NCBI GenBank assembly: GCA_965223545.1
Contig: OZ245006.1
Span: forward strand, 7,872,001-7,936,000
DNA: 64,000 bases
Source of the DNA: Planctomycetota bacterium
Lineage (GTDB): Bacteria > Planctomycetota > UBA1135 > UBA2386
Direction: 5' to 3'
Below, piece after piece: positions 1 to 64,000 of this stretch (positions within the stretch are counted from its first letter, which is position 1; every line of letters begins with the position of its first letter). The position numbers were made by a program, and so were the translations under genes. Below the pieces are notes generated by a model. That model ran no database searches. It was not told the origin of the DNA and saw only the letters and a program-made list of their open reading frames with translations.

Positions 1-1
1 C

Positions 2-661
2 CCGTCCCTGTTGGAGGCGCGCGGTGGCGACGCGGTGCGCGTCTTGGATGGCAGCACGGTGCACCTCTGGGGGCCGCGGTTGCCCGGGCAAATGGTGGGA
101 GGAGCCGGTGCGGCGATCGGCGGGAACGCAGTGCACTGGGCGGGGTCGGGTTTCCCGGCGGTCCAGGCCTGCGGCAGCTTGTTCCTGACTCCTGGAGCGG
201 GGCCACTGCCGGGCGGGCGGTTCGCGGTGCGTTACGACCGAGGTTTGTTGACGGTGGGGCCACCCCCCGTGGTGCGCGCGGTGCCGCGGTGTACCCCGAC
301 CGAAACGGGGTTCGCCGAGTTTGGCATCGATGCGCGACTGCAGCCCGGAACCAGCGAAAACATCGTGGTCTACGCCAGCCTCGGCCAGCCGTATGTCCCT
401 TTCATCGGTGAAGTGTCGATCGGTGCACCGTTGCCCGGTGTCGCCAACGGGCGGTTGTTGGACTACATGTCGCCGAGGGTCGTGGCGCTGGCGCCCGGCG
501 TCTCTTCGTTCCCGAGAGCCGTGCTGCCCGTGACCATTCCCCTGGCCGCTCCACTGCTCGGAACCCAGCTCGGCGTGCAAGCCCTGCTCGGCCCGGTGCC
601 GAGTGTGCCGGCCTCGGGCTTCGCTCTCAGCATGGGCGAAGTCTACGTGGTTTCGCCGTGA
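2..661 (+). CDS. hypothetical protein, 5'-partial; ends in the recurrent C-terminal module
   Basis: Frame open from window start to TGA at 659-661; C-terminus VTIPLAAPLLGTQLGVQALLGP...GFALSMGEVYVVSP resembles the ends of other secreted proteins here. Confidence 0.7.
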   Translation, partial: PSLLEARGGDAVRVLDGSTVHLWGPRLPGQMVGGAGAAIGGNAVHWAGSGFPAVQACGSLFLTPGAGPLPGGRFAVRYDRGLLTVGPPPVVRAVPRCTPTETGFAEFGIDARLQPGTSENIVVYASLGQPYVPFIGEVSIGAPLPGVANGRLLDYMSPRVVALAPGVSSFPRAVLPVTIPLAAPLLGTQLGVQALLGPVPSVPASGFALSMGEVYVVSP

Positions 662-676
662 TGGGGTGGCGAGCCG

Positions 677-2063
677 ATGAGCACCACCGATGAAGATCGC
701 GAGCCGGTCCCGGAAGACCGCCGGGCGCCCAAGCCGATCGAGCGTCGGGTCGAACGGCTGCTGACCCCGCTGCAGGAGTTCATCTCCGACCAAGTCGTCG
801 CGAGCGGACTACTGCTCGGCTGCGCCGTCGTCGCGCTGGTGCTGGCCAACTCGGCCTGGGCCGACCATTACGACTCGATCCGCGAGGCCAAGGTCGGCAT
901 CCACGCCGGCAGCTTCGAGCTGTCGATGTCGCTGCGGCATTGGATCAACGATGGTCTGATGGCGCTGTTCTTCTTCTTGCTGGGGCTCGAGATCAAGCGC
1001 GAGTTTCTGGCCGGCGACCTGCAGGATCCGCGGCGGGCCCGCTTGCTCGCGGTGACCGCGTTGGGCGGGATGCTGGTGCCCGCAGCGGTCTTTGCCGCGC
1101 TGTGTCCGCCGCAGGCCTCCGGCGGGTGGGGAGTGCCAATGGCGACGGACACCGCGTTCGCGATCGGAGTCCTCGCGTTGCTGAGAACGCGGGTGCCCGC
1201 AAGCCTGGCGGCGTTTCTGGTCGGCCTGGCGATCATCGACGACATCGGGGCTGTGCTCGTGATCGCCTTCTTCTACGGCCACGAGCTCTCGGCCGACGCG
1301 CTGCTCGCTGCTCGCGGCACTTGGACTGTTTGCGTTGCTCGTCTCCTGCAACGTGTTCGGCGTGCGGCGCCCCGCCGTCTACCTCGGCGTCGGGGTCGCG
1401 CTGTGGTACGCGGTGTTGTGCTCTGGCATCCACGCGACGGTCGCCGGCGTGCTGGTCGCGCTCACCGTGTCGGCCCGGACCAAGGTCTCGTCTCACCGTT
1501 TCGAAGAGCGGATCGCGCGTCTGATGCGCCGTCTGCGCCGGCAGCGGCAAGAGGATACGGACATCCTTGCGGCCCCTTCGCAGCACGAGATCGTGGAGGA
1601 GGTGCGGCGGACGGCGCGGCGGGCGAGCACTCCCCTGCAGCGGTGGGAGACCGCTCTCGAGACGCCGATCGGTTTGCTCGTGGTGCCGCTGTTCGCACTG
1701 GCGAACGCTGGCGTAGAGGTCCGCGGGCCCGCGCTCGCGGCGGTCAGCGACCCGCTCGTCCTGGCCGTCGCCGCGGCGCTCGTCGTCGGCAAGCTGCTCG
1801 GCATCACCGGCTTTTGCTGGCTCGGCTTGACCTTGCGCGTCGGTGTCCTGCCTCCGGGGATCAGCATGCGGCACGTCGCGGGGATGAGTCTGCTCGCTGG
1901 CATGGGATTTACGATGTCGATCTTCATCGCCAACCTGGCGTTCGCGACCGACGCGGCGATGCTGCAGACGGCGAAACTGGGGATCCTGATCGGTACGGCC
2001 ATCGCCGGCGCGTGCGGCTACCTGGTGTTGCGCGCCGGCGGCAGCCGCGGCACGGTCACGTGA
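677..2063 (+). pseudogene. nhaA: Na+/H+ antiporter NhaA, frameshifted
   Basis: NhaA motifs HWINDGLMALFFFLLGLEIKRE, GWGVPMATDTAFA, LAIIDDIGAVLVIA in first frame; SGIHATVAGV, PLFALANAG, GMGFTMSIFIANLAF in second frame; removing a 7-bp duplication at 1301-1314 restores one 459-aa ORF. Confidence 0.9.
1301..1314 (+). repeat. 7-bp tandem duplication CTGCTCG x2 causing the nhaA frameshift
   Basis: gcg CTGCTCG CTGCTCG cggcac; one copy gives D-A-L-L-A-A-L-G-L-F-A-L-L-V in frame. Confidence 0.85.
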
Positions 2064-2991
2064 GCGTGGCTTCGATGCGGCTCAGGCTTGCGCCGGGAGC
2101 CACGGCACGCAGGACCGCTCGGGTGGCCGACTCCTGGCTGATCGGCGCCGGCGCCTCGACCATCACCGCGCCGGTGACGGCGAGGTCGTCGCCGGGATCC
2201 AGGCTCATGCTGAGATGAGTGAGCGCGGATTGCAGCGGCGACATGCTGGGGTTGAAGGCGGCATTCTCCGCATAGCGGCCGGCGTAGACCGCGCCTGAGC
2301 TGTGCATGAGTGCGAGCCCGCAGTAGTCCTTGGAGTACGGCGCGTAGCTCGCGTTCGCCGCGGCGAGTGCGGCGAGCGCCGCGGGAGTCGCGTTATGCGT
2401 GCGCAGGCCGTGGTTCTGCGGAGCCATCAGTCCGCCGGTCACGCCCAAGTCGTGCGGCCCGAACGGATCGGGCAGATAGTCGGCCAGGGGCCGGGAGGTG
2501 TAGCCGGTCGCAGCTTCGTCGGCGACCAGCAGCACGTCCAGCTGCGCTGCGGTGGCGAGCTCGAACAAGAACTGACGGCAGTAGCCGCACGGCGCCGCAT
2601 TGACCGCCAGTGCCCGGAGACCCTGCTCGTCGTGCAGCCACGCCAGCGCGGTCGCTGCCTGCTCACCATGCACGCTCAGGCTCAGCGCCTCGCCGGAGAA
2701 CTCGAGGTTGGCGCCGAGGTACAGGCTGCCGGGGCCGGGCCCGGTTGTCGGCGGCATTCCCAGAGCAACGGCGCCGACGCGAAACCCCGAGATTGGCGGC
2801 CGCGCGTACGCGGCCGCCACCGGGAGTAGCTCGGTCATGAGCTGACCGACCTCGATGCCCTCGGTCTGCAGGATGGACGCCACGACGGCCGAGGGCAGCA
2901 CTCCCGCGGTCAGGCCGGTGGTCACCAGGTCGCGGGTGTCGAGGGAGCGGCGGCGCAGGGCGTGTTCGATGGCATCAGCAAGTGGAGGCAT
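2056..2991 (-). CDS. cdd: cytidine deaminase, two-domain homodimeric type
   Basis: ISGFRVGA, LGANLEF, Zn motifs HGEQ and PCGYCRQ, C-terminal SYAPYS...GRYAENAAFNPSMSPLQ. Confidence 0.9.
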   Translation of the reverse strand: MPPLADAIEHALRRRSLDTRDLVTTGLTAGVLPSAVVASILQTEGIEVGQLMTELLPVAAAYARPPISGFRVGAVALGMPPTTGPGPGSLYLGANLEFSGEALSLSVHGEQAATALAWLHDEQGLRALAVNAAPCGYCRQFLFELATAAQLDVLLVADEAATGYTSRPLADYLPDPFGPHDLGVTGGLMAPQNHGLRTHNATPAALAALAAANASYAPYSKDYCGLALMHSSGAVYAGRYAENAAFNPSMSPLQSALTHLSMSLDPGDDLAVTGAVMVEAPAPISQESATRAVLRAVAPGASLSRIEATLT

Positions 2992-3017
2992 GGTTCATGC
3001 AGCCGCCGACCGACAGA

Positions 3018-4349
3018 TCACTGTTGGTTGATGACGATCACCGCGCCGGTGGACAGCACGCGGTTGCCGATCGGATCGAGGAGCTCGGCCTGAAACGAGA
3101 TCGGGCCGCTGCTCGTGGTTGGAAACGGCGATTGCAGCGCCAGCAAACCGCTGCCGCCGATGACCCCCATGAAACTGACCACCGCGGCGTTGGGATCGAT
3201 CCAGAGGTAGCTGCTGCCGAGCGGAGTGGGCGCCCCGGCGGGTGGAGGGGAGGACCGGACGATGGCGCTCCACTGTGGTGGCCCCCAGAGACGTCCGCTG
3301 ATGGTCCCTCCGGGCGCTGGGTATCGGATGGCGAGATCCGGCACGATCTGCGCGATCACCTGCGGGCCAGCGACACCGTTGTGCGGCTCGGGTGTCGCCG
3401 GATCGACGGTGACCTGACCGCTGCCGAAGACACCAGCGCCCGCGGCCACCGTGCCGCAGAACAACGTCTCCGCGGTGCCGCCGAGGGCCGAGCCGCCCGG
3501 GCCGGTGATGGTCACCGACCCCGAGCGCAGCTCGACGGCCGGTCCCGGCATCAGCGTGACGGCGCAGGTGAAGGGATCGATCGCGCCGCCGGAGCCCAAG
3601 ACGATCGAGTCGGCGAGGATCACTTCGCTCTGGTCGACCAGCAGCGCGTGCGGCTGCGGGCCGAGCGCGGCCACGACACGGCACTGGTTCATCAGCACGA
3701 GACTGCGCCGGTCCACCGTCACCACGCTCGCGTCGCACGTGTTGAGAGTGACGTGCACCGAGCTGCTGATTGCGAACGCGCCCAGCCCGAACACGCCGAC
3801 GTCGATTTCCTCGCAGTGCACCGAGCCAGCGTTGTTGTCGCACCGCACCGAGCTCGCCACGCCCAGGTCGGCGCTCATTCGCTTGAGGGCGCAGCGTTCA
3901 CCTGCCGGGAGGTTGGCGATGGTGAACGCGCCGCGAAACACCACGCTGTCGCCCCAGGTCTCGGGGACCACGTTGATCCCCTTGGTCAGCGTCGGTGCGG
4001 CGTAGTTGCCGCTGCGCACGCGCAGGGTGTGGCCGGCGCGCACGCGCGTGCTGGTCGCCGCGGACAAGAGGCTGGTGAAGTGGCTGCCCGGGCCGGCGGC
4101 TTGATCGACGATCCAAACCGAGCGGGGGCCGTCGACCGGCCGCGGTGCGGGCGCCACGCGTGCCGCGGCGGCAGAGCCGTCGGCAGGACGGCCGCTCGTC
4201 GGGAGCTCCTGCGCGGGGACAGCGAGCGCCGACAGCACGGCGAAGGTGGCCCAAGTGAGCCGCCGGCAGATGGCGGGGAGATTGGGCGCGGCCGGGGCCG
4301 GGCCGATCGTGCAGCGATGCATGCGTCCTACCTCGGGATGTCGGGTCAT
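3018..4349 (-). CDS. secreted hypothetical protein (beta-helix-like core plus C-terminal module); start uncertain
   Basis: Signal-like ATFAVLSALAVPAQE; WIVDQAAGPGSHFTSL...GHTLRVRSGNY is typical of the start of beta-helix proteins; overlaps the stop of the upstream gene. Confidence 0.65.
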   Translation of the reverse strand: MTRHPEVGRMHRCTIGPAPAAPNLPAICRRLTWATFAVLSALAVPAQELPTSGRPADGSAAAARVAPAPRPVDGPRSVWIVDQAAGPGSHFTSLLSAATSTRVRAGHTLRVRSGNYAAPTLTKGINVVPETWGDSVVFRGAFTIANLPAGERCALKRMSADLGVASSVRCDNNAGSVHCEEIDVGVFGLGAFAISSSVHVTLNTCDASVVTVDRRSLVLMNQCRVVAALGPQPHALLVDQSEVILADSIVLGSGGAIDPFTCAVTLMPGPAVELRSGSVTITGPGGSALGGTAETLFCGTVAAGAGVFGSGQVTVDPATPEPHNGVAGPQVIAQIVPDLAIRYPAPGGTISGRLWGPPQWSAIVRSSPPPAGAPTPLGSSYLWIDPNAAVVSFMGVIGGSGLLALQSPFPTTSSGPISFQAELLDPIGNRVLSTGAVIVINQQ

Positions 4350-7300
4350 TGGTCGAACCGCCGGATGCCCATCGAGCCTGCGACGTAGACTTCGGCCTTG
4401 CCGTCGGCACCGACCAAGTCGGCGATGACGATCGAGTTGAGCGCGCCCACCGCGCCCTCGACGTATTCGGTGTCGAGCAGCGCCGCGCTGCTGCCATCGA
4501 ACACGAACAGCTCACCGGTGAGCGTCGTCACCACGATCTCGGGAACTCCGTCGGCGGTGAAATCGTGCAGCGCGATCCCCGACGGCGCGTAGCCCAGCGC
4601 GCCCGCCCCGGTGGGCATCGGCACGGTGAGGTGCGGCACGAAGTTGGTGCCGTCGTGAGTGAGGACGCGCAACGTCGCGGTGGCGTCGTTTCCGGCGCTG
4701 TCGACCGTGTCGTAGTAGGGCGCGAACACGACTTCGTCGAAGCCGTCGCCGGTGAAGTCGCCGAGCGCGAGTGCCATTCCGCCGAAGCCGTAGTCGGCGC
4801 TTTGCGTGCGGATCGGTTGGGGTGCGTGGCTGCCGTCGAAGCGAGTCTCGAGCAGCATGACCACGCCGTCGAGGCCGCTGACGACTGCTTGTGGCGCGGT
4901 CAAGCCGGGATCGACGCGCCCGATGCGACAGGCCTGGTGCGACCAGATGTCGGCGAGGTCGTACTCGGTGCGCAGCGCGATGCCATCCCCCGGCGACGAG
5001 GGCACCGCGGGCCGTGCACCGACCAGGTCCGGCCCGGTCGAGTTCCACAGCGCCTGCAGGCGCGGCACCGGCGTGGCCGCGAGGTCGTAACGGACCGCCT
5101 GCACCAGATTGGGATAGGAGAGTGGATACGCACCCGCCCACAGCGGCTTGGGGGCCCACCAGGCCGCGTGCGAGATGCCGCCGGACAACAGCGCGTCCCC
5201 CGGCTGCTGGAACACCCAGAACCCGCCGAACAAGAACGTGCTGTCGGCCGCGATCGGAGCCCAGAAGGATGGGATCAGCGGCAGGTACGCCTTGGTGGTG
5301 ACGCGGCGCGCCGGGCCCATGGGGTTGACGGCCCACTGCGACACGCCGACTCCGCCCTGCTCGAGCTTCATCTTCTGGGCGTTGGGTCCCGCCCAGACGA
5401 TGCGTGAGACGCTGCGCGGAAGCGCGACCTCGAGACTGATCGCCGTGCCGATCGGCACGCCGTTGGTGGGATTGATCCGCCACCACGCGCCGGTGGCGTC
5501 CACCGCGCGCAAGGTATTGGTGACGGGGTCCGCGGCCATCGCCCACGTGGCCGCCAACGTGGAGTTAGTGCGGTGGTCGTAGAACGTCGTCGCGCCCGGG
5601 TCCACCTTGCGCAGGATCGACAGCCGGAAGGGAGGCGAGGTGTCGAGCACGTCGCTCAGCTGTAGCCAAACCACGTGCCCCGCGAGCGTCGAGATCACGA
5701 TCTCGTCGCCGGGGTTGCCGTCGAGGTCGCCGGTGGCGACCGCGACCGCGCCGCGGGCCGGCGCGAACGACTCGAGGTTCTTGAGGCCGACGAGGGTCTT
5801 GGTGTCGTCCCAGATGACGAGGTGCCGTTGGAACAAGGCGACGATGTAGGTCGTCCCGCCGCTCTGCGCTACCGCGAACGAGCCCTCGTTGCCCGCGACC
5901 AGCGGACCGTACAGCGACTTCAAGCCACCGGGGTTCTCGAGCGAGCCGAACTCGTCGACCACCTGCAGCGTGTCGGCGTCGAAGATGCGTACGGCGGTGG
6001 TCTGCGTGCCGGAGCTCGGCACCGAGGACGGCCCGAGCAGCGTGCCGTAGAGGCCCGCGACGCGCGGTTGTCCGGCCCACTGCACGGGCTCGAGGCCGAT
6101 CATGCGCCCGTACTGCAGTGACGAGGCGGCGACGAGCTTGCCCTGCGGCCCCGAGGTGACCGTGGTGTCCATCTCGAGGGCGAACACGTGGCCCCGCGCG
6201 GACATCCCGTAGATCGGCCGATCGAAGTCACTGCTCGGCAGATGCGGTGTCGGTGTCGGGCCGACGACGAGGTCGCGAATGCCGCCCTCACCGTGCCAGG
6301 CGAGGACCGAGAGGTTTTGGTCCAGCACCAACAAGCGGCCGTGCAGCGTCGTGCAGACGATCTCCATGCCCGGGTTTGCCGGGTTGATCTCGGCGATCTG
6401 CAGTCGTCGCGGCCACGCGTACTCGAACGCCGGGGCGGCTTGACCAAATGGAGCATCGGCAACCGCTTCCAGTGCCAAGGTGCTGGCGTCGAGGATCGCG
6501 ATGCGCTTGTAGGAGGCCGCGACGACTTCGTCCTGGGCGTCCCCATCGACGTCCGCGACCTGCAGTGCCCACGCGCCGTAGCCGATGTCGAAGTCGGCGC
6601 CGGCGTCGTTGGACTGCGCCATCTCGCGCAGAGGCTCGAGCGTGCCGGGCGCGATCACGTCGCGGGCGAAACGGTGGATCACGCCGTCGGCGCTGCCGAC
6701 GTAGACCGAGCCACCGCGCACCACCAGCGAGTCCTTCCACCCGGTGTAGGTGCCGTGGCCGTGGCGGCGGAACGCGGGCACCTCTTGCAGCAAGCCCGCC
6801 GCGGTGGGCACGTCGGGCCGCGCTGGCCGCGCCAGCACGTGGTCGTGCGGCTCGAGCGTCGCCAGCGACGCCGCCAGCGGGACCAGTGGTGGGGGGCGCA
6901 TGCCCGCGGTGATGGTCACGTCGATCTGCTTGCGCGCCTCGGGCACCATCTCCCACAGGGCGTCGGTGACGTCGTGAGTGGTGATCGAGCCGGAGGTCTT
7001 GAAGATCGTGAACGGCTCGCCGACGGCGTTGTCGCCGTGGCACGCCTTGCCGACCACCGACCACCAGATGTGTGGTGGGTGCAGTGCCGTGCTGATCGGG
7101 GTGTAGCGGCCGAACCGCAGGTTGGTCGCCGACGGATCGACGATCTTCACCCAGTCGTTGCCGTGGGTCACTGGATCGACATCACCGGACAGCAAGTAGA
7201 CCGGGCGTAGGACGTGGCCGCCGCCGAGGTCTCGGTTGAGCACCAGCCGGTTGAGCAGCGACAGGCTCTTGTAGTCGGTGCCCTCGATGCGACAGAAGAT

Positions 7301-8308
7301 CGGAAAGTCCGTCATGTCCGCCAGCGTGTAGCCGGCGCCGCTGTTTCCGCGACCGAGTGCAGTGCTGTAGAAGTCGTAGCTGTCCTGGTCGTTGATGACG
7401 GTACGCACGCTGGGGTGGAAGGCGGAGTCGAAGCCGGCGTGGAACTCGTCGGGGTAGAGCAGCGGAAAGAGGTGCGCCGGCAATCCGCCGTAGGAGCCCC
7501 CCGCGACCAAGAAGCCGATCTTGGTGGCGTCGTAGCCGAGGTCGTCCACCAGGTGGCGGATGACGATTTCGCGCAGTTGGCGGTAGCGCTGCATGGTCGA
7601 CACCAGCGGGCGGTGCGACGCCGCGGGGACGATGTAGGCGCCGAACACGTCGTAGTCGCGGCTGCCGGCGCCCGGCCGGAAGTGCTCGACGACGCGATCG
7701 ATGCCGGGCCACGGGTACCGGAACCAGTTGCCGGTAGAGGAGTCCCGCGCGGACCAGAGACCGTAGTTACTGGCGTCGCCTGGGTAGGAAAACGGTGCCT
7801 GGTCCGGCTTGTCCAGCGGCACGTGGGTCGGCGGCACGGAGAAGACGACGACCGCGTAGCGGCCGGCGCCCGACGGCAACGGGTCCGGGCCGATCAACTC
7901 GTAGGACGCCGCGAATTCGGTGGGTGGTTGCGCCGGGGGCCGGCGGATCTCACCGACGCGGTGGCGCAGCGAGCTCGGGGCCGGCGTCGAGAACGGCGTC
8001 CAGCCGGTGCCGAGGAGGTCGACGGTGTAGCCGAACGCTTCGGGTGGCGCCGGGTCCGCACCGAGCACGCCGCCGACGTCGACGCCAGCGAGCACCGCCG
8101 CCTCGCCGTAGTTCCAGCGGCCGTCGGGGAGATTGAACCACTGTGAGCGTTCGAGCGGGTCGGCGGGCGTCACCGCCCCGGGGGCCAGCGGCGCGATCGC
8201 GGCTTCGCCGCCGACTTGCGCCACGGCGTCGCGGCGCGAACCCGCGAGCGCAAGAGTTCCGAGGACGAGAGGCCACGAGCGCTGGAGCACGGGGCGGATG
8301 GGAGGCAT
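4346..8308 (-). CDS. large secreted protein: alpha/beta-hydrolase-like region plus FG-GAP/VCBS repeats
   Basis: 1320 aa, signal peptide, GGSYGG nucleophile-elbow motif, repeats ADVDGDAQDEVV, GDLDGNPGDEIV, GDFTGDGFDEVV, HDFTADGVPEIV, ADLVGADGKAEVYV; GGAG RBS upstream. Confidence 0.75.
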   Translation of the reverse strand: MPPIRPVLQRSWPLVLGTLALAGSRRDAVAQVGGEAAIAPLAPGAVTPADPLERSQWFNLPDGRWNYGEAAVLAGVDVGGVLGADPAPPEAFGYTVDLLGTGWTPFSTPAPSSLRHRVGEIRRPPAQPPTEFAASYELIGPDPLPSGAGRYAVVVFSVPPTHVPLDKPDQAPFSYPGDASNYGLWSARDSSTGNWFRYPWPGIDRVVEHFRPGAGSRDYDVFGAYIVPAASHRPLVSTMQRYRQLREIVIRHLVDDLGYDATKIGFLVAGGSYGGLPAHLFPLLYPDEFHAGFDSAFHPSVRTVINDQDSYDFYSTALGRGNSGAGYTLADMTDFPIFCRIEGTDYKSLSLLNRLVLNRDLGGGHVLRPVYLLSGDVDPVTHGNDWVKIVDPSATNLRFGRYTPISTALHPPHIWWSVVGKACHGDNAVGEPFTIFKTSGSITTHDVTDALWEMVPEARKQIDVTITAGMRPPPLVPLAASLATLEPHDHVLARPARPDVPTAAGLLQEVPAFRRHGHGTYTGWKDSLVVRGGSVYVGSADGVIHRFARDVIAPGTLEPLREMAQSNDAGADFDIGYGAWALQVADVDGDAQDEVVAASYKRIAILDASTLALEAVADAPFGQAAPAFEYAWPRRLQIAEINPANPGMEIVCTTLHGRLLVLDQNLSVLAWHGEGGIRDLVVGPTPTPHLPSSDFDRPIYGMSARGHVFALEMDTTVTSGPQGKLVAASSLQYGRMIGLEPVQWAGQPRVAGLYGTLLGPSSVPSSGTQTTAVRIFDADTLQVVDEFGSLENPGGLKSLYGPLVAGNEGSFAVAQSGGTTYIVALFQRHLVIWDDTKTLVGLKNLESFAPARGAVAVATGDLDGNPGDEIVISTLAGHVVWLQLSDVLDTSPPFRLSILRKVDPGATTFYDHRTNSTLAATWAMAADPVTNTLRAVDATGAWWRINPTNGVPIGTAISLEVALPRSVSRIVWAGPNAQKMKLEQGGVGVSQWAVNPMGPARRVTTKAYLPLIPSFWAPIAADSTFLFGGFWVFQQPGDALLSGGISHAAWWAPKPLWAGAYPLSYPNLVQAVRYDLAATPVPRLQALWNSTGPDLVGARPAVPSSPGDGIALRTEYDLADIWSHQACRIGRVDPGLTAPQAVVSGLDGVVMLLETRFDGSHAPQPIRTQSADYGFGGMALALGDFTGDGFDEVVFAPYYDTVDSAGNDATATLRVLTHDGTNFVPHLTVPMPTGAGALGYAPSGIALHDFTADGVPEIVVTTLTGELFVFDGSSAALLDTEYVEGAVGALNSIVIADLVGADGKAEVYVAGSMGIRRFDQ

Positions 8309-8531
8309 GGGGCTCCTGTCTTGGAAGCGAGGTGGCGGCGAAGCCGCTGCGTTGCGGACGCCCGACGCCCACCTGATGTTCCGTGGTTGGGCGCGGCAAA
8401 CCTGCGCGTCACCAAAACGGTACGCTCAGCAACCATACCAGTGTGGCGCGTTGTTCGGCGCCCGCCTCGACGGATCGACCAGCGCAATGGGACGGAACTC
8501 CGTAAGATGCAGCGCGGGGTTTTCTCGCGTC

Positions 8532-9905
8532 ATGCGTCTGTCGAGCTACAACCTCTTCGTCCGCGACGGAGACCACACTGTGGCCGTCAACTTGCTGTCG
8601 CGCGCGGCGGTCAAGCTGTCGCCGGCGTCCTACCGGAGGCTGCTGCGGTGGAGCGGTGACGGCCTGCCCACCGACCTCGGCGACGACGAGCGGACGTTCG
8701 CCGAGTTCATGGTGCAAAGTCGCTTCTTGATCGACGATGACTTCCACGAGATCGGGTTCATCCGGGAACGCACGCGGCGGGAGCGGTTCCACTCTCGCGC
8801 GCTCGGCCTCGTCATCGCGCCGACGATGGGCTGCAACTTCTCCTGCCACTACTGCTTCGAGGACAAGGCCGAGGTCTTTCTCGACGCCGCGTCGCAGGCG
8901 CGCATCCTCGAGCTGGTGGCCGAGCGGACTGGCTCGTTCGACGCTCTCGAAGTGCAGTGGTTCGGCGGCGAGCCGCTGCGCGGCCTGGACGTGGTCGAGT
9001 CGCTGTCATCGGGCTTTTGCGCGCTGGCGGCCGAGCACGGGTTCTCGTACTCCGCCCTGCTGATCAGCAACGGCTACTTGTTGACCGCCGACGTCGCCGG
9101 GCGGCTGTGCGCCCTCGGCGTGCGCAGCTTGCAGGTCACTCTCGACGGCGACCGCGCGCTGCACGACCGCACGCGGCGCGAGCCGGGCGGCCACGGATCC
9201 TTCGACCGAATCCTCGCCAACCTGCGCGCGGTCCCCGACGAGGTCGAAGTCGGAGTGCGCGTGCACTTGGCGCCGTTCAACCACACGGACGTCCTGCGCC
9301 TGCTGGACACGCTCGACGCCGCGGGCATGCAGCAGCACATCGACCGCTTGTACTGTGCGCCCTTGTTCAACTACCGCGCTGGCATGACGTCGCCGGCTTA
9401 TCAACCCGACGGCAAGCGGTTCGCGTCCTCCGCCGAGTTCGCGGCGTTGCAAGTGTCGGTCCTGGAGAAGGCGCACGCGCTGGGGTTCCGGCTCGACGAT
9501 TTCTTGGATGTCAGCTACGGAATCTGCACCGCGGTGCGCGGGGATACCCTGCTCGTCGACGCCCAGGGCCACTTGCTGAAGTGCTACAAGGATTGCGGCG
9601 TCGCCGAGGAGGCCTTTGGTGATCTCGCCGGCGGCGTCGATCGACCGGAGAACTTGCGCAAGTGGGTCGACGTCGACATCCCGCGCGACGAGGAGTGCCG
9701 CGCCTGTACGTTCCTGCCGGTGTGCTTCGGTGGCTGCGCCAAGCAATGGCAGGAGGGCGCCGACAAGTCAGTGATCTGCACGCCGTTGAAGTACAACTAC
9801 GAAGAGCGACTGCGGCTGCTCTTCCGCGACACCGATCTTTGCCCGCCACGCGCGCCGGCGGCCGCGGGGTCGGCCAAACCGGTCCTGCAGCTCGGCACGC
9901 GGTGA
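8532..9905 (+). CDS. radical SAM/SPASM domain protein (peptide-maturase-like)
   Basis: CNFSCHYC, WFGGEPL, SNGYLL; SPASM Cx13Gx4C...Cx2Cx5Cx3Cx13C; ATG 8532 (MRLSSYN) preferred over the track start 8133, which overlaps the divergent gene. Confidence 0.9.
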   Translation: MRLSSYNLFVRDGDHTVAVNLLSRAAVKLSPASYRRLLRWSGDGLPTDLGDDERTFAEFMVQSRFLIDDDFHEIGFIRERTRRERFHSRALGLVIAPTMGCNFSCHYCFEDKAEVFLDAASQARILELVAERTGSFDALEVQWFGGEPLRGLDVVESLSSGFCALAAEHGFSYSALLISNGYLLTADVAGRLCALGVRSLQVTLDGDRALHDRTRREPGGHGSFDRILANLRAVPDEVEVGVRVHLAPFNHTDVLRLLDTLDAAGMQQHIDRLYCAPLFNYRAGMTSPAYQPDGKRFASSAEFAALQVSVLEKAHALGFRLDDFLDVSYGICTAVRGDTLLVDAQGHLLKCYKDCGVAEEAFGDLAGGVDRPENLRKWVDVDIPRDEECRACTFLPVCFGGCAKQWQEGADKSVICTPLKYNYEERLRLLFRDTDLCPPRAPAAAGSAKPVLQLGTR

Positions 9906-9911
9906 GGAAGC

Positions 9912-10601
9912 ATGGTGCTGCGCGTCTTGCTCTGGCGCATCGCGGCGGACTGGCACGACCTGCGGCGGGCGCTCTGTCCCGGTGACGCCACGGTCTGGTA
10001 CTTCGCGTTCGGCGCCAACCAGTCCGACGACGTCCTGCGGCAGCGGCGGGTGTTTCCGCTGGAGGCAAAGGACCACGTCCTGCCCGACCACCGGCTGAGC
10101 TTCGCGCAGCCGTCGCCGCACGAGGGCGTGGGCTTCGCGACGGTGGAGCCGGCACCAGGGCACCGGGTGTACGGCAGGTTGTACCGAATCCTGCGCGCCG
10201 ACCTGCGCCGTCTCGACTTCGTCGAGGCCGCCAGGGTGCTGCGGTTGCAGGCCCGCGTCGCGATGGTCGACGGCGAGCGCACGTTGCACTACTACCGGGC
10301 GGCCGCGCCGCGCGAAGGGCTCGCGCCGACGCCGCGCTATCGAACCCTGTTGGTCGAGGCGCTCTCCGCGCGGGACGACGTGCCCGCGGGCTACCTCGAG
10401 GAGCTCGCCCGGGGGCCGACGTGCGAGCTCGGGGCGCTCTCCCCGCTGCCCGGCTTCGCGCTGCTGCCGACCGCCCTCGAGAGCGCGCCCGGCATCGGCC
10501 GAGTGGTGCGCGGCTGCAACCGGCGGGCGATGACAGCGGCGCTCTGGCTGGCGCGTGATTGGCACCCGTGGCGCCGATGGGTCCGCCCGCCGCGGGGCTG
10601 A
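9912..10601 (+). CDS. gamma-glutamylcyclotransferase (GGCT/AIG2-like) family protein
   Basis: WYFAFGAN (YFAYGSN-like), VYGRLY, LDFVE (catalytic Glu position), PTPRY; 6 nt after the rSAM stop with GAGGA RBS. Confidence 0.75.
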   Translation: MVLRVLLWRIAADWHDLRRALCPGDATVWYFAFGANQSDDVLRQRRVFPLEAKDHVLPDHRLSFAQPSPHEGVGFATVEPAPGHRVYGRLYRILRADLRRLDFVEAARVLRLQARVAMVDGERTLHYYRAAAPREGLAPTPRYRTLLVEALSARDDVPAGYLEELARGPTCELGALSPLPGFALLPTALESAPGIGRVVRGCNRRAMTAALWLARDWHPWRRWVRPPRG

Positions 10602-10721
10602 AGCAACGGGAAGCGCTTCCGTGCGGGCGACTTTTCTCGCCGGAAACGCCCTTGGATACCGCGCGCCGCTGGCGTTTCGGGCAGTGCGGGCACTCGGGCC
10701 CGCTCCACCCACGGCAACCGC

Positions 10722-13124
10722 ATGCGCACCCTCGCTCTCGTCACCTGTCTGCTCGTTCTCGCTCCCGCCGCCGTCGCCCAGAAGACGTTCGCCTACCACG
10801 GCGCCGACGGCGACACGCACCAAGGACACTTCGACACGATGTCGGCGAGCGGCTACCGCATGATCGCGTTCACCAGCTACGGAACGGTCGCCAGCCCTCG
10901 CTACGCCGCGGTGTGGATCCAGCGACGTGGCCCCGCGTTCGTCGGTTTCCACGGCCTCGACGGGAACGCGTATCAGCAGCTGTTGGACGACAACGCGCAG
11001 ACGCACACGCCGCGACTGCTCTCCGCGGTCGGCTCGGCCAGCGACGCGCGGTTCAGCGGAGTGCTGGAGGTCGCCAAGCACGGCATCCGCGCCCGGCACG
11101 GCATCGACTTTGCCGAGCTCGAGCAGGAGATCGAAGCCGCCGCCGCACTGCGTTGGCGGATGACGACTGTCGACGCCTACGGCGACGCGCAGGATACCCG
11201 CTACGTGGTCGCCTTCGAGCCCAACGACACCGACAAGTACGGCTGGGGCATCTACGGCGCCGACAGCGGGACCGAGCACAACGCGCAGTTCGCTGCGATG
11301 GCAGCGGGCTACGCCCGCGCCGTCAACGTCGCCATGAACCACGATGGCTCGCACTTCATCACGTTGTGGTACGACACCGACGTCGGCCCTTGGGCCGCGC
11401 ACAGCGGCATGTCGGCTTCCGAGTACGACAGCAAGGTGCAGAGCTACGCCAGGGCCGGCTGGTATCCCATCAACGTGCACGCGGCCGGCGGCGGATCGAA
11501 GACCGAATTCGCCGCGATCTTCGCCGCCACCGACGTGCCCAAGCAGAGACAGTGGTCGGAGACGGGACCGTTCGTACCGGAGCTGGTCGCGTTCGACGAT
11601 TGGGCGAAGGACTTCCTGCAGGGCGCCGGCGTGCGTTCGGGCATGCTGTGCGTGGTCAAGGACCAGCGGCTGGTGCTCGCCCGCGCCTACACCTGGGCGG
11701 AGGCGGGCTATCCGCAGGCGCAGCCCGACAGCCTGTTCCGCATCGCATCGCTGAGCAAACCACTCACCAGCATCGCCATCCACCAAGAGATGCAGCAGGC
11801 GCCGCAGACCTTCGGCTACGCCACGCCGATGGCGGGCTTGTTCGGCAATCCCGTGTTCGCCGACCCGCGCAGCAACGCGATCACGATGCGTCATTTGCTG
11901 ACGCACCAGGCGGGCTTCGACAGCTCGGCCAGCTTGGAACCGATGTTCGCCGACACCACCATTGCCAGCGCGCTCGGCGTCGCGCTGCCGGTCAACCCCG
12001 ACCAGATCCGCACCTACATGCAGGGCCAACCCCTCGACTACACACCGGGAACGGCGACCGTGTACTCGAACTACGGCTTCAGCCTGCTGGGCCGAGTGCT
12101 CGAGGCGCTGCACCCCGGCCAGAGCTACGAGCAGGTCCTGCAGGCGCAGCTGTTCGCGCCGCTCGGCATCACCCGGGCGGTGCTCGGCGGCTCGACCGTG
12201 GCGCAGATCCTGCCGGGCGAGGTGCGCTACCACCCGCGCCGCCTGCGCACCGCGCAGAGCGTCGTCGACCCGCAGCAGGGTTGGGTGCCCCTCCGCTACG
12301 GTGGTTGGAATCACGCCAACCTCGATGCGCACGGCGGCTGGGTGCTCGCGGCGCCGGACTACGCCAAGGTGCTCGCTTCGTTCGACCTCGGTGCGCAGAA
12401 CCCGATTCTCGGCGCCGCGCTCACGCAGAGCATGTGGACCAGCGAGCCGGGTGGCTTCGCCAAAGGTTGGTTCGAAGTCGACGTCAGCGCGCCGGCCGGC
12501 GGCACGATGAAGATGTTCGCGCATACCGGTGGCCTCGGCGGGTCGGTGTCGTTCGCCGGACGGCGGGAGGACGGGGTGTCGTTCGTGTTCTTCACCAACG
12601 GCAGCGACGACTGCCGCACCATCAGCGGCGACGCGCTGAGCGTCGTGGCCAACAGCATCCCGGCTTGGCCGGCGCACGACCTGTTCCCGCAGTTCGGCTT
12701 GCCCGCATTCAAGCACACGCCGGGTTCGATCAAGTCGTTCGGCCAGGCGTGCCCCGGCTCCAACGGCACGCCGGGCCTCAGCTACATCGGCGTGGCCGAG
12801 ACCGGCGCGCAGCTGTCCATGGTGCTCACCAGCGCGCCGCCGGCGACCACCGCCTACTTCCTGCTCGGCAACCAGGTGAGCATCAGCCTGGCGCCCTGGT
12901 TCGCGCCGCTGTGCACGCTCTACTCGATGCCGGTGCTCACGCTGCCGGTGCCAACGTCCGGCGTGGGCACGGCCGTCGCCCCGCTCACGCTGCCGTCCTC
13001 GTCGAGTTTCATCGGCGCGCGTTGGGCGGCGCAGTACCTGATCTTGGACCCGGCGGCGAGCTCCGCGGGCCTGTCCGCGACCAACGGCCTCGACTTGCGC
13101 ATCGGTGGTTGGAGCGGGATGTAG
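10722..13124 (+). CDS. secreted serine hydrolase (beta-lactamase/AmpC family) with N-terminal tandem repeats and C-terminal module
   Basis: Signal peptide; five ~50-aa repeats (RYAAVW-type, polyglycine-hydrolase-like); FRIASLSKP (SxxK), LLTHQAG, YSNYGF, AHTGG. Confidence 0.85.
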   Translation: MRTLALVTCLLVLAPAAVAQKTFAYHGADGDTHQGHFDTMSASGYRMIAFTSYGTVASPRYAAVWIQRRGPAFVGFHGLDGNAYQQLLDDNAQTHTPRLLSAVGSASDARFSGVLEVAKHGIRARHGIDFAELEQEIEAAAALRWRMTTVDAYGDAQDTRYVVAFEPNDTDKYGWGIYGADSGTEHNAQFAAMAAGYARAVNVAMNHDGSHFITLWYDTDVGPWAAHSGMSASEYDSKVQSYARAGWYPINVHAAGGGSKTEFAAIFAATDVPKQRQWSETGPFVPELVAFDDWAKDFLQGAGVRSGMLCVVKDQRLVLARAYTWAEAGYPQAQPDSLFRIASLSKPLTSIAIHQEMQQAPQTFGYATPMAGLFGNPVFADPRSNAITMRHLLTHQAGFDSSASLEPMFADTTIASALGVALPVNPDQIRTYMQGQPLDYTPGTATVYSNYGFSLLGRVLEALHPGQSYEQVLQAQLFAPLGITRAVLGGSTVAQILPGEVRYHPRRLRTAQSVVDPQQGWVPLRYGGWNHANLDAHGGWVLAAPDYAKVLASFDLGAQNPILGAALTQSMWTSEPGGFAKGWFEVDVSAPAGGTMKMFAHTGGLGGSVSFAGRREDGVSFVFFTNGSDDCRTISGDALSVVANSIPAWPAHDLFPQFGLPAFKHTPGSIKSFGQACPGSNGTPGLSYIGVAETGAQLSMVLTSAPPATTAYFLLGNQVSISLAPWFAPLCTLYSMPVLTLPVPTSGVGTAVAPLTLPSSSSFIGARWAAQYLILDPAASSAGLSATNGLDLRIGGWSGM

Positions 13125-13221
13125 CGCAGTCCCGCCGATGGCGCGTTGACGTCGCCGGCTGATCCGGTGATCCTGAAGCCGACGGATCGTCAGCAGCTTG
13201 CGCAACGGATCAGAACGTCTC

Positions 13222-15456
13222 ATGCAACTCGGGCGCGCGGCGGTCTGGATGCCGGTCGTGCTGCTCGCGTTGATGGCGGTCGGGGCGTGGTTGTCGTGGT
13301 GGTCCGGGCCGCCGGTCGCGCCGCTGTTCGAGTTGCCCGCCGAGGCGCCGTCGGGCTCGACCCGTGCTCTGATCGGCCCGCTGCCGGAGCCAGAGGCGGG
13401 GGCGCCGCGGGATCCCGTGGTCGCGCTCACGCCGCGGCTCACCGTTACCGGCCGCGTGCTGTACGCGCGGGCGCGCACGCCGGTGACCGGTGCTGTCGTC
13501 GAGCTGGCCCCTCGCCCGACCCCATCCCGGCTCCTTGCCAGTCGAGTCGTCGCGACCGCGCGCCCTGACGCGGACGGTACGTTCCATCTGGACGTTCCGA
13601 CCAACACCGACCATCGCTACGACCTGTGCGTCACGGTTGACGGGGTGCGCTACCGGCACGACATTCCACCCCAAACCGCCGGTGACGCTGACTACGACGC
13701 CGGTGCGCTGGTGGTAGGGAGCGCGTTCACGGTCGCGGGGTCAGTGCTCGCTGCCGACGGCCGCGCGGTCCCGGGCGTCCGCTTTCGGCTCGTGCGCCGG
13801 CAGTCGGCGGCGTTTGCGCGGGAGGACTTCGATCAGCGCGGGATGGTGCAGATCACCGCCAATGGTGCCGGCGGCTTCGTCACGCCGACGCCGTTGACCG
13901 AGGGGACCTGGCACGTCACTGGGGACGACTGCGAGATCGTGCGGGCACCTCCGATCCGCATCGACTCCGGTGGTGTGGTGCCGGCAGGGGAGATTACGGT
14001 CGTGGTCGAGATGCCGGCGCTGATTCTCGGGCGCGTGACGAGCGTCGAGGGCGTGGGGCTCGGCGGCATGCAGGTCCTGGCCAGCGCGGGGGCGCGCCAC
14101 CGCCAGGCGGTGAGCGCCGCCAACGGGGAGTTCGAGCTGCGCTGGCCGGGCAGTGGACCGATCTCGTCGATCGAAGTGACCGACCCTCGCGGGGAGTATC
14201 CGCGAACCCTGCGCACCGGTGCGTGGACGGTCGAGGACGCGCCGCTCCGCATCGTGCTGGAGCGGGGGGGGACCGTGGCCATCGCGGTGGTCGATGGGCG
14301 GACCGGGGCTGGCATTGCTGGTTGCCGGGTCAAAGTGCTGCGAAGCGCCGGAGCCAGGGCCCGCGCTACCGACCAATCCGTGGCGACCACGGGGGCCGAG
14401 GGGGTCGTCGTCGTCGACCGACTCGCCGGCGCCGAGGTCTTGGTGGCGGTCGGGGCGGCCGGCACTGGGTTCGCCGACTCTGGGCTTGTACGCGTCCGCA
14501 CGGATGCCGGCAGCGCGCGCATCGCACTCTCGCGCCCGCGCCACAGGATCACGGTGATCGATGACGAGGGCCGGCCGGTCGCGGGGGCGGGAATCACGGT
14601 GTGCCAGCCGTTGGCGAGCCTCGGCTTGCCGGGCAAGGGAATTCATGGTGCGCTGACCTTCGATACGCTGACACCGGTGGCCACTGGCCTGCACCGCCAG
14701 CTGCAGGTCGCAGCAGGGCGCACCGGCGAGAGCGGCGAGATCGTGGTCGGCGATGCCGGCGGGCGCGGGCTGGTGTTGCAAGTCCACGCCCCGGGGTGCG
14801 GATTGGTGCGGGTGGATCCGTGGCAGCCGGTGCCTGGCAGAACCACGATCGTGCGGCTGTCGCCCTCGGGGCGGATCCTGGGCAGGATCCGCGATTGGTC
14901 GGGCGCTTCGTCGCGAGCGCGCGTCGTCGCTTTCGACGGCGACCGGTGGGTGCCGGCCTTCGAGGGACCGCAATGGGAGGTGAAGCCGGACGGAGCGTTC
15001 GAATGCCGTGGGCTCAACCAGGGTGAGTGGGAGCTGTGGCTGGTGGTCGAGCCGCAGCACGGCTTGACCGGTGAGGTCCGCTTGCGCGCCGCATCGGTGG
15101 AGGTGCGCAGCGGGCAGGTCCACCGCACCGAAATCGAACTCCCCCCGGCCCTGCGGTGGCAAGAGGTCATGATGACGGTGTCAGTGGATGGAGCTCCGTT
15201 TTGGGGGCGCATGATGCTCGCCAAGATCGACGCCGCGCAGCCGGGTCGTCCGATCCTTGGTCGGGTCGGCCCGCTCTGGACCACGCGCCAAGGGACCCTC
15301 ACCGCAACCCTGTTGCCGGGCGCGTACGTCGCGACTCTGCACGGTGCGGGCGACGCCGCGCCGCTCCGGGTGAGCCAAGTCTACGAGGTCGGCGCCGCGA
15401 CGGGCTCGATTCGCATCGAGGCCGCGGCCGACGAGGCGGGCGGTAGGCGCGAGTAG
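13222..15456 (+). CDS. membrane-anchored protein with carboxypeptidase-regulatory-like repeats
   Basis: N-terminal TM; repeated VTGRV...PVTGAVV...DADGTF, GSVLAADGRAVPG, VIDDEGRPVAGA units. Confidence 0.7.
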   Translation: MQLGRAAVWMPVVLLALMAVGAWLSWWSGPPVAPLFELPAEAPSGSTRALIGPLPEPEAGAPRDPVVALTPRLTVTGRVLYARARTPVTGAVVELAPRPTPSRLLASRVVATARPDADGTFHLDVPTNTDHRYDLCVTVDGVRYRHDIPPQTAGDADYDAGALVVGSAFTVAGSVLAADGRAVPGVRFRLVRRQSAAFAREDFDQRGMVQITANGAGGFVTPTPLTEGTWHVTGDDCEIVRAPPIRIDSGGVVPAGEITVVVEMPALILGRVTSVEGVGLGGMQVLASAGARHRQAVSAANGEFELRWPGSGPISSIEVTDPRGEYPRTLRTGAWTVEDAPLRIVLERGGTVAIAVVDGRTGAGIAGCRVKVLRSAGARARATDQSVATTGAEGVVVVDRLAGAEVLVAVGAAGTGFADSGLVRVRTDAGSARIALSRPRHRITVIDDEGRPVAGAGITVCQPLASLGLPGKGIHGALTFDTLTPVATGLHRQLQVAAGRTGESGEIVVGDAGGRGLVLQVHAPGCGLVRVDPWQPVPGRTTIVRLSPSGRILGRIRDWSGASSRARVVAFDGDRWVPAFEGPQWEVKPDGAFECRGLNQGEWELWLVVEPQHGLTGEVRLRAASVEVRSGQVHRTEIELPPALRWQEVMMTVSVDGAPFWGRMMLAKIDAAQPGRPILGRVGPLWTTRQGTLTATLLPGAYVATLHGAGDAAPLRVSQVYEVGAATGSIRIEAAADEAGGRRE

Positions 15457-15465
15457 CGAGGACTC

Positions 15466-16089
15466 ATGCGGCGCTCGGTCACCGTGGTCTTGATCTTCGT
15501 GGCGGCGTCGGCAGTGTCGTTCGTGTGGCTCGCCGGCGCGCTCGAGCGGGCGCTGGCCGGCGGCGACGTGGTGGCGTGGTTGCGCCAGCAGCGGGGCGAC
15601 GCCTGGTGGGTCGGCGGTGGCCTGCTGGTGTCGGACCTGCTGTTGCCGGTGCCGACCAGCGCGGTGCTGACGGCGTTGGGGGTCGTCTACGGTGCGTTTT
15701 GGGGCGGGGTGGTCGGCGCTGCCGGCAGCTTCGCCGCGGCGGCGACCGGCTACTGGCTGTGCCGCGCGGTCGGCGAGCGCGGCGCGCGCTGGCTGCTCGG
15801 CGCGGATGACCTCGGGCGGGCGCAGGCCTTCTTCGCGGGCCGGGGAGCGCTGCTGGTCGCCGGCTCGCGGTGGGTGCCGGTGCTGCCCGAGCTGCTGGCC
15901 TGCGCCGCGGGCCTGGCGGGGATGCGCTGGTCGCGCTTCGCGCTCGCATCGCTGTGTGGATGCGTGCCGCTGGGCTTCGCCTGGGCAGGAGTCGGCGCGT
16001 GGGGTCGCGATGCCCCCGGCTGGGCCCTCGCCCTCTCGATCGTCGTGCCGCTGGCCCTGTGGTACGCCGTCTCCCGGCGCGTCCGGTGA
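15466..16089 (+). CDS. TVP38/TMEM64 (VTT/DedA-type) membrane protein
   Basis: Hydrophobic; DLLLPVPTS, GYWLCR, SRWVPVLPE, AGLAGMRWSRF. Confidence 0.85.
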   Translation: MRRSVTVVLIFVAASAVSFVWLAGALERALAGGDVVAWLRQQRGDAWWVGGGLLVSDLLLPVPTSAVLTALGVVYGAFWGGVVGAAGSFAAAATGYWLCRAVGERGARWLLGADDLGRAQAFFAGRGALLVAGSRWVPVLPELLACAAGLAGMRWSRFALASLCGCVPLGFAWAGVGAWGRDAPGWALALSIVVPLALWYAVSRRVR

Positions 16090-16202
16090 GCGATGGCCAA
16101 GCGCCGTCGTCATGGCGGCGTCGCCGCCGGGGCGGTTCTGTCGGCGCCCGAAACATCGCCGACCGGCGCTCAGCCCATACCCCGCGGCGGCCGAAAGGAA
16201 CC

Positions 16203-16610
16203 ATGGACTGCAGTCCGGGCTTCCTTGCAATGACCACACCCAACGAACCGACACAGCCGCGGCGGGCCGAGCGGCACGCCGCCGAGTTGATCTTCGCCGC
16301 CATCACCGAGCCGGGGACCGCGACCGAGGGCACCCGCGATCAGGCCTTCGGCGTCGTGCTCGACGTCAGCGAGGGCGGCATGCGACTGGCGACGCCGCAG
16401 CCACCGAAGGCCAAGCGACGCGTTCAGGTGCGGGTGGCGATCGAGGAGCAGATCTTCGCCATCGAGGCGAACGTGCGCTGGGTCAAGCAAGTGCGCGTCC
16501 GCACCTACGAGGTCGGTCTGCGCTTCGACGCCGAGGACTTCGGCAAGGCCGAGTTCTTGGCCGACTTCATGGCGCGGGTGGCGACCGAGCAGCTCAGCGC
16601 TGTCGACTGA
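16203..16610 (+). CDS. stand-alone PilZ domain protein
   Basis: RRAER (RxxxR) and DVSEGG (DxSxxG), VRWVK...YEVGLRF; ATG 16203 after AAAGGA (alternative ATG 16230). Confidence 0.8.
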   Translation: MDCSPGFLAMTTPNEPTQPRRAERHAAELIFAAITEPGTATEGTRDQAFGVVLDVSEGGMRLATPQPPKAKRRVQVRVAIEEQIFAIEANVRWVKQVRVRTYEVGLRFDAEDFGKAEFLADFMARVATEQLSAVD

Positions 16611-16651
16611 CGCGCGCTGCCGACTGACGCGTGGCCGCGAGGGCCTGAGCG

Positions 16652-17971
16652 TCAGCGAGGTTGGGCGAGCGCGGCGTCGAGCACCGGGTCCCGCCCGGCG
16701 AAGTAGTCCGCCGCCGACAGCGCGACGGGCACGTGCGGAGCGTGCTCCAAGCGCGCGTCCCGCGGGCTCTTCTCGTGATAGCGGGTCGCGATCCGGACGG
16801 TGATCGCGGGAGAGTGCGGCAGTTGGACCGAACGGGCGTCGCCGTACTGGTTGGGCGCGCCTCCCGGCGCTTCGCCGATCAGGGTGACGTGGTCGATCGA
16901 GCGCTCGGCCTCGGTGACGAAGTTGCCCGCCGCGGAGAACGTGGCACGCCCGGTCAGCAGCATGAGGTGGCCGGCGGCGTTGATGCGGGGGTGATCGCGC
17001 AGCATGCGCAGCAGGGGGCGATAGGTCGTGTTGCTCCCGCCGCCGTTGTTGCGCAAGTCGATGATGACGCGCCGCTCCGGTGTCTCGCCGGCAAGCGCGG
17101 CCAGGCTGCGGGCGAAGGCCGCGATCGACACGCCGCCGGCGGCGCGCGCTTGCATCGCGTGATACTGGACGTAGACCGCGTCGTGCTCGGCCAGCAGCTC
17201 CATGCGCAGCGGTATTTCGCGGTGGCGCAGCCAGCGCACGGTGTCGTCCGGCGGCAGCATGAACGGCATGTGCGGCATCGCGGCGCGCGCCGCCGAGCTC
17301 GCGATCCGCGGCCACCGGCTGGTGCGTTCCGCCCCCGTCGCGGGGTCGCGCAGTCTTGCGGTGACCTCGGACTCGCGCTGACTGCAGCCGGTCGCGGCCA
17401 GCAGCTCCGGTATGTGGGTCAAGAACAAGCGGCGGACGCGGTGGTTGGTGGGGTTGTCCGCCGGCACCAGCGGTGCGAGGGCGGCGAGAATCTCCGCTGG
17501 CGCCCGGCCGTCGATGGCGAGCAGCTGCCAGCCGCGGTCGCCGGCGCGGTCGTCGTCGGTATCGACGACGTAGATCCCCTCGGGAAACTCGTACAGCTGC
17601 ACCGGTAGGCGACCGTGATCGCGGTGGCGCACACCGCTGTGTCCTTCGCCGCCGGCGGCGCCGAGCAGGGCCACCAGCCGCATCAAACGCAGCAGCATCT
17701 CGGTGTCGGTCGTCGCCTCGATGTCCTCGGCAGCCGACGCCAAGGCCGCGTCGAAGACGTCGCGGTCGACGCCGTGGAACGGATTCGGGTGCAACGCGAG
17801 CAACTGCTCGCGCACGAACCGCAGGTCCGCGCGCCAGCCGTCGGTGCGCGATCGTTCCATGGCGCGCGGCGCTTCGCTCGGCGGCGGTTGTTGCGCGCGG
17901 GCGCACGCGCCGGTGGCCAGTCCGATGGCGATCAGGATGGAGATCGCTTTCGCGGGGTGAGTCGCGTCCAT
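16652..17971 (-). CDS. S41-family peptidase-like secreted/lipoprotein
   Basis: IIDLRNNGGG, TFSAA, IGEAPGG; N-terminal signal with GAC. Confidence 0.8.
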   Translation of the reverse strand: MDATHPAKAISILIAIGLATGACARAQQPPPSEAPRAMERSRTDGWRADLRFVREQLLALHPNPFHGVDRDVFDAALASAAEDIEATTDTEMLLRLMRLVALLGAAGGEGHSGVRHRDHGRLPVQLYEFPEGIYVVDTDDDRAGDRGWQLLAIDGRAPAEILAALAPLVPADNPTNHRVRRLFLTHIPELLAATGCSQRESEVTARLRDPATGAERTSRWPRIASSAARAAMPHMPFMLPPDDTVRWLRHREIPLRMELLAEHDAVYVQYHAMQARAAGGVSIAAFARSLAALAGETPERRVIIDLRNNGGGSNTTYRPLLRMLRDHPRINAAGHLMLLTGRATFSAAGNFVTEAERSIDHVTLIGEAPGGAPNQYGDARSVQLPHSPAITVRIATRYHEKSPRDARLEHAPHVPVALSAADYFAGRDPVLDAALAQPR

Positions 17972-18035
17972 TGGCCCTCGATGGTAGCGGTCCGGCGCGC
18001 TGTCGCTGGTTGGGGGCCTCGGTTACCGTGGCGCG

Positions 18036-19184
18036 ATGGTTCAGCCCGAGAGCCCCCTTGGCGGTGTCGGCAAAGACGCCTCACTGCGGGCGAGCGTCGT
18101 GGAGTTTGATCCAGCAGTGCCGATCGAGCGGGCGTCGATGCCGCCCTCACAATGGTACACCTCCGCCGCGATCGAAGAGCTGGAGCGCACCGCGGTGTGG
18201 CCGCGGTGCTGGCAGCCGGTGGTGCGCCGCTCGCAGGTGGCCGAACCCGGCACCCACGCGAGCGGTTGTTTCGCGGGCGAGCTGTGGGTGGTGACGCGCG
18301 ACGCCGAGGGTGCGTTGCGCGCGTTCCACAACACCTGCCGGCACAAGGGGCGGGAGGTCGTGACCGGCCATGGCAAAGCCGAGGCGCTGGTCTGTGGCTA
18401 CCACGGCTGGCGCTACGGCCTCGATGGCCGGTTGCAGCACGCGCCGCGGATGACCGGGGTGCGCGGGTTCGACCGAGCAGCGACGCGCTTGCCGGCGATG
18501 GCGTGCGCCGAGTGGGGGGCGTGGGTGTGGGTCTGCGCCGACCCCGACGCGCCGCCCCCACATGAGGCGCTCGGGCCGGCCGGGGAGGCGTTGGAGCAGC
18601 GCGGCTTCGAGGCGCTGCGCTACGTCGACACCGTGGAATGGGAGATCGGCTGCAACTGGAAGGTGTACGTCGACAACTATCTCGACGGCGGCTACCACAT
18701 CCCGCACATGCACCCCAGCCTGGCGGCGCAGATCGAGATGGCCGCCTACGCCACGCAGGTGTTCGACCGCAGCTCGCTGCAGACGGCCCCGGCGACCGCG
18801 GACCGGGCGGGCGGCGAGCTGGCCTACGACCCGGCGGCGCGGATCGGCGCCGGCGCGTTGTACGCGTGGCTCTACCCCAACTTCATGCTCAACCGCTACG
18901 GGCCCTGTCTGGACACCAACCTCGTGGTGCCACTGGGGCCGGATCGGTGCCGGGTGGTCTACGAGTTCTACTTCGAAGGCGAGCCGAGCCCGGAGTTCGT
19001 CGCCCAGAGCCTGGAGCAGGCCGCCGTCACCCAGCGCGAGGACATCGAGATCTGCGAGTCGGTACAACGCGGGCTGCGCTCCCGCGGCTACGACCGCGGC
19101 CGCTACGCGCCGGCGGTGGAAGTCGGCGAGCACCACTTCCATTTGTTGTTGGCGGCGGACCTGCGTGCAGAACTCGGGCTCTAG
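18036..19184 (+). CDS. Rieske non-heme iron oxygenase alpha subunit, choline monooxygenase-like
   Basis: Rieske CRH...CGYHGW; mononuclear Fe site NWKVYVDNYLDGGYHIPHMH; YPNFMLNRYGP.LDTNLV; EDIEICESVQRGL. Confidence 0.85.
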   Translation: MVQPESPLGGVGKDASLRASVVEFDPAVPIERASMPPSQWYTSAAIEELERTAVWPRCWQPVVRRSQVAEPGTHASGCFAGELWVVTRDAEGALRAFHNTCRHKGREVVTGHGKAEALVCGYHGWRYGLDGRLQHAPRMTGVRGFDRAATRLPAMACAEWGAWVWVCADPDAPPPHEALGPAGEALEQRGFEALRYVDTVEWEIGCNWKVYVDNYLDGGYHIPHMHPSLAAQIEMAAYATQVFDRSSLQTAPATADRAGGELAYDPAARIGAGALYAWLYPNFMLNRYGPCLDTNLVVPLGPDRCRVVYEFYFEGEPSPEFVAQSLEQAAVTQREDIEICESVQRGLRSRGYDRGRYAPAVEVGEHHFHLLLAADLRAELGL

Positions 19185-19212
19185 TCGCCAGGTCGTCGGT
19201 GCGCGAGGTGCC

Positions 19213-20739
19213 TCAGGAATCGCCCAACGCCGCGCGCGCGCCCAGTACCCCGGCGCCGCCGGCGAACGGACCGCCAGGGTGGCTGCCGGCGCCGCACGAG
19301 TAGAGGCCGGCGACCGGGGTCGCGTAGCGGCTGAGGGCCAGGGCGGGCCGCTGCAGCAGCAGCTGGTCCAACGCCAGCTCGCCGCGGTAGAGGTGGCCGC
19401 CGCGGAGTCCGTAGCGGGTCTCGAGATCGGCGGGTGTGAGCAGCTGCTCGGCGTGCACCAGAGTGGTCGTGCCGGGGACAGCGGCATCGAGCGCCGCAAC
19501 GATGCGGCGGCGTAGATCGGCGCGCGCGGCGTCGTCCCAACCGCCGCGCAGCGCGTGGCTGATGCCGTGCACGTGCACCGAGAGGGTGCCCGCCCCCGCC
19601 GGAGCGCAGCCGGGGTCGCTGCGGTGCCAGAGGCGCACGTCGAGCCACGGCGCGGCGCAGAGCTCGCCGTACTTGAGCGCGTCGGCGGCGCGCTCCAAGG
19701 TCTCGGGGTCGGTGGCGGTGACGAAGCGGTGGACGTCGCCGGGCAGTCGGTCGAGGTCGCCGCGCAGTGCCAGCAGCAGAACGGCCGAGCTACCGCGGGC
19801 GCGGAGGTGGTGCAGCTCGGTCTCCACCGGTCGCGGCAGCAGACCCGCCGGCAGCAGGTCGAGGAGGGTGTGCTGCGGGTCGAGCGCTGACAGCACCAGG
19901 GGCGCGGCCAGCTCGGTGCCGTCGCGCAGCGCGACCCCGGCCACCGCGGGAGTGGAGCCGGCCACGGTGGTGATGCGCGCCGCCTCGGCCTCCAGCAGAA
20001 AGCGGACGCCGAGGGTTCGGCAGCGCTGCTCCAGGGCGGCGCACACGGCTGCGGGGCCACCGACCGGTTCGTCGCCGCGCGCGGCCTCGCGCAGCAAGAG
20101 CAGTGCGGTGGTGCCCGCGGCGCGCGGGCCGACGACGGTGCCACAGAGAGCGGGTGCGCACAAGCCGGCGCGCAGCGCTGGATCGGCGAACCACTCGCCC
20201 AGCCAGTCGTGTGCGGGCAGGTTGGCGATCCGCAAGAGCTCGTGCAGGTCGCGCTTTCCCAGCCGGCGCAGTGCCCAGCCGCGTCGCGCCAGGCCCAGCG
20301 CGTCGCGCCAACCCAGCTGCTCGGTCATCGGTGGGGGACTGTCGAGCAGGTCGGCAACGACGTGGGTCAGGCGGTCGATGGATGCCCGCCATCGTTCGTA
20401 CGCCGCGGCGTCGGCCCCGGTGCCACCGGCATCGCGCGACAGCGCGGTGCGGACATCGCCCTCGGCGACCACGTGCAGCGCGCCGCGGTCCGCGCGCCAG
20501 GAGACGTCGTGTTCACCCAACGCCGTCGCCAGCAGTCCGCGGCGCAGCAGCCCGGGATCGTGCAGCAGGCCCGGCACCACGTGCCCGTCGGCAAGGGGCA
20601 CGGCCGCCGCGATCCCGCCCGTCTGCGGCGCGCCGTCCACGACGGTGACCTCGGCTCCTCCGCCGGCAAGCGTCGCTGCCGCCGCCAAGCCGTCGAGATC
20701 GGCCCCCAGCACCACCGCGCGTCGCTGGCCGTCGGCCAT
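19213..20739 (-). CDS. phytoene dehydrogenase-like FAD oxidoreductase with degenerate dinucleotide-binding motif
   Basis: Starts MADGQRRAVVLGADLDGL at ATG 20739; TPADLETRYGLRGGHLYRGEL, YATPVAGLYSCGAGSHPGG. Confidence 0.85.
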   Translation of the reverse strand: MADGQRRAVVLGADLDGLAAAATLAGGGAEVTVVDGAPQTGGIAAAVPLADGHVVPGLLHDPGLLRRGLLATALGEHDVSWRADRGALHVVAEGDVRTALSRDAGGTGADAAAYERWRASIDRLTHVVADLLDSPPPMTEQLGWRDALGLARRGWALRRLGKRDLHELLRIANLPAHDWLGEWFADPALRAGLCAPALCGTVVGPRAAGTTALLLLREAARGDEPVGGPAAVCAALEQRCRTLGVRFLLEAEAARITTVAGSTPAVAGVALRDGTELAAPLVLSALDPQHTLLDLLPAGLLPRPVETELHHLRARGSSAVLLLALRGDLDRLPGDVHRFVTATDPETLERAADALKYGELCAAPWLDVRLWHRSDPGCAPAGAGTLSVHVHGISHALRGGWDDAARADLRRRIVAALDAAVPGTTTLVHAEQLLTPADLETRYGLRGGHLYRGELALDQLLLQRPALALSRYATPVAGLYSCGAGSHPGGPFAGGAGVLGARAALGDS

Positions 20740-20741
20740 CG

Positions 20742-22328
20742 TCAGATCCTCGCCTTGCGCAGCATGGTTTTGGCGCACAGCGCCCCCGGCGCCCCCATCA
20801 GCCCGCCGCCGGGGTGCGCGCCGGAGCCCGCCAGCCAGAGGTTGGCGATCGGGGTCGCGTGGCGCGCCCACCCAGCCGCTGGGCGCAAGAACGCCATCTG
20901 GTCCAGGGTCAGCTCGCCGTGGAAGATGTTGCCCTCGGTGAGGCCGAACTCCTGCTGCAGGTCCCACGGAGTCAGCACCTGGCGGTGCAGGATCAGGTCG
21001 CGGAGATCGGGTACGTATTCGGCGAGGGTGTCGACGACCGTGTCGCCGAAGGCCTCGCGCTGGGCCGGCCAATCGTCGGCGCCGGTGGACAGGTCGTACG
21101 GCGCGTACTGCACGAAGCACGACATCACGTGTTTGCCCGGCGGCGCGACCGTGGGATCGACCGTCGACGGAATCACCACGTTGATGTAGGGCCGGCGCGA
21201 GAAGGAGCCGTACTTGGCTTCGTCGTACGCGCGCTCGAGGTACTCGACGCTGGGCGCGATCGCGATGTCGCCGCGCAGGTGCTCGTCGCCCGGGCGGCAG
21301 GCGAACTCCGGCAAGCGATCGAGCGCCAGGTTGACCTTGCCCGAGCTGCCGCGAAACCGGTAGCGCTGGATCGCGCGGGAAAACTCGTCGGGAAGATGGT
21401 CGGCGCCGACGAAGCCGAGGAACGTCCGGCGTGGGTCGCAGCCGGAGATCACGTGCTTGGCCCGCACCACGTCGCCGTTTGCCAGCACCACGCCGGTGGC
21501 GCGCTGGCCGCGCACCTCGATGCGCTCGATCGGCGCCTCGGTGCGGATCTCCGCCCCGAAGTGGCGCGCGGCCGCGGCGATCGCGTTGCTCACCCCACCC
21601 GTGCCGCCGCGCTGGAATCCCCAGCTGCGGAACGCGCCGTCGATCTCGCCCATGTAGTGGTGCAGCAGGACGTACGCCGTGCCGGGCGAGCGCACACCCA
21701 AGAAGGTGCCGATGATGCCGCTCACCGACATCGGTGCTTTGAGCTCGTCCGACTCGAACCACTCGTCGAGGAAGTCGATGGCGCTCATCGTCAGCAGCTT
21801 GAGCCGCAACTCGCGCTGCGCCGTATCGGCATCCCCGAAGCGGCGGCCGAGCCGCAGCAGGTGACTCAGCTCGCCGGGGTGCAGGCTGGTCGGCTCTGGA
21901 GCGGGCGCGTCGATGATGGGGCGGACGAAGCGTCCGATCTTCGACATCGCCTGGCTGAACTCGGCCAGCGTCTCGGCGTCGCGCCGGCTGAACGCCGCCA
22001 CCTCGTCGCGGGTGCGGGCGGCGTCCGACCAGCGGCACATCGAACGGCCGTCGGGCAGCGGCAGGAACGACGACTCCAGCGGGATCAGGTCGAGACCGAA
22101 GCGCGGCAGCTGCAGCTCACGGATGATCCACGGCCGCAGCAGACTGACGACGTAGCTGCACACCGAGTAGGTGAAGCCGTCGTACAGCTGCTCGCTCACC
22201 GCGGCGCCGCCGAGCACGTGGCGGCGCTCGAGCACGAGGACGCGACGCCCGGCCTTGGCGAGATAGGCGGCGCAGACCAGGCCGTTGTGTCCACCGCCGA
22301 CGATCACCGCATCCCAGAGCTGCGCCAT
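20742..22328 (-). CDS. phytoene dehydrogenase-like (PYROXD2-type) FAD oxidoreductase
   Basis: MAQLWDAVIVGGGHNGLVCAAYLAKAG, TAYVLLHHYMG, TPWDLQQEFGLTEGNIFHGELTLDQ, GSGAHPGGG. Confidence 0.9.
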   Translation of the reverse strand: MAQLWDAVIVGGGHNGLVCAAYLAKAGRRVLVLERRHVLGGAAVSEQLYDGFTYSVCSYVVSLLRPWIIRELQLPRFGLDLIPLESSFLPLPDGRSMCRWSDAARTRDEVAAFSRRDAETLAEFSQAMSKIGRFVRPIIDAPAPEPTSLHPGELSHLLRLGRRFGDADTAQRELRLKLLTMSAIDFLDEWFESDELKAPMSVSGIIGTFLGVRSPGTAYVLLHHYMGEIDGAFRSWGFQRGGTGGVSNAIAAAARHFGAEIRTEAPIERIEVRGQRATGVVLANGDVVRAKHVISGCDPRRTFLGFVGADHLPDEFSRAIQRYRFRGSSGKVNLALDRLPEFACRPGDEHLRGDIAIAPSVEYLERAYDEAKYGSFSRRPYINVVIPSTVDPTVAPPGKHVMSCFVQYAPYDLSTGADDWPAQREAFGDTVVDTLAEYVPDLRDLILHRQVLTPWDLQQEFGLTEGNIFHGELTLDQMAFLRPAAGWARHATPIANLWLAGSGAHPGGGLMGAPGALCAKTMLRKARI

Positions 22329-23527
22329 CAGGCCTTCTTTCGCTCCGGGTCGAAGAACGGCAGCGGGGTGACCACGGCGGCGGCCGTGTGGCGTTCGTAC
22401 TCGCAGGTGACCTCGATCGAGATCGTCGTGCCGGGGGCGGCGTGTGCCGCATCGATGGTGCCCAGCGCCAAGTACTGCTTGAGCAGCGGCGACCAGGCGC
22501 GGCTGGTCGCGTAGCCGATCTGCGCGCCGCCGTGCAGCAGCGGGACACCTTCGCGGCAGGTCTCGGTGGCCAAGTGGGGCACCAGGCCGAAGCGGTCGTG
22601 GATCTCTTCGAAGGCGTCCCAGTCGACCACCAGGCCGACGAACGCGCGCCGGCGCCCGGCCTGCCGCTCGCGGAGCAGCGCTTGCTGGCCGACGAACGGC
22701 TCGCGTTCGAGCTGCAGCATCCAGTCGAAGCCGAGCTCGGCAGGCGTCGACTTCTGCCGTTCGATGAACGCGTGCCGCGCCGGGGTGTAGTCGACGCCGT
22801 TCAGCACGAAGCCGGCTTCGACGCGGGAGACGTCGAGTGCGTCGAGGCCCATCGGCAGCAGCCCGTGCGGGCGGCCGGCCTCGAGGACCGCGTCGAGCAG
22901 GGCGATGGCACGGTCGTTCTCGACCCACAGCTCGTAGCCGAGGTCACCGGTGTAGCCGGTGCGTGTCACGACCCCCTCGGCGCTGCCGCCATCGAGGCCG
23001 AAGCGGGCGGGCATGGCGCGAAAGAAGCGCAGCGCGTCGATGCCGCCGCCGACCACCGGCCGCAACACGTCGCGCGCCCGCGGGCCCTGCACCGCGAGTG
23101 CGGCGAGGGATCGGCTGACGTCGTCGATGCGGACGTCGAGGTCGCGGGCGTGGTCGGTCAGCCAGGCGTAGGTCGGCTCGGCCGAGGTCAACCGCAGGTG
23201 GTCATCCGCCAGTACCGAGACGGTGCCGTCGTCGAGCACCTTGCCGGCGTGGTCGGTCCAGCAGACGTAGCTGACCCGGCCGACTGCGTGTCGGGTGAAG
23301 TCGCGGACGCTGATTCGGGACAGCAGCGCACGGGCGCCCTGGCCCCGGATCTCGTACTTGTAGAGCGGAGTCGCATCCATCACCGTCGCTTGATGGCGCA
23401 GCGCGTAGTACTCGCGGTCTACGTAGGTGTCGTAGCGCCGCACCGCGTGGCAGCCGGCCCATTCCTTGAACGCCAAGCTGGTGCACAGGGCGTGGGTGCG
23501 CGCGTGGAAGGCGGTGGGTTGGGGCAT
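22328..23527 (-). CDS. GcvT-family aminomethyltransferase
   Basis: EYYALR, DATPLYKYEIRG, GKVLDDG, TRTGYTGDLGYEL, RVEAG, PFFDPERKKA; stop overlaps next start. Confidence 0.9.
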   Translation of the reverse strand: MPQPTAFHARTHALCTSLAFKEWAGCHAVRRYDTYVDREYYALRHQATVMDATPLYKYEIRGQGARALLSRISVRDFTRHAVGRVSYVCWTDHAGKVLDDGTVSVLADDHLRLTSAEPTYAWLTDHARDLDVRIDDVSRSLAALAVQGPRARDVLRPVVGGGIDALRFFRAMPARFGLDGGSAEGVVTRTGYTGDLGYELWVENDRAIALLDAVLEAGRPHGLLPMGLDALDVSRVEAGFVLNGVDYTPARHAFIERQKSTPAELGFDWMLQLEREPFVGQQALLRERQAGRRRAFVGLVVDWDAFEEIHDRFGLVPHLATETCREGVPLLHGGAQIGYATSRAWSPLLKQYLALGTIDAAHAAPGTTISIEVTCEYERHTAAAVVTPLPFFDPERKKA

Positions 23528-23621
23528 GCGAGGCCGCGCCGCAGGCATGGGCCCGCGACGACGAGCGGAAGGTAGCGCGCATCCGCGCAGCGGCAAAGCG
23601 CGGAGTGGATGGGCGAACGCG

Positions 23622-25253
23622 TCAGCCGCCGGTGCGACAGAAGCACGAGCCCGGGATCTCGACGTCGGCGTGGGCCCATGCTTTGGCGAAACGCGCCCGC
23701 ATCTGCTCGGCCTCGGCGTGGCGACCCAGCTCGGCCAGGCACTCGGCCAGGCCGTGCAGGGCCCAGCCGTTCTCCGGATAGCGCTCGAGGTTGGCGCGGT
23801 AGACCTGCTCGGCCGCGGTGAAACGGCCGCGCTCGGTCAGCAGCGCACCGAGGGCGTGCCGGGCGGGCTCCATCCAACCCCAGGGCTCGTCGTAGTTGAG
23901 CGACAGGTCGAGCTCGACCGCGCGCTGCAAGAGCGCGAAGGCGCGCTCGTCGTTGCCGCGCCGATACTCGAGCTCGCCTTCCAGCACTGCCTCGGCCACC
24001 GCGAGAATCTCGGCCACCGAGTTGTTGAACAGCAATCGCGACTCGGGCACCGCGGCGCGGGCGTCGCGGAACGCGACCAGCGTGTCGGCCGCCTCATCGA
24101 CCTGACCGAGGGCTGCCTGCGCCAGACCGCGCGCGTAGGTCCAGACCGCTCGGGTCGCCAGCAGGTCGGTGTCCGGCTCGGGCTCGGCCAGCAAGTCTTG
24201 CCACAGCCCGAAGCGCACCATGACGTGGTACGGAGTGGCGTGGAAGATATCGAGGAAGTCGATCGCCTCCTGGGCGAGTCCCGCCGGGATCTCTTCGACC
24301 AAGCGCCGCGCGGCGCGCAGCGCCATGGCACGCTGTCCGGTCCACATCGCGCCGTAGGCGACAAAGTGGTAGTTGTGCAGTCGGTAGAGGCTGTAGAAGT
24401 TCTCGCGGCCGGCGTGACGGACGTAGATCTCGTCGAGCGCGACCGCGCGTTCGTTGACGCGGATGAGGTCCTGGTAGAGCCCGGCCCACAGGTAGATGTG
24501 GCTCGGCATGTGCACGAGATGGCCGAGCCCCGGCGCGAGCTGCTCGAGCCGTCGCGCCGCTGGCAGGGCCGCGCGCAGCTCGGGCCCGGCCTCCATCGCG
24601 TGGATGTAGAGGTGGCACAGCGCGGGGTGATCCGGCCAACGCAAGAGCGCCGGCTCCAAGACCGTGCGGATCTCGGCGGTCTCGGGGGCAGGTGTGCCGT
24701 CGGGCGCCCACAGCTTCCACGGCCGCAGCATCATCAGCGCCTCCGCCGTGAGAGCGGCGACATCGTCGTCGTCGGGATGCGCCCGGTGCACCGCGCGCAT
24801 CGCCTCGGCGTACGCGGCTTCGACCGGCGGCCGGTCGACGAGGGCGTCGGACGGGTAGCGCACCTGTAGCGCATCGATGAGCGCGCGCTCGACCGGCGAG
24901 GCACCGGTGGCCAAGGCCGCGGCGCGGCGGCTCGCCTCGAAGGTGGTGCGCGCCGTCTCGTCGGTCATCTCGACGTTGTTGTAGTTGGGACCGGCGGCGT
25001 AGCCGATGCCCCAGTGCGGCATCGCGCACTCGGGGTCGAGCTCGGCGGCGATGCCGAAGCACCGGATCGCCTCTTCGTGGTTGAAGCCGTAGGTCAGCGC
25101 CAGTCCGCGGTCGAACCAGCGCTGCGCGTCGGCCGAGGCGGTGTGGATCGGAAAGTGGACGTCGCCGATGTCGTAGACCGTGGCGCTGGGCGATTGCAGC
25201 GAGCGGCAGGCGGTGATCGCGGCGACCAGACAGAGGGAAAGGGGCAAGCGCAT
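23622..25253 (-). CDS. TPR-repeat lipoprotein
   Basis: Lipobox-like ITAC; AQRWFDRGLALTYGFNHEEA, HLYIHAME, HLVHMPSHIY, NYDEPWGW, PENGWAL. Confidence 0.8.
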   Translation of the reverse strand: MRLPLSLCLVAAITACRSLQSPSATVYDIGDVHFPIHTASADAQRWFDRGLALTYGFNHEEAIRCFGIAAELDPECAMPHWGIGYAAGPNYNNVEMTDETARTTFEASRRAAALATGASPVERALIDALQVRYPSDALVDRPPVEAAYAEAMRAVHRAHPDDDDVAALTAEALMMLRPWKLWAPDGTPAPETAEIRTVLEPALLRWPDHPALCHLYIHAMEAGPELRAALPAARRLEQLAPGLGHLVHMPSHIYLWAGLYQDLIRVNERAVALDEIYVRHAGRENFYSLYRLHNYHFVAYGAMWTGQRAMALRAARRLVEEIPAGLAQEAIDFLDIFHATPYHVMVRFGLWQDLLAEPEPDTDLLATRAVWTYARGLAQAALGQVDEAADTLVAFRDARAAVPESRLLFNNSVAEILAVAEAVLEGELEYRRGNDERAFALLQRAVELDLSLNYDEPWGWMEPARHALGALLTERGRFTAAEQVYRANLERYPENGWALHGLAECLAELGRHAEAEQMRARFAKAWAHADVEIPGSCFCRTGG

Positions 25254-25286
25254 GGGGAACCTCCGGCGGCATGATAGGTTGGTTCC

Positions 25287-26612
25287 GTGTGTCGACAAAG
25301 CAACCGTCCTGCCGCGCTGCGCCTGCGCGTTCCTCGGCGCCTTTCCGCCTGCTTCTGCACGCTGCTGATTGCGCTCAGCGTCTCCGCGCAAGAGCCCGTT
25401 GACTCAGCGCCGACATCACCTGCGGAAGGCGTCCGTCACTGGAACCAGTGGCGCGGGCCGGACCGCTCGGGCCACAGTCCCGCGCCCGCATGGCCGGCCG
25501 CGCTCGAGGGCAGGCTGCGCGAAACGTGGCGCGTCGAGCTCGGCGCCGGCTACTCCGGTCCGGTCGTCGATGGTGCGCGCGTCTACACGCTGGAGACCGA
25601 GGACGGCAGCCGCGAAGTGGCGCGCGCGTTCGACCGCGAGACGGGCGAACCGCGGTGGGCGGTGGCTTGGGAGGGCGCGATCCAAGTGCCACCGTTCGCT
25701 GCCCGCAACGGATCGTGGACGCGGTCGACGCCAGTCGTCGCGGGCGGCGCGGTGTACTTCGGCGGCATGCGCGACGTGTTGGTCTGCCTGGATGCGGGCA
25801 CGGGAGCCGAGCGGTGGCGGGTGGACTGCGCCACCCGCTTCGATGCACCGCGGCCCGAGTTCGGCCTGGTGTGCTCACCGCTGGTGGACGGCGGTTGCCT
25901 GTACGTGCAGGCTGGCGGTGGGGTGCTGTGTCTGGATGCCGCCGATGGAACCACGCGGTGGCGCGCGCTGGCGGACGAGGCCGGCGAAGGTGTGTTCGGC
26001 GGGGCGTTCGCCTCGCCGGTGATGGCCGAGCTCGCCGGCCGGCGCATGTTGCTGGTGCAGGGCAGGACGCGGCTGCACGGTCTGGACCCCGATAGCGGTG
26101 CGGTGCTGTGGTCGCGCGCCGTGCGCACCGACCGGGGGATGAACATCTTGACCCCGCAGCCGTTCGGCGACGGCGTCTTCACCACCGCCTACGGCGGCCG
26201 CGCGGTGTTCTTCGAGCTCGCGGTGGACGAGGAGTCGGGCGCGGTGCGGGCGGCCGAGGGTTGGCGCGGGCGCGCCCAGGGCTTCATGACGTCGCCGGTC
26301 GTCGTCGACGGCGACGCGTACCTGTTCCTGCGCAGCCAGCGGTTCAGTTGTGTCGATCTTGTAACTGGAGCGACCCGGTGGACGTCCGGCCCGATGGGGG
26401 ACCGCTACTGGTCGTTGGTGGCGCAGGGCGATCGGATCCTGGCGCTGGCCGATACCGGTGTGCTGCGCTTGATCCGCGCGTCGCCCGAGAGCTGCCGCGT
26501 CGAGGAGCGAGTGCAGCTGGCCGACGACGACACTTGGGCCCACCTGGCAGTGGACGGCGGTCAGATCTTCGTCCGCGCGCTGCACGCGTTGGTCGCGTAC
26601 GAGTGGCGCTGA
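25287..26612 (+). CDS. PQQ-binding-like beta-propeller (BamB-like) protein; start uncertain
   Basis: WNQWRGPDRSG, GYSGPVV, repeated LDAxTGxxRW units, WAHLAV. Confidence 0.85.
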   Translation: MCRQSNRPAALRLRVPRRLSACFCTLLIALSVSAQEPVDSAPTSPAEGVRHWNQWRGPDRSGHSPAPAWPAALEGRLRETWRVELGAGYSGPVVDGARVYTLETEDGSREVARAFDRETGEPRWAVAWEGAIQVPPFAARNGSWTRSTPVVAGGAVYFGGMRDVLVCLDAGTGAERWRVDCATRFDAPRPEFGLVCSPLVDGGCLYVQAGGGVLCLDAADGTTRWRALADEAGEGVFGGAFASPVMAELAGRRMLLVQGRTRLHGLDPDSGAVLWSRAVRTDRGMNILTPQPFGDGVFTTAYGGRAVFFELAVDEESGAVRAAEGWRGRAQGFMTSPVVVDGDAYLFLRSQRFSCVDLVTGATRWTSGPMGDRYWSLVAQGDRILALADTGVLRLIRASPESCRVEERVQLADDDTWAHLAVDGGQIFVRALHALVAYEWR

Positions 26613-26690
26613 GGCCGCTGCCGGCTGCACAAAGAAGACCCGGGTCCCTAAGATGCCGGCCCCGTTCTGGCTTCTGTCCGAGGTGGTCTG

Positions 26691-28520
26691 ATGTTGTTCG
26701 CTCGTGGTGCCGTCGCGTTCCTTTTCACCGCCACACTGCTCGCTGCGCCGCAGGACGCGGGTGTGACGGACGACCGCGCCGCGCGCGAAGAGGCGTTTCG
26801 CGCGTTGATGTCGGGCGCGGTGCTGGCCGGTCACTTCACCGATTCGGCGTCGAGCCGGCCGCCGCAAGAGGAGCGCTACGCGATCGGCGAGGTGCGCAAG
26901 CTGCGCGGGGATCGGTGGCGGCTCGACACCAACATCCGCTACTCGGGCAAGGATCTCACCGTGCCGGTGGTGGTCGAGGTGCGTTGGGCCGGCGATACGC
27001 CGATGATCCAGCTCACCGACGTGGCGGTGCCGATGTTGGGCAAGTTCACCGCGCGCGTCCTGGTCTACGGGGATCGCTACGCGGGGACCTGGGCCGGGGC
27101 CGATCACGGTGGCCACTTGTTCGGCAAGATCGAGAAGGCGCCGCCGCAGGCGGCGGTGGTGGACGGCGCCGGTCGAGGAGGATGGTCGAACTGGCGCGGC
27201 CCGCTGGGTAGCGGTGCCGCCCCGGAATCGCGACCGCCGACCGAGTGGAGCGAAGATCGCAATCTGCGTTGGAAGGTCGAGCTGCCGGGTGCCGGCAGCT
27301 CGACTCCCGTGGTGTTCGGCGATCGCTTGTTCGTGACGTGTGCGATCGAGACCGACCAGCGCGGCGAGCCGTCGCAGTTGGAGCGCCCCGATGCCGGCGG
27401 CGAACGGTCGTCGCGGCCCGGCGGTGAGCGGCGCAACCGTCCGCGGCCGCCCGGCGGCGAAGCCGGCGAGCGGCGCGGCCCGCCGCGCGGTGGCTTCGGC
27501 GGTGGGCCGCCGACCACGGTTCTGCAGTACGCGGTCGTCGCGTTCGACCGGCAGAACGGCGAGCAGTTGTGGCAGACGGTGGTGGCCGAGGGCGTGCCGC
27601 ACGAACGCGGCCACGGCACCTCGACGCAGGCGCAGAACTCGGCGGTCACCGACGGCGAGCGCCTGTACGCGCACTTCGGATCGCGCGGCTTGCACTGCCT
27701 CGACCTGCAGGGCGAGGTCTTGTGGTCGGTGGACTTCGGTCCGATGTTCACCCGCCGGCAGTTTGGCGAAGGCAGCTCACCGGCGCTGTACGGCGACGCG
27801 CTCGTCGTGCCCTGGGATCACGAGGGCGACTCGTTCATCGCGGTGCTCGACAAGCACACCGGTGAGGAGCGCTGGCGGCAGCCGCGCGACGAGCCGACCA
27901 GCTGGGCGACGCCGGTCGTGGTCGAAGTCGATGGCAGGGCGCAGGTGATCCTGCCGGCGACCAACGCGAGCCGGGGTTACGACCTGGAAACCGGCGAGGA
28001 GGTCTGGAGCTGTACCGGGATGACGACCAACTGCATCCCCACCCCGATCCACCGCGATGGCGTCGTCTATCTGATGAGCGGCTTCCGCGGCAACGCGCTG
28101 CAGGCGATCCGGCTCAGCGGCGCGCGCGGAGTGCTCGACGGCACCGACCACGTGCTTTGGAGCCACAACCAGAACACGTCGTACGTGCCCTCGGCGCTGC
28201 TCTACGGCGAGCGACTGTACTTCCTGCGCAGCAACAACGGCGTGCTGTCGTGCCTCGACGCCGCCACGGGCAACGTGCACTACGAGGGCCAGCGGCTCGG
28301 CCTGCGCACGGTGTACGCCTCACCGGTGGGGGCCGGCGGTCACGTCTACCTCACTTCGCGCGACGGCAAGACCGTGGTGGTGGCCGACGGTGACGAGTAT
28401 CGCGTAGTCGCCGAGAACCAGCTCGACGACGTCTTCGACGCCAGCATCGCGGTGGTCGGCGACGTTCTCTATCTGCGCGGCCGGCAGCATCTCTACTGCG
28501 TCGCCGCTTCCTCGTCGTAG
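26691..28520 (+). CDS. PQQ-binding-like beta-propeller protein with extra N-terminal domain
   Basis: WSNWRGPLGSG, GSSTPVV, FGEGSSP, SWATP, YASPV; ~150-aa N-terminal domain and G/R/P-rich insert. Confidence 0.85.
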   Translation: MLFARGAVAFLFTATLLAAPQDAGVTDDRAAREEAFRALMSGAVLAGHFTDSASSRPPQEERYAIGEVRKLRGDRWRLDTNIRYSGKDLTVPVVVEVRWAGDTPMIQLTDVAVPMLGKFTARVLVYGDRYAGTWAGADHGGHLFGKIEKAPPQAAVVDGAGRGGWSNWRGPLGSGAAPESRPPTEWSEDRNLRWKVELPGAGSSTPVVFGDRLFVTCAIETDQRGEPSQLERPDAGGERSSRPGGERRNRPRPPGGEAGERRGPPRGGFGGGPPTTVLQYAVVAFDRQNGEQLWQTVVAEGVPHERGHGTSTQAQNSAVTDGERLYAHFGSRGLHCLDLQGEVLWSVDFGPMFTRRQFGEGSSPALYGDALVVPWDHEGDSFIAVLDKHTGEERWRQPRDEPTSWATPVVVEVDGRAQVILPATNASRGYDLETGEEVWSCTGMTTNCIPTPIHRDGVVYLMSGFRGNALQAIRLSGARGVLDGTDHVLWSHNQNTSYVPSALLYGERLYFLRSNNGVLSCLDAATGNVHYEGQRLGLRTVYASPVGAGGHVYLTSRDGKTVVVADGDEYRVVAENQLDDVFDASIAVVGDVLYLRGRQHLYCVAASSS

Positions 28521-29593
28521 GGTGGCAGTGGCGTTCCGGCATCGGGGTCGAGCCACCAGATGTTGCCGGTGTCGTCGCCCGCCGCGATGCATCGGCTGTC
28601 GGGAGAGATCGCGACGCAGCGCACCGGCGCGTCCGCGGTCAACAGGCGTCGCCGCTGGCCGGAGGACAGGTCGATGGTGACCACGCGGCCGCCGCCGTCA
28701 CCGGCGACGGCAAAGCGCCCGTCGGGAGCGATCGCCACGCACCAGATCCACTCGCCGCCGCCGTCGTGGAGGACGCGGGCGCGCGCTTGCTCGGTGCCGT
28801 GGGGCAACCACCATTGCCGCAGCCGGGTGTCCTCGCCCGCGCCCAGCACGGTGCGGCCGCGCATGGCCACGGCGGTCTGCTGCCGGCTGTGCTCGAAGGG
28901 CAACCGCGGCGCGGGATTGCCGAGCTGGAAGACCACCGTGTCGCCGGACCGGTGCGCCGCCACGATGTGGCGCTCGGCGCCGGTGGCGAGCGCGCGGAGC
29001 CAGCCGTCGCCGTTGTGGACGGATTCTGGGGCGCGGTCGATGTGCCAGCGGTAGAGCGTGCCGAAGGCGGCGCGTCGGGTGCCGGCCAAGACGGTGTCGC
29101 CGGTGACCGCGGCCAGGCACAGTACCCGGCCGTCGATCGGGGTCGTGGCGTCGTGTCGCAGCGGCGAGCGCTGCGTGCCGCGTTCGTCGATGTGGATGGC
29201 GTGCAGGCTCGAGCCGGGGCCGGCGACCACCGTGCGGCGGCCGGCGAATACCAGCGCGCGGAGCTCGTCCTCGAAACGGAGGAGCGCGGGAGCCGGCCGG
29301 ACGGCGTCGCGCGGATGCAGGTGCAGGGCGCCGTCGGCACCCCCCGACGCCAACACCGCGCCGTCGGGCGCGAAGGCCAGCGCGAGGACCGGGCCGTCGT
29401 GTGCCGGCAACGCGAGCTGGTGCGGCACGCGTGGAGCGGGCGTGGTGCAGGCGGCGACGGTCGCTACCAAGACCAGTGCCGCAGCTCGCCGTCGCGGCCG
29501 AGCGAGCGCATGCGTCGCCGCCCGTCGAAGCGCACCGCGAGCACGGCGCCGTCGTGGCCGGCCCACTCGATTCGTCGTCGGTTTGCTTGCCAT
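28493..29593 (-). CDS. WD40-repeat lipoprotein; start uncertain
   Basis: VAAC lipobox; AHDGPVLALAFAPDG..LASGGADG, WIWCVAIAPDG, VRCVAISPDS. Confidence 0.8.
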   Translation of the reverse strand: MASKPTTNRVGRPRRRRARGALRRAATHALARPRRRAAALVLVATVAACTTPAPRVPHQLALPAHDGPVLALAFAPDGAVLASGGADGALHLHPRDAVRPAPALLRFEDELRALVFAGRRTVVAGPGSSLHAIHIDERGTQRSPLRHDATTPIDGRVLCLAAVTGDTVLAGTRRAAFGTLYRWHIDRAPESVHNGDGWLRALATGAERHIVAAHRSGDTVVFQLGNPAPRLPFEHSRQQTAVAMRGRTVLGAGEDTRLRQWWLPHGTEQARARVLHDGGGEWIWCVAIAPDGRFAVAGDGGGRVVTIDLSSGQRRRLLTADAPVRCVAISPDSRCIAAGDDTGNIWWLDPDAGTPLPPYDEEAATQ

Positions 29594-31812
29594 ATCTCCA
29601 CCGAGCCGTCGGCGAATCCGATCGCGACCGCGCTGCCGGCCGCGTCACTGGCAAAGCTGGTGGCCGGACGGCGGCTCAGTCCGTCCCGGCCACAGCGCAC
29701 GGCGAGGTCGCCGCCTTCGCCGACCGCGTGCACGACCCCATCCTCGGTCAGTGCCAGCAAGTCGGAGGAGCTCCAGTGCAGCGCGATGAAGGCGCCGTCG
29801 TGGCGCGCCACCGGCCGAAAGCGCCGGCCGTCGCGCTCGAGGATGGCGAGCCCACGCTCGCGCCACGCCACCGCCAGGTGGGATGCCTGTGGGGCGAGCG
29901 CTAGGGCGTGCACAGCGCCGGGTGCGGCAGGTGTCCAGCGGCCGACCTGGCGGCCGGTGTCGGTGTCCCAAATGCGCACCACACCGAGCTGGTCGCCGGT
30001 GACCGCGATCGGCTGTCGGTCGTGGAGCGCGACCGCGGTGATCCCGGCGCCGTGCCCCTCGAGTGGTTCGTGCAGAACCCACTGCGCGTCGTCCCGGGGC
30101 GCGCGGAACAGCTCGGCGAGCTTGCCGTCGGCGATCACCGCCTGGCTGTCGGACAGCGCCACCGGTTGCCCACTGGTCCGGGGCACGTGCAGGCGGAGAC
30201 CGTGTGGCGTCGTCAACACCGCTTCGGCGCGGCTGCACACCAGGGCCGAGTCGTCGGGGCCGAGTGCCGCCGCGAGGGGTGTCGTGGTCAGCGAGTCGAC
30301 GGACGTGGGGATGCCGGTGGCCCGCACCCAGGCGCGGACGGTGGTGGTGTTGCCGGCCGGGTCGCGCACCGTGGCGCGCACCAGCGTGCGCTCGTGATCG
30401 GGCACCCAGCGCAGCACCGGTTCGGCTGTCGAGGCGTGACCGGGCACGACGTCGAGTGCGTGCAGGTCGGTGGCCGGTGACACGGTGATCGGCAGGTGGT
30501 GTGGGCGGCCGAGTACCAGCGGTTGCTCGGGCAGGCCGAGCTCCACGATCGGTGGCGCGCTGTCGCGTTGGATCGTCAACCGCACCTCGGCGGATCGATG
30601 GCCGGCCCGGTCGAGCGCCCAGGCGCGGACCCGGTAGCGACCGTCGACCGGCGTCGGCGCATCGGCGGCGTAGATGCCGCCGAACTGGTGCGCCAAGTGC
30701 AGGGTGGACGTCGTTCCGTCGGGGCCGGTACACGAGGCGCGCACCGATGCGACATCGGCGGCCGCGCAGCGCAGCTCGATGGTGGTGCGCGCGGTCCGCG
30801 TCCAGACGACGCCCGGCGGTGGGGGATCGAGCACCGGTGGATCGGCGTCCGCGTCGAGCAGCAGCGCGCAGCGCGCCTGGCCGTACACGAGCGCCAGCTG
30901 CTGGGTGCCGACGGTGGGCATGACCCAGTCGAGGGTGAAGGCGCCGTCGGCAGCGACTTCGGCAATCCCGCTCGCCTCTCCGCCGCGGGCGCGCACCACG
31001 CCGGCGCCGCGGCCGTGGACCCGCCCGCGAATGCGCAGGGCGGAGGCCGGTGGCCGCGCGACGCGATCGCCGTGCCGCAGGCCGGCCAGCACGATGCGCG
31101 CGGCTTCGGCGGGCGGGGTCGGTGGCGCCACCGTCACCGGACCGACGGCGCCTCCGGGCGGCGTGCTCGGCCGCGTCGTCACCGCGGGCTCCGGCACCGG
31201 GTCGACGGAGATCTCGTGCGTCAGCGTGCACGGGCCACACTGCAACTCCATCCGGTGCGAGCCGGGTGCCGTGAACGTGACGCAGCCCTGCTCGTCGCGG
31301 GTCACCGGTGACGGGCCGCGCTCGGGGCCGGTGACGATGAGCCGCTCGATCGGCACGGACGACAGGAGTGGCACCGGCTCGCCGCAGCGCGCGCGCGCCG
31401 GCAGAGCGGCGATGAGCTGCTGGCGCAGGGCGTCGACGCAGTCCCGGCGCGCGCGGTCGAGCAGCCGCTGCACGCGGCTGCGCGCTCGGCCGGCCAAGGA
31501 TTCGGCGACGGGGACCTGCGCTAGCCGGGACCAACCCGCCAGCAGCTCCGCCGCCGGCAGCCGGGCCAGGGCGTGCCAGTCGGCGAGGGTCGCGCAGGTC
31601 GCGGCCAGGGTTTGCGTGGCCGCATAGCGCGGCCCCCAGGGCAGCGCTGCCTCGAGCTGCTCGGTCGCCGCGGTGATGCCCTCGGGGCGCGCTTCCAGCT
31701 CGTGCAGTGCGGCGGCGAGAACCTCGTCGTTGTGCCAGAACGACGCGGCGAACACTCCGCCGCCGAGTGCCGCGAGCAGCAGGGCTCGGCCGCCGACTGC
31801 GCCGCCCGTCAC
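29464..31812 (-). CDS. membrane-anchored protein with Ig-like domains and C-terminal WD40 repeats
   Basis: GTG overlapping surE stop (GTGA); N-terminal TM; ALDRAGH/VRDPAGN Ig-like ends; GHGAGITAVA..TGDQLGVVRIWD. Confidence 0.7.
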   Translation of the reverse strand: MTGGAVGGRALLLAALGGGVFAASFWHNDEVLAAALHELEARPEGITAATEQLEAALPWGPRYAATQTLAATCATLADWHALARLPAAELLAGWSRLAQVPVAESLAGRARSRVQRLLDRARRDCVDALRQQLIAALPARARCGEPVPLLSSVPIERLIVTGPERGPSPVTRDEQGCVTFTAPGSHRMELQCGPCTLTHEISVDPVPEPAVTTRPSTPPGGAVGPVTVAPPTPPAEAARIVLAGLRHGDRVARPPASALRIRGRVHGRGAGVVRARGGEASGIAEVAADGAFTLDWVMPTVGTQQLALVYGQARCALLLDADADPPVLDPPPPGVVWTRTARTTIELRCAAADVASVRASCTGPDGTTSTLHLAHQFGGIYAADAPTPVDGRYRVRAWALDRAGHRSAEVRLTIQRDSAPPIVELGLPEQPLVLGRPHHLPITVSPATDLHALDVVPGHASTAEPVLRWVPDHERTLVRATVRDPAGNTTTVRAWVRATGIPTSVDSLTTTPLAAALGPDDSALVCSRAEAVLTTPHGLRLHVPRTSGQPVALSDSQAVIADGKLAELFRAPRDDAQWVLHEPLEGHGAGITAVALHDRQPIAVTGDQLGVVRIWDTDTGRQVGRWTPAAPGAVHALALAPQASHLAVAWRERGLAILERDGRRFRPVARHDGAFIALHWSSSDLLALTEDGVVHAVGEGGDLAVRCGRDGLSRRPATSFASDAAGSAVAIGFADGSVEIWQANRRRIEWAGHDGAVLAVRFDGRRRMRSLGRDGELRHWSW

Positions 31813-32603
31813 CGCGCCGGCTCCATGGCCTCGCGCCACGCAGCCGCGCGCGGATGGTCGGTCAGGTCGTAGGACAGCGGGGTGACCGCGATCCTGCCCT
31901 GGGCGATCGCCTCGACGTCGCAGCCGGGTGCGGTGTGGGCGAACGACATGCCGTCTCCCACCGGCCAGTAGTAGACCTGCCCTTCGGGCGAGGTGCGGCG
32001 CTCGTAGCCGTCGAGGCCGGCGGCGATGTTCATCGGCACGACCCGCAGCTCGGGCACTTCCTGCGCCGCGTTCTCGATGCGCGGCAGGTTGACGTTGATG
32101 ACGTCGTGCTGGTCGAGCGGGTGCGTCAGGAGGCGGTCGATCACCTGCCGGGCGATCTGCGCGGCGCGGTCGTACTCGGTGCGCTGGCGATCGCCGAGCT
32201 CGAGGCTGACCGCGATGGCGGGGACGCCCAAGAACGCCGACTCCACCGCGGCGCCGACGGTGCCCGAGTAGAGCACGTTGATGCCGACGTTGGCGCCCAT
32301 GTTCATGCCGCTGATGGTGAGGTCCGGCCGACTGCCCTCGCCGAAGCGCTCGCCCCAAATGGCACGGAGCGCCAGCTTGACGCAGTCGGCAGGGCGGCCC
32401 TCGACCGCGATGCCGGTGGCGTCGCCGGCGAAGGCGATCTCCTCGCACATCAGGGGCTCGTCGAAGGTGATGCCGTGGCCGGTTCCCGATTGGACGGTGG
32501 ACGGCGCCACCGTCAGCACCTCGCCAATGCCGACGAGCGCGCGGTACAGGGCGCGGATTCCCGGGGCGTGGAGACCGTCGTCGTTGGTCAACAGAACGCG
32601 CAT
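31809..32603 (-). CDS. surE: 5'/3'-nucleotidase SurE
   Basis: MRVLLTNDDGLHAPGI, GRPADCV, ISGMNMGANVG, YSGTVGAA, IAVTPL. Confidence 0.95.
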   Translation of the reverse strand: MRVLLTNDDGLHAPGIRALYRALVGIGEVLTVAPSTVQSGTGHGITFDEPLMCEEIAFAGDATGIAVEGRPADCVKLALRAIWGERFGEGSRPDLTISGMNMGANVGINVLYSGTVGAAVESAFLGVPAIAVSLELGDRQRTEYDRAAQIARQVIDRLLTHPLDQHDVINVNLPRIENAAQEVPELRVVPMNIAAGLDGYERRTSPEGQVYYWPVGDGMSFAHTAPGCDVEAIAQGRIAVTPLSYDLTDHPRAAAWREAMEPAR

Positions 32604-32765
32604 GCTCGGTGCCCGCCCGCGGTCCGCGCGGCGAGCGGCAGAGCATACCCGCCAGCCTGGCGTCCCCGGCGGCTTTTGTCGCCGGCGCGGCGGGCCGCCC
32701 AAGCGCCGGCGGGAAGGAGGCTTGCGCGCCCGGGCGGCGCGCTGGCAGACTCCGGGTCCTGGGGG

Positions 32766-33803
32766 GTGCTGCCCTTGCCGCCAACCGATCACCACACTCG
32801 ACCCGACTTGCCTGCCGCGGATTCGGCGCGGTTGCGGCGGCGCGCCGCGCGCTGGTCGCTTTGCATCGCGCTGTTGGTGTTTGGCGGCAAGCTCTGGGCC
32901 TATGCCTTGACCGACTCGACCGCGGTGTTGTCCGACGCGTTGGAGTCGGTGGTCAACGTCGTCGCCGCGGTGATCCTGGTCGGCAGCCTGCGGTTGGCGG
33001 CGATGCCGGCGGACGACGACCACCCGTACGGCCACGGCAAGATCGAGTTCTTCTCCGCTGGCATCGAGGGTGGCTTCCTGTTCGGCGCCGGCGCTTTGAT
33101 TCTGTTCGAGGCGGGGCGCGCGCTCTGGCTGGGAGCCCAGCCCGGCCGGTTCGACCTCGGCTTGCTGGTGCTCGCGATCTTCGGCGCGATCAACGCGGCG
33201 TTGGGGAGCTACCTGGTGCGCGCTGGCAAACGCACCCATTCGGTGGCGTTGGAGGCCGACGGCCGGCACGTGCTGGCCGACGTCTGGACCACGGTCGGCG
33301 TGCTGGTCGGTCTCGCTCTGGTGTGGGCGACGGGCTGGAGCTGGCTCGACCCCCTGGTGGCGGCGGCGGTCGGAGTCCACGTCGTGCGCGAGGGCTTCAC
33401 GTTGTCCCGCAGGGCGGTGCGCGGCCTGATGGACCAAGCCGACCCAGCGACCCTGGCGCGCCTGGTCGAGGCCTTGGATGGGGCCAGAAAGGCCCCGTGG
33501 GTCGACCTCCACGGCCTGCGTAGCCGGCGCTCGGGCTCCCTGTTGCACGTCGACCTGCGCCTGGTCGTGCCGCGCTACTTCGACGTCCGCGACCTGCACG
33601 GCATCCACGACCACGTCGAGCGCACGATCGCCGCCGTCGCCGAGGCCTCCTCCGAAACCGTGGTCCACTTCGACCCCTGCCGTCCCGACGACTGCTCCGG
33701 CTGCGCCATGGATACCTGCCCCGAACGCACCGCCCCGCAGACCCACCGCCACCCGTTGACCCTCGACCGCGCCACGCGCACCGACACCCCCCACGCCCAC
33801 TGA
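32766..33803 (+). CDS. cation diffusion facilitator (CDF) transporter; start approximate
   Basis: SDALESVVN, PADDDHPYGHGKIEF, ADGRHVLADVWT, Cys-rich tail HFDPCRPDDCSGC. Confidence 0.9.
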   Translation: MLPLPPTDHHTRPDLPAADSARLRRRAARWSLCIALLVFGGKLWAYALTDSTAVLSDALESVVNVVAAVILVGSLRLAAMPADDDHPYGHGKIEFFSAGIEGGFLFGAGALILFEAGRALWLGAQPGRFDLGLLVLAIFGAINAALGSYLVRAGKRTHSVALEADGRHVLADVWTTVGVLVGLALVWATGWSWLDPLVAAAVGVHVVREGFTLSRRAVRGLMDQADPATLARLVEALDGARKAPWVDLHGLRSRRSGSLLHVDLRLVVPRYFDVRDLHGIHDHVERTIAAVAEASSETVVHFDPCRPDDCSGCAMDTCPERTAPQTHRHPLTLDRATRTDTPHAH

Positions 33804-33909
33804 ACGTACGGAGCCAGGCTCCGATCCATCACGCCGCGGAACGTACCGAGTCAGACTCGATTTTCTCGCGGCGCCGCTCCACCCCGCCCCGCGGCCAGCC
33901 CTCTTCGTG

Positions 33910-35076
33910 TCAGAGAGCCCGCACCAGATCGGGAACCAGCGCCAGCGTGGCCACGGTGAGGCCGGCGGCGACGAGCAGCGCGCCGATCGCCAGCAGCGCG
34001 AGCTCGGTCGCGTGCAGCCGGCGCACGGTGCCGGGGCTGCAGCCGATGCGGCGCAGGGTTCGCATCTCACCGGCGCGCAACCGCATCGACAGCAGGAGTT
34101 GCAGCCCCACGAGCAACGCCGTGCTCAAGCCCAGCAGCAGCGCCAGCACGTCGAGCACGCGCTTGACGCGGAGCACGGCGGCGAGGAGATCGTCGACGAC
34201 GGCCCTGGGAGTCACCATCTGCCACTGCCCGCTGCCGTCGAACCGCGCCTTGAGCAGAGTCGCTGCCTTCTCGTCGAACGGCAGCGCGATGATCGCGGTC
34301 AGCGGCAGCTGGGTGTCGTCGGCGTGCACATGGAACGTGTGCGCGTTGTCGTCGGTGACCTCCTGGTAGGAGCGCAAGGCGGGACCGAGGCTGACGACCT
34401 CGTCGGTCTGCGCCAACACCAACGAAGGGTCGGCGTCGCGCGCATCCTCGTGACCGTGCGCCAACCCCTCGAGGATCCACGCCGTCTTCAGGTCGACGAA
34501 CACCGCGCCGTCGTCCGCGCTGCCGGTGCGCGCCAGCACACCGCAGACCTGCATCTTCAGCGCCGGCGGCCGGGACAGGTCGTAGAGATCGGTCGGATCG
34601 GAGAACAGAGTGGCGCCGACGTCCAGGTCGAGCGCCGCCGCCACGTCATGGCCGAGGACCACCTCGCCCAAGCGCAGCGGCAGCGTGCCGCGCACCGCCC
34701 GCAGCCGGTGCAACTCGTAGTACTCGGGCGTCGTCGCGACGATCGGGTGGCGCTGCGCGGTGAACCGCTGGTGCAGCGGAATCGGTGCCGCCCAGCCGGT
34801 CGCGCCGATCGCCCGGACTTGGGCGAACGGTACCGTCGGCAGGGTTGCCGGCCGAAAGTAGAGCGCGGCGAGTGTCAGATCGAACCGGCTGCCGCGCGCG
34901 CCCGCCAGCAGAGGCGTGGCGTCGGCGCGCGCGGTCAAGTCGGTCTGGTAGCGCAGCAAGAGGAGCTGCGTCGTCACCGGCAAGAACACCGCCGCGGCGA
35001 CGCAGGCGATGGTGATTCCGCTCCGCACGCGGTGGTGGAGCAGGTGTCGCCACGACAGCCAGAGCACGCCGCGCAT
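33910..35076 (-). CDS. ABC transporter permease, FtsX/MacB family
   Basis: N-terminal TM, large periplasmic loop (GARGSRFDL, EVVLG, DGAVFVDL), C-terminal TMs with RAGEMRTLRRIG. Confidence 0.8.
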   Translation of the reverse strand: MRGVLWLSWRHLLHHRVRSGITIACVAAAVFLPVTTQLLLLRYQTDLTARADATPLLAGARGSRFDLTLAALYFRPATLPTVPFAQVRAIGATGWAAPIPLHQRFTAQRHPIVATTPEYYELHRLRAVRGTLPLRLGEVVLGHDVAAALDLDVGATLFSDPTDLYDLSRPPALKMQVCGVLARTGSADDGAVFVDLKTAWILEGLAHGHEDARDADPSLVLAQTDEVVSLGPALRSYQEVTDDNAHTFHVHADDTQLPLTAIIALPFDEKAATLLKARFDGSGQWQMVTPRAVVDDLLAAVLRVKRVLDVLALLLGLSTALLVGLQLLLSMRLRAGEMRTLRRIGCSPGTVRRLHATELALLAIGALLVAAGLTVATLALVPDLVRAL

Positions 35077-35090
35077 CGCCGGCCTCGGGT

Positions 35091-36376
35091 TCAGCGGCCG
35101 CCCCCGGCCGCGCGCGGATCCGTGCTGGAGGTGGCGATCACTTCCTGCGCGAGGATCTCGTGGTCGCGAATGCGCCAGCCGGTCGGCGTCCGCGCCACCG
35201 TGTAGCGCGCCTCGTATTCCTGCGTGCGCGCATGGCTGTGCCCCCAGTGGTACACCGCGCCGTCGACCTGCCAGCGGGAGTGCACGGTGAACCCCGGCCA
35301 CTCCTCTTCGCCGAGCAGGCCGATCTGCTCGACGCGGTTGTCGACCGTCCGCACCTCCTCGACCTGACTCACCGCGCCGCCCTCCTCGTGCAGGATCAAG
35401 CTCTGGTAGACCTGCCGGTACAGCCGATCGAGCAGGTCACCGTGCACGCTGCGCGCCAACGCGTCGTAGATCTCGCTCTCGTCGACGAACTCGAACGCGC
35501 GGTACACGTTGCGCTGCAGCGGCGTGAAGATCGCGAGCGCCTCGTCGGCGGTGGGCAAGCTCGGGCCCGCAAATGGCAGCGGCAGCTCGACCGGCCGGCG
35601 TCGCGGCCGAGCGCGGCCGCGCCGAACATCGCCAGCGAGGCGACCAGCAGTGGCCGCCGCCGCTGGCGCAGGGCGAGCCAGCCCAAACCGACTCCGGCGC
35701 ACAGCGCGCCGACGCCGATCAGCGGTACGCCCACGCCAGGCGGCGTCGAGGCCTCGACCAGGGGCACCGGGTCGAACGCGTCCAGCGCGCTGGCGCCGGT
35801 GTCGTGCCACGTGTACCCCGGCTCCTCGGTGCTCAGCAGCACGTGCTCGCGCACGCCGCGGGCGACCACCTGGACGTTGATGTTCATCGGCGGCGCGCCG
35901 CCGCCGAAGTCGAGCACCAGATCATCGGGAAAGGTGCCCCAGACCACCGAGACCCGCTCCGGCGCGGCGCTGGCCGGATACTCCAGCAGCAGGCGCATCT
36001 TGAGCAACGCCTTGACCCCCATCCGCGGGAACAGCGGCAGCAAGGTCAGGTCCGGCTCGCCGACTTCGAACGAACCGACCTCGGCGGTGACCTCGACGCC
36101 ATCGATCTCGACCCGATTGGTCGCCAGAAAATGCGCGGCGAGATCTTGGTGGTAGGACTCGTACTCGACCGGATGCAGCGCCGTCTCACTCTCCCGCGGT
36201 GTGTCGACGACCTCGTCGACGAACGCGAGGTTGAGCAGCAGGGCCATGGTCACTCCGCCCGGGCCGATCCGCAGCCGAACATCGATGTCGGGCCCGTCGG
36301 CCGGGTGGGCCGGTGGCCGGTCTCCGCTGTGGAGCGCGAGGCCGAGCATCGCGGCGACGAGCACGGCGTGGGACAT
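35091..36376 (-). pseudogene. membrane-anchored hypothetical protein split by a probable 1-nt deletion
   Basis: N-part MSHAVL...HPADGP...LGRDAGR and C-part VELPLPF...HWGHSH are in different frames; adding one base to CC at 35591-35592 joins them (428 aa). Confidence 0.7.
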
Positions 36377-36620
36377 CGCCGGGATGCTATAGCGGCGCCG
36401 CGCATTGGCGGCGACGTTTCTCCGCCGGCGGGCGCGTCGCCGCGGCGCGCGGTCGGTCACCTCGATCGAGGAGTTGCGCCCGACTCGCGGGCACGGCGCG
36501 ATCGCCGATGCGCAGAGCCCCTTTACTTTGCCGCGGCCCGGGCCTCGCATGGCCCGGTCACCGGCCGTAGTGGCCGGTAGAACATCCGAAGTCTTCGCTC
36601 TCCGAGCTGGCCACGAATCC

Positions 36621-38246
36621 ATGGCGACCCACACCTCTCTCCAAAGCGCCGCGCTGTTGGCGGCGTTGCTCACCCCATGCCTGACCGCCCAGCGCCCGGA
36701 TCTGGTCGAGCGCGACCCCGAGGCGGCGCCGACGCGGCGTGCGTTGGAAGCCTCCGGCGAGCAAGTGCAGATCTTCGATCAGCACGTCACCACCCTCTCG
36801 AGTCCGTTTATGGAGGGGCGCGTGCCGGGTTCGCGCGGCATGGAGGTGGCGCGGGAGTACTTCGAGTACTACCTGCGTGAGGCCGGTACCCGACCGCCGT
36901 GGGGCGAAGGCCAGGCCGCCAGCTATCGCCAGCGGTTCCCCCTGCGGGGCAGCCGCGAGGTCGCGACTGAGCACGTCGCGGTGGCAGACGGCAGCGTCAG
37001 CTTCGTCGCCGGGCAGGACTACAACACGCTGGGCCTCGGCGGCACCGGCACGGTGACCGCGCCGGTCGTGTTCGTGGGCTACGCGATCAACGAGGGCAGC
37101 GACGGCTACACCAGCTTTCCGGCCAATGAAGACCTCAGTGGCAAGATCGCACTGTTGCTGCGCCACGAGCCGCTGAACCCCGACGGCAAGAGCCGCTGGT
37201 CGATGCCGCCGCGGCCGTGGACCCGCGAGGCGAGCCTGTCGCGCAAGGTGCGCGCCGTCGTCCGTCGCGGCGCGGTCGGAGTCATCGTCGCCAATACACC
37301 CGGTGCCAGTGATCCGCGCGCCGAGCAGCTGACGCGTTCGGGCGGCGGCGGCCGCACCCGCGGCGAGCTGCCGGTGATGCACTTCACCAGCGCCGCTGCC
37401 GATCGCCTGATCTCGGCCCTGGCGCCCGACGCGGATTCGCTGGCTGCCCTGCGCGCGCGGTGCGACGAGGCAGGATTGGTGGTCGATTTCCCTGGGCAGG
37501 TCACGCTGACCACCGAGCTCGTCGAGCAGGAGAACTTCGGCGAGAACGTGGCTGGCATGATCCCGGGCCGCGGCGCGTTGGCGGACGAGTGGATCGTCGT
37601 CGGCGCCCACCTCGACCACCTCGGCATCGGCCTCTACGGCGCGCGCGACAGCCAGCGCATCGGCCAGCTGCACCCCGGCGCGGACGACAACGCGTCCGGT
37701 TCGGCCGGCGTGTTGATGCTGGCGGAGCGGATGATGCGGCATTACGCCGAGCTGCCGGAAGGTGAGTCGGCGCGTTCGCTCTTGTTCGTCGGCTGGGACG
37801 CGGAGGAGGCCGGGCTGCACGGCTCGCGCTACTACGTCGAGAATCCGCTGGCGCCGATCGAGAAGCACGCGCTCTGCATCAACTTCGACATGATCGGGCG
37901 GATCGTGAACAAGCGCCTGTCGGTGAGCGGCACCAAGTCGGCGGCCGGCATGGAGGAGTGGTTGTTGCCGATGTTCGAGGAGTCACCGCTCGACGTCGTC
38001 GTCGCGGGCGGCATGGGTCCTGGAGGCAGCGACCACTTCGCCTTCAACTCCAAGCGTGTGCCGTGGCTGTTCGCCATCATTCAGGACTTTCACAACGACT
38101 ACCACACGCCGGACGACGTGGCCTGGAAGATCAACCGCGTCGACGCGGTGCACACCATCGATCTGTTCGAAAAGATCACGCAGCAGGCGGCGACCCAGAC
38201 CGCGCCGTTCGAGTACCAGCCGACGGGCCGCGGCCGCCGCGGCTGA
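36621..38246 (+). CDS. M28 family metallopeptidase with PA domain
   Basis: MEGRVPG, VVFVGYAI, GAHLDHLG, GADDNASG, AEEAGLHGS, NFDMIG, SDH, YHTPDD. Confidence 0.92.
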   Translation: MATHTSLQSAALLAALLTPCLTAQRPDLVERDPEAAPTRRALEASGEQVQIFDQHVTTLSSPFMEGRVPGSRGMEVAREYFEYYLREAGTRPPWGEGQAASYRQRFPLRGSREVATEHVAVADGSVSFVAGQDYNTLGLGGTGTVTAPVVFVGYAINEGSDGYTSFPANEDLSGKIALLLRHEPLNPDGKSRWSMPPRPWTREASLSRKVRAVVRRGAVGVIVANTPGASDPRAEQLTRSGGGGRTRGELPVMHFTSAAADRLISALAPDADSLAALRARCDEAGLVVDFPGQVTLTTELVEQENFGENVAGMIPGRGALADEWIVVGAHLDHLGIGLYGARDSQRIGQLHPGADDNASGSAGVLMLAERMMRHYAELPEGESARSLLFVGWDAEEAGLHGSRYYVENPLAPIEKHALCINFDMIGRIVNKRLSVSGTKSAAGMEEWLLPMFEESPLDVVVAGGMGPGGSDHFAFNSKRVPWLFAIIQDFHNDYHTPDDVAWKINRVDAVHTIDLFEKITQQAATQTAPFEYQPTGRGRRG

Positions 38247-38273
38247 GAACCGCGGCGCGCGGCCACGCGGCGT

Positions 38274-39302
38274 TCACCGCAATGCCTCGCGCAGGCGCGC
38301 GAGGTTGGCGTGCATCGCCGCGAGATAGTCGTCGTCGCCCGGCGCCGGCAGGGTCTTGCAGGGACTGAAGACGACACTGCGTAGCGCGCACCGATCGCGC
38401 GCCGCCTGCTCCCAGGCCTGCGAGGGCGGGCTCTGCCACAGGATGACGCGGGCGGTGACTCCGTCGAGCCGTTGTTCGAGATCGCGCAGCGCGCTTTCGT
38501 CGGGCGCGGCGTTGGGGTCGAGATCGAGGTTGACCAAGCGCCAGCCGTAGCGCGCCGCTGCGTAGCCGTACGCCGGATGCGAGGCGACCAGCACCTCGCC
38601 GTCACCGAGCCGGATCTGGCCGAAGGCAGCGTCCAACGCCTGCAAGTCGGTGCGCAGCGCCGTCATGCGCTGCGCCAGCGCCTCGCCCGCGTTCGGCAAC
38701 GTGCGCTGCAGGGCGTCCAACAGCTCCTCCGCCTGCGCCGCCAGGTTCTGGGGATCGACCCAGGTGTGCGGGTCGATCCCGGTGTGGCTGTGCGTCGTGC
38801 CGTCGGCGTGCGTGTGGGTGACGGCGTTCTCGAAGCGCAAGAACCGCCGGCGGAAGGGGTGCGATGTGTCGACCAGTCGGCTGACCGGCAGTGAGGCGGT
38901 GAAGGCCCAAGCCTCGCAGTCGGCACCGTTGAGCACGATCAACGCGGCCCGTTGCATGTCCGCGATCTGTTGCCGCGACGGCTCGAAGTGCAGCGGATCA
39001 CTGCCGGCGCCTGCCAGGCAGGTCAACGTTGCCTCACTGGCGACCAGGCGCTGGGCGACCCAGTGCAACGGGTAGATCGTGGTCACCACGCTCGGTGAGC
39101 CGGTGGCGTTCGGCTGCGCGCCGGCCGGGTCGGTTTCGCCACAAGCCGCGGTGCTCAGCGCGGCCGCGGCCGCAACCAATCCCAGATGGCGCTTGTGCCG
39201 GAGTAGCTTCGAACGTCTGCCCGATCCGCCGCCGCGTTGAGCCAGGAGACACAGTCTCGGTGCGTGAAGCAGGGCGTGAAGCGTTCGCGGCGGTTTGGGC
39301 AT
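38274..39302 (-). CDS. metal ABC substrate-binding lipoprotein (ZnuA/TroA family); start may be downstream
   Basis: TAAC lipobox, VVTTIYPL, DPLHFEPS, HTHADGTTHSH loop, DPHTWVDP, SHPAYGY. Confidence 0.88.
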   Translation of the reverse strand: MPKPPRTLHALLHAPRLCLLAQRGGGSGRRSKLLRHKRHLGLVAAAAALSTAACGETDPAGAQPNATGSPSVVTTIYPLHWVAQRLVASEATLTCLAGAGSDPLHFEPSRQQIADMQRAALIVLNGADCEAWAFTASLPVSRLVDTSHPFRRRFLRFENAVTHTHADGTTHSHTGIDPHTWVDPQNLAAQAEELLDALQRTLPNAGEALAQRMTALRTDLQALDAAFGQIRLGDGEVLVASHPAYGYAAARYGWRLVNLDLDPNAAPDESALRDLEQRLDGVTARVILWQSPPSQAWEQAARDRCALRSVVFSPCKTLPAPGDDDYLAAMHANLARLREALR

Positions 39303-39319
39303 TGCGGTGGTGCGTCCGG

Positions 39320-40027
39320 TCAGTGGGCTTGCAGGTGCGCTTCACTGTAGCCGTCGGTCGCGGTCGTGAACTCGATGACGCGGCCGAAGCGCGGCAGCGC
39401 GCTGTGGTCGTGGGTGACCACGATCGTGGTCGCGCCGCGCTCGCGGGTCTGCGCCAGCATCAGGTCGAGAACCGCGGCCGAAGTGACCGGATCGAGGTTG
39501 CCGGTGGGTTCGTCCGCCAACACCACCGCGGGTAGGGTGACCAGTGCGCGGCACAGCGCCACGCGCTGGCGCTCTCCTTGACTCAACGCCCGGGGGTGGC
39601 GGGGCAGCAGCTCTTCGATGCCGCTGGCCTGCGCCAGGGCGCGCACGCGTTGCCCCACGCGGTCGTCCCGGGCGGCCGCCGGCTGCACCAAGTACGGCAG
39701 CAGGATGTTGTCGCGCACGGTGAGGTAGTCGAGCAGCTCGAACTCTTGGAACACCTGACCGACGCGGGACAGCCGCCGTGCGCGCCGGTCGCGGTCGGTC
39801 TGGGCTGCCCAGGAGGTACCGTCGAGGACGACCTCGCCGCGGGCGGGCAGCAGGATCCCGGCGAGCAGCTGCAACAGGGTCGATTTGCCGCAACCGCTGG
39901 GGCCGATGCACACCGTCGCGCTGCGCGGGGGAAAGTCGAGACCCGGTGCCCGCAGACGGAAGCCGCCGGGAAACGAGAGCTCGATGTCGCGCACCGCGAG
40001 GTGGCCGTCGGTCGCAGGACTGGGCAT
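39320..40027 (-). CDS. ABC transporter ATP-binding protein (LolD/MacB type)
   Basis: GPSGCGKST, VFQEFELL, LSQGERQRVA, LADEPTGNLD, VTHD. Confidence 0.93.
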   Translation of the reverse strand: MPSPATDGHLAVRDIELSFPGGFRLRAPGLDFPPRSATVCIGPSGCGKSTLLQLLAGILLPARGEVVLDGTSWAAQTDRDRRARRLSRVGQVFQEFELLDYLTVRDNILLPYLVQPAAARDDRVGQRVRALAQASGIEELLPRHPRALSQGERQRVALCRALVTLPAVVLADEPTGNLDPVTSAAVLDLMLAQTRERGATTIVVTHDHSALPRFGRVIEFTTATDGYSEAHLQAH

Positions 40028-40266
40028 GGCGGCAGCCGGCAGCTGACCCCAACCAGGCCGCGAATCCAAGGTGCATGTCGGCGGGAGGGTGCTTGGCGGC
40101 CGTGGCCCCACACTCTCCTTGGCAGCGGGCGCTGGGGTTGGCGGGCCTCAAGATGACACCGGCGGCACAGCGGCACTTGCGGACGGGCCCACGGCATTGC
40201 CGATGAAACGACGGATACGCGCACACGCGGAGCTGCCGTTCAGCGCCGCGGCCGAAACGGGAGACG

Positions 40267-42144
40267 ATGACCACCCAACCGACCAGTACCGACCCCAGCG
40301 CCGCTCATCGCGCGCTGGTCGACACCTGGGTGGTGTTCACCAAGGCGCTGGCGATCTACCCGGACACCAACCAGCGGGTGCAGGCCACCCTGGCCGATTG
40401 GAGCGCCGCGATCGGCGCCGCGGCCCGCGGTTCGTCGGTGGAAGTGCTGTTCTTCCAGGACCACATTCTCGTCGACGAGCTGGAGCAGCCGCTCGATGAC
40501 AGCAGCAACAGCGCCTGGCTCAAGGAGAGGCTGGACCGAGTCGGGCTGGCGGGCGCGCGCTTCACCGCGCCGGCGGACGCCGCGGGTCTGTTGAGCTTCA
40601 GTCGGACTCTGCTCGATGCCAGCGCGCGCGGAGGGGCAGCGGCGGCCGCCGCCGCCGATCCGGCCTTGTTCGCTGTGCACCCCGGGTTGGAGCCGATCGA
40701 GCGGCGCTACGTCGCCAATCTGTTGGCCGAGCGCGGCTCCGGCGGTGAGAGCGACGGCGGCACCAGGCGCAACGCACGGATGCGTGCTGATGCCGTGACC
40801 CGGCGCCTCGAGGAGTCGGACGAGATCCGTGCCAGGCTGGAACGGCTACAGCAAGCCCTGCTCGGCGCGCAGGACCAACCGCAGCCGAGCGCGGCGGTCG
40901 AGCTTCTGGCCCGGCTGGTGCGCTTGATGCCGGCTGAAGTTCTCGCCGACCCCGGAGCCCTCGGCGCGCGCGTAGAGCAGATTCTGGACGGCATGATCGC
41001 CTCGGTCGAGAGCTGCGACGACGTGCAACGGTTGCCGGATGCGGCGCTGAGCCAGCTGATGTTCAGCGTCGGGCGCAAGCTCTTCTACCGCGATGCCGAC
41101 CCGGCGACGCCGGCGGCCGAGATGGTCGCGCCGAGCGGGCCGAGGGGACATGCCGGCGACGATCTCATCGAGGAAGATCTCGACACTCTGATCTGGGAGA
41201 TGGCCGCGCTGCCGGTGGTCACCGATCCCAGTGGCCTGCTGGACGAGCTCGAGTTCGACGACGAGCAGCTGCTCGTCTACCTCTACTTCCTGGTGCAGAG
41301 CAACGACATCGGCCAGCAGCGCAAGCTCTACGGCCAGCTGCACAACCTGCTCGCCGAGCCGACGCCCCGCGCCCTCGAAGTGCTGCGCGCGTTCTTCACC
41401 GGCCAGCTCGACTTCGTCGTCGACGACGGCATGACGCGGCTTTTGGTGTTCTTGCGCGAGGTCGGCTTGATGCCGTTGCTGCGCCGCATCGGCGTCATCA
41501 CCGAAGACCGCGTGATCGACTCGTTTCCCACGGGCTTCACCCTGTTCTTGGATTCTCTCGACGCCGAGGACGGCGGCGACCACGCCCTGCTGGCGCGGGT
41601 CGTCGGCGAGATCGGGGCCGTGCGGATCGAGGCCGCTGCCGAGGCGATCGCCGCCGACGGTGGGCTCGGCATCCACAACCGGGACTCCAAGGTCCTGGCC
41701 GCGGCGCAGCCGGCGACGATGCCGTTGGTCGGCATGCTGCTCGAGCAGGTGCCGCGGCGGGCCGCCGACGTCGCCGTGCTGCTGCGCGCCATGCAGCTGA
41801 GCGAGCGCGAGGCGACGCCGCTGCGGCTGCTTCCGGCCGACCAGCTGCCCGCCGAGTACGTCGCTTGCCTGGCGGCCAAGGTCGGCGGTGCGCCGTTTCC
41901 GGCGCGGATCAAGCGCATGGTGTCGCTGCTGCTGGTGCGATTCCTGCAGTCGACCATGGGGCAACCGGAGGAGGCGGAGCGTCGCTTGGTGGCGATCCAG
42001 CACCTGCGCCAGTTTCCCAGCCGCGAAAGTGCCGAGCTGCTCGAGGAGATCGTGCGGGGCAAGAAGCTGCTGACCTTCAAGCGGGAGCCGCTAGCGCTGC
42101 GCCAAGCGGCCGCCGCGGTGCTGGAGGCGCAGCCGAGGAGCTGA
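40267..42144 (+). CDS. helical (HEAT-like) hypothetical protein, partner of the HD-GYP gene
   Basis: 625 aa, GGAGA RBS; N-terminus ALAIYPDTNQRV parallels NSRIYSQGHPRL of the next gene; C-terminal helical repeats. Confidence 0.7.
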   Translation: MTTQPTSTDPSAAHRALVDTWVVFTKALAIYPDTNQRVQATLADWSAAIGAAARGSSVEVLFFQDHILVDELEQPLDDSSNSAWLKERLDRVGLAGARFTAPADAAGLLSFSRTLLDASARGGAAAAAAADPALFAVHPGLEPIERRYVANLLAERGSGGESDGGTRRNARMRADAVTRRLEESDEIRARLERLQQALLGAQDQPQPSAAVELLARLVRLMPAEVLADPGALGARVEQILDGMIASVESCDDVQRLPDAALSQLMFSVGRKLFYRDADPATPAAEMVAPSGPRGHAGDDLIEEDLDTLIWEMAALPVVTDPSGLLDELEFDDEQLLVYLYFLVQSNDIGQQRKLYGQLHNLLAEPTPRALEVLRAFFTGQLDFVVDDGMTRLLVFLREVGLMPLLRRIGVITEDRVIDSFPTGFTLFLDSLDAEDGGDHALLARVVGEIGAVRIEAAAEAIAADGGLGIHNRDSKVLAAAQPATMPLVGMLLEQVPRRAADVAVLLRAMQLSEREATPLRLLPADQLPAEYVACLAAKVGGAPFPARIKRMVSLLLVRFLQSTMGQPEEAERRLVAIQHLRQFPSRESAELLEEIVRGKKLLTFKREPLALRQAAAAVLEAQPRS

Positions 42145-42171
42145 CCGCGATGGCGTCGAGGGAGGGGATCG

Positions 42172-43608
42172 ATGTGTGAGTTCGACCAGCACGGCCGCGT
42201 GCAGGAGGGCGCTGCCGGCTTCGTCGACGATCTGGTGACCGCCATGGTCAACAGCCGGATCTACTCGCAAGGGCATCCTCGGCTGCGAGACAGCGTCGAA
42301 GGCCTGGAGCAGCGGTTGGCCACGCATTTCGCCGGCGGCGGTGAGGACTACACGCTGCGGATCGCCGACGGCTACGTCATCTATGAAGAGCGGCCGCTGC
42401 TCGGGGCCACCATGTCGGCGCAGCGGTTGATCGCCGCGTTGGAGCAATTCCACGGCGGTGGCGTGCAGTTCCGCCGCGGTGCGACCCGGGCCGACGTCGA
42501 CGCGTTGATCTACCTACTCGGACAAAACGCGGGCGGACTCGGCGACCTCGCCGAGGTCAACCGCGCGCTCACGAGCTACGGCGGGTTGGCGGTGGGGATT
42601 CTGCCGCCGTACGACCCCGACGCCGAGCTGTGCCTCGGCGCGGGCACCGGCACCGGCGACGGCACTCCCGGTGAGGTGGCCGGTGCCCGCGAGGCCGAGC
42701 AGTTGACCCTGCCGCTGCAGCTGTACCAGGGCGTCGTCGACACGCTGCAAGCGATCACCATCGACGTCTGCCGGGGGGACCAGTTCAGCCTGGATACTGC
42801 CAAGGGGCAGCTCGAGCAGGTCTTGCGCCGGCTGGACCGGGACCCCAAGGCGGTGATGAACCTGGCGCGTTACGAGCACTACGACGCCTTCACCTTCGGC
42901 CACTCGATCCGGGTGGCGTTCTTGGCAATGACGTTCGCCCGCTCGCTCAGCTCGGACTCGCTGCTGATCCAGCGGATCGGGTTGGCGGGGCTGATGCACG
43001 ACGTCGGCAAGGCGCGGGTGCCGTTCGAGATCCTGCAATCGCGCACGCGCTTGACCGACGCCGAGCGGGCCGAGATGGAGCGGCACACGGTGCACGGCGG
43101 TGAGATCCTGCTCGAGCTTGCCGACACCGATCCATGGGCGGTGACGACGGCGTTCGGTCACCACCGCGGCCCGGACGGCACCGGCTACCCGCCGACGCCG
43201 CGGGGCTCGCGGCTGTCGACGGTCACCAAGCTGATCAAGATTTGCGATGTCTACGAGGCGTTGACCGCCGAGCGCCCCTACAAGGCCGGCATGTCTCCGG
43301 TGCGCGCCTACCGCATCATGATGTCGATGAAGCACTTCGACACCTCGATGCTGCGCCTCTTCATGCAGACCATCGGGCTGTTTCCGATCGGCACGCGGGT
43401 GCAGCTCAGCGACGGGCGCGGCGGGGTGGTCGAGGCGCAGACCGAGCACTTGCAGCGGCCGGTGCTGACGGTGGACACCACCCCGGACGGCGATCTCGTC
43501 GACGCCGAGCACCGCGAGCGGCTCGACCTCAGCGCGGTCGACGAGTCGCTGTTCGTCTTGCGAGGGATCGCGCTCAGCGACCGCGAGCGGGCACTGACGA
43601 GCGGCTGA
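42172..43608 (+). CDS. HD-GYP domain phosphodiesterase
   Basis: TFGHSIRVA, LMHDVGK, HTVHG, HHRGPDGTGYP, ICDVYEALTAERPYK. Confidence 0.9.
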   Translation: MCEFDQHGRVQEGAAGFVDDLVTAMVNSRIYSQGHPRLRDSVEGLEQRLATHFAGGGEDYTLRIADGYVIYEERPLLGATMSAQRLIAALEQFHGGGVQFRRGATRADVDALIYLLGQNAGGLGDLAEVNRALTSYGGLAVGILPPYDPDAELCLGAGTGTGDGTPGEVAGAREAEQLTLPLQLYQGVVDTLQAITIDVCRGDQFSLDTAKGQLEQVLRRLDRDPKAVMNLARYEHYDAFTFGHSIRVAFLAMTFARSLSSDSLLIQRIGLAGLMHDVGKARVPFEILQSRTRLTDAERAEMERHTVHGGEILLELADTDPWAVTTAFGHHRGPDGTGYPPTPRGSRLSTVTKLIKICDVYEALTAERPYKAGMSPVRAYRIMMSMKHFDTSMLRLFMQTIGLFPIGTRVQLSDGRGGVVEAQTEHLQRPVLTVDTTPDGDLVDAEHRERLDLSAVDESLFVLRGIALSDRERALTSG

Positions 43609-43627
43609 GGGTCGCGGCCCTTCTCGG

Positions 43628-44980
43628 TCAGAGCTGGTCGAGATAGGTGTCGTTGTCGGGCGTGGCGGCGAGCTCTCGGAGCAGGGTCTCGAGTGCGTCC
43701 TGTCGGCTGACGGTGCTGAGTCGCTTGCGCAGCGCGCGCAGCTTGGCGGTCGTGGCATCGCCCAGCAGGTCGGTCTCGCGCCGCGTGCCGGTGTGGCCGA
43801 TGTCGATGGGCGGGTAGATGTGCAGCTCGGCCAGCGCCTCGTGCAAGACGATCTCGCTGTTGGCCTTGCCCTTGAACTCCTCGCCGATGACGTCGTTCAT
43901 GTGCGAGTCGGTGTCGGTGAGCACGGTGGCGATGACGGTCAGCGAGCCGCTGTCCTCGAGGTTGCGCGCCGAGCCGAACAATCGCTTCGGCTTCTGTACC
44001 GCGACCGCGTCGAGACCCGCACTGAGGATCTTGCCCGTATGCGGCGCCTCGGTGTTGAAGGCACGGGTCAGCTGCGTGAGCGAGTCGAGCAGGACGACCA
44101 CCTCGGCGCCGGATTCCGCCATGCGTCGCGCCTTCTCGGTGACGATCTCGGCGAGCGCGACGTGGCGGCTCGGCGGCTCGTCGAACGACGAGGCGATCAC
44201 CTCTCGTCGACTCTCCGGTCCGGTCTGCCGCTGCACCAGGGTGATGTCCTCGGGGCGTTCGTCGACCATCAAGATGATGACGTAGACCTCCGGGTGGTTG
44301 TGCAGCAGGGCCTGCGCCAACGAGATCAGCAGCTGGCTGCGGCCGGCGAGAGGGGGGGTGCGGATCAGCGTCCGCTGTCCCTTGCCGAGTGGCGCCAGCA
44401 GATCGAGCGCGCGCACGTCCAGCCCGCAGCCTCGGTACTCGAGCCGCAGGCGCTCGGCGGGGGGCAGCGCGGCGCGCTCCTCGAAGGGGATGCGGTCCCG
44501 CAGCTCACCGACCGTGCCCCCGTTGACCGCTTCGACCCGCAGCAGGGCGAAGTACTTCTCGCCGTCCTTCGGCGGGCGGACCGGTCCGGCGAGGACGTGG
44601 CCGGGCTTGAGGTTGAGCCGGCGGATCTGGCTCGGGCTGACGTAGATGTCGTCGGGGCCCGCGGCGTAGCTGTAGCGCGGCGAGCGCAGGAAGCCGAAGC
44701 CGTCGGGCAAGACGTCGAGCACGCCTTCGCCCCAGCCGAGGCCGGTGCTGGTCACGCGCCGGCGCAAGAGGAGGAAGATCAGCTCCTGCTTGCCGAGGCC
44801 CGAGTAGCCCTCGACCCCCTCGCGCTTGACCAGCTCGAGCAGCCGGGCCATCGGCAGCGCCTGCAGCTTGGGAATCTCGTAGTCGGCCTTCTTGGCCGCC
44901 TCGTAGATCTCGTTGCGGTCGCCGGCGTCGAGCTTGCCGACGTCGGGCGCGACGCGTTCGCGTTGCGATTCGGATGACAA
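43628..44980 (-). CDS. rho: transcription termination factor Rho (divergent P-loop)
   Basis: EGVLDVLPDGFGFLRSP, DDIYVSPSQIRR, DERPE, LLDSLT, PKRLFGSARN, EEFKG, GTRRE; TTG start after GGAG. Confidence 0.92.
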   Translation of the reverse strand: MSSESQRERVAPDVGKLDAGDRNEIYEAAKKADYEIPKLQALPMARLLELVKREGVEGYSGLGKQELIFLLLRRRVTSTGLGWGEGVLDVLPDGFGFLRSPRYSYAAGPDDIYVSPSQIRRLNLKPGHVLAGPVRPPKDGEKYFALLRVEAVNGGTVGELRDRIPFEERAALPPAERLRLEYRGCGLDVRALDLLAPLGKGQRTLIRTPPLAGRSQLLISLAQALLHNHPEVYVIILMVDERPEDITLVQRQTGPESRREVIASSFDEPPSRHVALAEIVTEKARRMAESGAEVVVLLDSLTQLTRAFNTEAPHTGKILSAGLDAVAVQKPKRLFGSARNLEDSGSLTVIATVLTDTDSHMNDVIGEEFKGKANSEIVLHEALAELHIYPPIDIGHTGTRRETDLLGDATTAKLRALRKRLSTVSRQDALETLLRELAATPDNDTYLDQL

Positions 44981-45150
44981 AAGAGGACTCCGGTGGGTGC
45001 GAGTGCCGCCGGGGGTCGAGGTGGGGGCCGCGACGTGTGCCGCGGAGGTGGAAGGCCCGGAACGAGGTGGTGGGTCCTGAGGTGGGGCGCGAACAGGCTA
45101 CCGGGCCGATGGGTCAGCCAAGGGTCTTAGGGCAGGGGGGTAGGGCTTTG
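44981..45150 (-). promoter_or_regulatory. C-rich rho leader (possible rut / auto-attenuation region)
   Basis: Hand count on the mRNA strand: about 85 C vs 36 G in 170 nt; four CCACCTC copies. Confidence 0.45.
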
Positions 45151-45154
45151 CAAG

Positions 45155-45787
45155 TCAGGAGCCGGGCCTTCGCCGGCGCGGGGCGGTGCAGGCGAGCAGC
45201 GCGGCGTCGAGCCGGCGGCCCAGCTGGGCGAGATCGCCATCGTTGGCGACGACCGCCGTGGCGCGCCGTCGCTTCTCTTCGATCGGTGTCTGGTGGGCCT
45301 CTCGGCGGGCGAGCTCGCCGTCGTCCCAACCGCGCGCGCGCGCGTGGGACTGCCGCATCCCGAGCGGCGTGTCCAGGAACAGGATGCAGTCACAGCGGTC
45401 GTGCCAGCCGTTCTCCAGCAGCAGCGGGATGTCGAGCACGACGGAATCGCCGCGTGCCAGCGCGTCGCCGAGCGCCTGCTCGAGCGCGGCGCGCACCGGC
45501 GGATGCACGATCGCCTCCAGGTCGCGGCGGGCGGCGGCATCGGCGAACACCGTGCGCGCGAGCGCGGGGCGGTCGACGGCCCCGGCGGCGTCCAGCGCCG
45601 CGTCGCCGAAGCGCTGGGCGATGGCGGCGCGCACGCCGGCGTCGTCGAGGACCGCGCGGGCCTTGCGGTCCGCGTCCACGACGACCAGGCCGCGGCGTGC
45701 CAGGTGGGCGGCCGCGGCCGACTTGCCGGCGGCGACGCCGCCCAGCAGGCCGATGACCAGGGGGGGATCGGGGCGAAATGGCGGCAC
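45155..45787 (-). CDS. coaE: dephospho-CoA kinase; start approximate
   Basis: VIGLLGGVAAGKS, VVDAD, DRPALARTVF, LEAIVHP, LDIPLLLE. Confidence 0.92.
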   Translation of the reverse strand: MPPFRPDPPLVIGLLGGVAAGKSAAAAHLARRGLVVVDADRKARAVLDDAGVRAAIAQRFGDAALDAAGAVDRPALARTVFADAAARRDLEAIVHPPVRAALEQALGDALARGDSVVLDIPLLLENGWHDRCDCILFLDTPLGMRQSHARARGWDDGELARREAHQTPIEEKRRRATAVVANDGDLAQLGRRLDAALLACTAPRRRRPGS

Positions 45788-46062
45788 AGTGGGCGGAATG
45801 GGGGACGAAGGGCGGCGAACCGGGCCGCGGCACGCTGCATCGTGGGGTAAGCTGGGTTGGCTCCGCAAGCCGTTGGTCCAGTGGTTCCCGCCTTGACCGA
45901 AGCCCGCGGACCCACCTAGAATCCCCGCCGCTTGCTTCGTCCCAACCCCGTGTCAAAGCTCCTACTTGGAGTCGCGGGGCGTCGGCGGGCACGGGTTCTG
46001 GCTCACCCCTCGGCCAGGACGCGAACCAACGCCCATCCCCACGGAAAACGAGAAACGGTCTG

Positions 46063-47355
46063 ATGCACACCCGCGAGCGCGGCGCAGCGCATATCAACAT
46101 CTTCTACTTCTTGATCATGCTCGTCTTGTTCTTGGGCGCGCTGGGCTTCGCCAGCGTGCAGATGACCGAGAACACGACGCTCCGCGAGGAGATCAAGAAC
46201 GTCCGGGCCGAGAGTGAGCAGGTCACCCACGACCTGGAGGTGCTGACGCACTACACCGAGGACATGGCCGAGGTGGTCGGCGAAACCGGTTCCTACGCCG
46301 GGCGCGACGGCTTCGTCTACGACCTGAAGGAAGGCGCCCTGACGCAGAAGTCGCTGGAGGGCGTCGCCCTGCCCAACCGGCTGAAGTCGCTGCTGCAGGA
46401 GTTCGCCCGCGACGCGTCGATCCCCGAGTCGACCGCGACGCCGGTGCAGAGCCTGCTGAGCCAGACCAAGCAGGTGCTCGCCTCCAAGGAGAAGCGGATC
46501 AGCGACGTGGTCGCCGAGAACGCCTCCTTGACCAACATGCGCGGCACGCTCGAGGCCAACGTCAGCACTGCCAACCAGCAGAAGACCGACGAGGTCAGCA
46601 AGCTCAACGACGCGCTCGCCGAGCTGCAGCAGGGCTTCGAGTCGGCGCAGACGGCGCTGCAGGAGACGATCACCGGCCTGCGTGACCAGGTGCGCAACAA
46701 GACCGAGGAGCTCGACCAGCTGCGCGAGCAGCACGTCGCCGACCAGCGGGCGTGGCGCAACATGGAGAACCAGCTGCGCGGCCGCAACAACGTGATGGCG
46801 GCGAAGATCGCTCTGGTCAACCCGCCGCAGGAGCCGGACGGCACCGTGATGAGCTCGTCCGAGGCGGCCGAGGTGGCGTGGATCGACCTGGGCCGGCGCG
46901 ACATGCTGCCGCGCGGCACCGTGTTCGAGATCATCTCGCCGGACACCGGGGCGACCAAGGGCTACGGCCGCGTCAACCGGGTCGAGTTCGACCGCTCCGA
47001 GCTCGCGCTCTACGGCGTCGTCGATCGCTACGACCCGATCACCAAGGGTGACCTGGTGCGCAACGACGTCTACTCCGCCGGCGTGCGTCGCAACGTCTTC
47101 CTGATGGGGCGCTTCGGCTACCCGATGGACAAGCCGAGCGTCAAGCTGGCGCTCGAGCAGCTCGGCAACACGGTGCACGACTCGATCGGTCCGGCCGTCG
47201 ATCTGGTGATCGTCGGTGGTGACACGATCAGCGAGGAGGGTGGCTTCACCGCGATCACCGAGTCGGACGAGTACAAGCAAGCGCTGCAGCTCGGCATCGA
47301 GATCGCGCCCTTCAACAAGGTGCGCGAGTTCGTCAAGCTGAGCACCGAGGAGTGA
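46063..47355 (+). CDS. membrane-anchored coiled-coil protein with C-terminal BRCT-like domain
   Basis: TM IFYFLIMLVLFLGALGF, long heptad region, WIDLGRRD beta domain, GNTVHDSIGPAVDLVIVG. Confidence 0.7.
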   Translation: MHTRERGAAHINIFYFLIMLVLFLGALGFASVQMTENTTLREEIKNVRAESEQVTHDLEVLTHYTEDMAEVVGETGSYAGRDGFVYDLKEGALTQKSLEGVALPNRLKSLLQEFARDASIPESTATPVQSLLSQTKQVLASKEKRISDVVAENASLTNMRGTLEANVSTANQQKTDEVSKLNDALAELQQGFESAQTALQETITGLRDQVRNKTEELDQLREQHVADQRAWRNMENQLRGRNNVMAAKIALVNPPQEPDGTVMSSSEAAEVAWIDLGRRDMLPRGTVFEIISPDTGATKGYGRVNRVEFDRSELALYGVVDRYDPITKGDLVRNDVYSAGVRRNVFLMGRFGYPMDKPSVKLALEQLGNTVHDSIGPAVDLVIVGGDTISEEGGFTAITESDEYKQALQLGIEIAPFNKVREFVKLSTEE

Positions 47356-47400
47356 CGCGCGGCTGAGTGAGTGCGGCGGCGCCTGCCGCTGCGCTCCGCG

Positions 47401-47445
47401 ACAGCCCCGGTGGCCCGCCCGAACGGTGCCGCCGGGGCTGTTTTG
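47401..47445 (+). terminator. putative intrinsic terminator
   Basis: ACAGCCCCGGTGGC (47401-47414) pairs with GCCGCCGGGGCTGT (47428-47441), then a short T run, 45 nt after the stop. Confidence 0.55.
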
Positions 47446-47525
47446 CTTGGACCCAAAGGCGGCCGCGCTGGTCCGCGCCAGCTTGGAGCGTATCGTCTGG
47501 GCTGCGCCGTTCTTGAACGACGACG

Positions 47526-48545
47526 ATGGCCTCCGCACCAGCCAGCCCCGGACCCGAGCCGAACGACGAATCGCTCGCCAAGATGTCGTTCGGCGATCAC
47601 CTGGACGAGCTGCGCCGGCGGCTCATGCTGTCGGTGATCGCGGTCGCGGTGTGTGTCGTCGGCATGTTGCCGTTCAAGGACGCCGTGTCGGCGGTCTACA
47701 TGCAGCCGTACCGCGAGATGTGGCAGACCGGCTTTGCTGCCTATCTCGAGCTCAAGGATGCCGAGCTGGCCGAGCGCGGCGGGCTGCAAGCGCTGCGCGC
47801 GCGGGCAGCAGGGGACGCGGGCGCGCCGGCGGATCCGACGGCGGCGTTGCACGTGCAGCGGCACGAGTTCTTGGAAACACACCGCGAGGCGATCGTCGCG
47901 GGGGAGTTCGATTTCGAGGAGTTCGGCGAGTCCATCCAGAGCATCGGTGGCTTCAAGGTGCCGTACAACCTGGTGGCGATCGGCGGCATCGAGGAGTTCT
48001 GGACGTTCATGGCCGCCAGCGTGCTGTTCTCGCTGATCCTCGCGGCGCCGTTCGTGCTCTACCAGGTGTGGGCGTTCGTCGCCGCTGGTCTGTACAAACA
48101 CGAGCGCAGGGTCGTGCTGCGCTACTTGCCGGGCGCCGTGCTGTTGCTCATCGCCGGCGTCGCGTTTGGCTACTGGATCGTCGTGCCGACCGGGCTCTAC
48201 TACCTGGTCGAGCTGATGAACTTCGGCATGGTGCAGCCGATGTTCTCGGTCTCCAACTACTTCCGCCTCCTGTTCACGCTGACCGCGGCGCTGGGGGTCG
48301 TGTTCCAGCTGCCGTTGTTGATGCTGGCGCTCAACCGCGCGCACGTCGTCTCGCACGCGGCGTTCCGCAAGCACTGGCGAGTGATCGTGCTCTGCATGTT
48401 CGTCACGTCGGCGATGCTGACGCCTCCCGACCCGTTCACCCAAGTGATGATGGGCGTGCCGATGGTGGGGCTCTATCTGGTCGGGCTGTGGCTGACCGGG
48501 CGGGCGGAGCGCCGCGAGGCGCGGCGCGCGGGGAGCGCGGCGTGA
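47526..48545 (+). CDS. tatC: twin-arginine translocase subunit TatC
   Basis: MSFGDHLDELRRRL, YQVWAFVAAGLYKHE, GVVFQLP, LTPPDPFTQ; long first-loop insertion. Confidence 0.93.
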   Translation: MASAPASPGPEPNDESLAKMSFGDHLDELRRRLMLSVIAVAVCVVGMLPFKDAVSAVYMQPYREMWQTGFAAYLELKDAELAERGGLQALRARAAGDAGAPADPTAALHVQRHEFLETHREAIVAGEFDFEEFGESIQSIGGFKVPYNLVAIGGIEEFWTFMAASVLFSLILAAPFVLYQVWAFVAAGLYKHERRVVLRYLPGAVLLLIAGVAFGYWIVVPTGLYYLVELMNFGMVQPMFSVSNYFRLLFTLTAALGVVFQLPLLMLALNRAHVVSHAAFRKHWRVIVLCMFVTSAMLTPPDPFTQVMMGVPMVGLYLVGLWLTGRAERREARRAGSAA

Positions 48546-49795
48546 GCTCCGGTGGGCCGCGGGCGGAGATCCTGGCGATCGGTGACGAGCTGACGCACGG
48601 CATCACGGTGGACACCAACAGCGCGCACGTCGCCCGCGCGCTCGAGGAGATCGGCTATGAGGTCGGCCGCGTGACGGTCGTCGCCGACGAGCCTCAGGGG
48701 CTGACCGCCGCCATCGCCGAGGCCTGTGCGCGGGCCGCGGTCGTGATCGGCACCGGCGGGCTCGGGCCGACCGAGGACGACCGCACCCGGGCGGCGGCGG
48801 CGGCGGCGGCCGGGGTCGCGCTGCGCTTCGACGAGGCGGTGTGGCGCGGAATCGAGGCGCGCTTTCGCGCCGTGGGTCTGACGCCCCCGGCCAGCAACCG
48901 GCTGCAGGCCGAGGTGCCGGCCGGCGCCGAGGTGTTGGCCAACGACTGGGGCACGGCGCCCGGCTTTGCACTGCGGATCGGCGAGGGTGTCTTCTACGCG
49001 CTGCCCGGAGTGCCGCGCGAGATGCGCGCGATGCTGGCGGAGCGCGTGCTGCCCGCCCTGCGCGCGGCCGGTGGCGTGGCGACGCACGCGCTGTGGGAGC
49101 TGCACCTGGTCGGTGTCCACGAGGCCGAGCTCGGCGAGCGCATCGGCGGCTGGATGGGGGCCGATGCAAACCCGCGAGTCGGCATCACCGCCAAGGACGG
49201 CGTGCTGACGGTGCGCATCGTCGCCCGCGGTGCAGATGCCGACGACGCGCGCGCCCGGTGCGCGCGCACCGCGGCGGAGCTGCGGCCGCGGTGCGCGGAG
49301 TGGCTGCTACACGAGGGCGGGATCAGCCTCGCGGCCCGCGTGGTCGCCGTGCTCGCGGCGCGCGGGGCGCGGCTGGCCCTGGCGGAGAGCTGCACCGCGG
49401 GTTTGGTCGCCGCCACCCTCGGCGCCGTGCCCGGCTGCTCGGAGGTGCTCGAAGCCGGCTGGGTGACCTACTCGAACGCCGCCAAGCACCAGCTGCTCGG
49501 CGTCGGCGAGGACCTGATCGAGCGGCACGGGGCGGTGTCGGTCGAGGTCGCGGAGGCGATGGCGCGCGGTGCCGCGGCGCGCGCCCGCAGCCGGTTCGGC
49601 CTGGCGATCACCGGCATCGCCGGGCCGGGCGGTGGCACCGCCGACAAGCCGGTGGGCACCGTCTGCTTCGCCCTCGCCGACGGCGACAGCGTCCGCGCCT
49701 GGCGCCGCCGTTTCACCGACCTGGGGCGCGATTTCGTGCGCCGGAGGGCGTCGGTCGAAGCGCTGGCGGCACTGCTGCGCGCAGGTGAGCGCTAA
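48542..49795 (+). CDS. cinA: CinA family protein (MoCF domain + NMN deamidase PncC domain)
   Basis: IGDELTHG..VDTN, GGLGPTEDD.T, GTAPG, LPGVPREM, AESCTAG, TYSN, HGAVS, ITGIAGPGGG.KPVGTV. Confidence 0.93.
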   Translation: MSSGGPRAEILAIGDELTHGITVDTNSAHVARALEEIGYEVGRVTVVADEPQGLTAAIAEACARAAVVIGTGGLGPTEDDRTRAAAAAAAGVALRFDEAVWRGIEARFRAVGLTPPASNRLQAEVPAGAEVLANDWGTAPGFALRIGEGVFYALPGVPREMRAMLAERVLPALRAAGGVATHALWELHLVGVHEAELGERIGGWMGADANPRVGITAKDGVLTVRIVARGADADDARARCARTAAELRPRCAEWLLHEGGISLAARVVAVLAARGARLALAESCTAGLVAATLGAVPGCSEVLEAGWVTYSNAAKHQLLGVGEDLIERHGAVSVEVAEAMARGAAARARSRFGLAITGIAGPGGGTADKPVGTVCFALADGDSVRAWRRRFTDLGRDFVRRRASVEALAALLRAGER

Positions 49796-49924
49796 GCGAA
49801 GCCGCGCCGATGCTCCCGCCGGAGTTCTACTCGGTCCGACAGTTTTGGTTGCGGGCGCGCAGGACGCAGCTATCCTTCGACCGCCCCGCATCCCGGGGTG
49901 GACCGGGCGCAATCCCGGTCGCGG

Positions 49925-49999
49925 TTCCGGATGGTGTAATTGGTAGCACGAGAGATTCTGGTTCTCTTAGTCAAGGTTCGAGTCCTTGTCCGGAAACCA
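49925..49999 (+). tRNA. tRNA-Gln(CTG)
   Basis: Acceptor TTCCGGA/TCCGGAA, anticodon arm AGAGA-TTCTGGT-TCTCT, T-arm CAAGG-TTCGAGT-CCTTG, encoded CCA. Confidence 0.95.
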
Positions 50000-50032
50000 C
50001 TCCTTCGCGCCGGGGCGATCGCGCCCGGGTGT

Positions 50033-50104
50033 AGCCCGGTAGTGTAATCGGTAGCACAGCAGCTTTTGGTGCTGCTTGTCCAGGTTCGAGTCCTGGCCGG
50101 GTTA
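50033..50104 (+). tRNA. tRNA-Gln(TTG)
   Basis: Acceptor AGCCCGG/CCGGGTT, anticodon arm GCAGC-TTTTGGT-GCTGC, T-arm CCAGG-TTCGAGT-CCTGG; CCA not encoded. Confidence 0.93.
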
Positions 50105-50111
50105 TTACCTC
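50083..50111 (+). repeat. att-like 29-bp direct repeat, copy 1 (tRNA 3' end)
   Basis: GGTTCGAGTCCTGGCCGGGTTATTACCTC, identical to 51642-51670. Confidence 0.92.
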
Positions 50112-50345
50112 TTGGCCTTTGGTGGCAAGGAGTTACGGCGGTGGGCTAATGCCTGGGGAGCCGAGGGGGGAGCCGGCGTGGCACCCGAGAGGCGGTGGAG
50201 ACCGCCGCCATGGTCCTTAAAGAGGGACGCCCCCACAGCCGGCAAGCAAGAGGGGGCGAACGGATCTACGGACGCCGCGGAGAACCGCGACGTCCGGCAG
50301 GGCGGCCGGCAGCCCGACGCAAGCGTCCGCCACTCGGGGGTCGCG

Positions 50346-50936
50346 ATGACCGCCACCCCTCGCCTCGACGCGGCTGCGCATCGCCGCCGCGTGAGCTGGA
50401 TCCCGCTGCCGCTCGGAGATCGGCACTTGGCCGGTGAGCTACTCGCGCTTGTGCGGGCGGGTGTGCCTGTGTCGGCGTCGCCAACAAGCTGCGCGCGCCG
50501 TCTGGGTGTCTCGGTCTCGACCGCGGATCGTGCAATCCGAGCTGCGGAGATCGACCACCTACTCGTGCGCGACGGCGGGCAGCTCTCGCCAGGCCCTGAG
50601 TGGTCTCGCTGGTGGAGCGATCGTCACTCGGCAGCGCTGCCGCACCTGGTGCGGGCGAGGGGCGCCCAGGCGACCGAGGAGGTGCTCATTCTACTGCTGC
50701 ACCTCGGCTCCGCCGCTGCGAGGTCCGTCGGCGCGGCGCTGGTCTGGAGGCTGCGGAGGCTGCTCGCCGGTGGGCTCGACTTGGCGCTTCTCGAGGGCGA
50801 AGCGCCGTCGCTCGACGGTGCGTGCGCACGGCTGCAGACGGTTTGGGAGCGCGAGGCGCGCCCGAATAGGGGTAAGCTCTTAGTCCGTTTTGACGGAGGC
50901 AAACGGTCGAATGCACGATCCCAGCGACAAGTATGA
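50346..50936 (+). CDS. hypothetical protein with possible helix-turn-helix
   Basis: SPTSCARRLGVSVSTADRAIRAAE resembles an HTH; ATG 50346 used because the track start lies inside the tRNA. Confidence 0.5.
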   Translation: MTATPRLDAAAHRRRVSWIPLPLGDRHLAGELLALVRAGVPVSASPTSCARRLGVSVSTADRAIRAAEIDHLLVRDGGQLSPGPEWSRWWSDRHSAALPHLVRARGAQATEEVLILLLHLGSAAARSVGAALVWRLRRLLAGGLDLALLEGEAPSLDGACARLQTVWEREARPNRGKLLVRFDGGKRSNARSQRQV

Positions 50937-51059
50937 CCCCGACTTCGAGAGCCTCGAGGAGAGCCAGCTTCCTAAGCGGTGCAGTGCCCGAGGCGATGGA
51001 GTGCGAGGAGTAGCGACGAATTGTCGTATTTGCCTCCTCTTGAGTCCGGCTCATGCACC

Positions 51060-51542
51060 ATGAAGCCGTTCTTGGAACTGCTTCTTCTCTATGTCAAGTT
51101 GGCACGGGCGATTGCCATCGGCTACCACATACTCCCAACGATTTTCAACATATGGTGCACGTCGTGGCAGGCAGGGGAGGGCGTGATCATGATCGGCGTA
51201 GTGACACAGATCGCGATCTTGGCGTCCACACTCGCAATTGTCGTCTCGATCGGCCAATTGCGCTGGGAAGTGCGAATCACATGGGTGAGTCTGGCGGTGG
51301 TTCTCGTGTGGGTTGGAGCCGCTGGCGAGTTCTTGTGGGGCAGTCGTCCCCCGCGACCCGGAGAGTCGGTGCGATCAATCAGTCACCGGATGGAACATCG
51401 GGGTGCGGCTCTAGGGCGGGAGGGCGACGCCCGGACTAAGTTCCTGGATACATGTTTCGGTCACCTTGTACTGTACTATGTGTCCTCTGAGGGCGGAGTC
51501 GTGCGCAACGTATACGCGGTACCGGACTATGCGCTGAAATGA
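51060..51542 (+). CDS. hypothetical membrane protein
   Basis: About three hydrophobic segments; codon usage unlike flanking genes. Confidence 0.5.
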   Translation: MKPFLELLLLYVKLARAIAIGYHILPTIFNIWCTSWQAGEGVIMIGVVTQIAILASTLAIVVSIGQLRWEVRITWVSLAVVLVWVGAAGEFLWGSRPPRPGESVRSISHRMEHRGAALGREGDARTKFLDTCFGHLVLYYVSSEGGVVRNVYAVPDYALK

Positions 51543-51641
51543 TTCGGACCAGTACGCAAATCAGACGCGGCCCTCTCAGACTAGGACGCTTGGAGACGAC
51601 TATGGACTATGACGCACGATACCAAAAAGTAGACCGGGGCG

Positions 51642-51670
51642 GGTTCGAGTCCTGGCCGGGTTATTACCTC
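51642..51670 (+). repeat. att-like 29-bp direct repeat, copy 2
   Basis: Exact copy of 50083-50111. Confidence 0.92.
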
Positions 51671-53043
51671 AAGCCAGCAAGCTGTGAGTGGGTTGGGGTG
51701 GCGTCCTCAGAGTCGGGTGCAGAGCCGGAGGCTGGTAGAGTGCCCAGTCCCATGGCGCAGGTGAGGAGCGACGTCCGGTGACACTCTTTCGGGCTTTTCT
51801 CTCTGTCTCGTTGGATGGATACCTCGCCGACGAGGACGGCAGTGTCGGCTGGCTCGATGCCTACATGACGTCCGAAGTCGACTTCGCTGGGTTCGACGCA
51901 GCGATTGGGGCGGTCGTGATGGGACGCACGACGTTCGAGTGGTCACGCAAACACGGACTCGAAAGGCTTGGGGGGTGTGGATCCGCTATTGAGCAACTCG
52001 ATCATGCGGCCACCTTCACGGCGGTACGTCGGGTTTCGTGGAGCTTGTGCATCGCTTGATCCCAACGGTCGCTGAGCGGCAGAGCACGCAGGCGGAGGAC
52101 GTGTTCGCCGGTCGTCGACTTCCAGCGCGATCCGGCGCGTTTCATACGCACGGCCACGAGTGTCTTGCAGGTGGCCTCGACAGCTCCGCTGCCAATTGGC
52201 AGACCAAGGCGCAGCGATCTGGCGAACCGCATGCGCTCGGCGTGGTTTTCGAAATAGGTGATGGCCTCATGGACGGGCCGCTTCGAGTCCCGCCAAGTAT
52301 CCTCGAGGCCGGAACCGCGCAGTTCGGCGCGGATCTCTTCGGCTGCGCTGTTCGCGCAGCGCAATCGAACGCGCCAACGGTGCAACTCCGACTTGGCGCC
52401 GTCTGCACCGAAGATCACCTCGGCGGCCGGCGCCAGCTTCTCGACCACGTGCCAGAAGTCGATGCCTTGCTCGACGTTGCCGAACACCGCGGCGGGGAAG
52501 TGAGTGTGGAGCAGGTTGCACATCTCGTGGGCACCGTCGGACAGCAGCTTCACTCGCAGGTCCGGGCTCTTCTGCAACAGCCTGTACGCCTCGCCGGCGA
52601 TCTGAGCGAACCACAGGTCGACGTCGCTTTCCGGCATGCACCCGTACCGGAGCGTGTGCAGGCTCGCCCCTTCGGCGTCGTGCAAAGTGATCGTTGCGCA
52701 GTAGGCCATCCGGAAGTTCCGGTCTACGGGCCGCTTTGGCGCGTCCTTGCGCGGTCGGCCCGCCCGACGCTTCGCGGCCTCTTCCATCGGCACGGACACG
52801 CGGTCGACTGCCACGCTCATGGCGACGGCTTCCGCTGGCACGTCGAACTCCTGCGTGAGCATGTCCTCGATGTCCGCGTGTTCGCGAAGCCAGTGCTCGC
52901 CGACATGGTGCGCGACGCGCTCGAAGCTGGCCCGCGAATAGGGAAACCGACCTGTCTGGCGGGCAGCATCCGCCGCATCGCGCGACGGGCCGCGCGTAAG
53001 CGTCCGGTGAAGGCATCTCGAAAGCCGCTGGCGGATCGGCAGG

Positions 53044-53388
53044 ATGCGGCGGATGACGAAGAGAATCCCCGTGTGGGCTCGGGCGGAGATGCGCGAGCTG
53101 CTTCAAGAGCTGGACAACTCAGGCGTGACGGTCGCCGAGTTCGCGCGCCGGCGTGGAGTCAACGCAAACCGCATCTACTGGGCAAGGCGGCAAGCCCGAG
53201 CTGCGGCGGCGCCCACGTCCGCGCCGGCGGTGTCGGACTTCGGGGAGCTGGTGGTCGCTGCGGCCCCATCGCCGCGACGAGCAGCGGCCATTGAGTTGCG
53301 GGTGCCGTCGGGCGCGGTTGTCGATGTGCAGCGCGACTTCGACGAGGCGACGCTCCGACGGCTGCTCGGAGTCTTGCTGCCATGCTGA
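53044..53388 (+). CDS. tnpA: IS66 accessory protein TnpA
   Basis: SGVTVAEFARRRGV..RIYW HTH; DEATLRRLL; overlaps tnpB start. Confidence 0.85.
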   Translation: MRRMTKRIPVWARAEMRELLQELDNSGVTVAEFARRRGVNANRIYWARRQARAAAAPTSAPAVSDFGELVVAAAPSPRRAAAIELRVPSGAVVDVQRDFDEATLRRLLGVLLPC

Positions 53389-53762
53389 GCTTTCCGCCCT
53401 CGCCGCAAGTCAAGATCTTCGTTTGCCGGAAGCCGGTGGACATGAGGAAGAGCTTCAGTGGTCTGTCCGGTGCGGTCATCGACGTGGTCGACCACGACCC
53501 GCAATCTGGTCACCTCTTCCTCTTCTTCAACAAGCGCCGGACCATGATGAAGGCACTGGTGTGGGAGCCGTCCGGTTACTGGGTGCTGGCGAAGCGACTG
53601 ACGAGCGGCCGCTTTCAGGTCTTCGATCGCTCGGCTGAGAACAACAGCCGATTCGAGATTGCGAGTAGCGATCTCGCGCTCTTGTTGGACGGCATCGACC
53701 TCCGTGGCGCGCGACGCAGAGAAGTTCGCGATCAGGTGCTGCAACGACTGGCCGTGACTTGA
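53382..53762 (+). CDS. tnpB: IS66 accessory protein TnpB (Orf2, not the IS200/605 nuclease)
   Basis: PVDMRKSFSGL, DPQSGHLFLFFNKRR, KRL..GRF, LLLDGIDL. Confidence 0.93.
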   Translation: MLSFPPSPQVKIFVCRKPVDMRKSFSGLSGAVIDVVDHDPQSGHLFLFFNKRRTMMKALVWEPSGYWVLAKRLTSGRFQVFDRSAENNSRFEIASSDLALLLDGIDLRGARRREVRDQVLQRLAVT

Positions 53763-53792
53763 TCCGTCTCCGGTTTGTGTTAATCAGAGGGA

Positions 53793-55346
53793 GTGACGCC
53801 GCTCACGGACCTCGACGAAGCCAACTCGACGATCGTCAAGCTGCGCGCCGAGATCGAGCGCCTTCGCGGGCAGCTCGAACTGATGAAGCAGCGCACGTTC
53901 GGACGGCGCCGCGAGCACATCAATCCGAACCAACTGCTGTTGTTCGAGGCCGGCGTCGCGCAGCTCGAAGAGCTGCAGAAGCAGGCGCAGGAAGCGGAGC
54001 AGTCGAGCGAACTCGCGAAGCCTGACCCGAAGAAGAAGCGGAAGCGCGGTCACGGTCGCGGTCAGTTCGCCGAGCACCTGGATCGGCATGTCGTCGAGGT
54101 CGACGTGCCGGAAGCGGAGCGCTGCTGCCCCGAGTGCGGCGAGGCCATGCACTGCATCGGGACTGACGTCACCGAGCGTGGCCACATCATCCCAGCGCGG
54201 TTGGTCGTGAAGCGCTACGTGCGCAACAAGTACGCGTGCCCGCACGGGCACAGGATGAAGATGGCGTCGATGCCTGCCGGCGTCGTCGAGAAGGCGAAGT
54301 ACGAGCCCTCCGTCTACGCGCATCTTGTCACAGCGAAGTACGGCGACCACCTGCCGCTGAACCGCCTGCAGGGGATCTTCCGCCGCTTCGGGGCGCACGT
54401 CCCGAAGCAGACCATGTGGGACATGCTGGCGCGCTTCGACGAGATCGCGGCGCGTCCGATCCTGGCCGAGATGCGGCGCCAGCTGCTTCAAGAAGATGTT
54501 CTTCAAGCCGACGAGACCCCGATCAGGGTGCGACTGGAAGGCCAGAAGGGCACCCGGCGCGGTGTGCTCTGGGCCTGGCGGAACGCTCGCGGCAGCCCCA
54601 ACGAGATGGTCGTGGCCGACTTCAGGGACAATCGATCCGCGAAGGGGCCCAACGCTTTTCTCGGCGCGTGGTCCGGGACATTGTTGACCGATGGCTACGA
54701 CGGTGTGAACCCGAAAGCGCAGCAGAACGCGATCACGCGGGCTGGCTGCTGGGCGCACGCCCGTCGGAAGTTTCGGGATGCGCTCACTGCTGGTGCATCA
54801 CGGGCTGGTTTGGCGCTGCGACCGATCCAGAGGCTTTTCTGGATCGAGCGCGCCGTACTGTCCCGAGCGAAGGATCGGAACCTGACCCGTGAAGCCCTCA
54901 TCGAACTGCGTGAGACCGTTCGTAGCCGCAGATCCAAAGCGGTGCTCCACAGCCTCTACGAGATCGTGTTCGGCCTCCAGGAGGATCCGGCGACCGCGGG
55001 CAACGAACTGCTTCGCAAGGCGGTGAGCTACGCCATCCGGCAGCGGGACCCGTTGCTCGCGCACCTCGACGACGGCCGGCTGCCGATCCACAACAACGAC
55101 ACCGAACGTGACCTGCGCCACGTCGTGACGGGCCGGAAGAACTGGATGACGCTCGCCAGCGAGAAGGGTGGCAACGTGGCAGCTCGCCTCTACTCGATCG
55201 TGCTCAGCTGCAAGCTGGCGAAGGTCAACGTCGAGCGCTACCTCGAGGACGTCTTGGTCGCTGTCGCCACCACGCCGTCGTCGCGCATCGCCGAACTCAC
55301 GCCCTGGGGCTGGGCGAAGGCACGCGCTGCCGGCCAGTCCTGCTGA
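53793..55346 (+). CDS. tnpC: IS66 DDE transposase TnpC
   Basis: FGRRRE, CPECG, KYGDHLPLNR, ADETP, TDGY, CWAHARRKF, NNDTERDLR, GRKNW. Confidence 0.95.
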   Translation: MTPLTDLDEANSTIVKLRAEIERLRGQLELMKQRTFGRRREHINPNQLLLFEAGVAQLEELQKQAQEAEQSSELAKPDPKKKRKRGHGRGQFAEHLDRHVVEVDVPEAERCCPECGEAMHCIGTDVTERGHIIPARLVVKRYVRNKYACPHGHRMKMASMPAGVVEKAKYEPSVYAHLVTAKYGDHLPLNRLQGIFRRFGAHVPKQTMWDMLARFDEIAARPILAEMRRQLLQEDVLQADETPIRVRLEGQKGTRRGVLWAWRNARGSPNEMVVADFRDNRSAKGPNAFLGAWSGTLLTDGYDGVNPKAQQNAITRAGCWAHARRKFRDALTAGASRAGLALRPIQRLFWIERAVLSRAKDRNLTREALIELRETVRSRRSKAVLHSLYEIVFGLQEDPATAGNELLRKAVSYAIRQRDPLLAHLDDGRLPIHNNDTERDLRHVVTGRKNWMTLASEKGGNVAARLYSIVLSCKLAKVNVERYLEDVLVAVATTPSSRIAELTPWGWAKARAAGQSC

Positions 55347-56510
55347 GACGCGTCGGCGGTCGCTCTTCAACCGCTGGCCGCCATGGCGTCACCGGACGCT
55401 TACGGCCGCGCTGAATGTCGTTCGCCATGCACTGGGCGGTGAGAGGAAGCCAACCGCGGCCGTAGGCACCGGTTCGCAGCTTGATCGGGTCGAGGATCGG
55501 TCCGTTGCGCACGCCGACTTGGCGATAGACGGTGCGCTCGACTTTGACCTCGCCCGCCATCGTGAAGTACGTGCCCGGCGTGCGCCGGAAACTGGCGTAG
55601 AGAGCGCCTCGGACCCGGATCCGTGGCGCGTCGACGTCGAGGGCGCGAAGCACCTCCGCGTGCGCTGCCCGCTCGACCGCGGCGGTCTGCTTGGCGATCG
55701 CCCTCTCCGTGTCCGCGTAGTCCACCGCGTGACCGCCGCGGCTCGACTCCGCCGCCGCCACCGTTGCGTCGACCAGGCTCTGCATCGACTCGGCGAGCCC
55801 CTTGTGCTCAACTGGCACCTTCACGAGGACGTACCCTCGTGAAGCGCCCCTCCCAGGACGCTGGTGTTGCATCCTGTATCCGATAGGGAGGGGCGCATGC
55901 TTGTACAAGTGTCTTCTACACAAATACTTGCGGCGAGCCAGCCTGCGACCACCAGATCTCGGGTGCGATCACGCTGCTCCGCTCAATGCCGGAGCCACAC
56001 CCGGCTTGGGGCGAGGCGCAGTGTGGTGCTGACGCATCGTTCGCTCGGCGAAGTGCCAGCGAATGTCGAGGCGTTCGCCGGCGACGTGCGTGAGCTTGCG
56101 GCGTCTTTGCGAGCCGAGCTGGGAACCGAAGGCAAGGACGTCTGGCTGATGGGAGGAGGTCTGTCACTCCAGACGTTTCTGGATGCCGGCCTGGTGGACA
56201 CGCTCGAGCTGTACGTGGTGCCCGAATTGCTGGGTGCTGGCACTCCACTCTTTCCAACCGGTGGCGAACGCAGCTCTTGGAACTTGACGTCGATGCGCAG
56301 CCTGTCGAACGGGATGGTCGAAGTCATCTACTCGCGCCGAGAGTGAGCGCCGACGGGCACGCCGCTCTTGCTGGAAGCCTGCATGGAGCAGCGACGCCGA
56401 GCGACTCCGCCAACTGCTCGACCGTCGGGCTGGTTGACGTTTGACGCGGTCACGATCGATGGGGGACGATCGGGGTTGGAGCGAGCGGCTGCGGAGGAAC
56501 CCCACGCACT

Positions 56511-56831
56511 GTGTCCGATTCCAACGAGCAACCCAGGGGCCAGCAGACCGAGGGGCCGCATCCGATGTCTCGATGGCACTTGTTGTTCAGCTCGCCCATG
56601 TTGTGGCTCGGCCTGTTCATGATGATCGCGGGCGCGCTCCCCCTGCTGGTGGTCGGGGGCGTGGCGTGGCTGACGGGGGAGACCTCCGAGACGGCGGTCG
56701 GTCCGGGGTTCTTCCTCTGGTGCATGGGGTGCCCGGGCCTCATCGTCGCCGCCGCCGGGGTGATGCATGGCGTCTGCGAGTCGATCACGCGGCGGCCAGA
56801 ACCCGACGCCTCTGGTGAGGTCGGGCGATGA
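56511..56831 (+). CDS. small membrane protein
   Basis: Two TM segments; GGAGG upstream; ATGA coupling to next ORF. Confidence 0.55.
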   Translation: MSDSNEQPRGQQTEGPHPMSRWHLLFSSPMLWLGLFMMIAGALPLLVVGGVAWLTGETSETAVGPGFFLWCMGCPGLIVAAAGVMHGVCESITRRPEPDASGEVGR

Positions 56832-57022
56832 AGCCCGCGGATGCGTCGCTCTTCCTTGGAGGAATGCTGCTGGGAGCCGCACTCGGCGCGCTCGGCGCCT
56901 ACGGCCTTTGGGGCGGCTACGCGCTCTTCATGCCCGGGGTGTGGGTGACCGTGGCCGCGTGCGCCGGGCTGACGCCGTTCGTCTTGGCTTGGTTCGTGCA
57001 GGAGTACGAGAAACTGGAGTGA
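56828..57022 (+). CDS. small membrane protein
   Basis: 64 aa, two TM segments, translationally coupled. Confidence 0.55.
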   Translation: MKPADASLFLGGMLLGAALGALGAYGLWGGYALFMPGVWVTVAACAGLTPFVLAWFVQEYEKLE

Positions 57023-57074
57023 TCCCAACCAGTGGTGCTCGAGTGGCGCGAGGCCACCGGTCGATGACGCAAGC

Positions 57075-57515
57075 ATGAAGCCTCTCGCCTACGCGGTGCT
57101 GGCCGGGGTCCTGCTCGCGGGCTGCGCCAGACAATCCACACCACGCGCGGATGACGATGTCGTCCCGGCGCTGACCCCGGAGACCTTCGACCAAGCCATC
57201 GCCCAGGGCGCCGTGCTGGTCGACTTCTGGGCCGATTGGTGACTGTTCTGCCAGCAGATGGTGCCGTTGGTATCATCGACTGCGCGGGACCTCGAGGGCG
57301 AGGTCCGCGTTTGCAAGGTCGACGCGGACACTTGGAAAGAGCTCGACGAGCGCTTCGATCTGCCGGGCTTCCCGACCTTCATCCTCTTTCGCGACGGTCG
57401 GGAAGTCGAACGGCACCCCGGCGCCTTCGACGACATCGGCGAGTTCCAGATGTGGATTCGCGAGGCGCTGGAAGGCGACGACGAGGAAGCCGAGGACGAG
57501 GACTCCGGCTGGTAG
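57075..57515 (+). CDS. lipoprotein thioredoxin, probable selenoprotein (UxxC)
   Basis: MKPLAYAVLAGVLLAGC...VLVDFWADW-TGA(57240-57242)-LFCQQMVP...CKVDAD...GFPTFILFRDG; 146 aa with readthrough. Confidence 0.85.
57254..57283 (+). promoter_or_regulatory. putative bacterial SECIS hairpin
   Basis: GATGGTGCC-GTT-GGTATCATC (9 pairs incl. 2 G-U), extendable by GCAG/CTGC; G-initiated loop 23 nt after the UGA. Confidence 0.7.
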
Positions 57516-57546
57516 GCCCGCGCCGGAGCCTCGCACGCGTGTCGTT

Positions 57547-57993
57547 CTAGGGTCCGAACGACACCGATAGCCCGGCCGACAGCGCGAGGCCGCCGCTCTG
57601 GATCACGTCGACGCCCTGCAGGTGCAGGGTGACGCCCTGCAGCGAGGGCAGCGTCGGGTCGAACTCGATGTGGTACTCCCCCCCGCCGTCGAACTGACCC
57701 AGGATCGGCACGATGGGTGGGCCGACCAAGACCTCCGCGCAGCAGCCGAGCGGCAGCGCGGCGCGGTTGGCGGAGAACGCGACGATCGCGGGCTCGCCGG
57801 CGCCGCCGCCGACCAAGTCGATCGACGCGCTCTGCGGTCCGTGCTGCTGCGCCGACAGCACGAGGTTGGGGTCGACCATCGTGGCGAACAGGCCGCTGCG
57901 GCCATACGACTCCGAGGTCATGTTCTGGGCGTGCAGAGTGGTGGTGCAGATCGCCGCAGACAGAGCGGCGGCCGAGAGTGCTCGTAGCAGCAT
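57547..57993 (-). CDS. secreted protein consisting of the recurrent C-terminal module alone
   Basis: Signal peptide ending TLHA-Q; GGAG RBS; PSLQGVTLHLQG...LALSAGLSVSFGP. Confidence 0.7.
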   Translation of the reverse strand: MLLRALSAAALSAAICTTTLHAQNMTSESYGRSGLFATMVDPNLVLSAQQHGPQSASIDLVGGGAGEPAIVAFSANRAALPLGCCAEVLVGPPIVPILGQFDGGGEYHIEFDPTLPSLQGVTLHLQGVDVIQSGGLALSAGLSVSFGP

Positions 57994-58080
57994 CTCAGTG
58001 ACTCCTTCTTCTTCGTGGTGCGGCCGCGTCGTGGGGCGAGTTCGGCCGCGCTTCTGGTGGGGGGGGCGTCGGGGACGCCC

Positions 58081-58761
58081 TCACTCGAACTCTTCTAGCT
58101 CAAAGCCGTCTTCTGGTAACTGTCGATCCGGGGCATCGCGCCCGGGTCCGGCGGCGCGCCGTTGGCGGTAGGCGTGGATGCCCTCCACGTTGTGGTGCGT
58201 GACCAACACCGCGCCGTCGGCGGCATAGCGGGCAAAGAGGTCGCAGTAGAGGTCCTCTTCCGACGGCCAGGGGAACGCGAAGACGACGTCGCAGTCGGCG
58301 ATCTCGAGGTCGGCCTCACGCGCGCCGTGGCCGCTCACCAGGGTGCGGGTGTCGAGGTCCGACAGGGTCTCGTGCGCCGCGTACTCCTCGGGCACGAAGC
58401 TGCCGTCGAGGACTTCGGCGTCGATGTCGTGGTCGGCGAGCAGCCCGCGCGCACCGTCGACGAGGCGCGCCTCGATCTCGATGCCGTAGGCCTCGAAGCC
58501 GAGCATCGCGGCCAAGCCGGTGACCACCGCGTAGCCACAGCCCCACTCGCAGAAGCGCTCGAGCTCCGGGGATTGGCGGCGCAGTGCACACAGCGCGCGC
58601 CAAACCACGACGTAGTCACTGGGGTAGAAGCCCGTGCGCGCGTCGTGCCGGTGGTTGCGCAAGTACTCTTCGATGCGGCCGTCGGCGTCGGTGAGCAGGG
58701 CGTTCACCTCCGCCGGCAGCGGCGCGTCGACCAGCTGCAGCTCGACTGGGACCAGAACCAC
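58081..58761 (-). CDS. class I SAM-dependent methyltransferase
   Basis: GFYPSDY, CEWGCGYAVV, AYGIEIE, GSFVP, DVVFAFPWP. Confidence 0.8.
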   Translation of the reverse strand: MVLVPVELQLVDAPLPAEVNALLTDADGRIEEYLRNHRHDARTGFYPSDYVVVWRALCALRRQSPELERFCEWGCGYAVVTGLAAMLGFEAYGIEIEARLVDGARGLLADHDIDAEVLDGSFVPEEYAAHETLSDLDTRTLVSGHGAREADLEIADCDVVFAFPWPSEEDLYCDLFARYAADGAVLVTHHNVEGIHAYRQRRAAGPGRDAPDRQLPEDGFELEEFE

Positions 58762-58780
58762 GGGGCGCGCGGCGGCTTGG

Positions 58781-60337
58781 TCAGCGCGGATAGCGATCGC
58801 CAGCCGCGGCGCCGCGCAGCTGGAACCGCTGGATCTTGCCGGTCGCTGTCTTCGGCAGCTCGGCGGTGAACTCGATCCACCGCGGCCGCTTGTAGGCGGC
58901 GATGTCGGTGGCGCAGTGCTGGATCAGCGCGTCGGCGAGCGCGGCACCCGGCTCGTGGCCTTCGGCCGCGACCACGTACGCCAGCGGCTTGACCAGATCG
59001 TCTCGGTCGGCCTGACCGACGACCGCGCACTCGACGACGGCCGGGTGGCGGATCAGCGCGGCCTCGACCTCGACCGGCGAGACCCAGATGCCGCCGACCT
59101 TGAGCATGTCGTCGCTGCGGCCGCGGTGCCAGTAGTAGCCGTCCTCGTCGATTTGGTACTTGTCGCCGGTGATCAGCCACTCGCCGCGGAAAGTCCTCTG
59201 GCTCTTCTCGTACTGCCGTAGGTAGCTCAACGCCGCGGTCTCGCCCTTGACCCACAGGTTGCCGACCTCGCCCGCCGGCACATCGTGGCCGTCGTCATCG
59301 ACCAGGCGCAGCTGGTAGCCCTCGAACGGCTTGCCGCTGCTGCCGTAGCGAATGTCGTTCGGTCGGTTGGACAAGAAGATGTGGTAGTTCTCGGTCGAGC
59401 CGATGCCGTCGACGATGTCGAGGCCGGTGCGCTCCTTCCACTGCTCGCCGATCGCCGCCGGCAGCGCCTCGCCGGCGCTGACACACAGCCGCAGGCTGCT
59501 CAGGTCGTAGCGCTCACGGAGGTCCTCCTGCGCCAACGCCATCGCGTAGCCGGTCGGCGCGTTGTAGAGGATCGTCGGCGAGAACCGCGCCACGGTGCCC
59601 ATGACGTTGTCGACGACGCGCGGCGAGCCGGCCAGCAGCACCGCGCTGGCGCCGACGTAGAACGGAAAGATCAGGTTGCCGCCGGTGCCGAAGGTGAAGA
59701 ACAGCTTGGCGGCGGCGAAGGTGCGGTCGTCCTCGCGCATGCCGAGCACGTTGACGCCCCACAGCTGCGCGGTCAGCGGCAGATCCTTGTGCGCGTGCGG
59801 GATGCCCTTGGCCTCGCCGGTGGTGCCGCTCGAGTAGTTGAGGCAGCAGATGTCCTCGCGGTGTGTGCGCGCCGCCTCGAGCTGAGGCGACGCCTGCGCC
59901 AGCCGCGCGCGGAAGTCGTCGGAGTCCAGCGCGAGCGCGTGCTGCAGGTCGGCCAACCGGTCGCGGATGGCGGCGACGGTGTCGGCGAAGGCAGCGTGGT
60001 GCAGCAGCACGACGGCGCGGCTGTCCGCCAGCATCAGCTGCAGATCGCGCCCGGTCAGCAGGGTGTTGAGGCTCAGGGCGATGGCGCCGATCTTGATCGT
60101 CGCGAAGTAGGCGGCGACCCACTCGATCGAGTCGTTGGCCAGGATCGCCACGGTGTCGCCCGGGCGGATGCCGAGAGCGATCAACGCGTTGCCGGTGCGG
60201 TTGACCTCGTCGCCGAGCTCGGCGTAGGTGACCTGTCGCTCGGCGCTCAGCAGGGCGACCTTGTCGGCGCGCCGGCTGAGATTGTGCTCGAGGATGGCGA
60301 CGGCGTTGTACTGCAGCGGCAGGTCACTGGCCTTCAT
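58781..60337 (-). CDS. benzoate-CoA ligase family AMP-forming ligase
   Basis: YSSGTTGEAKG, AAKLFFTFG, SAGEALP, DGIGSTE.HIFLSN, GRSDDMLKVGGIWVSP, PKTATGKIQRF. Confidence 0.92.
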   Translation of the reverse strand: MKASDLPLQYNAVAILEHNLSRRADKVALLSAERQVTYAELGDEVNRTGNALIALGIRPGDTVAILANDSIEWVAAYFATIKIGAIALSLNTLLTGRDLQLMLADSRAVVLLHHAAFADTVAAIRDRLADLQHALALDSDDFRARLAQASPQLEAARTHREDICCLNYSSGTTGEAKGIPHAHKDLPLTAQLWGVNVLGMREDDRTFAAAKLFFTFGTGGNLIFPFYVGASAVLLAGSPRVVDNVMGTVARFSPTILYNAPTGYAMALAQEDLRERYDLSSLRLCVSAGEALPAAIGEQWKERTGLDIVDGIGSTENYHIFLSNRPNDIRYGSSGKPFEGYQLRLVDDDGHDVPAGEVGNLWVKGETAALSYLRQYEKSQRTFRGEWLITGDKYQIDEDGYYWHRGRSDDMLKVGGIWVSPVEVEAALIRHPAVVECAVVGQADRDDLVKPLAYVVAAEGHEPGAALADALIQHCATDIAAYKRPRWIEFTAELPKTATGKIQRFQLRGAAAGDRYPR

Positions 60338-60385
60338 GACCGGCAAAGTTACGCGGCCCCGCGCGGGGCGACAAGACAACCGGCC

Positions 60386-61693
60386 TCAGTCGCCGATCCC
60401 GTCGCTGGCGGCCTGCTGCAGCGCGCGGCAGAAGCGATCGAGCTCGGCGAGCGTCGTGTGCACGCTGGGGCTGACGCGGATGCCCTCGAAGTGCTCGGTG
60501 CGGATCGCGGTCACCAAGATGCGGTGTCGTCGCAGCAGCCAGCCAGCCACGCGTCGCGACGGCACGCCGTCGAGCTGCACGGTGGCGATCGCGCCAGCGC
60601 GGCCGGGGGCGCGGTCGGTGTGCACGGTGAACCGTCCCGGTGCGGCGTCGATGACCCGCTGCAACCAGTACTCACGCAGGTACACCAGGCGCTCCAGCTT
60701 GCGCGCAGCGCCCAGGCTGCGGTGGAACATCAGCGCTTCGGCAATCGCCAGCCGGTCGGCCACCGGGTGCGTGCCGACCTGCTCGAACTTGCGGATGTCG
60801 TCGTCGAGGACGGCGTCCGCCGCCATCAGCGGCCACAAATCGGTGATGCGATCGCGCGCTACGTAGAGCAGGCCCGTGCCGTGTGGGGCAAACAGCCACT
60901 TGTGCAGGCTGGCGCCGTAGTAGTCACAGCCGAGGTCTGCGATCTTGAAGTCGAGGTGCGCGAAGGCGTGCGCTCCGTCGACGATGCACGGCACACCGCG
61001 CTGCCGCGCGGCGGCGACGATGCGCGCCACCGGCAGCACTTGGCCGGTGGTGTAGAGCACGTGTGAGCACAGCAGCAGCGCCGGCTCGTGGGCGTCCATT
61101 TGTTGTTCGAAGGCGTCGACGACCGCATCGTCATCGGTGCACGGATGCGGCAGCGGCATCTTCACGAACCCCAGCTCCTCGCGCCGCTCCCGTTGGGCGA
61201 ACGTCGCCAGCATCCGCGGGTAGTCCTGATCGGTGGTCAGCACGGTCGCGCCGCGCGGCAGGTCGATGCCCTGCTGGCAGATCTGCAGGCTCTCGGACGC
61301 GTTGCGCGTGATCGCCAGCTCCTCCGGCGTCACGCCGAGCTGATGCGCCAGGCCGCGGCGCACGGCCTCGACCTGGGGCTCGAGGACGCGCCACATGTTG
61401 TGCGCCGGCGCCTGGTGAGAAAACTGCAAGTGCCGGCGCTGCGCATCCTGGACCACGGCGGGGGCCGGGCACACCCCGCCGTTGTTGAGGTTGAGCAGGC
61501 TGCGGTCGACGGCGAACGCGCGCGCGATAGCGGCCCAGAAGTCCTCGTCGGCGGCCACCGCGGCGGGCGCGCGCCGGTCGGCGGCACAGGTCGCCAGCGC
61601 GCTCGCCAGGGCATGACTGCGCAGCCGCGGCGCGGGCCAGCCGACGGCGGGTACCGAAAGCGCGCTGGTCAAGAACTCGCGGCGATCGGGCAC
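60386..61693 (-). CDS. class V PLP aminotransferase (isopenicillin N epimerase-like) with Tat signal
   Basis: DRREFL twin-arginine motif; LNNGGVCP, TRNASE, VDGAHAF, SLHKWLFAP.GTG. Confidence 0.88.
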   Translation of the reverse strand: MPDRREFLTSALSVPAVGWPAPRLRSHALASALATCAADRRAPAAVAADEDFWAAIARAFAVDRSLLNLNNGGVCPAPAVVQDAQRRHLQFSHQAPAHNMWRVLEPQVEAVRRGLAHQLGVTPEELAITRNASESLQICQQGIDLPRGATVLTTDQDYPRMLATFAQRERREELGFVKMPLPHPCTDDDAVVDAFEQQMDAHEPALLLCSHVLYTTGQVLPVARIVAAARQRGVPCIVDGAHAFAHLDFKIADLGCDYYGASLHKWLFAPHGTGLLYVARDRITDLWPLMAADAVLDDDIRKFEQVGTHPVADRLAIAEALMFHRSLGAARKLERLVYLREYWLQRVIDAAPGRFTVHTDRAPGRAGAIATVQLDGVPSRRVAGWLLRRHRILVTAIRTEHFEGIRVSPSVHTTLAELDRFCRALQQAASDGIGD

Positions 61694-61769
61694 CCCGCCA
61701 TGGTAACGGCCTGCGGTCGCCGTGCGCCGGCGTTTGCCGCGGCGCCGGTGATCGGCCATCGTGGGCGCC

Positions 61770-63044
61770 ATGAACGCCTACCGTCGCGGCGCCATCGGCT
61801 TCGCGTTGTCCGTGCTCTCCTGTGGCAACGCTGCCGCGCAGGCCGGCCCGATGCTGCTCGTCGGCGCCCGCGTCCTGGCCGAGGACGCCGCCTCTTGGCG
61901 CGGGGACGTGGTCGTCCGCGTCGAGGGGGGTCGCATCGCCGCGGTCGGCGACCGCGCTGCGGTGTCGGCGGAGGGCGCCGAGGTGCTCGATGTGAGCGGT
62001 CGCTATCTGATCCCCGGGTTGATCGACCTGCACACCCACTTGCTGCTGCACCCGTACGACGAGACCCCGTGGACCGACCAAGTGCTGCGCGAGTCACTCG
62101 AGGCGCGCACGATCCGCGGCACCGTCGCGGCGCGGCGCACGGTCGAGGCCGGCTTCACCACCGTGCGCGACCTCGGCACCGAGGGCGCGGGCTTCGCCGA
62201 CGTCGCGCTGCGCGACGCGGTCGCCGCGGGCACCATCGTCGGTCCGCGGATCTTCGCCGTCACCCGCGCGCTGGTCGCCACCGGTTGCTACGGCCCGTCG
62301 GGGTTCGATCCGCGCTGGGTGATGCCGGTCGGTGCCCAAGTGGCCGACGGCGCCGACGGCGTGCGGGTCGCCGTGCGCCAGCAGATCGCGGCCGGCGCGG
62401 ATTGGATCAAGATCTATGCCGACTACCGCCGCCGCCCGGGGATGCCGGCGACGCCGACCTTCAGCGACGCGGAGATCGCGGCAGCGGTCGATGAGGCGCG
62501 CAGCGCCGGGTTGCGCGTCGCCGCCCACGCGGTGACCAACGCCGCGATGCAGCGCTGTGTCTTGGCCGGTGTCCACACCATCGAGCACGGCTACGAGGCT
62601 TCGGCCAAGACGCTGCAGCTGATGGCCGAGCGGGGCGTGGCACTGTGTCCCACGCTGACTGCTTCGGAGTCGATCGCGCGCTACTCGGGCTGGCAGGACG
62701 GTGAGCCGGAGCACCCCCGCGTGCGCACCGCGCGCGAGATGTTCGCGCGGGCGTTGGCCGCCGGCGTCACCATCGCCAATGGCAGCGATGTCGGCGTGTT
62801 CGCGCACGGCGACAACAGCCGCGAGCTCGAGCTCATGGTGGAGTATGGCATGCGGCCCCAGCAGGCTCTGGCGGCGGCGACGGTGGTCGCCGCCGGGGTG
62901 CTCGGTGCCGATCATCTCGGCGTGATCCGCGCCGGCGCGGCGGCCGACCTCGTGGTCTTGGCCGGTGACCCGCTCAGCGACGTCGACGCGTCGCGCGCGC
63001 CTGACCTGGTGATCGCGCGCGGCGCAGCGGTCTACGTCAAGTAG
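61770..63044 (+). CDS. secreted amidohydrolase (Xaa-Pro dipeptidase-like)
   Basis: [47 protein letters not shown]. Confidence 0.9.
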
Positions 63045-63092
63045 GCAGAAAAGCGGGGTTTCCGCGACGCGGCGGCCCACACGGGGACCGCC

Positions 63093-64000
63093 ATGGCGGC
63101 GGACACGCGGCGCGGGGTGGTCGTGCTGTTCGGCGGCGCCCGCGCGTTGACCGGGGCCATGCTCGACGAGACCTGGGAGTGGGATGGCGCCACGTGGCGC
63201 TTGATTCCGACCGCCCCCGGGCCCGGACCGGTGGCGCGGAGCGGCCACGCCATGGCGTACGACGCGCGCCGGGGGCGAGTCGTGCTGTTCGGCGGGGTCG
63301 ACCGCGGCGGTCGCTTGCTGGGGGATACCTGGGAGTGGGATGGCGCGCGCTGGATCGCGATGGCCCCGGCCGCGAGTCTGTCGGCGCGCAATGGGGCAGT
63401 GATGACGTTCGACCGCGCGCGCAACCGGGTTCTGCTGTTCGGTGGCCGCGGTGGACCGCTCGCGCTCGGCGATTTCTGGGCGTGGGACGGCGCCCAGTGG
63501 CTCCCGCTGGCATCGGGGCCGCCGGGGCGCCGGTTGGCCGCGTTCGCTTACGACGGTGTCCGCGGTCGAGCGGTGTTGTTCGGCGGTTTCGATGGTTTCC
63601 GGCAGCTCGATGATCTGTGGGAGTGGGACGGAGTGCAATGGAGCAACCCGCGCCCTGCGTTCGCGCCTCCGGCGGTCGGGGGCGCGGGCATGTGCGAGTA
63701 TCCGGCGCGCGGCAGCGTGGTGTTGCCACAGGTCGCCGATCGCATCTGGGAATGGGATGGCACCGGCTGGCGCGCCCATGCGAACTACCGCTCGCAGGTG
63801 CCGCCGGGGCCGACGGTCTTCGACCCCGCGCGCGCGGCGACGTTGACGTTTTCGACGCGGCAGATCTGGGCTTGGGACGGAACCGTGTTCGGCGAACTGC
63901 AACCCACAGGTCCGGCGCCGGAGGGCGATCTCCGGCTGGTCGATGACGATCGGCGCGGCGTCGTGGTGGCGGTGACCAATGACGATCCGTATCTCGGGAC
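63093..64000 (+). CDS. Kelch-repeat protein, 3'-partial (absent from ORF track)
   Basis: Frame open to window end; repeats VVLFGG...ETWEWDG.TW, RSGHAMAYD..RGRVVLFGG...DTWEWDG, DLWEWDG. Confidence 0.85.
   Translation, partial: MAADTRRGVVVLFGGARALTGAMLDETWEWDGATWRLIPTAPGPGPVARSGHAMAYDARRGRVVLFGGVDRGGRLLGDTWEWDGARWIAMAPAASLSARNGAVMTFDRARNRVLLFGGRGGPLALGDFWAWDGAQWLPLASGPPGRRLAAFAYDGVRGRAVLFGGFDGFRQLDDLWEWDGVQWSNPRPAFAPPAVGGAGMCEYPARGSVVLPQVADRIWEWDGTGWRAHANYRSQVPPGPTVFDPARAATLTFSTRQIWAWDGTVFGELQPTGPAPEGDLRLVDDDRRGVVVAVTNDDPYLG

Follow-up and report, generated by a model that had tools for sequence, protein, structure and literature searches.

It is of interest whether an in-frame TGA in a thioredoxin-like gene of this genome is a stop codon or a selenocysteine codon, and what the encoded protein might do if it is the latter. 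The window, that is, the whole stretch of 64,000 nucleotides analysed here, corresponds to C1:7872001-7936000 of a genome of 8.1 Mb (70% GC, two contigs, 91% complete). Two paralogues have best matches among named loci (42-57% identity) that tentatively point to Planctomycetota.

Reading frame and N-terminus

Gene calling with table 11 splits the locus into a 55-aa ORF (57075-57242) and an 85-aa ORF (57258-57515, from ATG 57258), and the public protein collection contains both pieces. Translation with TGA as U yields a single protein of 146 aa from ATG 57075, the earliest start codon 3' of the upstream in-frame stop, which corrects the annotation in the databases as 55-aa and 85-aa pieces. The elements that the initial annotation had described in a hidden ORF are all seen in this frame, namely the lipobox (L14-A15-G16-C17), VLVDFWADW-U56-LF-C59, GFPT (with P100) and the acidic tail; codon 56 also aligns with the first Cys of WCxxC in the homologues, as had been proposed. 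The frame is intact on either side of the UGA, with no second lesion, and a codon model trained on the genome gave it positive scores on both sides and strongly negative scores for the other two plus-strand frames. The features are summarized in Table 1. A third Cys, C80 (codon 57312-57314, in VCKVD), is invariant in all three orthologues.

Table 1. Features of the thioredoxin locus, and further UGA loci of the genome (positions in the window, or on contig C1 where so prefixed)
Feature	Position	Strand	Basis
Full gene, 146 aa, one in-frame UGA read as selenocysteine	57075..57515	+	frame and Pfam match across the UGA
Predicted lipoprotein signal peptide, lipobox LAG-C17 at 57114-57125	57075..57125	+	sequence pattern, coding-like codons
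Flexible linker, residues 18-28	57126..57158	+	model
Classical thioredoxin domain (D51, W55, U56, C59, P64, K81, P100 at the cis-Pro position)	57159..57476	+	Pfam, model, alignment
UGA codon 56, predicted selenocysteine, nucleophilic Cys position of WCxxC	57240..57242	+	homologue alignment
Bacterial SECIS, lower stem and 9-bp upper stem 57257-57277, GUU loop 57266-57268	57245..57290	+	fold
Acidic C-terminal tail	57471..57512	+	sequence; both orthologues acidic too
Upstream 106-aa hydrophobic ORF, probably a gene	56511..56831	+	coding score, no Pfam family
Upstream 64-aa hydrophobic ORF, 4-nt overlap with preceding stop	56828..57022	+	coding score, no Pfam family
Family-less UGA loci, first four (L201, L202, L205, L207)	C1:3622532-, 492917+, 6151628+, 6247186-	as signed
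Family-less UGA loci, last three (L211, L212, L214)	C1:2993927+, 2580553-, 1762082-/1761854-	as signed

Lipoprotein precursors have a basic n-region, a hydrophobic stretch and a lipobox Cys in this order, and the N-terminus MK-PLAYAVLAGVL-LAG-C17 has, by pattern, all three. Because the lipobox is present and both Lgt and LspA are encoded in the genome, export of the product as a lipoprotein is plausible. No in-frame ATG occurs between the signal peptide and M62.

The initial annotation had suggested that the product acts with the two small membrane proteins encoded upstream (Table 1). The coding score favours the called frame of both ORFs, their products have no Pfam family, and atlas searches gave weak unnamed clusters only. 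Among 90 genomes of the family, weak homologues of the 106-aa product were found in three and a single weak match to the 64-aa product in one; none of these four has a thioredoxin gene nearby. Adjacency alone ties these ORFs to the thioredoxin gene, and no support was found for a partnership or another functional link. Further upstream, a RibD_C-family gene appears to be split (51778-56346; N-part 51778-52059, C-part to 56346) around a minus-strand frame (52002-52862 plus 55297-55923) with no Pfam match, which we call transposase-like as a guess; an IS66 element (53044-55346, with TnpB and transposase matches) in turn breaks up this frame, giving a nested insertion.

Selenocysteine machinery and the reality of the UGA

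The Sec machinery, for which a search had been proposed, was found in full in the genome: a profile search detected selA (384 bits), selB (318 bits) and selD (346 bits), all above the curated cut-offs, and a tRNA with a UCA anticodon was called as tRNA-SeC by ARAGORN and matched RF01852 with 74 bits. The selD gene carries its own in-frame TGA, in GG-U-AAK. The tRNA-Sec gene (C1:7952888-7952982, plus strand) is situated about 17 kb past the end of the window and about 24 kb from the thioredoxin gene, selA and selD are direct neighbours (C1:1.264-1.266 Mb), and selB lies at C1:7.665 Mb. TGA ends 2818 of the 3650 long coding ORFs on C1 and is the main stop codon; therefore, a general reassignment of UGA was ruled out. 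We also compared contigs, not raw reads, from four of ten sequencing runs. The TGA was identical, with 0 differences in the aligned sequence, in the contigs of X4 (a further sample from what is likely the source study, covering the whole stretch) and X6 (another study, covering 57021-57303), and X5 and X7 do not cover codon 56. At the level of contigs, X4 and X6 thus contradict a sequence error at the UGA.

SECIS hairpin and its controls

The 48 nt 3' of the UGA fold into a hairpin of -25.9 kcal/mol (z -4.05), a stability that 0 of 200 shuffled sequences equalled. Its upper stem (57257-57265 with 57269-57277, 9 bp, loop GUU, 23 nt from the UGA) is the 9-bp hairpin with a G-initiated loop noticed initially, now recovered as part of a longer structure. 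In PMC13188914, the bSECIS consensus model has a loop of 3-9 nt, an upper stem of 4-16 bp, a G in the first two loop positions, a spacing of 16-37 nt and an MFE <= -7.5 kcal/mol, and the hairpin lies within all four of the constraints compared (GUU, 3 nt; 9 bp; 23 nt; -17.4 to -27 kcal/mol). No Rfam match was found near the gene.

We set the control threshold at >=9 pairs, >=7 of them Watson-Crick, with a G in the first two loop positions and a spacing of 16-37. An equal or better stem was found after 72 of the 4739 Cys codons and after 90 of the 2823 TGA codons that close long coding ORFs of the genome, the latter set containing some true Sec codons; when a short G[G/U] loop was also required, these numbers fell to 16 and 10. 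Synonymous recoding of the 24 post-UGA codons yielded an equal or better stem in 78 of 20,000 trials. By MFE alone (over 57 nt), 11% of 600 sampled Cys sites and 18% of 600 sampled TGA ends fold equally well, free energy by itself being a poor discriminator in DNA of 70% GC. The stem had been described as built from unusual codons, and this holds for GTA (2.1% of Val codons) and TCA (2.3% of Ser codons) but not for TTG, which makes up 14% of Leu codons. As read from the fold, GTA and TCA each end in a rare A that pairs with a U, and these U's are set by V63 and M62; the TTG codon contributes the GUU loop. The hairpin thus outdoes both the genomic Cys and TGA controls and the synonymous recodings, in agreement with the earlier suggestion of selection on RNA structure, and we regard a SECIS under selection at 57257-57277 as well supported. 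A sigma-70-like promoter match (57248-57276, plus strand, 9/12, with TG; shuffles 0.0 +/- 0.2) overlies the hairpin and is probably a by-product of the AT-richer stem.

The motif was also sought in a GTDB genome scan, which gave at least 120 DFWAxW-TGA-xx-C loci. Among those listed, 92 have an open frame of >=60 codons after the TGA, some of which (e.g. from Bacteroidota and Patescibacteria) may be errors, and a hairpin of >=6 bp with a short G[G/U] loop occurs in 52 of the 92, as against 76 of the 4739 Cys codons. Among the matches listed, such genes occur in many genomes of Planctomycetota, Armatimonadota, Treponema and Desulfobacterota (L068-L187), and HERSLV, an element that recurs among them, specifies a 7-bp stem with a GGUC loop at +31.

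The machinery, the agreement of the hairpin with the bSECIS model, the alignment of the UGA with Cys and the contig from a second study all agree with the initial proposal, and the in-frame TGA almost certainly encodes selenocysteine at the thioredoxin active site.

Family placement and orthologues

With C replacing U, PF00085 matches residues 31-118 across the UGA with 82.4 bits against a cut-off of 23.5. In the AlphaFold model (7-row alignment, C for U; pLDDT 81.9), the protein has the shape of a plain thioredoxin, with an rmsd of 1.2 A over 107 columns to E. coli thioredoxin (2trx), so that the thioredoxin fold proposed at first is borne out by profile and prediction. Residues 1-30 of the model have a pLDDT of 48-71, and secondary structure is absent before residue 32. 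D51, W55, K81 and P100 align with canonical thioredoxin residues, and we take their roles to be those in thioredoxin, with D51 as the buried Asp and P100 at the cis-Pro position.

Scores stayed below the NCBIfam cut-offs of the housekeeping thioredoxin equivalogs (TIGR01068, 75.4 against 96.8; TrxA NF006898, 52.3 against 138; TrxC NF008229, 72.8 against 125), and neither the Pfam profiles AhpC-TSA and Redoxin nor the NCBIfam profiles ResA, TlpA and DsbE matched the gene product. Membership in the TlpA/ResA/CcmG-like group is thus unsupported, unlike for the genome's own TlpA-like UGA genes. In a tree of 49 rows, the gene and two orthologue fragments form a clade of their own on a long branch (1.53; support 100/99), apart from Treponema and the other U-containing thioredoxin rows, and the position of this clade beside TrxC-like sequences is not firmly backed (89/81). 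Judged from its sequence, the predicted product is a member of the UxxC thioredoxin family, and neither a housekeeping thioredoxin equivalog nor of the TlpA/ResA group. A clade of three putative lipoprotein thioredoxins is hereby defined, two of which are known as post-UGA fragments only.

These two orthologues, the protein fragments P0003 (71% identity) and P0075 (66% identity), both start at M62, six codons after the UGA, as an in-frame stop shortly before this Met would lead one to expect; short contigs (639 bp for P0003, 1055 bp for P0075) or the choice of the gene caller may also lie behind the shared start. All three sequences have MVPLVSS, the residues encoded across the upper stem-loop, and elsewhere 38 of 78 positions are invariant; protein constraint could partly account for the invariance of MVPLVSS, since it is also the active-site helix. 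Because orthologue DNA was not obtained, the evidence from these fragments for conservation of the TGA, hairpin and lipobox is indirect.

A profile search of 1739 candidates (47-256 aa) recovered the three fragments only and no full-length Cys orthologue, and among 90 family, 338 class and 400 sampled phylum genomes, the genome itself alone matched. Two metagenome scans gave no orthologue: 0 of 206 candidates were confirmed in the first, and 23 of 224 in the second, all at 34-46% identity. The search of shorter proteins recovered the genome's own 55-aa piece alone, and the best 150 matches of a 50%-cluster search were mostly multi-domain proteins. Nineteen other loci and four regions from 60 relatives were set aside as ordinary CxxC thioredoxins in which the flagged TGA is the terminal stop, and no match was obtained for L042.

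Other predicted selenoprotein genes of the genome

A mechanical scan for a TGA between coding-like segments followed by a hairpin gave 163 and 87 rows, among which 32 listed positions were picked by hand. Four of the 32 (C1:3887580, 1948751, 7413922 and 4715201) were left out because they are probably true stops or lie off-frame. In 20 of the 27 loci scanned (L189-L215), many with signal-like N-termini, a Pfam match extends across the UGA. The families are TlpA-like (three), BCP (two), Prx, AhpC-like, MsrA, a VPGUxxT-family protein over the NCBIfam cut-off, deiodinase-like (two), a DsbD C-terminal domain, Thioredoxin_7 (two), a tandem thioredoxin, FDH, DUF3179, AhpD-like, HMA and OxyR. Their hairpins mostly have GGUC, GUC or GUU loops at 19-31 nt and are of the same class as that of the thioredoxin gene. 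Together with selD and the thioredoxin gene, at least 22 UGA genes are supported by a family, a lower bound because the set was picked by hand. The genome is selenoprotein-rich, below the records of 57 and 63 quoted in PMC13188914.

The other seven loci (Table 1) carry SECIS-like hairpins; neither Pfam nor NCBIfam gives them a family that spans the UGA, and they are possible uncatalogued selenoprotein families. L207 and L211 are paralogues, and L214 would contain two Sec residues.

A candidate OxyR with selenocysteine

One of the 20 family-supported loci (C1:3908806; gene C1:3908191-3909099, plus strand; L215/L217) encodes a LysR protein with an in-frame TGA in EEGH-U-LRQQALAVC, where relatives read GHCLR; a GUC-loop hairpin follows at +21. 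Its best matches are OxyR, both by profile (NF008361, 271 bits against a cut-off of 329) and among structures. A genome of another family in the same order (G126; C64, L249) has a TGA at the same residue, and there, too, a hairpin with a GUC loop lies at +21; among the matches listed (136 class genomes with a match), the internal TGA occurs only in these two. The selA gene is present in G126 and also in two Cys-type relatives that were checked. A Sec-peroxiredoxin gene lies about 540 bp upstream of the OxyR-like gene on the opposite strand, in divergent orientation. The pattern EGH-U-LR, searched in 400 phylum genomes, matched in 25 other genomes, and none of the 20 loci fetched was LysR-like. 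OxyR is absent from the table of 119 families, and the words 'OxyR' and 'LysR' from the text, of a 2026 review (PMC13188914). We found no report of a seleno-OxyR in the literature searched, a scope outside which most subscription journals lie. An OxyR-like regulator with selenocysteine at the peroxide-sensing residue is highly probable, and it would represent a selenium-based transcriptional peroxide sensor.

Proposed function and alternatives

As a whole, we consider that the locus is best explained as a gene for a lipid-anchored, exported UxxC disulfide reductase that has Sec as its nucleophile and is fed by DsbD, with a probability of about 0.6. SelB with tRNA-Sec would bind the hairpin with the GUU loop, 23 nt past the UGA, and insert Sec at codon 56, a step that the machinery and the hairpin found here make very highly probable; without selenium, translation would end at codon 56 and leave a 55-aa stub lacking the active site. 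The precursor would be exported, lipidated at Cys17 by Lgt and cleaved by LspA, so that the thioredoxin domain would sit on a short tether outside the cytoplasm, which the motif and the two enzymes render quite probable. In thioredoxin chemistry, the residue at the first position is the nucleophile and the second Cys resolves. By analogy, U56 would attack the disulfide of a substrate, or else a repair enzyme in its oxidised form, C59 would resolve the mixed bond, and the Se-S bond would be re-reduced by a DsbD-type membrane protein; given export, these steps are likely. DsbD is the most likely electron source outside the cytoplasm, and the genome has a DsbD-like gene (C1:4306602) with a UGA in its C-terminal thioredoxin domain, as a partial match below the NCBIfam cut-off. 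Likely clients would be repair enzymes of the envelope, for example those Sec-MsrA and Sec-peroxiredoxin proteins of this genome that have hydrophobic N-termini.

The U-L-F-C site had been called atypical. L-F indeed occurs in 0 of the 91 other DFWAxW-U-xx-C loci listed, G-P leading with 29, but other hydrophobic dipeptides (VI, LI and IT, one each) do occur among them, and the point is a small one. Because L-F has no counterpart among these 91 loci, homology does not set the direction of catalysis, and for the same reason the main competitor is the same exported selenoprotein working not as a DsbD-fed reductase but on envelope proteins, as their dithiol oxidase or disulfide isomerase. The dipeptide between the active-site residues tunes the redox potential, and L-F stands here in place of the G-P found in 29 of the 91 listed loci; a natural U-L-F-C site offers material for the question of how dipeptide and selenium set the redox potential outside the cytoplasm. 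The F/Y-P-T loop, which resembles the GYPT of PDI-family domains in the alignments, the acidic tail with the conserved C80 and the long-branched clade would also suit an oxidase or isomerase. However, the model has a single classical thioredoxin domain with neither the helical insert of DsbA nor the dimer domain of DsbC, GFPT is also found in ordinary bacterial thioredoxin matches, and PDI proteins ranked at the top because the scores of several domains were summed, a single PDI domain reaching 57 bits against 68 for a bacterial thioredoxin. We therefore regard an oxidase or isomerase as improbable.

The other two alternatives concern the ends of the argument, the N-terminus and the UGA itself. 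Sec insertion may be real and the N-terminus not processed as that of a lipoprotein, in which case the product would be a second thioredoxin, either cytoplasmic or anchored in the inner membrane. The lipobox was recognised by pattern, there is a single Lys in the n-region and the orthologue fragments lack N-termini; nevertheless, Met-Lys, a 13-residue hydrophobic stretch and LAG-C follow in the expected order, no ATG is in frame from the signal to M62, and the Planctomycetota locus L068 repeats the layout of lipobox, thioredoxin and WAPW-U-GPC, so that this reading is quite improbable. Least of all do we expect the TGA to be a true stop, whether through fixation of a nonsense mutation as the gene decays, through a mistake in the assembly or through reassignment of the codon to another residue. 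The gene is missing from all relatives searched and is therefore dispensable or recently acquired, and the sigma-70-like match could be an alternative cause of the AT-rich codons; transcription from it, however, would begin after ATG 57258 and face a convergent gene. Against a true stop, the contig of the other study has the same TGA, TGA is the main stop of the genome and so not generally reassigned, the frame on both sides is free of a second lesion, and the truncation falls at one and the same point in two diverged orthologues.

Beyond the DsbD-fed reductase itself, the thioredoxin gene could be one node of an envelope redox network made up mostly of selenoproteins under an OxyR with Sec at the sensing residue, in which Sec-DsbD would pass electrons to the exported Sec-thioredoxin and Sec-TlpA proteins and these to Sec-MsrA and Sec-peroxiredoxins. 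We put this forward tentatively, as a rather doubtful reading, and are much less sure of the connected network than of the Sec-OxyR alone; if it is true, selenium supply would gate both the sensing and the repair of oxidative damage. The gain from the thioredoxin gene itself is modest, and its selenoprotein-rich setting matters more.

Comparison with known systems

In PMC13188914, Table 1 lists UxxC thioredoxin (PF00085; representative WP_010956703.1) as experimentally verified. The gene described here shares with this family PF00085, a redox motif that begins with U, the resolving Cys and a SECIS in the coding region, and it differs in its N-terminal lipobox and linker, the L-F dipeptide and the acidic tail. 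The same table gives the exported-type thioredoxin-fold UxxC families (isomerase-like/TlpA-like cd02966, Prx-like and Redoxin) as predicted. The putative product resembles these in UxxC, thioredoxin fold and predicted export, whereas it has the size of a plain thioredoxin and no AhpC-TSA, Redoxin or ResA/TlpA/DsbE match. Many exported thioredoxin-fold UxxC loci occur in the listed GTDB set, and this genome has three TlpA-like ones.

A similar layout is seen in L068, from a Planctomycetota MAG (JBCAWX010000003.1), which shares the lipobox, the linker, a single classical thioredoxin domain and the UGA at the nucleophile; it differs in its U-G-P-C site and is not an orthologue (phmmer E 6e-14, separate branch). 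Exported selenoprotein families with lipoprotein signals, truncated in databases at the UGA, have been described as SaoB, SaoC and SaoX of the SAO system (bioRxiv 10.1101/2022.07.06.499078). These differ in having ABC substrate-binding and CC/CU-COOH folds and a conserved neighbourhood of nine genes, and as far as family scans show, they have no sequence relation to the gene described here. Planctomycete selenoproteins have been reported before (PMC4807772). UxxC thioredoxin is an already catalogued selenoprotein family, to which the gene described here adds a member.
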